Counted from the whole stretch's first letter, positions 1 through 63,369 are shown. The stretch is DNA of 63,369 nucleotides, filler included, from Stramenopiles sp. TOSAG23-2 (GCA_900128395.1; 30 parts of 30 records of this genome joined end to end with filler, not necessarily neighbours in it), one strand, 5' to 3'. Numbers and translations: made by a program. The notes: a model not told the origin generated them from the letters alone.

Positions 1-1059
1 AAATTGTGGCAATGATAAATGTTCCCTTGCAATTTTATCGAAATTAAAATCCATTATCTATATTATGTGTATTGTTGTTGTTGTTATTAGTGTGCATAAT
101 GTAAAAATACATTTTCATTGAGTGAATACATGCATGCATGTATGTATGTATGTATGCATGCATGTATATATGTATGTATGTATGTGTGTATGTATGTATG
201 TTTGTTTGTTTGTTAGAAATTTGAATTATTTTTTTTTTTTGCATCATTGGACAACAATTTAAATCGAATTATATATATATAGTGAACTTACGATTTTATC
301 GGCATATATATTACTTATCAATCTAGCAATTTTACGATCATTGGAAATTCCAGATGTTATACCACCGGGTAATGATTTAACAATATTATAAAATGGTGTA
401 TTTGTTGTAACTACTAAATCATGGTTATTTATATAGTCTTTTGATGCTTTTTCATAGTGGCGTTTTTCCTTGATTGCTTTTGATTGTGTAGGACTTATTT
501 GAAACATTTTAATTGCTTTATTTCTTTTCATTGTTGTTAGCATAGCCTTTTGTAATAAATTCCGTAATACTCTTGGAGTTTTCTTATTCGACGTAGTATT
601 ATTTGTTGTTTTGCTATCACTACTGCCTCTTGTGGTTGCATTTAATTCTAGTTCTTTTACTTGTATTCTTAAATTTTCATGACTACCTAATAAAGTTTGT
701 ATTTGTTGAATAATAGTATCTTCAATTTCTGCACTACGTGAATATTTTACATTTAATAATTCAGATAATTGTGTAATGAAATCATTTTGATTTTTTTCCA
801 ACATTTCAATTCTAGATGTTAAATTTTCATTTTCTTTTTCAACTAATGCAAATTGATTTGCTGTCTCTATTAATGAAGCATGTTCATCTTTCGTCAAGAT
901 AACTTTTCCAATAGCAGCTGCACCTTTAATATTTGATTTTAACAAATTAATACGATTACCAGTTACTTTTTTGGATGTACGTTGTAATTTACTTTTTGTT
1001 ACTTCCGCCTCACGTTTTGCAAGTTTTAACTGACGTTGTGATTCATCATATTTTGTTTG
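1..1059 (-). CDS. Coiled-coil protein, internal fragment, two exons (1059-292 and 57-1; intron 291-58)
   Basis: Frame is open from the contig edge ([17 protein letters not shown]...). GTAAGT donor at 291, CTAAT branch-like site and TAG acceptor ending at 58 give the in-frame join [25 protein letters not shown]. Confidence 0.6.
127..212. repeat. (TATG/CATG)n and (TTTG)n microsatellite inside the intron
   Basis: Directly visible tandem tetramers. Confidence 0.85.
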
Positions 1060-1159
1060 NNNNNNNNNNNNNNNNNNNNNNNNNNNNNNNNNNNNNNNNN
1101 NNNTTAATTAATTAANNNNNNNNNNNNNNNNNNNNNNNNNNNNNNNNNNNNNNNNNNNN
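1060..1159. other. Artificial contig spacer (N-run, TTAATTAATTAA, N-run); first of 29 such spacers, last at 59613-59712
   Basis: The same 100-nt cassette with stops in all six frames recurs between contigs that are sorted by decreasing length. Confidence 0.98.
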
Positions 1160-1278
1160 ACCATTGAAAAGACAAATAAGACAAACCATCGTCCTGGACT
1201 AGTACGTATTGTGATTGGTTTATTATTGTTATCATGTTGATTTACAAGATGTTGATATTCATCTGTTGATATTTTCAT
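1160..1278 (-). CDS. 5' fragment of a probable MFS transporter (FLVCR/SLC49-like N-terminus)
   Basis: MKISTDEYQHLVNQHDNNNKPITIRTSPGRWFVLFVFSM runs off the contig; RWFVLFVFS resembles the TM1 start of FLVCR-like transporters. Not in the ORF track. Confidence 0.5.
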
Positions 1279-1820
1279 TGTTTGTTTTTTTTTTTTTATT
1301 ACAATTCAATAATCTTTTTTGTCTAATAACATAAATGTATATGATAATTTTCAGAGCTGTACATACACCGTATATAACAATAATTTATTTAACAGGACCA
1401 ATATTTAACAGATTTGTTTTATAAATATAATTGTGTGTGTATCGATCAGACTCTTTTTCTTTTCTCTATAAGCAAGCTCTTCTGCATGCAGAGCTCTGTG
1501 TCCTAATAGGCCTAAGAAGATTGGCCTTGATTGGATTAATAGATGTATATACATATATGGACATATGGACACGACATTGTGTGTGTTACAAAACAAAAAG
1601 AACATCGTACAGATCGATCGTCACATTCTGTTTGATTGGATATAGTAAGATAGATAGATACAATTATATACATACATATAATATAATATCGTAGTAGATA
1701 TATTTATTATTATTTTTTTGTCTCGTCGTATACGTAATAATAATTTAAATTTTGTAGAGAAAAGTTAGGATTTCACTACATTTTGATTCATACATAATAT
1801 ATAAGAAAACACGAAAGACG

Positions 1821-2218
1821 ATGAAAGTAAGTTGTTGGATCTACTTATTTACAATTGTAATTTTGCAAATATTAAATATTGTATTTAATAATTATATCCA
1901 TACAAACCTTTATTTATTATCCAAAACTAAAACAACATCATTATTACGTAGCAAACGAGAAGTTTTTGATGTAAAGAATAATAATATTGATTGCAATCAA
2001 CAAAATAACAACAAAAATAACAACGATGAAAGACAGTTAAATAAAATTAATGATAACGCTGCTGTTACTAATACTAATAAGATTAGTACAAAGATCAAAT
2101 CTGAAATACCACATGCAATAATACCAAGAAATAAACCACCAACATTGTTTTCAAATACAATAAGTAAAATAACATCAGTTTTAAGTAATGCTGGGGGTAC
2201 AAGTCACTATATGACTCA
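1821..2218 (+). CDS. 5' fragment of a type II membrane or secreted protein
   Basis: ATG, N-terminal hydrophobic segment, Asn-rich stem; truncated by the spacer; second copy at 11087. Confidence 0.6.
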
Positions 2219-2813
2219 NNNNNNNNNNNNNNNNNNNNNNNNNNNNNNNNNNNNNNNNNNNNTTAATTAATTAANNNNNNNNNNNNNNNNNNNNNNNNNN
2301 NNNNNNNNNNNNNNNNNNTTTAAATTATTGATTATATATATACTTAAATACATGGATATAGATAATAAATAAACAAATATTTAATAAATATGTTATGATA
2401 CATTTGTAAAATAAAAAACGATGCGATTGACTTGTTTACATATATAGTAAACGATTAAAATGTCTCCGAGCACTTTCTAAACATATTATCTACGTCTTGA
2501 AAAAAAATATTTATAATCATTCACAACATGCTCTTCCAACCCTGAATACTCTTAGAAACATCTACATCTGGTGGTATAAAAAAATAATAAAAATATATAT
2601 TTGAATTATTAATGTCTTATATATGTCAATATTATGTTACGAAAATACTTTAATATAATATTATCATCGATTAAAACCCTTATAACCGATTAATTATCAT
2701 AAAATATATATTTTCATATTGTATATTAGAAATCATTACAACATTGTTGTCTATTATTAATAATAATAGTAAGAAGATCAACATGTACTTGATATGAAAA
2801 ACAAAATAATATA

Positions 2814-3286
2814 TAATCAACATCATAATGGATTATAATTGTATATATAATGTTACGATATGTTATTATTGTTGTATATACATCGATTAAAATGGTTGTA
2901 ACCGTTTAATTATGAACAAATATAGTTTTTTACAAAATAGTTCAACATGAGTAAAATCATCGTTGACACTACATACGTATAGAAAGGGAACATGACCATT
3001 TCCAACGATATAAAAAATAAAAAAATATTTATTATACATATAAATCGATTAATCAACATTATAATGGATTATAATTGTATATATGATGTTACGATATGTT
3101 TTTATTGTTATATATACATCGATTAAAACGGTTGTAACCGTTTAATTATGAAAAAAAATATTTTTTTACAAAATAGTTCAACATGAGTAAAATCATTGTC
3201 GTCAGTACATACGTATAGAAAGGGAACATGACCATTTCCAACGATATAAAAAATAAAAAAATATATATTATACATATAAATCGATT
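2814..3286. repeat. Tandem 236-bp duplication within a degenerate AT-rich satellite-like contig
   Basis: CATxATAATGG at 2821 and 3057; TCCAACGATA at 3001 and 3237 (period 236), with scattered substitutions. Confidence 0.9.
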
Positions 3287-3833
3287 CTAATATCAAATAT
3301 TATACAACGAATATCATTATTAATTATATATACGTCGATTAAAACCATAACAACGTGTTATTTTGTTAAAAATTATNNNNNNNNNNNNNNNNNNNNNNNN
3401 NNNNNNNNNNNNNNNNNNNNTTAATTAATTAANNNNNNNNNNNNNNNNNNNNNNNNNNNNNNNNNNNNNNNNNNNNTTTCATATACTCAGTAGATTTGTA
3501 GTGTTTGCTATATTTGATAGGTCATATTAGGTACTTTTTGTACTTGAGAGTAGTTCGTAAAATTTGCGTATATTAATGAATCGGTGTAGTGCTGTAGAGG
3601 AAGGTAATGTAAACAATAATAAAGAGTATGATGTAAAGAAACGAGAGTATTATGAAGATAATTAAACAAAGAAATTTAGATCAACGATGTTAAAAGACGC
3701 TGCAGTAAAAGTGCAATATAAACATTAGTAAATTGCTACTGTTACTCACTAAAAATACTTCAGCCCAGGATACTTTGGTATATCGTTCATAACGTTCATC
3801 ATCTCGTCTTCTTTCTTTCTCGTCATTAATAAA

Positions 3834-4223
3834 ATGAATAAGGATGATTCCTCAGCAGTAAGAAAAATCAATGCATTGAGTAGTAGTAATAATAATAATA
3901 ATAATGATAAAGAAACATTAGTATCCTCATTACATACACAGTCTAATCATATATCATCTGAAGTACGCCAGCGATTATTTAATCATTTTAAAAAACATTT
4001 ACATGTTTTAAAAAGTCAAAATAAATTAAATGGAAAACATGGTAATATTCATGATTTAAAACATGAGTTTATCAACACATATAATACCTTTTTAATAGAA
4101 GAATACGAACGAAAAAATCTTGTCCCACCAAAACAAATGCGACATCCACCAACACCAGATTGTGCACATATTCAAAACGTATTGTTTCATTTTAATTGTG
4201 ATATGGGAGAATCATATGGATAA
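3834..4223 (+). CDS. Hypothetical protein, 129 aa
   Basis: ATG-initiated ORF with an Asn run typical of this genome; no family recognised. Confidence 0.4.
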   Translation: MNKDDSSAVRKINALSSSNNNNNNDKETLVSSLHTQSNHISSEVRQRLFNHFKKHLHVLKSQNKLNGKHGNIHDLKHEFINTYNTFLIEEYERKNLVPPKQMRHPPTPDCAHIQNVLFHFNCDMGESYG

Positions 4224-4451
4224 TAACGAAAAGGTTGTGTTGATGATGTAAATTAATGTGTGAGAGGAGTTAATTTAATAAAATAATTTTTTAAATGTAA
4301 TATATGGGATAAAATATCATAACTAAAGATAATTACTTCTACTACACTGGAAATTAATAATTCACGTAATCAAACACACACCCGCGCATATACGTACACA
4401 CGAAAGTAAATTTTTACACACACTCTTTCTTTCTTCACAAAATTCGGCAAA

Positions 4452-4534
4452 TCAACTCTTTTTCCCTTTCGATACTAAATCTTTTCCAATTCTTAAAACA
4501 TGTTCAATCCATTTTGTTTGGTCATGTAATCCTA
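4452..4534 (-). CDS. 3' end of an unknown gene
   Basis: GLHDQTKWIEHVLRIGKDLVSKGKKS* open from the contig edge. Confidence 0.35.
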
Positions 4535-4636
4535 NNNNNNNNNNNNNNNNNNNNNNNNNNNNNNNNNNNNNNNNNNNNTTAATTAATTAANNNNNNNNNN
4601 NNNNNNNNNNNNNNNNNNNNNNNNNNNNNNNNNNTA

Positions 4637-4855
4637 CCATTATATTATGTTGTGTTTCATGATAAACGTAGATATGAAGATAATCATCACATTTATACAG
4701 CATTGTTTCTATATATAGTCGCTAAATTAGTTGAAGCAAAAGATAAACAGATATTTGCAAAAACAGGAGGTATAGTCTCTGGTCATACCCTCAAACACCT
4801 ATTTGCTGCTGGTGCATCAGGTTGGGCAATAATAATTTTGTTTGGTCGGATTTAA
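4637..4855 (+). CDS. 3' fragment of an alkaline (phyto)ceramidase-like CREST-family membrane hydrolase
   Basis: YIVAKLVEAKDKQIF...SGHTLKHLFAA matches the C-terminal HxxxH metal-binding motif of this family. Confidence 0.75.
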   Translation, partial: PLYYVVFHDKRRYEDNHHIYTALFLYIVAKLVEAKDKQIFAKTGGIVSGHTLKHLFAAGASGWAIIILFGRI

Positions 4856-5079
4856 AGAAGTGTGTGTGTACGTATTAATTTATGCTGCGCTAAAAATTTT
4901 AAAATGGAGGAATATTATCGATATTCCAGTACTCGTATGTGTATCATACGTACGAGTTAAATAATAATTAATGTTAATATAAATATTATCATACGAAACG
5001 TAAAAACTCTCTTATCGTCTCTTGTTCATATCTCTCGTATAGGGGAACAAAACAATTTTCGTTCTCGTGATTCTTATTA

Positions 5080-5692
5080 TTATCGAAACGAACGAACAGG
5101 TTTACTATTACTATGTCTAAAACTGGAACTCAAATTATTATGTCTATTTATATATGGTGATCTTGGACTAAAATGGCCACGTTTATTGATAGAGTTTTCC
5201 ATTTGTATACGTTTACCACGTTCTTTAAAATATTTTGCACGAGCTTTTGAGATACGATCAACCATATGATTATCGTCTGCTATTAGAGATCCAACTACAT
5301 TTTGTAATTTGTTTGATGGATTTTCTATTAAATCTAAATTCAAATGTAAATTTGATTTATTATTTTCAACATTTTCATTATTATCATGAATATTATTAGT
5401 ACCATCAGTATTATATCTAAAATGTTGTTGTTTCGGTGTAAACATTTCTTTCGGTTTATTCCATGACAATTCATTTTTTACAAATGTATTTTCACGATGA
5501 ATTATATCTCTTCTTGTAAAACTATTTAAATTAACTGATTTATCTCCATGATTATTATTGGTGTTATAATTCATATTATTGCTATTACTTATAGTTTCAC
5601 GATTATTATTTATGTTGTTAATACTTCTAATACTATCATTATTAGTATTATTAATATTTCTTCTAATTGATAATGGCAAACGATCATCAACA
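5080..5692 (-). CDS. 3' fragment of an Asn-rich hypothetical protein
   Basis: About 200 open codons to the contig edge. Confidence 0.55.
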
Positions 5693-5792
5693 NNNNNNNN
5701 NNNNNNNNNNNNNNNNNNNNNNNNNNNNNNNNNNNNTTAATTAATTAANNNNNNNNNNNNNNNNNNNNNNNNNNNNNNNNNNNNNNNNNNNN

Positions 5793-5938
5793 AAATATTT
5801 CATCATTTTTTCTATATTTTCGGATATTTGCTATTTTTTACAAAAATTATATGAAAAATAAAATTGGCATTTTAGAAAACGATATATACATAAATATTTC
5901 CCATAGTGAATAGTGTTATTTGTTAAGTGTACAGTTTT
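5793..5938. mobile_element. Partial copy (interior plus right arm) of a dispersed foldback/MITE-like element
   Basis: Near-identical to 36598-36813, ending CCCATAGTGAATAGTGTTATTTGTTAAGTGTACAGTTTT. Confidence 0.75.
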
Positions 5939-6166
5939 CTCAGGGTTGTTCTCAAAAAAAAAAGCAGGTCCTTCCATAGCACCATATGAAGGAACACAAT
6001 GCCCATTTTTGTATTCGGTTCCTTGTCCACAACATTCACCCTGTTTACAAGTGCCTGGACTTGGCGATGGACCAGGTGCAGACGATGGTGGAAAGCCATT
6101 ACAAGCATTTTCTACTGTAATGTTAGCAGGGCATCCAAATTGCGCAAGTGCACCACTACAATATAT
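5939..6166 (-). pseudogene. Orphan fragment of a Cys-rich secreted-type protein abutting the element
   Basis: IYCSGALAQFGCPANITVENACNGFPPSSAPGPSPSPGTCKQGECCGQGTEYKNGHCVPSYGAMEG; in-frame TAA immediately upstream so no initiating ATG; frame runs into the element. Confidence 0.5.
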
Positions 6167-6952
6167 TTAATCTTTAATCTCTCGTAAAAATATTATCTTC
6201 AATACTCGATCCAAAAAAAAAAAAAAGTGGGGAATGAACAGTTTCTATTGGTTAATTAGATCAAGATCGTTATCAAAAAATTGAATTAATATATATCTAT
6301 CAATCTAATGTTCTAGAGATATTTGTTTTATACGTACAATTATCGTTAATATACAACATGTGAAATCCATTTGTATCAATATATATATATATACATCACA
6401 TGTTGAGATATATATATATACATCATGTATTTATATTGAGATGTGTCAGTTTGTTGTTACTTGTTTATTTTAGTATAGTTCTCGGCGGATTTCGGATTTC
6501 CACTATCAAATGACACTAATCTATACTTGAAATAGGGAAATTAGAATATCAGAAAAATAAATACTCCCGAATCCCGAATTCATAGAAATAGTACCTATGT
6601 GGCAAAATGACAAATGTACAAATATGTTACTTCCTTGTATTAGGATACTTATAAAAATGCTAAAAAAAATAATTAACGGACCACCTGGTTGACAGTGGTG
6701 TGCCCATGCTAGCGTGTTGCGAAGAATTGCGAATTTTGCGATTTGCTTTTTGGCTTTAGCTATATATCTAATATAGGACAAATATTACATATCGATATAT
6801 ATAATATTGATGTAGGATGTGTGTGTGTGTGTAAGTAGACAGGATAAAGCNNNNNNNNNNNNNNNNNNNNNNNNNNNNNNNNNNNNNNNNNNNNTTAATT
6901 AATTAANNNNNNNNNNNNNNNNNNNNNNNNNNNNNNNNNNNNNNNNNNNNGT

Positions 6953-7246
6953 GACATTAAAACCTTATTTCGTCTTTGGAATGAGTATAATGTAGGTATT
7001 AATGGAAATAAACCAGCAAAAAGCTTTACTCAGACAGAAAGAGGAAACGTCCGTTGTAGGTATTGTAGACGGAAGAAATTCTGGTCTATGGTGGAGAAAT
7101 TGATGAGAACCGGATTAACTTCGCATGTAGCAATAACTCGCATGGAGGTGGTGTATGCTCGTAACAATGCAACTATGTACCAGACATTAATGCGGATTGC
7201 AAAAGATAAAAATCTCATGTTATATAATCAAGCAACATTTCGTTGA
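6953..7246 (+). mobile_element. 3' end of an ORF with a GCR1_C-like domain, as in Crypton tyrosine-recombinase transposon proteins
   Basis: DIKTLFRLWNEYNVGINGNKPAKSFTQTERGNVRCRYCRRKKFWSMVEKLMRTGLTSHVAITRMEVVY...*; pattern LWxEYxxGxxGxKPAKxFTxxERG...YxRRKxxW. Missed by the ORF track. Confidence 0.72.
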
Positions 7247-7753
7247 ATAAGTACATATTATTGTATACTACAATTTTTAAATATTCTATCAAAATAATAC
7301 ATACATCTACATTTTGTCCTTGGTCATTTTATTCAAATTTGTATTTTTTATTCAATATAATCATACACGGCAAATCTTTATGTACTATGTTTTCCAACAA
7401 ATCAATATTATTGATTTATTTTAATAAATATATATGTATTGAACATGTTATATTATGTAGTATTATTCGATTAATAAGTACACATTATTATATACTAAAA
7501 ATGTATAAATATGCTATCAAAATATTGTATATTGTATCAAATGTATAACTATATGTCTAAAATTTCTACACCCTGATAGATATATTTAGAATGAGGCAAA
7601 ACCAAAAAACCGCATCTCCAGAAAGTTTGTTTACTAGCTGAATTCAAATTTTCAATGTTCTAATGGAACAACAAATACAAAAATTAGACCAACGACTTTT
7701 GTATGTATGTTATTGTATACGACGAGAAGGTTTTAAGTTTTAAGTTTTAAGGG

Positions 7754-7795
7754 AGCATCTTCTTATTGTCGCCGAAGGCGACAATAAGAAGTGCT
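7754..7795. repeat. Perfect 15-bp inverted repeat with GAA loop
   Basis: CTTCTTATTGTCGCC-GAA-GGCGACAATAAGAAG (7759-7791), extended by AGCA/TGCT across one bulge. Confidence 0.95.
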
Positions 7796-8108
7796 GTATA
7801 CCTGCTAAATGCTATTCGCCTGCTACTCATAATTGTTGCGGTGGTTGTTGCGTTTGTCTAGTATATTTGTATAATATTCGTCGGTCTTTTAACATACACA
7901 CAAGGTAATAAACCAAGGACAGATTTTAGAAAGCCAGAAAGGCATCAAAAAATAAAAAGATATTTTGTTCTATTTGTGCATTTTCAGCAATAATTTTTTT
8001 TTTACTTNNNNNNNNNNNNNNNNNNNNNNNNNNNNNNNNNNNNNNNNNNNNTTAATTAATTAANNNNNNNNNNNNNNNNNNNNNNNNNNNNNNNNNNNNN
8101 NNNNNNNC

Positions 8109-8639
8109 GTAGCTTGTGAGAAAGGGCACTTAGATGATGTTAAATTTTATTTGGAGGAAGATAGGAAAAAAAATAAAAATAATATTTTTTCATTTTTTTC
8201 AAGTATTTTTGGGACATCGAATGCATTGATAAATCAAAGAGGTGCGATAAGTAATGGTCATCCTGGTTATACATGTTTAATCATCGCTGCATTTGAAGAA
8301 ATGGGACATGTAGTAGAATATCTGTTAGAACAACCAGATATTGATATTATGGTAGTTGATGATGATGGATGGAATGCATTACATCATGCTGCATGGACGG
8401 GGAAATTGGATATAGAAGTTGTCACAAATTTAGTTAATCATCCAAATGCAAAAGCAAATGAATTTATCAATAAACAAGGTGAAGGTGGCCATACGCCATT
8501 GGATGTTGCATTTAGTTGGAACAAAAGCGATATGCGGGATGATATTATTCATTTAATTAAAGATAAAGGAGGTAAACGTGGATATGAATTGAAAAATTTC
8601 AATTCCTTCATTCCTCGACCAGTTGGTTACAATCAATAA
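8109..8639 (+). CDS. Ankyrin-repeat protein, 5'-truncated
   Basis: ACEKGHLDDVK, GYTCLIIAA, GWNALHHAA, GHTPLDVA; ends KGGK like 33354 and 48419. Confidence 0.85.
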   Translation, partial: VACEKGHLDDVKFYLEEDRKKNKNNIFSFFSSIFGTSNALINQRGAISNGHPGYTCLIIAAFEEMGHVVEYLLEQPDIDIMVVDDDGWNALHHAAWTGKLDIEVVTNLVNHPNAKANEFINKQGEGGHTPLDVAFSWNKSDMRDDIIHLIKDKGGKRGYELKNFNSFIPRPVGYNQ

Positions 8640-9264
8640 ACCAGCCGCGTGTGTCCTCTCTCAGTCTGACTGTATCTACTGACGAGTTTAAATTGATTCA
8701 TGATATTCTCCATGATGTATATATATATATATATTATATATGTTATATAACATACATATATAACAATAACATAGTAATGAGAAGAGAGATGGTGGTATAC
8801 ATGGATATGAAATGCATTCCCTTGTGGCTTTAGCAGGTTATTTAACAGCAGTGTGTGTGTTCTCCTCTCTTAGGTTCTCAGTCTGACTGATGTACTTACT
8901 GTGTATATGAGAGTTCACCCCGGCCGAGACATAAAAATTGATTTAGATTCGTCACACTCTCACATATTTTTCCAGTATTAGATTATATTAGAGGCCGTTT
9001 ATTGTATTATTGGTGATGATGTATAGAAGATATATATACACATACATACCAGGTAGTACATAGAAGAAGAAAAAAAAATATATAAAAGTTAAAGAAATAT
9101 ATTATAAATATTATTGATTCAACTTTATTATTATCATTATTATCTGGATGATTTCTTTGTTTCCNNNNNNNNNNNNNNNNNNNNNNNNNNNNNNNNNNNN
9201 NNNNNNNNTTAATTAATTAANNNNNNNNNNNNNNNNNNNNNNNNNNNNNNNNNNNNNNNNNNNN

Positions 9265-10250
9265 ACACTAAAATATTGAGCCCAAAATCCATGATCATAA
9301 ATTTTTTTGCCCCCACTGTTTGATTTATTGTTACAACGATTGTTATTTTTTGTATGAAATAAAAACATAGATTCCCTTTCATTTTGCACTCGATTATAAT
9401 TCACATCTTTTTTATTGTCCCATTTTCCATGAAAATATCGAGAAAATATAAGCAATGCTTCATCTTTACTGACTATGGTTGCATCTTGTGATAAAATTGC
9501 AACCCTTTTATGGCTTGTTTTTGATAACTGCACATTTAACAGTTCAATGTGTGTTTTTTTCATAATCTGATTGTCAAAAAGAACCCAATATAACTTCTTA
9601 TTTTTTTGATTATTATCATTGTCTTCATCCTCCTCCTCAGATTTATAGTCATCTTGTACATAAATTTTTTTCCGTCTTCCCGATGGAATTGCAAACATAC
9701 TATTACTTCTATTATTGTCATAATTTTCAAGATAATTGTTTATCGTAAAATCGTCATCACTATCGTCATCACTTAAATCAGAATTGTAAAAGTCATCGTA
9801 TCTAATTCTAGCCCCAATTGTAAATAATGGAGAATCCTGTTCTACTTGACGTTCCTCATCTGCTTCAGCATTATTAACTTGACTATTATTTTCACTTTGA
9901 ATGTTATTTACAAGAATAGCAGGTGGTGATGCTACGCTGAATATACTTGCAGAACTTTGCTGTGAATTACTCATAATTCCAAAAACAGGATTATTTATGG
10001 TTGAGGTTTGCTCCGATCCATTAATAGCTTCGTTGTCTGGATCATCATCATCTTCATCAATGTCGGTATTGTTGTTATATGCTAATGTAGTTGTTATTGT
10101 ACCAACCTCCTCCGAATCATCATTATTATTATTGTTATCATCAATTAATAAAAATTGTGCAGCTGCTGAAACATTGTCACCAGACAAACTTAACGCTGTT
10201 CGCAATTGCTGTTCTGTTGCTGATGGAAAAAACTCGCTCAATTGCTCCAT
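9265..10250 (-). CDS. CUE/UBA-domain protein with acidic region, possibly the N-terminus of an Ariadne-like RBR ligase; 3'-truncated
   Basis: MEQLSEFFPSATEQQLRTALSLSGDNVSAAAQFLL has the CUE FP...LL signature; later EALLIFSRYFHGKWD. Confidence 0.6.
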
Positions 10251-10421
10251 ATTCTATAATGTGTATGTATATTTTTATTCTTATAAATGATCGTAAATAT
10301 GAAGATATAGATGTGGAATGTNNNNNNNNNNNNNNNNNNNNNNNNNNNNNNNNNNNNNNNNNNNNTTAATTAATTAANNNNNNNNNNNNNNNNNNNNNNN
10401 NNNNNNNNNNNNNNNNNNNNN

Positions 10422-10540
10422 ACCATTGAAAAGACAAATAAGACAAACCATCGTCCTGGACTAGTACGTATTGTGATTGGTTTATTATTGTTATCATGTT
10501 GATTTACAAGATGTTGATATTCATCTGTTGATATTTTCAT
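10422..10540 (-). CDS. 5' fragment of the MFS transporter (second copy)
   Basis: Identical to 1160-1278. Confidence 0.5.
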
Positions 10541-11086
10541 TGTTTGTTTTTTTTTTTTTATTACAATTCAATAATCTTTTTTGTCTAATAACATAAATGT
10601 ATATGATAATTTTCAGAGCTGTACATACACCGTATATAACAATAATTTATTTAACAGGACCAATATTTAACAGATTTGTTTTATAAATATAATTGTGTGT
10701 GTATCGATCAGACTCTTTTTCTTTTCTATAAGCTCTTCTGCAGAGAGCTCTGTGTCCTATAGGCCTAAGAAGATTGGCCTTGATTGGATTAATAATAGAT
10801 GTATGTATACATATATGGACATATGGGACACGCGACATTGTGTGTTTCCAAAAAAAAATAAAAAAGAACATCGTACAGATCGATCGTCACATTCTGTTTG
10901 ATTGGATATAGTAAGATAGATAGATACAATTATATACATACATATAATATAATATCGTAGTAGATATATTTATTATTATTTTTTTGTCTCGTCGTATACG
11001 TAATAATAATTTAAATTTTGTAGAGAAAAGTTAGGATTTCACTACATTTTGATTCATACATAATATATAAGAAAACACGAAAGACG

Positions 11087-11478
11087 ATGAAAGTAAGTTG
11101 TTGGATCTACTTATTTACAATTGTAATTTTGCAAATATTAAATATTGTATTTAATAATTATATCCATACAAACCTTTATTTATTATCCAAAACTAAAACA
11201 ACATCATTATTACGTAGCAAACGAGAAGTTTTTGATGTAAAGAATAATAATATTGATTGCAATCAACAAAATAACAACAAAAATAACAACGATGAAAGAC
11301 AGTTAAATAAAATTAATGATAACGCTGCTGTTACTAATACTAATAAGATTAGTACAAAGGTCAAATCTAAAATACCACATGCAATAATACCAAGAAATAA
11401 ACCACCAACATTGTTTTCAAATACAATAAGTAAAATAACATCAGTTTTAAGTAATGCTGGGGGTACAATCAATAATCA
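11087..11478 (+). CDS. 5' fragment of membrane-anchored protein (second copy; KVKSK versus KIKSE)
   Basis: Matches the 1821 ORF. Confidence 0.6.
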
Positions 11479-11578
11479 NNNNNNNNNNNNNNNNNNNNNN
11501 NNNNNNNNNNNNNNNNNNNNNNTTAATTAATTAANNNNNNNNNNNNNNNNNNNNNNNNNNNNNNNNNNNNNNNNNNNN

Positions 11579-12514
11579 TTACGAAAAGAAGCAGAGGCGA
11601 AAAGGGAAGCGGAGCGTAGAAAAGCAGATGAAGTTGCAAAAGCTGCTAAACTGAAGGAGGAACAACGTTTACGCGAACTCCGAGAAGCTGCAGAGAAGAA
11701 AGCGTTGGAATTGAAAAAAAGACAAGAAGAAGAAGCTGCTTTATTAAAGAAGAAAAAAGCAGAGGAAGAAAGATTGGCAAAAGAACTTGCTGCAGCGAAG
11801 AAGAAAAAAGAAGAGGAAGAAGCACTTGCAGCAAAAAAGAAAAAAGAGGAAGAAGAAGCCAAAGCACTTGCCAAAATTGCTAAGGATGCAGCAGATGCAT
11901 TAAAAGGATCATCATCGTCTCCAAAGGACAATGCAGAGAGGAAAAAATTAGCCAGTAAACGAAGGAGTATTATCTCTGAACGAAGAAAATCAAAAGATTT
12001 ATCAGCGCCAGGGAAAAAGAAAATTAAAGGTGGTGCAAGAAGAGGTGGTGGCAATTTAAAAAACAGGTTAGCAATGTGGCAAAAGAAAACGGATGATTAT
12101 GCAAATAAACAAAAAAATAATATTTTTTCTTCTAAATATACTGGACCAAAAGCTGGTGGCAAAGTTAAAATTGATACAAAAGCCGCTGATTATGGTAAAC
12201 CCAAAGAAGGGTCTAAAACTGCTGCACGAGCAGCAAAAGCGAAGGAATGGGTAAAAAAAGAAATTAAAAAATTATTAGAAGTGATTGTAAAAATTGGTGG
12301 TAAAGACGATGAAGGTATGCCATGTATTGAATTCGGTCCATTGTTTATTGCATACCAAGACATATCCGATACTCTAGTTGGTATATTAATGCGATCAAAG
12401 AAATATAAATATTTAGAATACAAAGGTGATATGCTTTTTCAAGGTTGTCATGACAAAGTGATGATAACATTGAAACAAAAAGGTGTTGACAGGGCAAATG
12501 AGAAAGCAGAGTAA
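11579..12514 (+). CDS. ABRA/STARS-like protein with C-terminal Costars domain, 5'-truncated
   Basis: YGKPKEGSKTAARAAKA followed by FGPLF...ISDTLVGILMRSKKYKYLEYKGDMLFQGCHDKVMITL; E/K/A-rich helical region upstream. Confidence 0.85.
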   Translation, partial: LRKEAEAKREAERRKADEVAKAAKLKEEQRLRELREAAEKKALELKKRQEEEAALLKKKKAEEERLAKELAAAKKKKEEEEALAAKKKKEEEEAKALAKIAKDAADALKGSSSSPKDNAERKKLASKRRSIISERRKSKDLSAPGKKKIKGGARRGGGNLKNRLAMWQKKTDDYANKQKNNIFSSKYTGPKAGGKVKIDTKAADYGKPKEGSKTAARAAKAKEWVKKEIKKLLEVIVKIGGKDDEGMPCIEFGPLFIAYQDISDTLVGILMRSKKYKYLEYKGDMLFQGCHDKVMITLKQKGVDRANEKAE

Positions 12515-13142
12515 AAAAACAAAGAGAAAGAGAGAGAGAGAGAGTAATAAATGGACACCGACGTTTAATTTTTAAATATATATATATATATTATGCATTT
12601 CCCGTAAGGATGGAAAATTGAAAGTTAAATTGGACNNNNNNNNNNNNNNNNNNNNNNNNNNNNNNNNNNNNNNNNNNNNTTAATTAATTAANNNNNNNNN
12701 NNNNNNNNNNNNNNNNNNNNNNNNNNNNNNNNNNNTATGAAAAAGATTTACATTAAAATTTGAAATGGGGTGGTGTGAAATGTGAAAAGATATTTTAATA
12801 AATATATTACATATTAATATGATACGACCTTCTTATTTTTTTTAATACGCGTACGAAAAAAAAAATAATACAAACGATAATATCAACTTCGTAGTGATTT
12901 TGCAGTATACGATTTTCTATCCATATCATCTGTCTTCTATTTTAGTGAGATACGCGTAGATATTAAATGTTGGTTAAATTTAATTATATTAAATGTTGGC
13001 TGTGCTTAAATTTATTCTTTGAGGAGAGTAGAAATTATCACGAGAGTGTGAAATAAAAAAAATGAAAATACGCGCGTACATTTACACTATCATATGTATT
13101 TAGAGTGATTTTTATTATGTACATTATATAAAACATATTTTT

Positions 13143-13791
13143 TTACAATATACTATTTCTATCCATCAATTTGAATCTTTCTTTCCATACTTGAAAAACA
13201 CATTTGATCTTCCATGCAAGAATTGTTGGATTAATTTTTTCATCGTTTGCTTTTTTTAAACTACAACCTCGTTTGAAATATGAATTATTTGACGAAGTCT
13301 TTATCGCTTGTTTTTTTTGCTCCGTATTTTCCTTTTTTGTCCTATTGACTTGTTTTCTCTTTGTTACTTTCATTTCTTTAGGCATTATTTTTTCATCTAC
13401 ATAGTCAACATATGACTGTACTTTCAGTGTTTCGTATCTTTCCTTGGAGATATGCAATTTAACAGATTCTATACATCGACATATCGCTTCACACCAAACA
13501 ACAAAAGGCATCATGTAATTAGTTCCAGTATTTATCTGCAGTTCGTCAACCTCAATTGGTAGGGATTTTTTATATACTAAAAATGCTTTAACAAATTGTT
13601 CATTCTCTGTCTCATCAATTAACTCGCTGTTGACACAAAATCGTATCCATTCTTTAATATTCATATATTTTTTCATCTCCGTCTTCCGAGAACAATGTAC
13701 ACTATATACCTCCTTTAAAAATGGTAGGTCTCTCACTCTATTTTTCAACACCAACATACACTCACACAAATGCCATTTACACACTTTCCCA
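13143..13791 (-). CDS. 3' fragment of a hypothetical protein (EF-hand-like segment)
   Basis: More than 210 open codons; YMNIKEWIRFC and MPFVVWCEAICR are degenerate EF-like motifs. Confidence 0.6.
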
Positions 13792-13892
13792 NNNNNNNNN
13801 NNNNNNNNNNNNNNNNNNNNNNNNNNNNNNNNNNNTTAATTAATTAANNNNNNNNNNNNNNNNNNNNNNNNNNNNNNNNNNNNNNNNNNNNT

Positions 13893-14180
13893 TCCGACAA
13901 TGGAAAGTCAAGACAGAAGCGCAAAACTGTGAAAGATATTCGTATTTATGACGGAAAAAAACAAGCGTTATGCACAAAGCGTAAAAAGCTTAATGAATAT
14001 GAATGGTATGAAATAAACAGTTTACACCATGAACGATTAAAATTTCTGTTGCGTAACATTGGTAAAAGATTTGACAATAATATAAAAGCACATACAGAAG
14101 ATTTAGTCAAAGATGTGGAAAACAGTTGGGAAAAGCTACAAAAATGTTATGAGGAGGTGCATAATGCAGCAGAGGTATAA
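13893..14180 (+). CDS. 3' fragment of a hypothetical protein
   Basis: Open from the contig edge to TAA. Confidence 0.4.
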   Translation, partial: SDNGKSRQKRKTVKDIRIYDGKKQALCTKRKKLNEYEWYEINSLHHERLKFLLRNIGKRFDNNIKAHTEDLVKDVENSWEKLQKCYEEVHNAAEV

Positions 14181-16203
14181 TTAATATGAATATATTGCTA
14201 CGAAAATAATGATATATTTTTTTGACATGGAAATAAATAGCATGACACGCAGAAACTGGAAAAAAGCAATTTTTTTTAAATCAAAGGGTACCATCCATCT
14301 TAATGGACAGACATTTAATTTTTTTATAATTTAAACGTTTTATTTACTCATAAAATGTATGTATATATTGGTAAGCACCACTAAATAATTAGATACGCGT
14401 ACTACTTAATAGTATTTAGTATTGTTAAAAAATGAAAGGGAAAAGATATGATATAACTAATCCGGAAAGACCTGTGAAAGAATTATACATGTCGTATAGA
14501 TTCAGAAGAATCAAGAGTTGTAATTGCTTGTTGTACTTCTTCGTTTGTTACTGGTCGTCGTCTCTGTTTAACTCGCTCTGCTATTTCATACATTACTCCA
14601 TCATCTGAACGTGGAGGGTCATTGGCAAGTAATTTGCGCTTCTTCAGAATTGATCCATCATCAGTTGGATCTAAAAGTACTGGAAACGTCATCTACAGCC
14701 AGTTTCGTCAGTGAAACCTGTGTATTCGTCCCATTTGATATACCTGGAATGTTTGTAAGATGTGCTACTTGATTAATGGGACCAATATATTGTCATCAGT
14801 TCGATGCTGGTCAGTGATAAGACGTTGTTGTACTATGTTTGTAAGATGCTGCGATTTCTTCAAATGTCTTCATTGAAAACTGAATTAGAGGATCCTGCCG
14901 AATCACCCAATATACTAAATGTACGCGTATTTAAATTATAAAAAAATNNNNNNNNNNNNNNNNNNNNNNNNNNNNNNNNNNNNNNNNNNNNTTAATTAAT
15001 TAANNNNNNNNNNNNNNNNNNNNNNNNNNNNNNNNNNNNNNNNNNNNTGATAACAATAAATATAGATGTAACTTTTATGTATATACGGTAAATACACACA
15101 CAGAGAGAAACACACACAATGTAGACGTAAAGGGAGGTTAGGCAAATTATACAATTGAAAATGATTCTACTCCTTTACCACCCCCACACATGGATTATCT
15201 AAACTCTTTCTAAATTAGATATATATTTTACGTTATTGGTGAAGAAGATCAAGAAAAAAATGGGTTGCTGGTGTAATTTTTATTATACTAATAAGTATAA
15301 ATATATGTTTGATAGGGCAGTCATTTTCAGCAGCATTTTGGCAAATCTTAATGATGTAGCACTTCTTTCTTGATGACGAATGGATTTAAGCACTTAACTC
15401 AAGGTAGAAATTTAAAAAATTTAACACTACACAGTATGTGGGTTGTCATTCTCGTGCCTTCGCTCATGCATCAAAGATCCGGGCGAACAGGGAGAAGCAG
15501 CCGAAGCTCGATGTTTTTGGTTTGGAAGATTCCTTCCAGTAGAGCTACTCCCTGCTGCGCGTCAATTAACAACTAAATATATAAGGTTTTTTACGCGAAG
15601 ATTCGACCTTTTGAGTATACACGATTGGTCGTGTATATAATGTGTGGCCAGTTTTATAACATGGGTCTATAATACCTTAACTTTTAAGTAATAAAAGAGA
15701 TGAAAATATCAGAGAATCCTAATCTGAAGATGAAACTAAAACCACACCAGCACAGAATAACATCACAGCCTTTTTTTTTGTGTTAGCTGGTTAGCTTAAG
15801 TGGTTAGCCTGGTTAGCCTATAGTTGTATCGGTGGTATTATAGTGTTGTGGTGTTGTGGTATTATAGAGTTTAAGTTTAGAGCTCGCAAAATATATCTAT
15901 CTACTGAAAACATTATGCTATCAAGTATAATTTTGGCTGAAGCTTCTCTCCTTTCTTCTTTCTCCTTATTTTTTTCCTCCGATATGATGATGAGAATAAT
16001 AATAATAAGATCGGTTACTTGTTAATAATACATTTCAGACATTATTATAATAAAAGTAAAAACAAAGACTGTAATAGAATACAATACACATACATCATAC
16101 ATCNNNNNNNNNNNNNNNNNNNNNNNNNNNNNNNNNNNNNNNNNNNNTTAATTAATTAANNNNNNNNNNNNNNNNNNNNNNNNNNNNNNNNNNNNNNNNN
16201 NNN

Positions 16204-17259
16204 GAATTAAAGCTTGAAACGAATGGAACAGTGCAATCACACCATCATTGGAACATAAAGTCAAAACGAACAAGAATATATACAGAAAATCTTGAAACTG
16301 ATGAGATGTACTGTCTTTCACCCCATCTATGCACAAAACAAGAGTACTTAGCCGATGTAGTTTACGGTAGAGATGACTGCCAATTTAACAAAGAAGAAAA
16401 AGAAAAGTGCGCAGAGAACGCCGTTGGAAGAATTGAATTTCAACATGATGGTTGCCCTCACAGGGAGAATGGTGCCAGCATGGTGTGTATTGGTTTGTTC
16501 ACAGGAAAAAAAGGTGCAAAGGCACCGAAGCTGACATTATTCACAAACGAAACAGAGACAAATACAAATCAGTTTGACTCAGAATACAACACTATTGAAA
16601 ACATGGAACTTCTTATTTCGTCCTTGCTTGTTATTGCAATAGTCTGGTATTCAAGTCGCTGGGCATGCTGCAATGACAGAGCTGCAGCCCCGGATCTCAA
16701 TGGTTTCTTTGCTCTTTATGCCGTTGGGTCCACAAAGTTTTTTGGTGGATCAGAAGATGTGTCTACTCTTGACGATGTGACATACAAAGTGCTATATTTG
16801 CTGGGGGGTGACCAGTGGTGCGGTGATAACTCACATGAAGAGAAGCATGCTTTACTCTTTGTTTATGTTCTAGTCATAATTTTACCATTAGCCATTGGTT
16901 CTTTTCTTGTGCTTATGGTTTGTCGCAATGTAAGATGTGTAGAATATTGTCGAAGTCGTAGTAATAACTATCGTATTAATAGGCTTTTTTCGATAGTTGT
17001 CATTTTGTTAATTGGTCCAATCTTAGGTACAACATTAGCACAATCTTTTAATATCCCAATATTTATTGCTTCATTTATTTGGCCTTGGCTGTTCCTTCTT
17101 CTTTTAAAAGAGGATAATATATTTTGGTGCAATATATTTCGTTGCACACCCAAGTGTATCCAAAAGTGTATCCAAAATAGGGATACTACATATGATACTG
17201 CACCCAACAGTATTACACAAGGTAGAATCCTTAGACTGCAAGGTAAGCCTCGTACTCAA
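16204..17259 (+). CDS. Internal fragment of a multi-pass membrane protein with a Cys-containing extracellular region
   Basis: ORF spans almost the whole contig with several hydrophobic segments. Confidence 0.7.
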
Positions 17260-17359
17260 NNNNNNNNNNNNNNNNNNNNNNNNNNNNNNNNNNNNNNNNN
17301 NNNTTAATTAATTAANNNNNNNNNNNNNNNNNNNNNNNNNNNNNNNNNNNNNNNNNNNN

Positions 17360-18244
17360 AAGAATGGTTTTGCACCTGCTGCAGCAGTAATTTTTTTAAC
17401 ATCAGCAGTTGGACCTGCCAAGATAGATGTACCGGAATCCAAGATAACTTTAGTTGTGGTGGTCATACTTGTACCTCCCAATTTAAGACCATCAAGTTTA
17501 GTTTCCCAGTAAGTATCACTAGTCAAATCAACATATGTCAAATCTCCAGTGTAATGATTTGGGTCGGTACCACCGAATGTCAATTCACCATCAGTACCAC
17601 TTGTAGTGGAAAGGGCAAAGCCGAATACTGGTTCAGAAACTGCTTTTTGGTCAACAGCATTGTGGAATACGGTTGTCAAGTTATCAACACTGATACTTTG
17701 GTATGCAAGACCTAAGATACCATCGAATTTACCGATGGAATATGCAAGGCCAAGACCTTTAGCATTATCGATCATAGCGAAATCTTGTGCGTTAACGGTN
17801 NNNNNNNNNNNNNNNNNNNNNNNNNCCTCCAACGGTTACATCGTCTTGTGCAACAATACCAGATACTGGACCACTTCCGTACATAATGTCGAAAATACGT
17901 CCATCTGCTTTGTATGTTTTTGATTTAGTTGGGTCATATTTTGGGTGGCTACCGCATGAACTGCAGTTTTCTGCTGGTACCCATAAGTTACTGGAACCAG
18001 TGTCGAAGATAACTTGGAATTGTTGTCCTCCAACACTTACTGGGCCGTAGTATTGCGCATCTTGGAAATTATGTAAAGGTACTGGGAAGTCACCTCTAAC
18101 TCCTTTCAAACCTTGTGGTACGTGGTAATCACCATGTTCATATGAAATTTGACGTAATGATTTAGATTTTTTTAATGGAATTCTAACCATAGCATTTGCT
18201 GAGCATAATGCTGCAATTAATAATACGATAGTTGCTACACGCAT
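17360..18244 (-). CDS. Cathepsin D-like A1 aspartic protease, 3'-truncated, internal N gap at 17800-17825
   Basis: Signal peptide, DAQYYG, VIFDTGSSNLWVP, FDGILGLAY, ILDSGTS (both catalytic Asp motifs). Confidence 0.95.
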
Positions 18245-19213
18245 GTTGTTGTATTGATATATTGTTTGTTATATATTTTGTATTTCAAATAATATTGTTT
18301 ATATATATATATATATATGTTTCCTATCTTTCCACTACTGATTGTAATTTTGTTTTCTATGTTGATGTACGAATATAAAATGTCTATTGTGGCTGTATTT
18401 TGCCCATTACACAGCNNNNNNNNNNNNNNNNNNNNNNNNNNNNNNNNNNNNNNNNNNNNTTAATTAATTAANNNNNNNNNNNNNNNNNNNNNNNNNNNNN
18501 NNNNNNNNNNNNNNNCTCGTCATCTTGTGCAAAATGTACAGATAAATGTGCCATATTCTTTGTTTTTAATGGTTTGAATATGTGATTTTTATTTGTATAT
18601 ATATATATGTATGTGTTTGTGTATTGATATCAATGATATCGATATATATATTGTATTTTCAAAAGTTACTATACCAGTCCATGCAGGTGCTCACCTGGCC
18701 CAACATCATGTAATTATTTCTTACTAACTGCTGTTTTTTGCAGCTATAATATTATACATATAATAGTAATAGTAATAGCATTAATACATGGGCATACCAC
18801 AGCAGAAATAAATCAAATATATTTTTTACAACTGGATGAACTCCTTTTAAAAATAGCGATGACGACAGGAACGTATAGACTATATAGTAGACGACTATAT
18901 CGTCAACCTTAACCTGGCCAGCCGGCAACCACAAACCACACTACATTATAACACCACATCATCCATCTCGTAATAATAGTAGTGTTGTTGTTATTGTACA
19001 TGATGTACTGTAGCTTATTACATATTCGTCTATAATTATATATATATATATATTAGAACACAAACATATTATATTTGTATTGATGTAATACAAGAAATCA
19101 ACAAACAAAACAGAAGAATCTATCTATACATAGATTATCCAACAAAAGTGTTATACAAAAAGCGATAAATAGACGTATATATACAAATGTATAAATAAAC
19201 GAAATAAATTTTC

Positions 19214-19505
19214 ATGAACAAAATAAATATATTGAAACAAATTAAAAGACTATCAATAATATCCCGTCATATTCGCAACAACAAGAATAATAATAATATA
19301 AATAAAAAGACACGTAACAATAATTACAATATATATTACACTAATCATCGTTCTTTCCATACTTCAAAATCATTTCATAGTAAAAAGCCTAGTATAGGAA
19401 ATCTCGTTGAAAAGCTTAAACGACAAAGAATGGAGAAATTAAATCAACATGATGAAAGTATGGAAAAAGAAAAACGTAAAAAACGTAGATGGAAAGAAGA
19501 AGATG

Positions 19506-19538
<33 letters not shown>

Positions 19539-19570
19539 GCAACCAAAAAAAGAAAATTCAACGACAGATT
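19214..19570 (+). CDS. 5' fragment of a probable mitochondrion-targeted protein
   Basis: Basic N-terminus lacking acidic residues with an RSFHTS presequence-like motif. Confidence 0.5.
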
Positions 19571-20831
19571 NNNNNNNNNNNNNNNNNNNNNNNNNNNNNN
19601 NNNNNNNNNNNNNNTTAATTAATTAANNNNNNNNNNNNNNNNNNNNNNNNNNNNNNNNNNNNNNNNNNNNCAGTCTTTATTTCTATACAAACCATAGCAA
19701 TTAGCTGTTGCATTAATACGACAGGGTATAATAATATAAACGTAATTATCAGAGAGAAGATTTTAATGGTATTTTCATATGGACTTTTGGGAGACGAGTT
19801 GTCAAACGAGTTTTAGCAGGCCATCTCGTTTGACAAACCCAATAGTGATGCGATGCATGTAAACAAGCCGTCTGGTAGCCACCGCGTTGAAGATTACAAC
19901 CACCCTTACCAGCTTACCGTTTAGGAGCCTATCAACAAACCTGAAACGAACGTGTATTTTTATACGATCGATGAGATGTGAGATGATGATTGATGATTGA
20001 TGAGCTTTAAAATGTACACCCATGTACCGGATCGCATGTGTCGTCAACGACATGAACGCAATGACACAAGGAATCGGACCAATTTTTTCCAATCAAAGTT
20101 ACCAATCTTTTGACGTATCTTGTAAAAGGGTTTGATACTGTTAAGAAACGAGGATTTCTTTTTCGTACGAAACCCTTTATTAAATGAGGTAATAAACTTT
20201 GTTTTACCCACAGCACTCATATAGGAGGGTTCCTTTTTGGCATCATCATCAAATTTAATGATAAAGTTGTGGGTGGTTAATGATGTATTCACTTTTTACA
20301 AACTATATACTATAATACTAATACGTATATATCACTAAACCAGGCAAACACCTCTCGAAACATCTCGGGCCATTTCTCCTATGAAACTTAAGTGTAACTT
20401 TATGTAGTCTTGTCTTTACTATAGACATAGCAAAGAAAAGACGGGGCCGCCAGCCTTCACCAAATTTTATATTATGTTAAAAGTGCTGTTATTATACTAA
20501 CAAGTATAAAAAAGTGGGAACAGTCCGAGATGTTGGGGAACAGAAAAGTGTTCATTCGGATTGAATAATGATGTAATAAACTCATATAGAATGTCAATGT
20601 ATGCACAATGTATATATACAACATCGAGACATCACCCGGAAAAGAATATATATATATATATATATATAGGTATAGGTACACGCTTCAACAATCACCTTCC
20701 ATCAATATACAACAATGAGGCGTGANNNNNNNNNNNNNNNNNNNNNNNNNNNNNNNNNNNNNNNNNNNNTTAATTAATTAANNNNNNNNNNNNNNNNNNN
20801 NNNNNNNNNNNNNNNNNNNNNNNNNCAATCA

Positions 20832-21880
20832 TCACTTTGACTCTAATAATAAATCTAAAACTGGTTTGCTTATAATGGATTTCTCGCCACCATCACCAAC
20901 ATCGCCTTCTTCTCCCTCCTTAAGTTGATGAGTTGTTGAATAACAAAACACGGCAATGATATAACGTGTACCATGAAAGACAGGATATCCACCATGACTT
21001 GTTGTGCCATTAAACATCATTACCCCACCAGCATCCGTATTTACAACTTCTTTTCGATCTGGTAAATACAATCCACCACCACTATATTCACTTTGATCAT
21101 TCAATGCTACTGTAAACGAAAATTGAGACTGATCAACATGTATTGGTAATTTCCGTTGCCGTTTGGAATTATATTTCACAACAAATGCATCAATTATACG
21201 CAACGATTCGAATGGTACATTATACATAACTGATAATGATGGGAATAATTTTGTCTTTAAAATGAAATTAAATTGTTCCAACACTTTTGGTACTTTATGA
21301 ACTGGCACATCAGTTGTTGGCACGGCATAATGTCGACTAGTGGTCCATCCGCCATTTTCTACAATATATTCCTCAATATCTTGGATAATTTGTTGACAAA
21401 TATTTTTATCAAACAGTGGCATATCAGGTTTAGTTGCAAATACTTTATTATCATTGTCATATGGCAATACAATTTCCATATATTTCGAAGCGATATCATT
21501 GTATTTATTGTTATTATCATTATTATCACTTTTATCAACATGTGGATAAAATGAATGCACACCATTCAAATTATTCATAATTTTCGTATTTGTTTGTTTT
21601 AATGCATTATCTGCAAGTTTTAAAAACTCATAACCATCATGCCATTTATCATTCCATGACAATGTACGGCCTATTTCATATAACCCAAAACTATTTGGTA
21701 ATGCTGGCGATGAAAATCTTGAATGAAAATATGCTTTTTGAAAAAAATCAATAGCATTTTCATGGTTTCCCACTGTCTGTGCTAAATATCCAATCTCCAT
21801 CAATATTTCTGGAATATATCGTATGTTGGAACGCTTTTTATTTGGTGTTCTTGGTCGTTCATAATTACATTTCAAACAAT
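20832..21880 (-). CDS. TPR-like repeat plus 2OG-Fe(II) dioxygenase (lysyl hydroxylase C-terminal-like), 5'-truncated
   Basis: FVVKY...LPIHVDQS.FSFTVALN...YSGGG...HGGYPV..GTRYI supplies HxD...H and the 2OG-binding Arg. Confidence 0.88.
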
Positions 21881-22642
21881 NNNNNNNNNNNNNNNNNNNN
21901 NNNNNNNNNNNNNNNNNNNNNNNNTTAATTAATTAANNNNNNNNNNNNNNNNNNNNNNNNNNNNNNNNNNNNNNNNNNNNGGGGGGGGGGGGGGGGGTAA
22001 AAAAGGCTGTGTAATTTTACCTGTAAAATTATATTCATCATATTTACTTGTATAAACAGGAAGGATTGTATGATTGTATATTGTATATGTATAGTGTTTT
22101 AAAATAAATGTACCCCTATGTGCAAGATATAAGGTCTTTCATGCTGTGTAATAGAAAGGTGCAAGAAAGAAAGAAAGTTTTTTTGCTGATATAATAGTAA
22201 TTAAAGGCTGTTTATGATATTTAATGCTGTGTCGTGTTAAAAGGCTAAGTTAAAAATCACAAGCACAAAGCCCCCCTTTCATTTCTCAATAATATATTCA
22301 CAATGTCACAGCACTAGAAAAACAAAAGTTATAAGTTCATGTGTTTTTGTCTTGAGTCTTGAGAAGTTTCTTTTATTTAATAATAGCACAATACTTTATT
22401 TTTTACAAGATTACAGACACAAGCGATTTGTACCACACTTTACACTTATAACTACAAAAAGATTGTTAAACGCACACACAACTTTTACATTTTACACATT
22501 TTCCAGGGCCATCAATCGAAAAACGTATATGATGTACATATAAAACTACTACAAAAAACAAGTGTTGTTTCTTTCGATAATATATAACACACACGCACAT
22601 ATGTATATGTGCAAATTCTCCTTCTTTATTATTCTCTGTTTA

Positions 22643-24046
22643 TTAAATATTTGTAGAAACATATAAATGCAATTCTTCTTGACTCACTTTTCCTCTAATA
22701 TTCCATTCTTTCATTTGTTTATTTTGCATAATTAAAATACTATCTTCAACAGATACTGGATTATAACCAAACACATTTTTTGCATTTTCACATTTAAACC
22801 ACCAATGTCGTCCTGCCATAAAATTAAAGGAATCTGGGCGTAAAAATGGATCAATCGGTGAAATGCCAATAAATTGATAACAATAATAATTAAATTTAGC
22901 TATTAATTTCATTAAAGAGATTGGGATAGAGGATGGTTTACCATTTTTCCATTCCTTTAAATTGTAAAATTCAAAAGTAGTTAATCCAATACCTTGCCCT
23001 AAATGAAATGCTTTTCCCGCTGCATGATTATTATAATATTTATTATTTGTTGAATAATTTAATATATGTTCACAACATTGTACATGTCCAAGGGCTATAT
23101 TATCCGCCCAACCAAAATCAATAATATTATTTCCTTTATCAAATATATAATTGATTTCATTACGTAATAAACGTTCACCAAATTTAGAATCATCTGCACC
23201 ATAAATTATAGGTGGTCGTAAAGATACAGTTGCTAATTTCGTATTCAAAACATCATCATCACCGGTTTGATGGTTAGCACCATTTGCATTTAACACATAT
23301 TGTTCACCTTTTGCTTTTGATCTTGCATATGTATCGACATAATTATCATCTGATGGATATGGTAACACTTGGCCATTTAAACCATCGACATATAAATTAT
23401 CATTTGGTAATACAACAGATGCACTAGAAGTTGCTAATAAGAGATCAATACAATAATTTTTACATAATTCAACAATTTGCTTTGAACCTATTGTATTTAC
23501 TTGATGCAATTTCTCGGATGTCGTTGATACAGCTGGTAGCAAACCAGCAACATGGAACACAATATTATTGCATGGTTTAGGATGCGTGAATGTAGTAGCA
23601 AATGCACAAATGGTATCAATTTCAGATGTAATATCACCTTGAATATATGTTACATGTTTTAATTTTCGGTGTGGTTTTGGTACATTTATATCAAAAATAG
23701 TAATTTCAGTGGAATCAGACGGAAACCGTTCTTTACACATAGCAGCAATTCTCCAGCCTAATACCCCAGTTCCACCTGTGATCAATATAGTTGTTTTAAT
23801 ATTATTGGTATCGTCATCATCGTCGTCATCATCAATAATATATGCCGGCAATGCATCATCATCACTTTCTTCTTCATTATCATTGTTGAAATTGTATTTA
23901 TTATTATTATTTGATGTATAATTTTTATCATGATGATGAGGACGAGTGAATATATATATTGTAAATATGATAGAAATGATAATGATGATGATGGAGAAAA
24001 TTATATTTATTGTTGTTGTTGTTAATAGTTGTAGTAGTGGTGCCAT
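22643..24046 (-). CDS. 3-beta-hydroxysteroid dehydrogenase / NSDHL-like extended SDR with N-terminal membrane anchor
   Basis: ITGGTGVLG, VFHVAG, TSSASV, YARSK, LRPPIIYG; likely start MAPLLQ at 24046. Confidence 0.85.
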   Translation of the reverse strand: MAPLLQLLTTTTINIIFSIIIIIISIIFTIYIFTRPHHHDKNYTSNNNNKYNFNNDNEEESDDDALPAYIIDDDDDDDDTNNIKTTILITGGTGVLGWRIAAMCKERFPSDSTEITIFDINVPKPHRKLKHVTYIQGDITSEIDTICAFATTFTHPKPCNNIVFHVAGLLPAVSTTSEKLHQVNTIGSKQIVELCKNYCIDLLLATSSASVVLPNDNLYVDGLNGQVLPYPSDDNYVDTYARSKAKGEQYVLNANGANHQTGDDDVLNTKLATVSLRPPIIYGADDSKFGERLLRNEINYIFDKGNNIIDFGWADNIALGHVQCCEHILNYSTNNKYYNNHAAGKAFHLGQGIGLTTFEFYNLKEWKNGKPSSIPISLMKLIAKFNYYCYQFIGISPIDPFLRPDSFNFMAGRHWWFKCENAKNVFGYNPVSVEDSILIMQNKQMKEWNIRGKVSQEELHLYVSTNI

Positions 24047-24364
24047 TTTTTCTCCCGGTATGTTTTGTTTTTTATCTATTAATATATCAATTTTTGTTGT
24101 TTCTATAACGAGTATATGAAGAGGTAATGTAAAATGGTAATTCAAACGGGATTGTAAACCAAAAGTCAGTAGAAGAGTGATTACATACATTGAAAAATGC
24201 TTCGTACTGTCGATAAATATTTTTATATTATAAATCATGGTATAATCAACCACCCTCTCCACACACACACACACACAGTTCCTTTTTACGACATTCGCCC
24301 ACATTGGTCAGACACGGCGCGTGATGTAAAAAATGTTTTTAACATGTTGATAAATGTCGTCTTG

Positions 24365-25601
24365 TTATACGGTCGTCTTCTTCAATAATAATTCTCTTTT
24401 TTTCTTTAATGGACTTTGTGAATGCATAAAACCATGCGATGAACCCGTTGCTAATACACGTTCTTTCACATTTTCATGATGGTTATTATCCCATATGGTA
24501 AATTGTAAACTGCTATCATTTCGTTTTGCATATAATATCTCAGGCAACAATGACATTTGTGCACATTCAGAAGATAATTCTGTGAAATGTTTTTTATCTG
24601 TTAACCATAATCGTGTTGCCTCTTCATTTTTAACTTTCCCTTCATTAATGCATTGGTAAATACATTTCCCATCATCATTTAATTTCAAGTATTTTGCATC
24701 GTTCATTTGTATACCAGGCCGTAAATAAAACAATTGTTTTAAATATTTCAAACAAAATAACTGTACGAAAACGAGAAATTATATACATATGTTAGTGGAT
24801 GAATATGTTGTGAAGATGGTGTATTCGAATGCTATGATAGAAGAGTCGCAGCTTTCTGAATTTTAACTCTGAACAGTAAATGTAAATGTGTTTTGTATAT
24901 ATATATATATATGTATAAGAACCAACAATTGTCAAGACAATAATGTTTTTGATTAAATTATGCATTTGTGCAGGCAGCACTCATGGTTCGAATCATGAGT
25001 AGCAATGGCAGTATATATATATATATATATGGTATAAAATGAACAATTAACTTACTATATAATGTTTCCCACCAATCCAATTTGGGAAACGCAATGATAA
25101 ATCAATTTCACCTGTATCATAATCAACCATTGGATGAAAGACTTGATTTAAAAATGTTATTTTCGGACAGGAATTATTACCTGGATATGTATCAGGCATG
25201 TCAATTGTAAAACGAAAGATACCAGATTTCCATACACCAGCTCTTAAAAAGATAACACCACACCATGTACGCATGTTATGAAAAGATGGTAAGATGTAAA
25301 TACCAGGCGGCACATGTTGTTTCAAATGTTTATATTCGATCATAATTTGATAATTTTTTAATGTATGTTCACGTTTCTTACGATGTATTTCTGTTTTTTT
25401 CTTACGTTCCTCTAATGTTTCTGATGTATTATTATTATCATTGTTATTATTATTACTATCGTTGCTACTATTACGATTTTTACGATTTCTACGAAAACTT
25501 AATTTATTCATTTTATTATTACTATTATTTCGTTGTGTTGTATTACCATCATCATCACTATTTTCTTTTTTAATCATACTTTTCCAAAAATATGATGCCA
25601 T
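24365..25601 (-). CDS. AKTIP: AKTIP/FTS-like ubiquitin E2 variant; exons 25601-25056 and 24760-24365, intron 25055-24761
   Basis: EYKHL...PPGIYILPS...WCGVIFLR.G....GIFRF...VFHPMVD..TGEIDL with Asp at the catalytic Cys position; GTAAGT/CACTAAC/CAG intron gives the in-frame join KHYI|LFCLKYLKQLFY. Confidence 0.85.
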
Positions 25602-25763
25602 GTTGATTTTATATATTATAAAATTAAAATTATTTATTCAATATATATAATTAACGATATTTANNNNNNNNNNNNNNNNNNNNNNNNNNNNNNNNNNNNN
25701 NNNNNNNTTAATTAATTAANNNNNNNNNNNNNNNNNNNNNNNNNNNNNNNNNNNNNNNNNNNN

Positions 25764-26800
25764 TGTATGTACTACATAAAGGTGACGTAATGGATTTAGA
25801 ACGCCATTTCCCAAATGTATTGCAAGAAAAGATTGCTGAATATTTGTCAAAACATAATTTAGTGTTTTCGCAATCTCCTAATGCTGGTGGCAAAAGTCTT
25901 GTAGCTAATTTAGATGTGAAGGAAAAAAAAGGGAATAATATGTTCAACAACACAATACAATCAATGAATCAAAGCCGCCCTGTGATATCGCCTGCTCATT
26001 CTGACGCGACATTCAATTCTAATTTTTCTCCAGATAATTACACACGTGGTGGTGGCAGTTTCTTAGTCGGCAAGCCAAATTTACAATTTATAAATAAAAT
26101 GGCAAGTGAAAATATTGTTTACAGCGATGATAATCAAGCTGGTGATAATATTGAACAGAATCATAACAATAGATACAACATGGTACATAATGATTTAGTC
26201 GGCAAGCCAAATTTACAATTTATAAATAAAATGGCAAGTGAAAATATTGTTTACAGCGATGATAATCAAGCTGGTGATAATATTGAACAGAATCATAACA
26301 ATAGATACAACATGGTACATAATGATAATTTACGGCGCTCTACAACTCCTTCTTTTAATACAAATATTACATCTGCAAACTTTAAAGAAATGATTGCAAG
26401 TGTTGTATCAGATGAATTGCGTAATGCCATGGGGACATGGATGTCCGAACAGCAGCAGAATAATCAAAAGCAACAAAATGCTGGAGTTAATTTTCGTAGA
26501 ATGAGTGTTGAAATGACTGAACAACAACAAAATAATATGACCAATGAACCTGCAACAAATGTTATGAATAGTACTCTAGAAGGTATTGAGGAAAAGAATA
26601 ATTCTTTTAATGCTGATGCGTGGCGACGACAAAAAATATTAGCTAAACGACAAGAATTAAAGGCACGTTTATCTTTATCTCCATCACCATCAAACGATTC
26701 TGATTTAAAAAAGAAAATCAAAGGAAAATATATCGCAACTGTAAATCAAGGTAACATAATTGGTAGTGAAAATTTGAATAATAATAATACCAAAAATTAA
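25764..26800 (+). CDS. 3' part of a low-complexity hypothetical protein
   Basis: Long ORF containing an exact 44-aa duplication. Confidence 0.65.
26063..26326. repeat. Exact 132-bp tandem duplication
   Basis: TTAGTCGGCAAGCC starts at 26063 and 26195. Confidence 0.95.
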
Positions 26801-26995
26801 AAAAAAATTAAAAAATACTCGTTTATAATGGGATAAATAAATATGCGTATCATACGACGTACGAACGTAAAATTTTACTAAAATAAAGTACTAATTACCC
26901 ATATATTTTACTATCAAACCTCGTGCACTATAAAATTCCTCTAGATCTCTCAAAACTCAATAATTTTTGATTAAAATATGATGGGTTAAAATTTT

Positions 26996-28864
26996 TTAAT
27001 CATTCAAAAATTTAGAAATTGGGACGACAACTTTCGCTTTTTTTGGAAGTTCTTCGACTCCATTCGCTCCAACCCTAATATTTCCATTCACTCTAGTTGG
27101 ACTTAAATTTATCATAATTGCCTCACCTTCTGCTTCTAATAATGGTGGTGTTGGTCGATTTCGTCGATTCGATGTTTCAGATTGTGTATGTTTCATATGC
27201 TCTATTATTTGTTTGCGGTATGATTTTAACACTTCAAATGCTGGTGGCAAATCAGATTTGTCGTTTAAATCTCTTCGTTTCATACTCAAAGGTATTTTTT
27301 TCTTTTTTAGATAAGGACTAGGATGCCGCTGTGCTATTATATCCAGTTTTGGTGGAGGTGATTGTGATGCATGTTGGCGGAAATTATTAATATTTTCTCT
27401 ATCCAATTTCTCCTTACGATTCATTGGTGATGGAGAATAATTGCCATCGTTCCATCCTGATAATTTTCCAACAGGGGAATCAAGTTGCCCTCTAGGGCTA
27501 CTATCCCTTTGTAAACGTACCCTTTGTTGCTTTTCTTTATAAGACATTTCCTCCTCATTGTATTTCGATTCATATACATTGCCAGCAATGATTTTCTTTT
27601 GCTTCTTCTGTTTCTGTTGTTGTTGTTGTTTTTGTCCTCCACCCGGTTGCCGAGGTGAAATTGTTTTTACATTGTCTTTTATCATTAAACCACTGGAAGA
27701 ACGCTCAATTTTATTCTCATTCTTTTTTAACAATAATTTTGGCGACTGTTTAAAAATTTGACGTTGTGGACTTCTCCCTGCTGTTGATTTAAAGGTATTT
27801 TTACTTCGAGATATTGGTGCCGTAGTTGGACGTTTCTTTTTAGTTGTTCGTTGAGCCGCGATTTTCCTTTGCAATGAATTTGCTTCGGCAATAATAGCCG
27901 GATCAAACTTACCAAAATAAGCACATCGATCTATTAGTAAGCTTTGAAATTCACTAACTTGTTCATATACTTCAATGCGTATGGCATGGCCATATAATTG
28001 TGTGCAATGTTCAACCCAATAGAAATCATGCATCGGGCTCATAACAGTTCTAGTTGGCATTTTTGATTTAACATTTAAACTATGTTTTCTAAAAATTAAA
28101 TGACCATCATCTGCCGTCTCTAAATCAGTATACCAATGACTTGGTCGATCAATGTTTGTTAAATCAGTAATCTGAACATTGTATTTCTTATCTATATAAT
28201 TGTCCGATATTCCATTTAAACAAACGCGTAAAAAATAAAATTCAGGGTTTATGATACGTTTAGCAAAATTTGCAACGCTAGTTCCTGCAACACTTTTTCC
28301 ACCAGTAGAATTAGCAAATTTCTTACCACGTTGTAATTTACTTCGATTCCAACTACTATACGTTATTTTCTTTTGAATATTGTTATTGTTGTTAAATCTG
28401 TCGCTGCGTATTCTTCGTCGTGATGGGCCGGCTGATGCTGGGCGTATTCTTTTATTTCGACTATTTACACGATTAGTATTAGTAATACTATTCTCGTTTC
28501 TATTTACAATATTATCAACATTATCGTTATTATTGTTACTATTGCTATTAAAAATATTATCCACTTCTGGCGCTTGTGGCCTATCCGTAGGGGATAATGG
28601 GACATTATTATTTCTGTTATTACTTCTACCTCTTCTGTGAACAGGCCCTGCAGATTGTGGTCTTCTCCTTTTCATTTTCTCGCCATGATTCGCATTTCTA
28701 CCTCTTCTTCTGTTTCCATTATTATCATTTCTCCGTCTTGTTGGAACTGCTGATTTAGGCCTTTGGTTTTTTCTATGTCGTGCGGGTAAATTCCTTCTTC
28801 TTCCAGTTAATATTTTTTCTTTGATATCCAATTCATCGAATTTTTTCAATATTCTCAACGCCAT
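26996..28864 (-). CDS. Basic disordered protein with repeated RPx(S/T)A motifs and a central globular domain (possibly cilium/centrosome associated)
   Basis: 622-aa ORF; RPKSA, RPQSA, RPASA, RPTTA. Confidence 0.7.
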   Translation of the reverse strand: MALRILKKFDELDIKEKILTGRRRNLPARHRKNQRPKSAVPTRRRNDNNGNRRRGRNANHGEKMKRRRPQSAGPVHRRGRSNNRNNNVPLSPTDRPQAPEVDNIFNSNSNNNNDNVDNIVNRNENSITNTNRVNSRNKRIRPASAGPSRRRIRSDRFNNNNNIQKKITYSSWNRSKLQRGKKFANSTGGKSVAGTSVANFAKRIINPEFYFLRVCLNGISDNYIDKKYNVQITDLTNIDRPSHWYTDLETADDGHLIFRKHSLNVKSKMPTRTVMSPMHDFYWVEHCTQLYGHAIRIEVYEQVSEFQSLLIDRCAYFGKFDPAIIAEANSLQRKIAAQRTTKKKRPTTAPISRSKNTFKSTAGRSPQRQIFKQSPKLLLKKNENKIERSSSGLMIKDNVKTISPRQPGGGQKQQQQQKQKKQKKIIAGNVYESKYNEEEMSYKEKQQRVRLQRDSSPRGQLDSPVGKLSGWNDGNYSPSPMNRKEKLDRENINNFRQHASQSPPPKLDIIAQRHPSPYLKKKKIPLSMKRRDLNDKSDLPPAFEVLKSYRKQIIEHMKHTQSETSNRRNRPTPPLLEAEGEAIMINLSPTRVNGNIRVGANGVEELPKKAKVVVPISKFLND

Positions 28865-29729
28865 ATTTCACGTGCGTATGTATTATATGTATGAATCTAG
28901 ATGTCAATATATACAGAATTTACTAGTAACACATATATATATGTATATTTACCGAAAAAAGAAAAGTCTGTCTGATTCTCTGAAAGCTATAAGCAATAAA
29001 TTAAATATTACATATTTATGATCGTTGGCCAGTTGTGGGGGTGCCTTTTGAAAAAAAATTTAATAACGTCTGAAAAAAACTAGGGTTATGATGTCAAAAT
29101 CCTTAATTTATGTCATGTCCTACAATTTTTTATATTAGTATACTAAATCTATACTTGTGTGCTTTCCATATACAAAACACTTAAAAATACAAAAAAAACT
29201 AAACGAAATATCATACATAGACATTATTTGATGATCCTCCTCGGTTGATCGTGTGCCAGTGTGCCGTGAGCAGTCAGTGAGCACGTGAGCCTACTCTGGT
29301 CCAGAACGCCAACATCCATTATGAATAGTGTTATTTTTTTCATATTTTGACACTTTTTCCACTATTTTAAATAGGATCTTACACTTGGCAGTCTACAGAG
29401 CATTTTTTGTAAAAAATTCTACATTTTTGCACCTTTTTATGATTNNNNNNNNNNNNNNNNNNNNNNNNNNNNNNNNNNNNNNNNNNNNTTAATTAATTAA
29501 NNNNNNNNNNNNNNNNNNNNNNNNNNNNNNNNNNNNNNNNNNNNATCACACCCCTCGACGAGGAAGAACCACAACTATCTCGGAGGCAATTCCTATTATT
29601 CTAATTATAGATTCTACGAAAATCATGAATTTTAATTTGAAAATTTATGGTCAAACAAATTGAACACGTAGCATACAGGGAAAAGAAACCTGTTTTAATT
29701 GTGATTGCTGCTTCTAATTTATTAAAACT

Positions 29730-31463
29730 ATGGTATTACTGACACTATTGTTGTTGCTGCCAATTGCTATCGGTTTGCCATCATCATCGTCCGGCAAACA
29801 TGCATCATCATCAACTTTTAATAAAAAAATTTTATACCCAAATATAATCATTATATATTCTGATGATTTAGGATATTCAGACCTTCACTTCACTGGAAAT
29901 CCAACAATATCTACGCCAAACTTGGATCGGATGTCTGTGGAAGGGATCACTTTAACACAGTTTTATTCGGCCGCGCCAATTTGTACTCCAAGTCGTGCTG
30001 CCATGATAACAGGGCGTTATCCTGTACGCGTTGGTATGTACGCAAACACCTCCTTTGCTATGGACTCCTGGCAAAGAAAAGACGGGATTGGAGGAATACC
30101 AAGACGTGAAATTACAATTGCAGAAGCATTGGGAAAATATGGATATGATACCAAATTAGTTGGCAAGTGGCATTTAGGCCAAAAAAAAGAATATTTACCG
30201 CTGCAACACGGCTTTCAATCGTACTATGGCACACCAAGCACACATGACCATATTGCATCTCTACACTTTCCTTGCACCGTTTTGATGAAAGATAATGATG
30301 TTATTGGAAGATTAGTTAACGGTAAGTATCGCAATAATAATACACGTAATTTCTATTCTTAAAACAAAAAAAAAATACATTTTGAAAATCTTCATATCAC
30401 TAACATACATACATTTGCGTGTATATAAGGCGGTATGGACCCAACTTATGAGCATGAATGCAATATTTCAGAAGCTGCTGGAAAACCATTTCCGGTCGAC
30501 GACTTGATTCAAGTTTATACATCAAAAATTGTTTCATATATTGAAGAACATAGGCTCAATAAGGATAGCAATACTGTAGATAAACCTCCATTTCTTTTAA
30601 TCTATACACCTGATAATACGCATCTACCAGTTTACGCTTCTTCAAAGTTTCGCGGAACAAGTCGAAGAGGATTATATGGCGATGCAGTCCAAGAATTAGA
30701 TTGGTCTGTTGGGCAAATATTACAGACTATTCGAAATGGCCATAATGAAAACGAAAGAGACACCATTGTGTTTTTTACATCAGATAACGGTGCACAAGGT
30801 GGTCACGGCAATTTGGGGTCTATGGGTCCATTTAAATGCATGAAGGGTACAACGTGGGAAGGGGGTGTGCGTGAGCCTGCTTTAATATGGGGTTTTCCTT
30901 ATGGATCTGTATTGCCTACCAACGAAGTGCGGATGCAATTATCTACAACGATGGATATATTTCCAACTATTTTAGAATTATTATCAACAGAATATGAAGA
31001 ATCCTCTTCTTTGCAGATTGATACAATCAATAAAATGGATGGTAAAAGTTTGTTAAATATTTTACGAGATAATGATAAACCTTCACCACATGAATCCTTT
31101 ATATATTGGAGAGGAGATGTCATTTATGCAATTCGTGTAAATGCCTACAAAATACATTTTTATACAGAAGGATGCACCTCTTATTGGGTACCTGGGCGCA
31201 CAAATGTTACATCGAAACCTATTGTATACAATATTGAGGAAGATATCGAGGAAAAATATCCAATAAATGCAACATTGATAGCAGAATTATATAAACAAAT
31301 CGTTAACAAAGCAATGATGATTAGAGACAACATGTATGAAGATTTAAAACATGATAAATCAAAGAATCCCCCACAATTAAATTATTGTGATCCAGCAGCT
31401 GCATTGTATTACCCTGATTATCCTGTCCCTCCATCAAATATATCAGAATGTGTTTATTCTTGA
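29730..31463 (+). CDS. Secreted/lysosomal formylglycine-dependent (S1) arylsulfatase; exons 29730-30321 and 30430-31463
   Basis: Signal peptide, PNIIIIYSDDLG, CTPSRAAMITGRY, GKWHLG, FTSDNG, KGTTWEGGVR; 108-nt GTAAGT...CACTAAC...AG intron joins the two ORFs in frame. Confidence 0.95.
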
Positions 31464-32108
31464 AATGTCATTTATATTAATTTTTTTATTTTCAAAAATA
31501 AAAAACTTTTAAAATTAATTTATTAAAATTGTTAAAATATACTCCGTGGTATGATAATACATTTACATTATTTTCTTGCTCTCATTTTAATTTACACAAT
31601 GAATTTTTATAAAGGAGTTAGTCTGAAGTGGCCCTGCCAGCGGGCAGGCCTACTCGATCCCTTCACTAAACGCCTCGTCTTCCCTAGCTACAGCCCAATA
31701 ATCAGGAATTCTGAGCGCTATTTTACTTATATGCATAGCACGGGAAGTAAAATTAATTATACGAAGCCGTATATATATGCATTAATTAAATAAATATTAT
31801 ATAATTCTCTTACGCTCATATATTATACGTAATTAAATTATATATATATATTCGTATAACTTATAGATTTTAACCACCTTTTAAGAAATGCCATTCATAA
31901 TTTTTAATAAAATATATTTTAAAATGTAAACATCATCTTATATCATCAGGTAGGATTGTCTATCATATCATATGGCATTATGCCAGTTGCATACGTATAT
32001 GATTCGAAATTACTAATTTTCTTTATATGCATATCTTTTCTCTGTATGATATTTATACTTATCCGAAACGAATATCATAGAGACTTAATTGTGTTTTTAC
32101 TTTTTCTT

Positions 32109-33131
32109 TTATTGTTGTCGTGTTACATCCGCTTTCAATCGATCTATAAGATCTTTTTTAAGACCTTGATGTTTCAAACGACGACAGCGAAGATGCTTTC
32201 TCAGCATATCTACTGTTAGACCATCATGAACGTCTGTTAATTTCAATTTTGGCTCTTGTTTTTCCAACCAATTAAATGCTTCAGGATGTATCCATGGGTC
32301 AGTAGTTTTAAAAATACTAGTTTGTGAAAATCCAGCAGCCATACTTTTGGAATCGAGATAAGAGAAACGATAATTATAAGAGTGCAACCACTTCAATATT
32401 TCTAAATATCCACCAGCAGCAGCACTTACATCCAAACCACGTATGGGCATATGATACCCTTCCTCTTTGGCCCACTTCAATATGTTCAAGTGCCCACCTT
32501 TTGCTGCCTCTTTATAGATACAGTTATCTACCATATAAACTCTTCCGCTTCTGTCCATTCGAGGTTCGTGACAATTTTGTTTCAACCATTTTAAAATATG
32601 TAAATGTCCATTCTTAGCCGCAACTGTATAAGCACTATAATGGTACCACGGTCCACCATTTCTATCGTTGCCAGAAAATGTTATGCCATTTTTTTTTGCA
32701 GCAATCATAATATTTAAATCACCAGCTTCCGCAGCCTCCCTCCATACCGATTCTTTCTTCATTCTCTTACTGCTGTTACTGTCGCTAGAAGAACTATGAC
32801 TGAAACTACTGCTACTACCACACCATTCTCTTTTTATACCCTTCTTCTTACTATTGTTATTATTATTTGCACTATTGGTTATGCGAATACTGCTACTAGC
32901 ACCATCAATATTACCATTTTCTTCTTTGACCTTTATACTCTTCTTTGCAAGAAGTTTAGCTTCAGTCTCTTCGAATAGCCTGGATAGCCTCTCCTGGCTT
33001 TCACGAAGCATGGTGCTAGTATTGTTGTTTGTCAAATTATCAATATTTCGTTTTGGCAATTTCTTTTTTTTCCTTCCAGCGTTTTCTGCATCAAGTAAAA
33101 GCTTCAATACAACAGCTTTTTCCTCCAACAT
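32109..33131 (-). CDS. Ankyrin-like repeat protein (AAxxGHLxILKW type) with C-terminal SAP domain; may extend upstream
   Basis: AAKNGHLHILKWL, AAKGGHLNILKWA, AAAGGYLEILKWL; LTVDMLRKHLRCRRLKHQGLKKDLIDRL fits the SAP consensus. Confidence 0.85.
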   Translation of the reverse strand: MLEEKAVVLKLLLDAENAGRKKKKLPKRNIDNLTNNNTSTMLRESQERLSRLFEETEAKLLAKKSIKVKEENGNIDGASSSIRITNSANNNNNSKKKGIKREWCGSSSSFSHSSSSDSNSSKRMKKESVWREAAEAGDLNIMIAAKKNGITFSGNDRNGGPWYHYSAYTVAAKNGHLHILKWLKQNCHEPRMDRSGRVYMVDNCIYKEAAKGGHLNILKWAKEEGYHMPIRGLDVSAAAGGYLEILKWLHSYNYRFSYLDSKSMAAGFSQTSIFKTTDPWIHPEAFNWLEKQEPKLKLTDVHDGLTVDMLRKHLRCRRLKHQGLKKDLIDRLKADVTRQQ

Positions 33132-33353
33132 GGCTCTCGTTCGAGCATTTTCTGCTATTTCTTTTGCACGTGTTTTATATTTTTATTTTTTTATATTTTT
33201 AAGAGGTTTGTTACTCTTTTACTNNNNNNNNNNNNNNNNNNNNNNNNNNNNNNNNNNNNNNNNNNNNTTAATTAATTAANNNNNNNNNNNNNNNNNNNNN
33301 NNNNNNNNNNNNNNNNNNNNNNNCATATGTATACGCAATTAAATTAAGTAAAT

Positions 33354-34235
33354 ATGACATCCGTTGCAAATAATAATAACAAGGATGATGAAAGCAAAGG
33401 TGAAGACATTACGAATAACAATGTAGAAGTTATGGAATCTAATGTTATTCAAGAAATGAGTGAAATGAATATAATTATCAAAGATGATCCATCATTCATT
33501 GATATATTGCCAAGTGGTGGTGCTGGGCGGAATATTGTTTATACCATCCTTAGTATGTTAGATATGAAATCAGTAAGGTCATTGATCTATTCATCCTTTA
33601 TTCAATTATTTTGTAAAAATCGAAACGATGATACATTATATCAACTGTGTAAAGACATACAACATCAATTTAAAATACAATTGGCGAATGAATTAAAGAT
33701 TAAATACGAAGAAGAATTTCCAAACGGTACGCCAATAGTATGTGCATGTGAAAAAGGACGTTTTGAGGATGTGAAATTATTGATTACAGGTCATAATGAT
33801 GTGAATGGTAGTAATGGTAATAATAATAATAATATGACATTGAAAGAATACGTGAATCAAGTCGGTAAAGATAGGTGGGGTAATGGATGGACACCTTTAA
33901 CGATAGCTGCATGGAACGAACATTTCCAAATAATTAAATATTTGATTGAACAATGTGAAGCTGATCCTAATATTGCAAATAGTAATGGATCGAATGCATT
34001 ACATTTAGCAGCATATTATAACAAAAAGGATACGGAGTTGATTGAGTTCTTATTAACTAATATGTCTCTTAATAGCATTAATAAGAAGACGTCTGGGGGA
34101 GAAACTCCCCTGGACTTTGCATATGATCATAATAAAAGTCCAATTAAACAAAAGATCATTGATCTTATACGTTCAAAAGGTGGAAAACGTGAATATAGAT
34201 ATGATAGTGTGAACAAAAAATTATGCATAGTATGA
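33354..34235 (+). CDS. Ankyrin-repeat protein with F-box-like N-terminal motif
   Basis: GTPIVCACEKG, GWTPLTIAA, GSNALHLAA, GETPLDFA; DILPS...IVYTILSMLDMKSVRSL. Confidence 0.85.
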   Translation: MTSVANNNNKDDESKGEDITNNNVEVMESNVIQEMSEMNIIIKDDPSFIDILPSGGAGRNIVYTILSMLDMKSVRSLIYSSFIQLFCKNRNDDTLYQLCKDIQHQFKIQLANELKIKYEEEFPNGTPIVCACEKGRFEDVKLLITGHNDVNGSNGNNNNNMTLKEYVNQVGKDRWGNGWTPLTIAAWNEHFQIIKYLIEQCEADPNIANSNGSNALHLAAYYNKKDTELIEFLLTNMSLNSINKKTSGGETPLDFAYDHNKSPIKQKIIDLIRSKGGKREYRYDSVNKKLCIV

Positions 34236-34708
34236 TATACGATCGTAAAATTTTTAAATACGAACTTCGTACACAGTATATTATACATTATATCATACTC
34301 TTCGTGTATCATATTTTATACCGTATGTAATAATATAATATATATTTTATAAATATCATAAAATCTTGACACACACTGTTACTATAACACACATTTTGTC
34401 CTCTCTCTCTTTTACACGCGCGTATCAATCTCATCAATCTCTCTCTACTCACATACCAAAATAATATGATATATTTTAAAAAGAAGAGATATACAAACCG
34501 CGATTATTAAAACTTGCGCCTATAATAATCGTTTTGCTTTAAAATGTGCATTTGGTGAGTCGTATAATGATTTGTACCCTGGTACAATTTATTCTCCGCC
34601 TTCATATGATGTCCGTTTTCCATCAGCTATTATGAGTAGTTGATACTATCTATTTACCTTCATTGGTATTTTCGATTATGAGAATATCAACACACTATTC
34701 TTATTGAA

Positions 34709-34757
34709 GAGTAGGAATTATCATGAGTAAATTAAAAATAAATTATGCGTAAATTAA
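34709..34757 (-). repeat. 49-bp element identical in reverse complement to 44500-44548
   Basis: GAGTAGGAATTATCATGAGTAAATTAAAAATAAATTATGCGTAAATTAA. Confidence 0.9.
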
Positions 34758-34829
34758 TTATATTTTAAAATGAATATTTGAACACGTATCTCTCAAATTT
34801 TTATATATTTTAATATAAAATCAAAACAT

Positions 34830-35879
34830 TTATTCATCATCATCATCAGCTAATAAAGCAGCTGCTTTACGTGCAAATGCAGCTTTTTTTTGTGATACAC
34901 GTGCTTTACGTTGAGACAATGAAATCTTCGTGCGGTTTCTTTGGCCTGGTTTATCAGCCAATGATTTTGCACGTGCAGCATTTGGTTTTTTACTACCATC
35001 TGCATTGTACGTACGTGCTTTTACACTTTCAGCATTTTTTGGTGATGGATCAGCACGAATTGCTTTGTGTACAGCTAATAATGTATCTTGGTAATTCTCT
35101 GGACCTAAACCTTCTTTCACGTAGGATGAAAATAATTTACCAAAATTATTAGTACCTTCTTCTTCATCTTGTTCTTTGATGTGTTCCATGTATTCCGTAA
35201 CGCCACCTCCCAATAAACGTTCACGCATTGATTCAGCACTGTAGATCTTTTTATCACCATCATCCTCATCCATGTAAAAACGTTTTTCGTTATGTGGAAT
35301 ATCGATACCACCATCCACAGCACCTTTTAATGCAGCGAAGATTTTAGATCCACTAGTTGTTGGTTTTAAACCAACATCTAAGAATGCACGGAAGGGGCGA
35401 ACATCGTCATTCACTTCCTCAACGAAATGTTTACGTTTGGTTTCACTTAATGTTGCTTCATCAAAGGTAATTTCACCGGATACAGCTTCATCACCAGTGT
35501 ATAACTTTTCCAAAGAACGTTCATCTTCCACACCTTTACTTAATTTTGCTAATAAACGTCTTGCAACTAATAATCCAGTGCAATATGCTGCTGCATAATT
35601 TTTCAAACCACATTTCAAGCCATAACGTCCCAATTCACTGGAGTATGCACTTGCCAATACGCGGTCACAATCGATTTGACTGTACACGATTTGACAGATG
35701 CAATATCTATTCGTGAACCGTACTACTAAACGATATTTTGGGGTATTGTATTTTGCTTTATGTTGTACAATTAAACGTTTTCTAGCAAAATAATCCGTTT
35801 TCCCTTGTCTTCTACGACGATATTTTACTTGGTAACGTTTGAAATACGCTTTGTTTTTTTGTACTTTTACAAATGGCAT
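34830..35879 (-). CDS. RPL5: 60S ribosomal protein L5 (uL18), intronless
   Basis: MPFVKVQKNKAYFKRYQVKYRRRRQGKTDY...GLKNYAAAYCTGLLVARR...GAVDGGIDIPH. Confidence 0.98.
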   Translation of the reverse strand: MPFVKVQKNKAYFKRYQVKYRRRRQGKTDYFARKRLIVQHKAKYNTPKYRLVVRFTNRYCICQIVYSQIDCDRVLASAYSSELGRYGLKCGLKNYAAAYCTGLLVARRLLAKLSKGVEDERSLEKLYTGDEAVSGEITFDEATLSETKRKHFVEEVNDDVRPFRAFLDVGLKPTTSGSKIFAALKGAVDGGIDIPHNEKRFYMDEDDGDKKIYSAESMRERLLGGGVTEYMEHIKEQDEEEGTNNFGKLFSSYVKEGLGPENYQDTLLAVHKAIRADPSPKNAESVKARTYNADGSKKPNAARAKSLADKPGQRNRTKISLSQRKARVSQKKAAFARKAAALLADDDDE

Positions 35880-36036
35880 TGTGTTTGTTTTGTTTGTTTG
35901 TTTTTTAAATATATATATATTTGTTATTTATAATTTATATTGTTTTTAGTTTTGTTGTTATACATATTCATGTTATGTCTGTGTTGACGAAAGATGTGTA
36001 TTGAATATGTGTGGGTATGTATGATATTTTAATATA

Positions 36037-36260
36037 TATATATGTAAAATGACATTGATTTTATTTTTGTGTTGTCAATAGTGTGTCGTTATGTATTTGT
36101 ATAGATTGACATGGCAATTATCGCGATTAAACACGTATGGATGGAATTATTTATATATGTAAAATGACATTGATTTTGTTTACATAATACCAATAGTGTG
36201 TAGTTATATTATTGGTATCGATTGACATATCAACTATCTGGATTAAACAGGTATGGATAG
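36037..36260. repeat. Diverged ~115-bp tandem duplication upstream of RPL5
   Basis: TATGTAAAATGACATTGATTTT at 36041 and 36156; GATTAAACA.GTATGGAT at both unit ends. Confidence 0.85.
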
Positions 36261-36304
36261 AGGGAAACGTGCCGCAGCCATTCATTACGATGGTTTAATT
36301 GGTC

Positions 36305-36457
36305 AATGCTATGTCTATACTATTTCGTTTTCAATGCTGTGTGCCTCTATTAATTAGTATAATGCTATGTCTATACTATTTCATTTTCAATGCTGTGTGC
36401 CTCTATTAATTATTATAATGCTATGTCTATACTATTTCGTTTTCAATACTGTGTCGG
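36305..36457. repeat. 56-bp minisatellite, about 2.7 copies
   Basis: AATGCTATGTCTATACTATTTC at 36305, 36361 and 36417. Confidence 0.92.
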
Positions 36458-36563
36458 CGTACTTTTTTAATTTTTTATACGGAAGGCTATGCAGTAGTGC
36501 TACAGTATTAGTATACCCTCTAAATGGTCTACTAAAACATGCCAAAACTGTGCAAAACATGCC

Positions 36564-36813
36564 AAAACTGTGCACTTAACACTATTCACTATGGGGGAAA
36601 TATTCATCCTTTTTTCTATATTTTCGGATATTTGCTATTTTTTCCAAATATATGAAAAATAAAGTTGGCATTTTAGAAAACGATAAATACATATTTCCGT
36701 TGCTATTTTTTCCAAATATATGAAAAATAAAATTGGCATTTTAGAAAACGATAAATACATATTTCCACATATTTCCCATAGTGAATAGTGTTATTTGTTA
36801 AGTGTACAGTTTT
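36564..36813. mobile_element. Foldback/MITE-like element with terminal inverted repeats and an internal 68-bp duplication
   Basis: Perfect 19-bp IR TAACACTATTCACTATGGG (36577-95) / CCCATAGTGAATAGTGTTA (36775-93); outer 17-bp IR with one mismatch; second copy at 5793. Confidence 0.75.
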
Positions 36814-37102
36814 ATGATGTTTTAGAGGGTAGTAGCGTAGTAGCACTGCGAGCGCTGTGTTTCTGGATTTTATTCAAATCCAGAAAACCCTACTTAACAA
36901 CATTTTGATAGGAAAAAAGACTAGTGAGTAAACTTAATTAATCTTTACCTACCTGAAATTTAGGATGGACACAGCATTAAATAGCATAGATAGAGCATTA
37001 AANNNNNNNNNNNNNNNNNNNNNNNNNNNNNNNNNNNNNNNNNNNNTTAATTAATTAANNNNNNNNNNNNNNNNNNNNNNNNNNNNNNNNNNNNNNNNNN
37101 NN

Positions 37103-38049
37103 ACTTTTCCACCGCCACCACCACCACCACCAACGCCAAAATTGTTTAAAATAACTTTTTGTATCTTATCCATCGATTCCTTCATCGACTTTAATGTTAT
37201 CTTATCATTCACTTCCCTATCAGCAATACATTTTGCCATCATATCTTTACATTCTTGAATTTCTGTCATAAAAGGAGAATAAAAATCTTCCTCACACCTA
37301 TCCCATATACGATTACGTTCATCAATTAATTCTTCTAATACACGTTGTGCACGTAAACGTGTTTTATTTTCTTGTGTAAAATCATTTTTCGTACGTTCAA
37401 CATGTTCCTCGAAACGTTCAACAATTTGAGATTCACGTTTCAATAATTTTGTATTATCAATATCAAATGTTTCCCGTGCTTTCTTTAAATGTCGTGTAAC
37501 TTCACCTTGTTGTTTTTCAATAACGTCAGGTACTATAACATCTACAAAATAACGAAAGTCTTTATACCACTCATCATAACGGTTACTAACAACACCACCT
37601 TCTTTTGATTGCCTTTCAATTGATTCGTATTTATTATCAAGTTTCGAATTGAAATCTTCTGTTAAAATGGCTAATTGCGATGATATTTTCACGCGTATCT
37701 CTGCATCTTCCTTTTCCCGTGCAGTAGTTTCATCCTTACACCTAACTTCCCAACGTTTAATACGTTCATGCAAAGCAGTTATACGTTGTTGAAACGCACG
37801 ATTTTTCGCAATTGCTTGTGCACGTAAATATGTTTGATCCGATTGCAACCGTTCTGCTTCCTCGGTAATATGATCGTATCGCTTGGACTTTTTCGTATTT
37901 GGTGACGATGCTAATTTGACTTCTTTTGTTTTCCCAGCTGGTGCTGGTATAGTGACAGTATTTTCCATCTTTCCTTCATCAAGATCACCATATTTTGACT
38001 CATCCGCAACTTTATGTCCAAAATCTAATTTTAAACCTTCTTCCGCCAT
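37103..38049 (-). CDS. SF-assemblin/beta-giardin-like striated fibre coiled-coil protein (stop codon lost at contig edge)
   Basis: Short Pro-containing head then a long coiled-coil rod with ExxxR motifs; ends KIQKVILNNFG. Confidence 0.6.
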
Positions 38050-38815
38050 GATGATATAAATTAAAAACGTGAGGTAATGTGTGTATGCGTGTGTATATAT
38101 ATATATATATATATGTTCCTTTTTAAAGGATGAAGAAAAAGGATGGTATACTTTTTAGATTCGTGAAAGAAGTTATTATATGAAATTGTTGATGTAAATG
38201 TATGATGTGACTTATTGAAATGAAGTTTTATAATTCTTCTTCTTATTATTTGTTTTATTTAAATTATTTTTGCCGTTGGCTTGTGCGCTTCCGATGTGGC
38301 TTCCTGATGATTACCAGATTATTACTATCAGTGGTGGTAGTTCTATATATTATAGTCTACTGTAGTATATAGTATTATATATAGTTCTAGAATAGTATAT
38401 GTTAAATATGTTAATGTTAAGCTGTCGTCTGTATTAGGTATGATTTAGAATTTAGAGTACAGAAACATTGATAGTGTTTAGAATAGTACTAGAATACACA
38501 GCAACACCACATAGCAAAGTGTCGGAAAATCAAAACTATACGTGGTGGTAGTCCCCTGGTAGCTCAGCTAGTGCCAGAGTGCTGGAGTGCCTGTAATTGG
38601 TATTAATACAGTAGTGCCATCAAAATCCACAATTTCTCGTCACCACCACGGCCTCATTTATTCCTTCTTCACTCTGACAACCATCCATATATATACATCA
38701 CTCTATCAACAAACTACATATAATTAGATATCTGCATCATATATATATCCTTTTAGAACATACAAAACAAATATCAAGATAATAGAATTACAAATCACTA
38801 CAATTATTCACAATC

Positions 38816-40093
38816 ATGGCTGAAACTACCACCACAACTACAACCACCACGAAACCAGAAGAGATGGATGAAACATCGGAACGTTTAATCAAAACGGAAA
38901 ATTATATATCAAAAATATTATCATTTATACCGACTAATTTATATGTACCACCACCAGAGGAAGAGGAAAGAAGACATTATTGGACCAAACCAACTGAAAG
39001 TGAAAAACAAAAAATGAAATTTGAATCCAAAAAAGCAAAGCGTTTACGGTTAGATCCAACTAGTGGAGCTGCAGATGTGGTTGAAATGCAACAAAAGCAG
39101 AAACAATTAACAGTTCCATCTGGTAAATATAGTAAAAGTGACAAAGAAGAAGAGGTTGTTGATGGTGATAATGAAGAAGAAGAAACTACCGATAATAATA
39201 ATAATAATAATAATAGTAATAATAACAATAGCAACGATAGCCCCACGGATGACAATAGTAAATCTGGCAAAATTAATAAATTAAAAGAGCGTTTAGTGGC
39301 ACGAATAGCAAACTTACGTGATCAAAGAAAAGGTGCAGGGAAACGATTGAAACGTGCTTTAAAGAAAAGTGAGAAAAAAGCATTAAATAATGGTGTAAAT
39401 AACAATAAGAAGAATAAAAGGCAAAAAAGTAAAAAAAATAGCAAAAATGGCAAAGATGATACAAGTAGTGATGAAACTATCAGTAGTTCTGATGCTTCAA
39501 ACAATATCAAAATTAATAATAAAAATCAAAGTAAAAAGAGAAAGAAATCTAGTATACCAGAAATGATGTCGGATATTAAATTTTCATCGATTGAAGGTGT
39601 TGGTAAAGCAAATAGTCATATTGGTGCTGGTGAGCCAAAACGAAAGAAAAATTTACAAAAATTGTTAAAAGAAGCGCAGAAAAAACAACAACGAATGGCA
39701 GAATTGAAGGAACAAGGTGGTGGCAAAATACCACAATATGCATGGGATGCATCGATGGCAAGAGCAATGGGGGATAAAGTACTGGATGATCCAAAATTAA
39801 TTAAAAAATCGATTAAAAGACGTGAAAAAGAAAAAGCAAAATCACGTGCAAAATGGGAGAAAAGAAATCAAAGTGTGTTTGATGCAAATGAAAAAATTAT
39901 GGATAGGAAACGTGAAAATATGAAAAAATTAGATATGGTACGACAAGCAAAGAAACAAGGTAAATCATTAAAATTATTGGATTTAAAACCATCCAATCAA
40001 GCACAGCAAAAACGACCTGGATTTGAAGGAAGAAGAGATTCACCTTTGAATAGTGCTAAGAAAATAAAAAGTCGTGGTGGGAGTAGTAAATAA
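38816..40093 (+). CDS. SURF6: Surfeit locus protein 6 / RRP14 nucleolar protein
   Basis: KKAKRLRLDP; AWDASMARAMGDKVLDDPKLIKKSIKRREKEKAKSRAKWEKR; RPGFEG. Confidence 0.92.
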   Translation: MAETTTTTTTTTKPEEMDETSERLIKTENYISKILSFIPTNLYVPPPEEEERRHYWTKPTESEKQKMKFESKKAKRLRLDPTSGAADVVEMQQKQKQLTVPSGKYSKSDKEEEVVDGDNEEEETTDNNNNNNNSNNNNSNDSPTDDNSKSGKINKLKERLVARIANLRDQRKGAGKRLKRALKKSEKKALNNGVNNNKKNKRQKSKKNSKNGKDDTSSDETISSSDASNNIKINNKNQSKKRKKSSIPEMMSDIKFSSIEGVGKANSHIGAGEPKRKKNLQKLLKEAQKKQQRMAELKEQGGGKIPQYAWDASMARAMGDKVLDDPKLIKKSIKRREKEKAKSRAKWEKRNQSVFDANEKIMDRKRENMKKLDMVRQAKKQGKSLKLLDLKPSNQAQQKRPGFEGRRDSPLNSAKKIKSRGGSSK

Positions 40094-41328
40094 AATTTGT
40101 ATGCATTTTATGAGATTATGCATTAATTAATATTTTTTTTATAATACGAATAAAAATGGTTTTAATAAAAAATCTATTCGTAAAAGTTATCCGTTCGTAT
40201 GATAATAATTTTACTTCCCGTGCTAAGTAATATATATGCTCAATACACTCTCAAATACACTCAATCTCAAGAGAATAAAATATTCTTTCGTACTAATAGT
40301 ACGAAAAAAAGAATTAAAATGCATGTATATCATATAAAATATTTTAATTTATGTGGTGATATTTAAATTTTTAGTAAAAGGAAAATTAGAGTATGATATT
40401 GTCATACATGCTGGTATGCTACAAATCCGCGCGTAGTAAATGGGTGAATATCTCAGATTAGCAAATTATACACACTACGTCAAGTATCCGGGAAACTTAT
40501 CCCCCGAGACAACCATATTTAAATAATGTAATCATATTTATATGTCATACGAGCTTCGTATCATATATTTGAGATCCACATCATATATATGCAATATATT
40601 ATTTTTATTTTTATTTTAAAAAATTTAACTTTTTTAGATTTTAACCATCATATTTTAATATATATATATATGAGTACAAAAACCGACACACGAATTGAGA
40701 ACTCCCATGATGATATATATGTGTTTTTCTCTTACTCATATGTTATATAAAATTCTTTTACTCCCGTTTATTAACANNNNNNNNNNNNNNNNNNNNNNNN
40801 NNNNNNNNNNNNNNNNNNNNTTAATTAATTAANNNNNNNNNNNNNNNNNNNNNNNNNNNNNNNNNNNNNNNNNNNNTCCTCAGTATACAAATCTGATAGG
40901 ACCAAGTACAGATTCTAATTATTGTGCTCCAGTAAATCAAATATTGTTAATATAATTTGTAAAATTATATTTTGACTATATAATTCCATAATTAAAAAAA
41001 CAAGGTATAGAAAGAATGCATTTACCACGATCTGAAATCTTGTTTTTAATGCTGTGTAATGCCAGCCCAGCTGGGCCAGCTGGCCAGCCTGCTAGTCTAT
41101 ACTACTACTGCTGCCGTTATTTATTAATTTTTACTACCTGGTACTATTAATCAAAAAAAAGCTTTTTATATTTATTTACTACTCGTCAAAAGAATAATAA
41201 TAAGATAGATAATAGAAGAAATTATCAAAACTACAGTATCTTCCTTTTATCAAATATATTTGTTACTATTGTTAGTAGGAACAGCATTATATTTATACAT
41301 ACATATATATTATATATAGAAGATCAAC

Positions 41329-41907
41329 ATGGGAAATTCAGTTAGTGCCCCGTTTACAAAAAACAGTGAAGTTACTGTTATGATATGTGGTTTAGATAAT
41401 TCTGGGAAAAGTTCCATCGTATCATATTTACAACCTACAGATATTAGTAAAGAAGTTATTTATATAACACCGACATGTGGGTTTGCTTTAGAAAAATTCA
41501 AGAAGTTTCGCTATGATTGGTCTTGTTGGGATATGTCTGGTTTTGGTCGTTATCGTCATTTATGGAATCATTATTATCAATATTCACAAGGCATTATATT
41601 TGTAATAGACGTTACTGACAAAGCTAGAATTGCAGTAGCAAAAGATGAGTTAACGAAAGTACTGGACCATCCAGACGTTGTACGTAACAAAACACCAATT
41701 TTAGTATTTTATAACAAAAGCGATGAACCATCGAACAAAAAAATGCATATGACACAAGTAGATAAAATTTTACATTTAAATAATACCTCGAAATTAAAAT
41801 CACCAATACATATAACAGAATGCTCTGCATTAAGAGGGACAAATATTGATGAAGGATTACGATGGTTAATTGATGCAATTGAAATGAAACAAGAAAATGA
41901 GAAATAA
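41329..41907 (+). CDS. ARL6: ARF-like GTPase closest to ARL6/BBS3
   Basis: MG N-terminus, GLDNSGKS, PTCGF..EKF, DMSGFGRYRHLWNHYY, NKSD, CSA. Confidence 0.75.
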   Translation: MGNSVSAPFTKNSEVTVMICGLDNSGKSSIVSYLQPTDISKEVIYITPTCGFALEKFKKFRYDWSCWDMSGFGRYRHLWNHYYQYSQGIIFVIDVTDKARIAVAKDELTKVLDHPDVVRNKTPILVFYNKSDEPSNKKMHMTQVDKILHLNNTSKLKSPIHITECSALRGTNIDEGLRWLIDAIEMKQENEK

Positions 41908-42727
41908 TGCGTGTGCGTGTATCGCTATTTGTCTGTTTTTGTACATGTATATGAAAAAAGTGATAAAATATATTATATAATACACGTATATTTTTTAATT
42001 TGAATTAAATATTATATTTTTTTAAAAAAATAAAAAAATAAAAAGACGAACCAAAATACTACATTTTAGTACTACGAAACAATTATTATGATGAAACATA
42101 TTTCACATTTACAATTACCAAAATAGTTTGGTGCTGTTTAAAATTTGGCGTATAGTACCAGGTATAAATAATTATTTATGGGTGCTATTTAAAATAATTT
42201 AAAAAAATTGGTAAAGCAACGTGCTAAACAGTTCTAATTTCTAATTTCTAATATTATAGTGGCATGTAGTGGCATCTACAAGTATAATACTATCTATCAT
42301 AGAATAATTACAGTGTACAGTACATAGGCGGCACACGGCACACGGCACACCACAGGCAGTAGAATAGTAGCGCACTGGCTAGTAGTGTTGCTATTATAGT
42401 ATTATAAAGTTGAATAATATTTCAATTATTATTCCACTATTATTAGAATTATACCAGGTATACTGTAGTAGAACTATTATGGATTGAAGAAAGGTGCTAA
42501 AAAGTTCTTTAATAATCTAAAAAATCTAGTTATAAAAAAAAACTTTCTTTTAATTCAATATAACTATGTGCATATGTGCATATAGTAATAAAAAGAAAAA
42601 ACTGAAAAAGTTGTAATACAAAATTATATAAGGATTAAAATATATATATAAATGTATATATATATAGCATATTGATATAGTTTTTGCAATCTCTTTTTTT
42701 TTTTCTGTTTATTTTAATAATATAACT

Positions 42728-44467
42728 ATGGAAATCATACCGGGTCGTTCCGTTGGTCCGTTTTTCATTGGTTCACCTATACGTTCTGTATTAGCACATT
42801 TAGTGTCCGGGCAACGGTTAAAGTATGATACGGATTTTTTATTTGATGAAAAAGCACCATATAACTTTGATATTGTATTGGATTTAAAAAACATTGGTAT
42901 ACAATTACGTTTTGATCCAATTACCCAACGTTTATGGACCATTGATGTATATGATATTGGTAAAATGAATTTAGCATATGGTGGTGAAATTTTTGCAGGT
43001 ATGTCTCAAGCTACGCCAACACTAAGAGTGTTATATCGTTTATTTGGACCAACTTTCCCTGGTAAATTTGATACTGATTTAGACTGCTATATTTTGAGTT
43101 ATCGTGGCTTATCTTTTGCATTTCAAGTGCCACACCAAGCAGTTAAACCACAAGAAATTCCAATGACATTACCAGATGGAACAGAACCGTTAGCAACACG
43201 ACTTTTAATACATGTTGGTCCAGATTTACGCAAGATCAATTTGCCACGAGAATTATGTATTGGTGATTCACATGTATTTGTATCGTTGTATGTAAGCAAG
43301 CAAAAGAATGGCGGGTGTACCAGCTTTACCGTGCATATGCTACCATCAAATGCATTTGTTCAATATAATGATACAGTTCAACATGTATTAAGCGAACTTG
43401 GAACACCATCTAGTACATACGATAAAGTTGAAGATAAAATGAAAATACACCGTGGACATCATGAATTGTATCATAATAATAATATGTCAAAAAACAATGA
43501 TAATAAAACGGAGACTACATCAGATTATTTTTATAATTATTTCTCATTAGGAATGGATATATTATTTGATGGGGAAACACATACAGTGAAGAAAGTAGTT
43601 CTGCATACAAATATACCTGGACAAAGTGCCTTTAACCAATACTCACGTTGCCATTATCAATTAAGACAAATTAAAACGGATCATATTTCATTTGTGAAAC
43701 GTTCAAGATTTACATTAAATGAGCTAGATGCTAGATTTAATATTCCATTTAGCAATAACAATAACAATACGGATACTGATTATTCCGAATCAAGTCGAGA
43801 AACGTCACCCATACCATTGCCATTGAATAATAATAATAACAACAACAACAATAGCCTAATTCAAGTGATCGCATCGGAAGGTAACAATAATTATTTCTCA
43901 TCTTCGAATCAAATTCCATCAACTAATAATAATAATACTAAAAGTAAGAAAAAGAAAAAAAAGAAGAAGAAAAAAGGTTCTTCATCATCATTTCTTTCTT
44001 CAGGAAAAAATAATAATAATAATAACAACAGTAGTAACAACAACAGTAGTTCCAATAACAATAACACTAATGTATCGTCTGTCAATCTTGTAACAGAGGT
44101 ACAAAAAAGTAATACTAGTGACACCAGTGGTGGTGGTGGTAGACCTAATTTATTGGATGTAAATAATATTGGATTATTAATAAATGAAATGGAAGATATT
44201 GATGTAGGAGGAATTGATGATGAGGAATCATCATCATCGTTTTTAATACAATCAAATACAACTTGGGCTGAAATTGAAACTTGTATGGGTAGCAAAGCAG
44301 CCGGACCAATGATACGTGCACCGCCAGATTCAGGAAAATACGATACATCTGGAAGAATGTGTGCACCATCACCATTTCCAGCTACCAAAATGTATGCATA
44401 TAGTGGTTCCATTTACGAAGTGTTACAAAATGATTATGTATCCAATGTAACACTTTTTTGTACATAA
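42728..44467 (+). CDS. PHAF1: UPF0183 / PHAF1 (C16orf70) family protein
   Basis: GIQLRFDPITQRL, LFGPTFPG, EDKMKIH, DYFYNYFSLGMDILFD...VKKVVLHTNIPG...FNQYSRC. Confidence 0.92.
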   Translation: MEIIPGRSVGPFFIGSPIRSVLAHLVSGQRLKYDTDFLFDEKAPYNFDIVLDLKNIGIQLRFDPITQRLWTIDVYDIGKMNLAYGGEIFAGMSQATPTLRVLYRLFGPTFPGKFDTDLDCYILSYRGLSFAFQVPHQAVKPQEIPMTLPDGTEPLATRLLIHVGPDLRKINLPRELCIGDSHVFVSLYVSKQKNGGCTSFTVHMLPSNAFVQYNDTVQHVLSELGTPSSTYDKVEDKMKIHRGHHELYHNNNMSKNNDNKTETTSDYFYNYFSLGMDILFDGETHTVKKVVLHTNIPGQSAFNQYSRCHYQLRQIKTDHISFVKRSRFTLNELDARFNIPFSNNNNNTDTDYSESSRETSPIPLPLNNNNNNNNNSLIQVIASEGNNNYFSSSNQIPSTNNNNTKSKKKKKKKKKKGSSSSFLSSGKNNNNNNNSSNNNSSSNNNNTNVSSVNLVTEVQKSNTSDTSGGGGRPNLLDVNNIGLLINEMEDIDVGGIDDEESSSSFLIQSNTTWAEIETCMGSKAAGPMIRAPPDSGKYDTSGRMCAPSPFPATKMYAYSGSIYEVLQNDYVSNVTLFCT

Positions 44468-44499
44468 TAAAATAAAATATCAAATATATTTATTATAAT

Positions 44500-44548
44500 T
44501 TAATTTACGCATAATTTATTTTTAATTTACTCATGATAATTCCTACTC
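44500..44548 (+). repeat. Copy of the 49-bp post-stop element; the contig ends within it
   Basis: Exact reverse complement of 34709-34757. Confidence 0.9.
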
Positions 44549-45140
44549 NNNNNNNNNNNNNNNNNNNNNNNNNNNNNNNNNNNNNNNNNNNNTTAATTAA
44601 TTAANNNNNNNNNNNNNNNNNNNNNNNNNNNNNNNNNNNNNNNNNNNNACAAGGAATGTTTTTGTATCAATAATATATTCATAAATAATAAATAATCGGG
44701 ATGTGCACATGATGTGAGATTTGCACTCCTCTAGCTGCTGTGGTAGCCGCCAGGTAGCTCTAGCATGCCGGGCATGGTAGCGTAACTATTAATTGTATTA
44801 AAACATGAACGGATAACGAGGTATTGCTATTGCAAAGCTACTGTACTGTACTGCACTATTGCACTTCACAGATTTAGATTATTAAATTTTAAATACAGAC
44901 GACTATTCCCTTAAAAATCGATATGGAAAAAAGAGGTGCAAACCAAACTCTGGCAAACAACGTGCAAACCAAAAACCAATTTCAAATAATAAATTAATAA
45001 AAATAACAAAAAAAATTTAAAAATAACAAAATTAAAGTTAATGACAATGTATTCGTGAATTAAAAACAGAAATATAGACATGGATCAACTCCTCCCAATA
45101 CCCCCACCCTCTCAATATCAACGTCCGTAATACATGAACA

Positions 45141-48100
45141 ATGTGGGCACATAATATCATACCAGAAAGCGTCGCCATCGAAGAATCGTTTGCATGTTTA
45201 CGTGGTTATGTTGGTTTGTTATATAAAAGAAAAGATGTAAGAACACAGGAGAGTAGCTACATGTTTCACTCGAAGAAACAGGTAATGAAAACAAAAATAG
45301 ATAATAAGCTTAACAAAAGTAAAGTTAATGACAATGTATTCGTCGCGTTTGCGCCATGTGATACGTTTACATTGAAACATACCAGCCCCGACGCCTTGTT
45401 TAATTTATTGTCATTTATTGCAGATACAGCGACGTCATTGAATAGCTTACGGCGTTTTAGTCATATATATAGCGCAATTGATATTTCATCAGTTCACGGT
45501 TCCGTTTGGCAAGCATTTGCACAAGCAGTTGGGACATATGTAGATGAAATTGAAAGGAGATTGATGCGTTTTGAATCTTATGTAAATAATACCTGCTACA
45601 ATAACTCTAGTAACAATAACAGCGTACAAGAAATAGAAAAACAAGTACCCAAGTATTTATTTACTTTGATTGATCTCACTTCACGTTTAAAAGAGACTAA
45701 AGCGAATATTGAATTCGTACTTTCTTTCGTTGAGGAAACACGTAAATTGTGCAATGTTAAAAATGCTACATCACGTCATTATGCATACGAAATTCTTACA
45801 CAAATATATATGACATTAGATAATGTCACGTTACAAGCTAATGAAACTGTCTCGACAATCCAAATACCCATAAAAAAGTATATTTCAAAACAAAAGTCAA
45901 CTAGTACACCAATAAATAATATTGATAATTCTGGTAACATAATAAACTGTATAAACACATTTGCCATGGCATATAAAGTGAAAGTATTATCGGAATCATC
46001 GATCATGTTCCATTTTTTCAATACAACAATGACCACCTATTTATCCATTCTAAACTCGTGGATGTATGAAGGTAAACTAATTGATCCATATGATGAGTTT
46101 TTCATACGAAAAAATGATGATAAACATGAGAATAACACATTAAAAGTGGATTTATTTCGTTCAAATGGAACCAATGCCGATGGGGCAGCTATATGGAAAA
46201 ATGGATATAGCTTGTTAATGGAGAAGGTTCCAGCATTTTTGAAACCATATATCGATGAAATATATTTATGTGGTAAATCAGAGGCAGTTTTGCGTAAGAT
46301 ACTATCTGACATAATATCTAAAAGTGGATTTGCATTTCCAAAAGGAAAACATGATAGTGATTTGATTTTAATGATGAATCAATTAAAAAATCATATCGAA
46401 TACGAATTATACGAAGACCCATCGTTGCGGAAGTCTGATGTCCTGAACGTATTTACTGAAAACATGAATGATTTGGTATTGCAACAAACAACAACAGACA
46501 ACAATATCAAAAACATTGTAAATGTTTTTCCAAATAGTGAAAATAGGTCAAATATTGAAATAGACTTTTTGAAAAGTATTAATTTTACATCAACATCACC
46601 AACCAGTCACGAGATCGAATCAACAATTATCGATAGTAGCTTTGATGGAAATCCAAATGTAAGCCTTACACTATTTGGTTCTGGAACAACAGCTTTGAGT
46701 TTATTAAATAAAAGTAATTTAGATGTTGTCCATACATGCATTAATCAAAACAAAAATATGATTCCATCAAGTGACAAGGATGATCAAAAGAATGATAACA
46801 AATCTAAAGTAAGGTCATATTTACGTGTAAATGACTTCAAAAGAAACATTAAAAATAACAGTGAATTGTCATCATCACCATCTTTAATTCCACCATTGAA
46901 TGTAAATAAAGCGGATTATATTGGTAGCATCAACGTAAATAATTTCATTAATAAATCTATCGCTCGACCGATAATGAACAAGTCAAAAGAGACAAATGCA
47001 TTATTAGTGGAAATTTTATTAAAAAATATGAGGTTAACTACTGTTTTAGATACGTTGCGAATGTGTTATTTCTTCAGCGATGTTGAGGTAATGGAAGGCT
47101 TTATAATTGATTTATTTGATGCTGTGGATGGGAATAATAGTATTGCCAATGCTTTTCATACAAAAAATGAAGGCTCGTTTAAAAGAAATGTTACAAAACA
47201 GTTGCGAAAGGCGCTGGAGAAACACCCCGCGCATTACATGGCACATATACTTGAACCCGAAAAATGGAATGCAAGTTTTCGAAATGTACACACTAATAGT
47301 GTAAATGTAAGAAGTGCTGAAGGAAATGGTAAAGCTACAAATCATCAAACAATAGATGATTTGTTAAATTCAACAGAAAAAATGAATAGTAAATATAATT
47401 CTGAAAAAAGAAATTTTTCAAAATACGATGGTATTGGTGCATTGGATACGTTGTATTTAACATATCAACCCTCCTGGCCGATAGACTTAATTATAGATCG
47501 CAATTCAACCCATATATACAATGAAATCATGTCAAGTCTGCTGCAAGTGAAACGAGTCAAGTACAATTTAGATCACTTGCATCAAAATATCCGTAGGGAA
47601 ATTGTTGCAATTGAGAAAAGGATGCATAGTAAAAACAGTAATACTATTAAAATATCGTCGACTGATTTCGATGATGATCACAGCCAAGTATATACTCCAA
47701 GAGATGCGCAATTCAAAGAACACGCACATAAGTACATGTTGTTTATAGGTGAATTGAGACACTTTGCAAATAATTTACATAATTATTTAATAGAAACTTG
47801 TGTTTACGGAAACAGTAGCAATAGTTGGAACGCAGTAAAAAAGGAGATTCAAGAAGCGTCATCTGTAGATGATTTAAGATATATACATCATAAATATTTA
47901 TTAGCACTGAAACGACATTGCTTACTAGATCCACGAACCAAAGTAATATCGGATCAAATACGAAAGATATTGAACATATCTTTGCAATGTATTGGTGGTA
48001 TTAGAAGATGGCATCACTTGGGATCCCAAGGAGTGGAGTGGAAAGGCGATCAAGTTCGTTACGATGAACATTTACCGTACAGCACCATAAAGTTAAACGA

Positions 48101-48281
48101 GAATCGGGAATTAACACAAGCGTTGATACATCTTAATGATTTACAACATCAATTTCGAAAAACAAATAAATTTTTGCACTTGCTATTGACATCCTTAATT
48201 AAGCGCGCACATGGTAGTTACGATCATATTAAAGATGTATTGCTGCGGTTAGATTACAATTTTTATTACAATAAGCAGTGA
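45141..48281 (+). CDS. TUBGCP5: Gamma-tubulin complex component (Spc97/Spc98 family), most like GCP5
   Basis: WMYEGKLIDPYDEFFI, VPAFL...IYLCGKS, LYLTYQPSWPIDLII...YNEIMSSLLQVKRVKYNL, LLRLDYNFYY. Confidence 0.8.
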   Translation: MWAHNIIPESVAIEESFACLRGYVGLLYKRKDVRTQESSYMFHSKKQVMKTKIDNKLNKSKVNDNVFVAFAPCDTFTLKHTSPDALFNLLSFIADTATSLNSLRRFSHIYSAIDISSVHGSVWQAFAQAVGTYVDEIERRLMRFESYVNNTCYNNSSNNNSVQEIEKQVPKYLFTLIDLTSRLKETKANIEFVLSFVEETRKLCNVKNATSRHYAYEILTQIYMTLDNVTLQANETVSTIQIPIKKYISKQKSTSTPINNIDNSGNIINCINTFAMAYKVKVLSESSIMFHFFNTTMTTYLSILNSWMYEGKLIDPYDEFFIRKNDDKHENNTLKVDLFRSNGTNADGAAIWKNGYSLLMEKVPAFLKPYIDEIYLCGKSEAVLRKILSDIISKSGFAFPKGKHDSDLILMMNQLKNHIEYELYEDPSLRKSDVLNVFTENMNDLVLQQTTTDNNIKNIVNVFPNSENRSNIEIDFLKSINFTSTSPTSHEIESTIIDSSFDGNPNVSLTLFGSGTTALSLLNKSNLDVVHTCINQNKNMIPSSDKDDQKNDNKSKVRSYLRVNDFKRNIKNNSELSSSPSLIPPLNVNKADYIGSINVNNFINKSIARPIMNKSKETNALLVEILLKNMRLTTVLDTLRMCYFFSDVEVMEGFIIDLFDAVDGNNSIANAFHTKNEGSFKRNVTKQLRKALEKHPAHYMAHILEPEKWNASFRNVHTNSVNVRSAEGNGKATNHQTIDDLLNSTEKMNSKYNSEKRNFSKYDGIGALDTLYLTYQPSWPIDLIIDRNSTHIYNEIMSSLLQVKRVKYNLDHLHQNIRREIVAIEKRMHSKNSNTIKISSTDFDDDHSQVYTPRDAQFKEHAHKYMLFIGELRHFANNLHNYLIETCVYGNSSNSWNAVKKEIQEASSVDDLRYIHHKYLLALKRHCLLDPRTKVISDQIRKILNISLQCIGGIRRWHHLGSQGVEWKGDQVRYDEHLPYSTIKLNENRELTQALIHLNDLQHQFRKTNKFLHLLLTSLIKRAHGSYDHIKDVLLRLDYNFYYNKQ

Positions 48282-48418
48282 GAGAAAAATTTTACAAACG
48301 ACGTGTGATATGACGAAANNNNNNNNNNNNNNNNNNNNNNNNNNNNNNNNNNNNNNNNNNNNTTAATTAATTAANNNNNNNNNNNNNNNNNNNNNNNNNN
48401 NNNNNNNNNNNNNNNNNN

Positions 48419-49232
48419 CAATGTAGAAAACGATTTGGATGTGATGATTTTGAGCGTGTACGTGATGAAGCATTGAGTATTGATTATGAAGGTAGAAGAA
48501 GTATAAATGAGATGAGACTTTCACATCCAGCGAGAAGACTTTATTTATTAATTGAAATCTTGTTTTCTTAATTTTAGTAAAAATTCAATTTTATATATAA
48601 ATATATATTTAAATGATATAAATGAGATGAGACTTTCACATCCAGCGAGAAGACTTTATTTATTAATTGAAACATATAAACGAGTGTTTCGGTGGGGTAC
48701 ACCTATCGTATGTGCATGTGAACGCGGGCGTGTGGATGATGTAGAATTATTTGTGAATCTTCATCCTTTTCACAAGTATATTACTAATCGTGATGCGAAT
48801 GGCTACCGAGATGCTATGACATTGAAAGAGATGGTGAGTCAAGTCGGTAAAGATAGTGTTGGTTATAGATATACACCTTTAACAGTAGCTGCAAGATTCG
48901 AACATTTCCATGTAATTAAATATTTAATTGAGCAAGGTGAAGCTGATCCTAATATTGCAGATAGTCATGGATATAATGCATTACATTTTGCAGCACAGTA
49001 TAACAGAAAGAATACTGAGTTGATTCAATTGTTGTTAACGCATATGACTCTTAATAGCATTAATAAGAAGCAGTCCACGGGAGGCACTCCCCTGGACTAT
49101 GCATATCGTAAAAATCATAGTCCAATTCGCCAAGAAATCATTGCACTTTTACGTTTAAAAGGTGGAAAAGCAAATTCTTATGATGAAAATGGTAATGAAG
49201 TAGGAGATGGTAATGGTGATTTAAACGATTGA
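48419..49232 (+). CDS. Ankyrin-repeat protein of the same family as 33354, 5'-truncated and disrupted at 48558-48672
   Basis: GTPIVCACERG...TLKEMVSQVGKD...EADPNIA...GTPLDYAY...KGGK; upstream frame QCRKRFG...LYLLIE is broken by an insertion plus duplication. Confidence 0.8.
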
Positions 49233-49376
49233 AAAACATTATTCGCGAAACGTGTTTATATTTTGCATAATAAAATACAAAACTTTGAACAGAAGAGAGA
49301 TTAAAACTATAATATTTTTACAAGTATCAATTGTTTGATATATTATCGCACCCTGATCTAGACTCTCATCAATCTA

Positions 49377-50210
49377 CTATTTCGATCCATCACCATCTTC
49401 CTTCATATGTTTTTGTAGAAACATTTCATGTGCTTCGTTCCATACTTTTGCAGTATCAGCATATTGTTTACGTTCTTTTATTTTCGATAAATCAATTTCA
49501 TTTAATTCATTTGTAAAACATTTATTCCACCATAAAATGATTGACATGCCACCTGGTATTGGTTTCTTCTTTAATTCTATTGCAATTGCTTTCCGTTCCA
49601 TTGGATCATTCACTATTTCAATGATTTCCCAATCAATATCATATTTATCCTCTGGTTCAACAATACTGTATACAAATTCACCTTCAATAAAGTAATCTTC
49701 ATCCTCGTTCGTGGTGTTCAGATTGGTTTTTAATTTGATTTTCAATGATTTTTCAAGTAATTCAATATCGACATGTTTCCCTTTCACATTAGATGGTATA
49801 AATATATGCAATGTAATTGTATCTTTCGTTTGCGACCATACATATTGATCATTAATCAACGCACCGTTTACTGCCCATAGTTTAAACTCTGGATCATATT
49901 TATCTTCTTCTTTTTCCTGCTTTTTATTGTCATTTCCAACTTGATTTGGTTTCGTATTGAATATTTTTTCATATGTTGGTGTGATTGTTACATTCTTAGG
50001 TATGTTTAACACATCACTATTACCACCAAATGTTATAGACGATGTTTCATTCAATTTCGTAATGTTCAACCCACTTTTACCTTTGACTGTACTTCCATAT
50101 TGATTTAAATTTTGATATGCTCTATTATTCTTATCGACATTAACATTATTATTATTACTTTCCTCATCACTATCAAAATTCATTTTATCCCATTTACTAT
50201 AATCAACCAT
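49377..50210 (-). CDS. NudC-like CS (p23/HSP20-like) domain protein
   Basis: YVWSQTKDTITLHIFIP...IEGEF...DWEI...IELKK...WWNKCF..EIDLSKI; N-terminal MVDYSKWD. Confidence 0.82.
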   Translation of the reverse strand: MVDYSKWDKMNFDSDEESNNNNVNVDKNNRAYQNLNQYGSTVKGKSGLNITKLNETSSITFGGNSDVLNIPKNVTITPTYEKIFNTKPNQVGNDNKKQEKEEDKYDPEFKLWAVNGALINDQYVWSQTKDTITLHIFIPSNVKGKHVDIELLEKSLKIKLKTNLNTTNEDEDYFIEGEFVYSIVEPEDKYDIDWEIIEIVNDPMERKAIAIELKKKPIPGGMSIILWWNKCFTNELNEIDLSKIKERKQYADTAKVWNEAHEMFLQKHMKEDGDGSK

Positions 50211-50217
50211 TTTTTTG

Positions 50218-50256
<39 letters not shown>

Positions 50257-50560
50257 GTACGGTGTACTTTTTCTTCGTTATTGTTGTTGATGGTTTAGTT
50301 ACTATTGCTCACCTAATTTTATGTTTGTTTTTTATTTTCTATATATTCATCGATCAACGATACATTAAATCACTTCTTCATTAATTTTATTATTATTCGT
50401 CGTATTGAATTGAATTGAATGAAAAGATTTTGTATTTATTATTATTGGCTTACAATTATAAATAAAGGTCTTCTATGTATATGTGTGAAAATATGATAGA
50501 ATGGAAAATACATTTGAAAAAAAACAAACGGACAAACATTATTGATAATCTAATAAAACA

Positions 50561-51832
50561 ATGGCATCGTTATTAAATGAAAATCAACCAACGGATCCAA
50601 TATCATTATTACCGTATAAAAAACCGACAAGAGTATTGCCATGTGGTCATACCTTTAATCACTCGTCGTTAGCTAGTTTACTTGATAATAATAATGGTGA
50701 TGCAACATTAGCATGTGATCCAATATCATTATTACCGTATAAAAAACCGACAAGAGTATTGCCATGTGGTCATACCTTTAATCACTCGTCGTTAGCTAGT
50801 TTACTTGATAATAATAATGGTGATGCAACATTAGCATGTCCTGTATGTAGAAAAAGAAGTCATGTTCGTGCTGTCAATGAGTATCCTAGGAATTATGGAA
50901 TGGAACAACAAATGGATTTTCAACAAGAAAAAGAAGATAAAATACGTAAAGAGAAAATGGATTTAGTTATCAAAATGAAAATTGAATCCAATAAAAAGTT
51001 GATGGATGTCTTAGTAAAAGCATATGGTGAAAACTCTAGTGAAGTTACAGATTGTATTATTGAACTAGGCAATTTGTATAGTGATATTGCTGAATATAAT
51101 AAAGCAATGAAATGTTATGAAGAAGCATTATCACGATATGAAAAATCGGATGATAAAATTGCAGATGTCGCAAGAACATATTGTAAGGTTGGTAAAATAT
51201 ATGAAAAGCAAAGTGAATATGATAAATCGATGGAATATTTCGAAAAAGCATTACCAATGCAAGTGAAAAAATTTGGTACGGAGGAACATGTAGATGTTGG
51301 AAAGACATATGAATTGATGGGATGGACATGTAGTCAGTTGCGAAAAGATGATCTAGCAATGGAATATTGTATGAAAAGTTTAAAAATACGTTTGAAAGTA
51401 TTGGAGGAAGATCATGTGGATTTTGGTGATTCATATCATAAAATTGGATGGGTTTATTATTGTAAAGCTGAATATGATAAAGCATTAGAATATTATAATA
51501 AATCATTAGATATTCGTATAAATAAATTAGGCAAAGATCATACTGATGTTGCAGATTCATATAATAATATAGCAATAGTTTATATTTCACAAAATAAATA
51601 TGATGAAGCATTAGAATATTATAATAAATCATTAGATATTAAAATAAATAAATTAGGTAAAGATCATACTAGTGTTGCAACATCATATTATAACATTGGT
51701 AACTTATATGAAAATCAATCCAAATACAAAGAAGCATTAGAATGTTACAACAAGTCTTACAATATATGGAAAGATAAATTTGGTGATGATCATCAATATA
51801 CAAAATTTGCAGTACAACAAATACAAAATTGA
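50561..51832 (+). CDS. U-box/RING-like domain plus 42-aa TPR repeats (kinesin-light-chain / nephrocystin-3 type)
   Basis: DPIS...LPCGHTF...CPVCR; repeats of VAxSYNNIAxVY..QNKYDEALEYYNKSLDIxINKLGKDH. Confidence 0.88.
   Translation: MASLLNENQPTDPISLLPYKKPTRVLPCGHTFNHSSLASLLDNNNGDATLACDPISLLPYKKPTRVLPCGHTFNHSSLASLLDNNNGDATLACPVCRKRSHVRAVNEYPRNYGMEQQMDFQQEKEDKIRKEKMDLVIKMKIESNKKLMDVLVKAYGENSSEVTDCIIELGNLYSDIAEYNKAMKCYEEALSRYEKSDDKIADVARTYCKVGKIYEKQSEYDKSMEYFEKALPMQVKKFGTEEHVDVGKTYELMGWTCSQLRKDDLAMEYCMKSLKIRLKVLEEDHVDFGDSYHKIGWVYYCKAEYDKALEYYNKSLDIRINKLGKDHTDVADSYNNIAIVYISQNKYDEALEYYNKSLDIKINKLGKDHTSVATSYYNIGNLYENQSKYKEALECYNKSYNIWKDKFGDDHQYTKFAVQQIQN
50594..50839. repeat. Exact 123-bp tandem duplication
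   Basis: GATCCAATATCATT starts at 50594 and 50717. Confidence 0.95.
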
Positions 51833-52088
51833 ATGTTGCAGGATCATATAATAATATAGCAAATGTTTATCAATCACAAAATAAATATGATGAAGCATTA
51901 GAATATTATAATAAATCATTAGATATTTATATAAATAAATTAGGTAAAGATCATACTTATGTTGCAACATCATATAATAATATAGCATGTGTTTATGAAA
52001 AACAAAATAAATATGATGAAGCATTAGAATATCATAATAAATCATTAGATATTAATATAAATAAATTAGGTAAAGATCATACTAATGT
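51832..52088 (+). pseudogene. Further TPR units in another frame directly after the stop (chimera, misassembly or tandem fragment)
   Basis: NVAGSYNNIANVYQSQNKYDEALEYYNKSL... with no ATG. Confidence 0.55.
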
Positions 52089-52190
52089 NNNNNNNNNNNN
52101 NNNNNNNNNNNNNNNNNNNNNNNNNNNNNNNNTTAATTAATTAANNNNNNNNNNNNNNNNNNNNNNNNNNNNNNNNNNNNNNNNNNNNAT

Positions 52191-55100
52191 GGCGCTGATA
52201 CTAAGTTTCACTACAAAGCGGTTGTTGGTAAGATAACGTGTGAGAACAAAAATTTTGCTGGCGATCCATTAAATAAACGAACATCAAAGAAATGTTATTG
52301 CCTCAAGCCAGATAAACCAGTGGTTGAATCAACGGACGTTGACTACCATTATGGCCCGGATAGTCTTACACAGTTATTTAGTACTAATAGTTCACTTTCG
52401 GCAGGTGGAGCAACTGTTAGAATAAAAAGCATAAATGCAAAGTTGCTTTGTTATACATGGAACAACAAAAGTCCTGATTGCTCTAACAAATATGTAGGAC
52501 AATACTGCCAAACGGTAAATTCTGTACCAGGAAACCCAAACTATTCGATCATGCATAACGAAGCGCGAGACGAAGGAAACTGTAAAAAAGATTATTGTAA
52601 TTCGCGGGTAATGGATATTACCGGCAATAACTGGTACAGAGCAGACAAGCAGAAAGACAACAAAAACAATTGGCTTACAATTTATATAAAAACTAACGGA
52701 GGTAATTCGTATAAAATCATGCTCGCAGGGATTGCTATTGGTGGTAGATTCAACGCAGATCATTATTGTAAAAAGTTTAAGCTAAAAGTGAAAGAAGATG
52801 AAAATGGTGATTATTCAGATGTAGAAGAAGGAAGAGAATTCGAAACTGGAATAACATATCATAAGCAAATAAAATTTGTATATTTAACAACACCCATTAA
52901 AGTAACGGAAATAAAACTTGCATGTCAAGAATGGCACAACGAGAATGGTCTTCGCTGGGACATTTTAAGAAATGATGTAGTGCTTACAAAAACGGCAATT
53001 CCAGATGTAAATTATCGGAGTAATATAATTTTGCCACCAAGTGAAACGATAAACACGTATACGTTGAAGACAAAAGGATGTTCTGGAGTTTGGGGTACTT
53101 CAGAAATGGCGACGCATACTATAAAAATTTTCTATCCTTTCAAAGCAAATGAAGTTTCATTTGTCACACCAAATGGTGCACTCCCTAAAAATGGAAATAT
53201 TCAAGTAAATCTACATGCAAATGTCATTTGTTATAATGTCGATACAGCTGGTGGAATTCCAGCAAACCCGGCCTGTGGTGCAACTGTTGGCTCTGCTTGC
53301 AGTTCTGGGGATGCTCCAATTGTCATTGCGAATCCAAAGGATGGAACCCACACCATAATTTCCAGCGTGTCGTCGAATATTAACATAAAAGTAATTGGCT
53401 GCGCTTTTGACATTCAGGATCAATTTTTTTGGCATTACGTGACGACCGACATTGTATTTGCTGAATATATATTATCACCAGGATTAGTAATACCAAATGT
53501 AGGAGATATAGAAAATGGCGATAGCCTTACTTTGACTAGCGAAAGTGCAACAGTCATATGCTATAGCCTAAAGGGAAATATTGTACCCGCGTGTCATGAA
53601 ACGGACGGTTTGACATGCATTGCTGGCGAAGCACTAGTAACTGATGGAGGTGGTGCTGGAACTATAACAAACGTCATCTTCAGTGATATTGAAAATTATA
53701 ACGAAAATAGTTTTCAAGCTGTTGGTTGTTCCTCATCTATTTTGGGGAATGGTGTGGTGAATAGCGTAGCAGTAACTATATACAACCCAGGATCTCCTAC
53801 GGTGGAAGTTGATCATTCTTCTGGTAACATTGCCTCTGGAACAGTCCTGCAACTTAATGCCACAGCCTCGCGAGTGTGCGTCTCCATCACGAAAGGCAAA
53901 AACTCAAACTTGGAGGATCCTATCTGTGGAACATCCCTCAAAGCTCCTTGCAATGAAAATGCACACTTTATTTTATTACCAAATAGCAAATTTCCATTTC
54001 CAATTTTCGAGGATACGCGTGTGAAGATGGTAGGGTGTGCATTTAATACACCTGGAAAACTTCCATGGCGCAGCGATGTCGACCAATTTTCTCCTGTGTT
54101 GGATCATGCTTATACGGTGATTCCCGGCAACATTGTTTTTCCTGCTATTGTTTTATACGGAGAGCGTCTTTTATTGACTAGTCTGAACGCCACCATCATT
54201 TGTTTCAGCGATGATGGTGCAGTAATACCAAGCTGCCATTCCACCAATATTGAATTATGTGAAAGTGGATACAGCTACGTGCTTGATGATGGTAATAGTG
54301 GAAGTGTTCATAAACAATATACTGCAACTTCCAAACAAATCGTTGGCAGTCCAGGAATGAATGTTACTCTTCGTGCCGTTGGATGTCGATATACTCCAGG
54401 ACCCGTACTTGTATCCGGTCATGTGACAAAATATACAGTCAAACTTAGCAAAAAATTGTCTCCAGTCTTCGCACCTCCTTCCGGGCATAGAATGCCAGTA
54501 GGAAGTAGCTATGTAAACGTATCTGCACCATTTGCAGTAGGATTTTGTTATTCTTTTATTGGTGAAGCTGCACCAAATTGCTCTAGTAATGGAACCATGT
54601 GTACCTCTGGATCTTTCATCGAAGCTGAAGGAAATTTGTCAAAGATAAAAATGCCATTTGATAAAATAGAACCGTTTGAGCATGAAGTTGCATGGATGCA
54701 AACAATGAAGCGAAAAGGTATACTATGGGTCCAAGCATGTCATTCTAATGCCTTATTTCATAGTAATGTGACGTATGTTGAATTTCTTCCAAGGCAATCA
54801 CATATGTTTCTGAAAACAACAAATCGAGATCTTTGCGAAGTAGAGCCACTTCTTCCGCAATGTAAATGTAGTAGTTGCAATGCAAAAATGACTTTCTTAA
54901 ACGTAGACTTTCGCGGTGGACAATCATGCAATTCAAATATTCTTAGCACTCAATACGCTTCACCAAGTAAAAATGCACGCAAGTTTCCAGATCTCACATC
55001 ATGCTCAATGCTCCAGTGGCGTATAGTATCTGAGACAAATCGAGACGATAGTCCATATATTTGTGGGTCTGGAGCAGGGTGCGAAAATTCTGTTCTCCAA

Positions 55101-55850
55101 TCTCCCAGATGTTTCCAAGATAACGTTCGTCAGTGTTGGGAGACGCGACAATATGAAGACGCAAAAGCATCATGCGAAAGTATTGGTGCTCGTCTCTGCA
55201 CGTTGCCTGAAATTATGAATGGGGAAGCGTATGACGACAGCGATTCGTGTTACGATAATGCCTTTGTCTGGACCGCGACACCATGCAAACATACTTGCGA
55301 GCACGATGTTTTCAATACAATACAAGAGAGTACTGAAGGCCGATATGTTATGTGGGGAGGTGGAAAATTAAAATACACTGATGGTGTCGGGATGGAGCGT
55401 TGCGTCCCAAAAACTTCTGCAAATATTGGTGTTAAGTGTTGCTCCACTATAGGTAGATTTCATAAACCAAAAGAGGAAACAATACTTTACGACGACAGTT
55501 CTTTCATATCAAATGAGTATGGCGTTCAATTTTGTAATGGTGTAAAAACCGAAGGATGGGAAAATCCAATTGTCAACCAAGTATTAGGACGTCTGGAAAA
55601 TATGGATGGAGTTGGAAAACACATTCCTAATATGAACGAGAATCAGCCTTGGATGAATATGGCGAACACTGAAATTTTCAAAGGTGTGTTCGCAGTAGAC
55701 GTTACAAAAAACGAGAACAATCGAGGTGGAAACGAGGAAAGCAATTTAAAAGTTCACTGCAGTGGGGAAATATCCCATGGAAATTGTCGGTATTTGCACG
55801 GGCCTTTCCGCGGTACCACACAGCTGGAAGCACCAACGCGATATCCTTTA
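52191..55850 (+). CDS. Large Cys-rich extracellular mosaic protein, internal fragment: GDP-containing Cys module, F5/8-type-C-like domain, about 5 ICY..P.C..C..G repeats, lectin-like module
   Basis: Frame open across the whole contig; IAIGGR...KFKLKV...GLRWDI; YEDAKASCESIGARLCTLPEI...VWTATPC. Confidence 0.8.
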
Positions 55851-55950
55851 NNNNNNNNNNNNNNNNNNNNNNNNNNNNNNNNNNNNNNNNNNNNTTAATT
55901 AATTAANNNNNNNNNNNNNNNNNNNNNNNNNNNNNNNNNNNNNNNNNNNN

Positions 55951-56048
55951 ATCGGCTCATAGTCCTCGTTGATCATTGATACTTCTATACGATTGGCATT
56001 TTGATATTCCTCACAAGCTTTCTTCAATCTTTCCGATATGGAATCCAT
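55951..56048 (-). CDS. 5' fragment of an unknown gene
   Basis: MDSISERLKKACEEYQNANRIEVSMINEDYEP after an AT-rich leader. Confidence 0.4.
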
Positions 56049-56993
56049 ATTGTAATGTATATATATATATATATATATATACACGTGCGCGCGTATATAC
56101 TAGTATATATATGATGTAAAAAATATAGGTATTGTTGATTATTATCAAAATGAAATTTGCATGTGGTGAGAAACGGAGATGGTCTGGTATAATTATAATT
56201 ATCCTAATATGAAATGTGATGCTTTAGCTGGTTAGCACAAATCTCTGTCTGAGTGTACGGTGGTAGTGCAGCGGAATCGTGAAAAATATCCTGAATCCCC
56301 AAGCTCGCTTGGGGATGGGTGGTCCATCCCCATCAAGCAAAATCCCCAAGGTACTTGTTGTAGTGTTAGTGTGTTATAATTACCCATATATCTTCTTGTG
56401 GTCTAATTTCCATTTTGAAAGAAAATAGAATAGCAATGATAAATAATTTTGTTGCGATTTGCAAAAAAATGCATCAGAAGACATGAAAAGTCTAGGACCT
56501 AGATTTGGTAGCTACTGCAACTACTATAAAATGCTTAGGTAAAATATTAGCATAGGAATAGCATTATACTAGAGTTGAAGAGTAGGGTTCAAGCGGAGCC
56601 AAATTTGTTGGTTTCCAAAAACCATGTTCCAAAGAAAATTATTATCCAAATAGATTAATGAATAAGATTATATTTTGTAGTTCATTTATGAAATAATTCG
56701 GAGAAATAAAATTTGGGTCCCATTGATTTCGTTCCGCTTGTTTCGCATTTAAACTCTACCCAAGGATTGGAAAAATCAAAGTTAGATATATATATATATA
56801 CCCTGGTAGTACTTAAGAAAGAACCAAAAATTTAATGTAGACAATTGGACACCTTGTTATATTAGATCGTCCTCATAACGCTCTCACCCACATATGTACT
56901 GCCATCTTCGAATCTTTCACTAGCTAGCGCTATAATAGTTGCTGTGGCTATTCGATAGTCGAGACCCTTTACACTATTTTTACTAATTCTTAT

Positions 56994-58745
56994 TTACTGC
57001 TTCTCAAAAATTGGACGATGACATAAAAAGGAAAATGCATTTGCACTTTCACCATACGTTCTTGCACCAGCCATTGGCATACTCATTCGATATGTTGGTA
57101 ATGTTGCTGTATCTGTTGGCAATTTATTTTTAGTTTGCATTCGTCTTAAAATTTTATCAGCTGCATATGATTTTGAATATGCAGGACGTTCCAATTCTGG
57201 GTAAAAATTATTATCTCCAGGTTTTGCTAACCATCTACTTTTACCAATAAACGGATCAACATCTTCTTCCATTTTTTCTTCTGGTGGTAAACCTCTACCA
57301 TCACGTTTGATTTTATGTTCTTCATCTTCCAATGCTCTTTCTGCTACGGATATTGGCGCTGGCATGGTTCCCATATGTGGATACCATCCATCTTCAATTT
57401 GTTTACCAGCAGAATTTTCTATCCTAGGCATCCCAGTAGCTGTCCATGGTGTTTGCCTACCATCATCAAAATATGAATTGTTACCATCTTCAATTTGTTT
57501 ACCAGCAGAATTTTCTATCCTAGGCATCCCAGTAGCTGTCCATGGTGTTTGCCTACCATCATCAAAATATGAATTGTTAAATCCTGCTATGGTACTTGGT
57601 GCTATCATCATCTCACCGCCATTGGAACTTGTAATGGAACCACGTGACATTCCTAATAATGCACTTTTTCCACTTTGTGATAATGATTGCCTTCTACTAC
57701 CAATTGAACCACTTCGACTTCGTAACAATTGCGTTTGTGATTGTTGCCTATCTTCCTCTATTATCATCCCTCGCATATTATTATACATCCATGCACGTGA
57801 TTTCATATTCAAAGGTCCTTTTGGTAATTTGCTTCGACTTGCAAGTTTTATTTCCTCTGCTATTTCTTTTTTACTACTAGTCGGGGAAGATATTGGTGAA
57901 GATAATGCTAATGAACCATCGTTTGACATCGTCGGTTTTCGAAACCCTGTATCTGTAAGAATACCAGTTTTATCATCCATAACAATTGGGGCAAAGCGAC
58001 CACGTGGTGTTTTCATTACAGCAGGTGTATATGCCCTTGGTCCAAGTCCAGGTGTTTTGATTCGTTTGGAGCTCATAGTACTTGCTGCTGTACCTGTACG
58101 TAATTTTCCTGCCATCGTTGTTGGTGCTGATGCAGGAACAAGACTTTTTGGATCAAATTGCAATGTTTTCCATGGTTTTTTCCCTGCATTGACATTTGGA
58201 GTTTTACTACCACCTCCTGCCATTAATCCTTGTGTAGATGCAGCACGGCTTAAATTTCTATTCTTATTTCTATTCTTATTATTTCCTAATAAATCATTAT
58301 TATTATTTATAAAATTTCCATCATCATCAAATTCTTCCTCTTGAAAACTTGCATTTGTAATACCTGATAATGATGCTTGAAACAATGCACTTGCTTCCAT
58401 AGGCGTATTTGCAATTTGTTTCAATGTTTTTTGTAAATAGGTAGCCATATCTGCACCACTTACTAAATCATAATCTTGCAATATCCTCATAATACGATCA
58501 GCTGCATCGGCTCTTTCCTCCATCACTTTTGATATACGATACCGTCGTGCTTTCAAATCTTTATCTTTCGACTCGCCTATTACTCTAATTTCACGAGTAA
58601 TTTCTGCTTTCTGTTCTTTTTCTAATATTGCTAATAAATGTTCAAATCTTGAAATTTCTTGCTCGGAACTTTTTGTTTGTTGTTTTACCCATAATCCTTC
58701 TTGTTTTAATGCATGTGCGACAGATTTGCTTTGGCCATCTGCCAT
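56994..58745 (-). CDS. Hypothetical protein, coiled-coil N-terminus and disordered C-terminus; frame stays open upstream to about 58933
   Basis: 583-aa ORF with an exact 32-aa duplication. Confidence 0.75.
   Translation of the reverse strand: MADGQSKSVAHALKQEGLWVKQQTKSSEQEISRFEHLLAILEKEQKAEITREIRVIGESKDKDLKARRYRISKVMEERADAADRIMRILQDYDLVSGADMATYLQKTLKQIANTPMEASALFQASLSGITNASFQEEEFDDDGNFINNNNDLLGNNKNRNKNRNLSRAASTQGLMAGGGSKTPNVNAGKKPWKTLQFDPKSLVPASAPTTMAGKLRTGTAASTMSSKRIKTPGLGPRAYTPAVMKTPRGRFAPIVMDDKTGILTDTGFRKPTMSNDGSLALSSPISSPTSSKKEIAEEIKLASRSKLPKGPLNMKSRAWMYNNMRGMIIEEDRQQSQTQLLRSRSGSIGSRRQSLSQSGKSALLGMSRGSITSSNGGEMMIAPSTIAGFNNSYFDDGRQTPWTATGMPRIENSAGKQIEDGNNSYFDDGRQTPWTATGMPRIENSAGKQIEDGWYPHMGTMPAPISVAERALEDEEHKIKRDGRGLPPEEKMEEDVDPFIGKSRWLAKPGDNNFYPELERPAYSKSYAADKILRRMQTKNKLPTDTATLPTYRMSMPMAGARTYGESANAFSFLCHRPIFEKQ
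57388..57579. repeat. Exact 96-bp tandem duplication
   Basis: CCATCTTCAATTTG starts at 57388 and 57484. Confidence 0.95.
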
Positions 58746-58863
58746 TCTATTTTTTTCTTTTTCAATTGCAATAGCTTCATCATTTGCTGCATTTGCAATA
58801 AAATTGCCTGCCGTACGATCAAATGCATAACGTTGATTATCAGCATGAGCATAATGTATTCGT

Positions 58864-59079
58864 TTAGAAACTAATTCTTCCGCACGCTTATCTTCCTTCC
58901 GTCGTTGAGCATGTTCTTTATTGAAATTTATATATTAATATTTAACGTCTCTCTCTAATAATATATTAAGGTTAGAAACTAATTCTTCCGCACGCTTATC
59001 TTCCTTCCGTCGTTGAGCATGTTCTTTATTGAAATTTATATATTAATATTTAACGTCTCTCTCTAATAATATATTAAGG
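58864..59079. repeat. Exact 108-bp tandem duplication
   Basis: TTAGAAACTAATTC starts at 58864 and 58972. Confidence 0.95.
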
Positions 59080-60074
59080 TATTTATTATAATTTAAGAAA
59101 TTGATTAAGGTATTTGAAAAAGAAATTTTTTTGTATGAAGAGACCAGGTTGACCGTACTGGCGTAGACACCACATGCATTTTATTATTTTTTTCACTTTT
59201 GTCTCTCTCTCTCTCTCTCTTTATCACATTTATTAACAGGTAAACAGCACAAGGAACTATTATATACCAGGATGAAGAAAAAGAAGGATGTTTATGTTAA
59301 AATCATTTTAATTTGCACCAGCACCTTGTGTGATGCCAGCTGCATGATGCTGTGTGTATAAGCAACCAACAATATTTAATATTATAGAAGCTGTATACTA
59401 GTGTTATTAGTATAGTAGCAATAATAATAATATTATTATTATATAATTTAGAAAACACACCAATTAATACGTAATACACGACTAAAAATAAAAAAAAAAC
59501 ATAAAACAGAAAGTAAGATGGAAAAAAGAAGCAAACCTTGTCATTTATATATATTAAAGAACAACAGAAAAACAAGTTTGATAATAATAAAAATAATTAA
59601 AAGGAACATTAGNNNNNNNNNNNNNNNNNNNNNNNNNNNNNNNNNNNNNNNNNNNNTTAATTAATTAANNNNNNNNNNNNNNNNNNNNNNNNNNNNNNNN
59701 NNNNNNNNNNNNAGGGTAAAAAGGCCAGTGATCCGATTAGAGGCCGAGTGAAGCCATGAAAAAATAGATGAAAAAAATAGATGAAAAATAGATGAAAAAT
59801 TTGATAAATTTTTTGTAAATTTTGTTTTAAAAAAAAGGGCTTATTTCAGCCATAGTGGAGAGAGATCTGGATGTTTCATCTACCTATATAAATCCGGAAT
59901 TTGAGAAAAAAAAATAAAATAAAAAATAAAATAAAAAAAAAAATTAAAATTGAATTTCTATTTGTGCATTTCAACAAAATATAAAAGTGTGGTGAATGTG
60001 TTCGAAACAGAACAAGTACTGTATAGTAGTAACAATCCCTTTTTTCCATTCATTCCAATAGTTTCCCCATAAAT

Positions 60075-61296
60075 ATGACGGATTTATTAGTGCCAATATC
60101 ATTAACAAGAGGAAATTCAATTATTACAGATAGCAAAACTGTGCAAAAATTTGTATTTACTGGTGGACCGTGTGGTGGTAAAACAACAAGTCTGGAACGT
60201 GTACGTGCATTTTTAGGCCAATATGGGATACGCGTTTATGTAGTACCAGAAGCTGCTACGATGATGTGGACGAATGGCATTGCACCAACCGATATGAAAA
60301 ATGGAGATGATTGGGTCAATTTTCAAGCAACTTTAATGCGATTGCAGTTTCATTTGGAAGATTTATTTTATACCATGGCGGAGAAAACTGGTAAGAAATC
60401 TGTTATTTTATGTGATCGTGGTGCAATGGATGGCAAAGCATATGTGGATGATGAGACATGGGAAAAAATCATGGATACGAATGGTGTACAGCAAATGGAT
60501 ATCTGCGATTCAAGATATAATGCTGTTTTTCATTTAGTTACCGCTGCAAAAGGTGCGGAAAAGAATTATTCCAACGAGACAAATTCAACACGTAGGGAAA
60601 GTGCAGAGGAAGCACGTGTATTGGATCAAAATATTTTAAAAGCATGGATGTCGCATCCAAAACAAATTGTGTTTGGCAATACCAATACAACTTTTGAGCA
60701 AAAAAATGTCAAAGTTGATTTTACGTATATGTGATTTTTGTGGGTTGCCATCTACTAGACGAAAAGCTAGGAAATTTTTATTAAATAGTAATTCATCGGA
60801 TAATATACCAGACGATGTTCATCGTAAAGTATTTGAAATAGAAAAAGTATATCCAATGCAAGCATCGGAAAATGATAAGCAAGGATATACATTTGTTCGT
60901 AAACGTACAAAATTACGAATGGATCGTGATACGGAACAACAAGTAGTTGCACAAAATAGTTATGGATTTACTCGTGTACGTATTGAAGAAACGACTGGGG
61001 AGAAAATCGAAGTGAAACGTATTTTAACTGGTAGGGAATATTCACAATTTTGTGAAAACAAAGATCCAACTCGTTATGTTGTTATACAACATCGTATATC
61101 ATTTATTTACAAAGAAAGTACTTGTTATATTTGTAAATATTTATCACCAGAAACAGTGAAAGGATTGGAAATATTATATGTACAATCTTCTCATGGAACG
61201 GATTCAGATGAATTGCATTTACCGGAATGGATTGATGTGAATAAAGAAATAACTGGTGAAATGGAATATTCCAGTTATAAAATAAGTTTGAAATGA
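60075..61296 (+). CDS. Ttd14-like P-loop NTPase (NadR/AAA_28 type) with C-terminal CYTH-like domain; single frameshift at the A7 run 60700-60706
   Basis: FVFTGGPCGGKT, VVPEAAT, ILCDRGAMD, RYNAVFHLVTAAKGAE; second frame ARKFLL...LPEWIDVNKEITGEMEYSSYKIS. Confidence 0.85.
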
Positions 61297-61588
61297 AGGT
61301 ATATAATTTATATATATATATATATATATATATTTAAATCGGTGTGTGTGTGTGTGTGAGAGAGAGAGAGTATAAGAAGAGAAGAGGAAGAGAGATGCTT
61401 GTACCGACTTCGTATTTTACTGAAGCCGCGTGTATAAAATATTTCATGATCAAAGTATCAAACCTATATCTGTTGAATTAAAAAAATTTTTACAACAAGA
61501 GACTTTTTAAAAAAAATATTATAAAATGTTCTTTTATATATATATAATACACACACACGGTGACACGACGATATTTAACATTCTCTCC

Positions 61589-62362
61589 TCACAACTGACT
61601 ATTTTCCTTATATGTTGATGGTGCTGCATGGACATCAATTGGTGTATCACGCAATTTACTATCCAACATAATATCATTGACAATACGTAAGGTTAAGCCC
61701 CACAATTTAAAACGTTCTTTTGCTTGTTCCATTGTTAAATGTTTCTGATCCACAACAAGTAAATCATCTTTATTTTGAAAAATTAATTGTACAGATGGGA
61801 AATTATCCCACATACTTGACATAGAAGTATTATTATTATCTTCATTTGTATTATTCCTAAATTTTGACCAATTCAATGGTCCGGCATATTTATCATCTGT
61901 CAAGACAGTCATTGGTGTCCATCCACAAGCACCTACTTCGGAAACTTGTCCAGATGGTATTTCATTTTCTAACATTTCATATAAGTGGCAACATACTACT
62001 AATGATTCATTTACATTTCTTTGTACTACGCGTGGTCTTGTTTCACCTATAAATCGACTAGATTTTTTTAAATGAAAATTAACTTCTTCTTCACATTCCC
62101 TACAGACGGCATCAGTATCCGTTTCTCCATCTTCCACATGTCCACCAGGAAAACCAACTTGTCCACTCCAACGACTACCATTTGGATCAGATGCTCTTAA
62201 TATGAAAAACATGTCTAATGGTGCCTTTTCATGTTTCACCTTTGGTTTCCTAACAATACATGCAACTACAGAACGACGTGTACCTTTAATCCGTTTTGGT
62301 CTTATTTTCACGGAACGTTCTAATGCTTGTAATTGTTTATTATATAGATGATCATTGTCCAT
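61589..62362 (-). CDS. Nudix hydrolase, CoA-pyrophosphatase (NUDT7/NUDT8/PCD1)-like
   Basis: ILRA...WSGQVGFPGGHVEDGETDTDAVCRECEEEV Nudix box; LWGLT. Confidence 0.88.
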   Translation of the reverse strand: MDNDHLYNKQLQALERSVKIRPKRIKGTRRSVVACIVRKPKVKHEKAPLDMFFILRASDPNGSRWSGQVGFPGGHVEDGETDTDAVCRECEEEVNFHLKKSSRFIGETRPRVVQRNVNESLVVCCHLYEMLENEIPSGQVSEVGACGWTPMTVLTDDKYAGPLNWSKFRNNTNEDNNNTSMSSMWDNFPSVQLIFQNKDDLLVVDQKHLTMEQAKERFKLWGLTLRIVNDIMLDSKLRDTPIDVHAAPSTYKENSQL

Positions 62363-63369
62363 TGTATTAAATATTATATATTTACAATTATTTACTTTTA
62401 AACTTGTATTTTTTTTTTTTGTTGTACGACAATATATTATTTACTTAACAAGTCAACAAAAATAACTGGTATTCTTTTTGTTCCACGACAATATATGTTA
62501 TCGTAGTCTATACATACACACTTCGCCTTCTTCTATTTATAAACACTTTCTACTACTACTAAGTATATATAGTCTATACTTTCACTTTAATACTTACAAT
62601 ACTTTCTAACTTCATATTATTAAATTCAAAGTTGGCCAGTTGGATTGACATTTTTTTGTGAGAAGATTTTTTGAGGCAGAGATTTGAGATTTCCAGGGAT
62701 TTCCAGGGATTTTGCCATCAGTCGTTTAATGTGTCAAAAGACGTTTAAAAACAATGCTATTCAGTGCTATTTTAACATAGTATACTTGATAGACTATAAA
62801 TTTTGATTGGAAAGTATGAAATGAGGTTAAAAATCAACGCATTTTTGCGGAAATATTATAGGAGAAATTGCTTGAAAATGTGAAAATGGAAATCACTAAA
62901 ATACCTTTCAAAATATCGTAAAGTATACTTAAACGGGTAATCAGAATACTACTAATTATAAAAATTAAAATAGCACTGCATAGCATCTTGTCTTCCTCCA
63001 CAGGATTTGTTGTGCGATTTTTTTTGCACTTTTCATCTTTTCACTTCTTCTTTAAAGCCCGTGGGATTCCATAGTCCTACGGCTTAAGGCAGGCACATGT
63101 TTGCTTAAAAGTTAAAATAACAGGAGAATAGCATTGTTTTTTTGACCGAAATATTTGATGAAAACCGATAATTTTGAGCTAAATGCATAAATCTCACATT
63201 TTTCAACATGGACACAGCATGGGCTGTACGGAAACCCGTACAGGATAAATGCAAAAAAATCTATTGATATAAATGTCTAATTTTATCGGAGATTTTACAC
63301 TCATAAATACACGCTAATGATATTCCCCTATTGTTTATTAGCCCTTTTTTACCTTTTTTTTTTCTTTTT

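Follow-up and report, generated by a model that had tools for sequence, protein, structure and literature searches.

Why do two contigs of one assembly agree base for base over long stretches and then differ at a dozen sites between two divergent start codons? The preliminary description of this DNA saw in the cluster the trace of staggered breaks at promoter centres; whether it records such a process, inherited haplotypes or the assembly itself is the question followed here. The DNA analyzed (63,369 bases at its full length, hereafter the window) consists of 30 separate contigs with N/TTAATTAATTAA spacers between them, 19 of 1055-1059 bp and 11 of 3657-3683 bp, with a GC content of 21-40%. 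Eukaryotic proteins (gamma-tubulin complex component, PHAF1, SURF6, 3-beta-HSD, TPR/RING) are encoded in long frames with few introns; for lineage, a protein-atlas comparison returned nothing beyond generic eukaryotic clusters of PHAF1. Words of the window recur in 20 public runs (11 studies), the majority of them marine or seawater metagenomes. An all-against-all blastn comparison of the 30 contigs returned a single full-length pair, c2 and c10, with 97.07% identity over 1057 columns, the remaining matches being short repeats. The two contigs of this pair are collinear over their whole length, highly similar and mutually unique, as haplotigs are. The features that the comparison first requires are as follows.

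1160-2218, no strand assigned: contig c2, haplotype 1; c10 is its sole full-length partner, and its core alleles are also found in the run X2 contig.
10422-11478, no strand assigned: contig c10, haplotype 2 of the same locus; 97% identity to c2 and a first base in common with it.
1463-1594, no strand assigned: core of c2, rich in indels; it differs from c10 by 10 indels and 2 substitutions.
10725-10865, no strand assigned: corresponding core in c10; alleles of L001/X5/X8 plus four private changes.
2094-2103, no strand assigned: two substitutions outside the core; 2094G is also found in X5 and X8.
2203-2218, no strand assigned: the final 16 nt of c2; neither c10 nor the sequence that follows 2202 in X2, X5 and X8 agrees with them.

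Among the other contigs, c23 (33324-37002) and c27 (48419-52088) share 355 bp at 82% identity without gaps, which is probably paralogous coding sequence. Contig c23 also has a ~100-bp repeat (90-92%) in common with the start of c6 (5793-6850) and shares 74 bp with the end of c25. Contig c16 (17360-18415) holds 26 internal N, the sole internal gap among the 30 contigs.

Contigs c2 and c10 are identical over 1160-1462 and again over 1595-2093, and 12 events separate them in between: 10 indels of 1-6 nt and 2 substitutions. Outside this core lie the SNPs at 2094 and 2103, and the ends are unlike after 2202. Twelve of the 14 events thus fall within 132 of 1043 alignable bases (binomial P=1.2e-9); for the 542 bp of intergenic DNA, all 12 events are inside the same 132 bp (P=4e-8). 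This bears out the preliminary description, which had reported contigs that match on both sides of one dense cluster of ~150 bp, with the longer form in either copy (c2 is longer six times, c10 five times), and every allele pair that it listed is present in the alignment. It had also called most of the differences tandem duplications of 1-4 nt; exact tandem copies account for six of the 10 indels (TC, AAGC, A, TAA, G, CG), and the other four are of a different kind (two at the TGCATGCA centre, one TG, one G/poly-A block).

We compared six haplotypes of the locus, all of them assembled contigs from possibly mixed samples, in which phase is guaranteed only within about one k-mer. Besides c2 and c10 these are L001, a metagenome contig covering 1160-1777, and X2, X5 and X8, Logan contigs from runs of three different studies, each spanning 1160-2202. 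The variants listed for X8 comprise 10 of 12 substitutions and 18 of 29 gap letters. Searches for further haplotypes gave no match in genome contigs or viral contigs and one, L001, in metagenome contigs, and run X1 (0.82 of the window's words) yielded only two chance matches to c2, of 21 and 18 nt.

The variant cluster lies between divergent ATGs, on the minus strand at 1278 and on the plus strand at 1821, which leave 542 bp of intergenic DNA. The following features define the locus.

1160-1278, minus strand: exon 1 of a gene for an MFS transporter, its ATG at 1278, from the translation; no variant is listed in any haplotype.
1394-1398, no strand assigned: second small variable site, adjoining a CCAAT box; an indel in X8 and X2, a substitution in L001.
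1481-1498, no strand assigned: in c2, a 12-nt and a 10-nt perfect palindrome that overlap; three forms of the centre occur among the haplotypes.
1507-1536, no strand assigned: indel-free block within the hotspot, with two ATTGG (reverse CCAAT) at 1520 and 1530; the sole variant is A1514T in L001.
1821-2202, plus strand: start of an open frame, 127 codons until the contig ends diverge; hydrophobic N-terminus.

L001 continues the minus-strand gene across two short introns, and the gene matches Pfam MFS_1 (E=8e-19). The introns of this gene are ~110-200 bp long and start with GTAAGT; a (GA)n microsatellite of ~40 nt lies within a short one (L001 1075-1114). No Pfam family matched the plus-strand frame at 1821-2202. 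Its variants (1841-2128) are substitutions only, and neither coding part contains an indel across the haplotypes' listed variants. The core is the GC-richest intergenic part, at 34-37% vs 18-25% in the flanks. An Rfam search of 1160-2218 on both strands (E<=1) gave no match and hence no RNA gene or structured element. Four CCAAT/ATTGG motifs fall in the intergenic region vs ~1.5 expected from the window's rate, an excess that is suggestive. At 1394, X8 carries a 4-nt insertion (GGAC) that is an exact tandem copy, the X2 version differs from it by one base, and C1398G in L001 destroys the CCAAT.

Most of the variants between c2 and c10 are natural and not sequencing errors. Alleles at 1466, 1474, 1485, 1505 and 1594 recur among the X2, X5, X8 and L001 contigs, with the core of X2 being exactly that of c2. 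A 1-base loss at 1505 and the poly-A block at 1594 are found together in c10, X5, X8 and L001, and a 2-nt loss at 1466 with a 4-nt loss at 1474 in c10, X5 and L001. At the palindrome centre, X5, X8 and L001 have an allele of their own, one base missing at 1485, and c10 has a shorter centre and an extra AG. In X8, TA has been gained at 1466 and (GT) lost at 1578, which brings the (TC)(TA) and (GT) sites, like the palindrome centre, to three alleles. In all, eight of the 12 differences are confirmed outside this assembly. The remaining four (+TAA, +TG, +CG and the changed palindrome centre) are private to c10, being absent from L001, X2 and X5 and not among the X8 variants listed, so that the reality of the differences is established in independent data for the eight and is without independent support for the four. 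The small variants recur across samples spanning 2013 to 2024, from different studies.

The same haplotypes bear on the sharp edges of the cluster. The flanks pair c2 with c10, whose alleles at 1378, 1777 and 2128 are missing from all other covering haplotypes; the core pairs c2 with X2, and c10 with L001 and X5. Between c2 and c10 there are 12 differences in the core and none in the flanks, whereas between c2 and X2 there are none in the core and seven in the non-coding flanks (Fisher P=2e-5). X2 equals c2 over 1398-1700 (P=0.003 or less) and departs from it at 1378, 1397, 1701, 1727, 1735, 1769 and 1777. Because the groupings of core and flanks conflict, c10 is a mosaic, with the core of another haplogroup set in c2-like flanks; separate origins of identical complex alleles (A1588C together with the poly-A block) are very unlikely. 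The edges of the c10 tract fall within 1379-1463 and 1595-1700, which gives a tract of 132 to ~320 bp, and either recombination or a short gene-conversion event may have made the mosaic, or assemblers may have switched between haplotypes. Since the core alleles of c10 are largely those of another haplogroup, the sharp localization is not a local mutation burst.

A local excess of short indels at this one bidirectional promoter core is nevertheless real and independently replicated. Counting distinct events by hand over all six sequences, we obtained ~14 indels and 3 substitutions for the core (143 bp); for the non-coding flanks (399 bp) the count is 12 substitutions and 4 listed indels, or at most 8 when all unlisted X8 rows are assigned there (Fisher P=0.0016 for indels versus substitutions in core versus flank, 0.018 under that worst-case assignment). 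Per base, the core exceeds the flanks 5-10 fold in indels, with substitutions at 0.021 per base in the core vs 0.030 in the flanks. Individual comparisons behave alike: between X5 and c2 the core holds 6/6 indels and 1/11 substitutions (Fisher P=0.0006; P=0.015 for non-coding DNA only), and between c2 and L001 over 1279-1776 it holds 7/9 indels (P=0.002) and 3/9 substitutions (P=0.44). With more haplotypes, substitutions spread along the whole locus (1329-2128), whereas indels remain clustered. The excess points to an indel-specific factor, be it mutability or tolerance. Positions within short tandem repeats make up 63% of the core and 69-73% of the flanks, with 11.2 repeat runs per 100 bp in the core and 8.8-11.5 in the flanks; as the core is no richer in such repeats than its surroundings, repeat content alone does not place the hotspot. 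Thus, of the sharply localized hotspot claimed at the outset, an indel-rich core remains over six haplotypes, and its sharp edges come from mosaic ancestry or assembly.

On balance, we think it probable that c2 and c10 are uncollapsed allelic or population versions of one locus, with an indel-prone promoter core and a separate mosaic effect. The contigs are ordinary allelic contigs, and the enrichment of indels in the promoter is of an already known kind. The two versions would have remained uncollapsed in the fragmented assembly of a wild marine protist, and the locus would be a 542-bp bidirectional promoter serving the MFS transporter gene and the gene for the protein with the hydrophobic N-terminus. 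The central ~140 bp, richer in GC and presumed to be the open core of the promoter, would gain short indels ~5-10 times faster per base than the AT-rich flanks, or tolerate them better. These indels would be gains or losses of 1-4-nt units, length changes in (TC)(TA), (GT) and poly-A runs, and changes at the palindrome centre, with the short (TC)(TA), (GT) and poly-A runs each at three alleles; replication slippage, micro-duplication and hairpin instability would be their likely sources. The foreign core of c10 would have arrived through population recombination or short-tract conversion, or through an assembler threading an unpopped bubble through common flanks. Like the haplotigs of heterozygous or pooled wild samples, c2 and c10 represent one locus with a common first base and identical flanks, and they differ where closely packed variants of unequal length prevent merging. 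Near-duplicate contigs are a normal product of assembling wild, polymorphic microbes and matter little in themselves; indel-rich promoter cores and tandem-copy indels are already known from animals and yeast.

Messer and Arndt reportedly described, in 2007, indels from short tandem duplication and slippage as the main class of small indels. Here the gain or loss of a tandem unit describes 6/10 of the c2/c10 indels as well as the losses in the flanks, which fall within existing repeats (two from a T13 run, five at ATATA, three at 1735). Higher repeat content does not mark the hotspot, and AAGC, CG and TAA (c2/c10) and GGAC at 1394 (X8) are units duplicated in unrepeated sequence; the AAGC, CG and GGAC copies, lacking a prior repeat, are not predicted by classic microsatellite slippage. 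The duplication units (AAGC and GGAC of 4 nt, TAA of 3, TC, CG and TA of 2, A and G of 1) are tiny in number, and the size spectrum of these few duplications at this locus has no mode at 4 nt. Polarized by minor allele, without an outgroup, the core shows ~5 insertions to 2 deletions and the flanks 1 to 3, a difference that is not significant (P=0.24).

Tandem duplications account for 80-90% of short insertions in flies and primates (Tanay & Siggia 2008, PMC2374710), and in humans about three quarters of indels come from slippage, with insertions tied to pseudo-palindromes (Montgomery et al. 2013, PMC3638132). As far as these sources describe such indels, ours resemble them in the tandem copies, the multi-allelic repeats and the indel at a palindrome centre, and depart from them in density (~14 events per 143 bp in six haplotypes) and in a core no more repetitive than its flanks. 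In medaka, indel and substitution profiles differ around gene starts (Sasaki et al. 2009, cited in PMC4653950). On that citing account the likeness lies in the separate profiles that indels and substitutions follow; our case, however, is a single locus, with a core between divergent genes and not downstream of a start site. In humans, germline transcription-factor sites carry an excess of short insertions (Kaiser et al. 2021, PMC8559717). In what that report sets out, the insertions likewise fall in regulatory DNA near motifs, as ours do beside the CCAAT/ATTGG at 1398, 1520 and 1530; but they measure at least 5 bp and often duplicate the motif, whereas ours are 1-6-nt indels and the motif block at 1507-1536 is indel-free.

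Several indels had been said to sit on 4-bp palindromes, but the association is at chance level, such palindromes covering 34% of the hotspot vs 32-34% of the flanks, with 5/10 indel segments touching one. Perfect 12-nt palindromes number two in the 132-bp core of c2 vs 0.08 expected (rate, 35 per 60.8 kb), and both are altered in c10.

Could the assembly have produced the pattern? There is a small but appreciable chance that the changes private to c10 and the identity of the flanks arose in amplification, sequencing or assembly, leaving two or three true alleles of the core. The four private changes are missing from L001, X2 and X5 and not among the listed X8 variants, and run X1, with 82% of the window's words, gave no usable contig. 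Contigs c2 and c10 begin at one base, and L001 runs through upstream of it unbroken; the common first base looks like two paths in one assembly graph. The last 16 nt of c2, unsupported in the other data sets, are probably an assembly tip, chimeric or erroneous, and because both c10 and three independent contigs contradict this tip, end artefacts do occur in the assembly. The c10 3' end is the continuation found in X2, X5 and X8. Set against this, eight of the 12 differences are confirmed independently, so the hotspot stands without the c10-private changes; the SNP pair 2094/2103 survived, so simple differences were not erased in assembly; and errors are unlikely to appear as clean tandem copies confined to 75 bp in mid-contig. 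The converse arrangement, in which the end of c10 would be that of c2 with deletions from read-end errors, was rejected on the three independent contigs that continue exactly like c10.

The preliminary description proposed that staggered breaks at promoter centres (Top2 with a 4-nt overhang, Spo11 with a 2-nt overhang) are filled in and joined to leave duplications of 1-4 nt, in a lineage-wide focus on promoters. The premise concerning Top2 is right, as trapped Top2 followed by end joining gives duplications of 1-4 bp, 4 bp being commonest, and the relevant part of that preprint reports Top2 mutators with duplications up ~80-fold and substitutions not raised (bioRxiv 10.1101/2020.05.03.075358). 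In humans, the TOP2A-K743N duplications (signature ID17) increase with transcription (PMC8795545). The duplications known from yeast top2-F1025Y,R1128G and human TOP2A K743N (ID17), as those sources present them, resemble ours in being of 1-4 bp in unique sequence, in leaving substitutions unraised and in their link to transcribed DNA. The observations at our locus are compatible with such a process. Here, too, substitutions do not rise (3 per 143 bp of core vs 12 per 399 bp of flanks), so that the core combines an indel excess with no substitution excess; exact duplications stand in unrepeated sequence (AAGC, CG, TAA; GGAC at 1394 in X8), the repeat content of the core is not above that of the flanks, and minor alleles of the core lean to insertions (~5 to 2 by hand tally).

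Several observations make this mechanism unlikely here nonetheless. Unlike the Top2 and ID17 signature as described in those sources, with its mode at 4 bp, 4-nt units supply only two of ~8 exact tandem copies, and many events fall in existing repeats: at least four are length changes in multi-allelic (TC)(TA), (GT), GG and poly-A runs, for which slippage suffices. The lean to insertions does not reach significance (P=0.24), the association with 4-bp palindromes is at chance, and the window's non-coding two-copy repeats have no excess specific to 4 nt. Most c2/c10 differences are inherited haplogroup alleles and not new, and the window offers a single locus and a single allelic pair.

A related and likewise doubtful reading takes the core as a site at which meiotic recombination starts, where conversion tracts of ~130-300 bp, error-prone repair and GC-biased conversion would give rise to both the indels and the GC content. 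Promoter-centred hotspots of meiotic breaks are established in yeast and plants. Two independent ancestry switches (c10 and X2) have their edges at like places, ~1398-1463 and 1595-1700, and the GC content of the core (34-37% vs 18-25%) agrees with such a site. However, bubble popping in assembled, possibly mixed samples can mimic conversion tracts, transcription-factor sites also make promoter cores GC-richer, there is no evidence of meiosis in this organism, and in the part of PMC3638132 that bears on the matter, human recombination hotspots are not enriched in indels.

A bolder proposition, to which we assign little probability, is that the centre of this promoter is a programmed or transcription-linked break site, where repair moves the ~130-300-bp core from one haplotype to another in short conversion tracts and, through fill-in and end joining, leaves de novo duplications of 1-4 nt. 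If it were true, promoter cores in this lineage would evolve mainly by micro-duplication, and should it hold genome-wide, ocean metagenomes would offer a direct view of a counterpart, in natural populations, to the Top2/ID17-type signature.

Balancing selection, which would keep two old promoter alleles and make coalescence in the core deeper than in the flanks, is very improbable. The core haplogroups are indeed discrete (c2/X2, L001/X5/X8 and c10) and were found from 2013 to 2024 in different studies, but the substitution density of the core (3 per 143 bp) is not above that of the flanks (12 per 399 bp), which argues against a deeper genealogy and hence against such selection. That one or a few template switches at quasi-palindromes made several neighbouring changes together, as has been described for mutation clusters in humans (PMC5453318), is hardly credible, since the changes are spread across 130 bp, although both of the perfect 12-nt palindromes in the c2 core (0.08 expected) are changed in c10. 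A scan of all ordered pairs of c2, c10 and L001 for novel words of 9-16 nt with a reverse-complement source in the partner haplotype found one self-complementary word and no copy of switch type.

For the reading that we prefer, uncollapsed versions of a locus with an indel-prone promoter core, the interest lies in what the data sets make accessible. Because the variants recur in ocean samples from 2013-2024, public metagenomes give access to the population genetics of an uncultured protist at the resolution of a single promoter. The contrast at this locus is clean (5-10 fold more indels, with no extra substitutions or repeats), so that testing genome-wide where short indels arise, be it by slippage, break repair or conversion, would cost little and tell much about a lineage that cannot be cultivated.

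Two further observations concern the repeats and motifs of the window. In 22 kb of non-ORF DNA, where non-coding means outside stop-to-stop frames of at least 120 codons and takes in introns and small exons, two-copy repeats have no 4-nt-specific excess (4 nt, 1.27x; 3 nt, 1.36x; 5 nt, 1.24x). Two-copy units of 3 nt and 6 nt exceed dinucleotide shuffles by 1.38x and 2.64x inside long frames and by 1.36x and 1.91x outside them, and inside frames the 2-nt and 4-nt units are depleted (0.88x and 0.81x). ATCGAT palindromes at 1441-1446 and 1613-1618 flank the core, with every c2/c10 core difference falling between them; the window as a whole holds 29 ATCGAT vs 19.9 expected, a count reached by 4/100 shuffles, and is thus weakly enriched in the motif.
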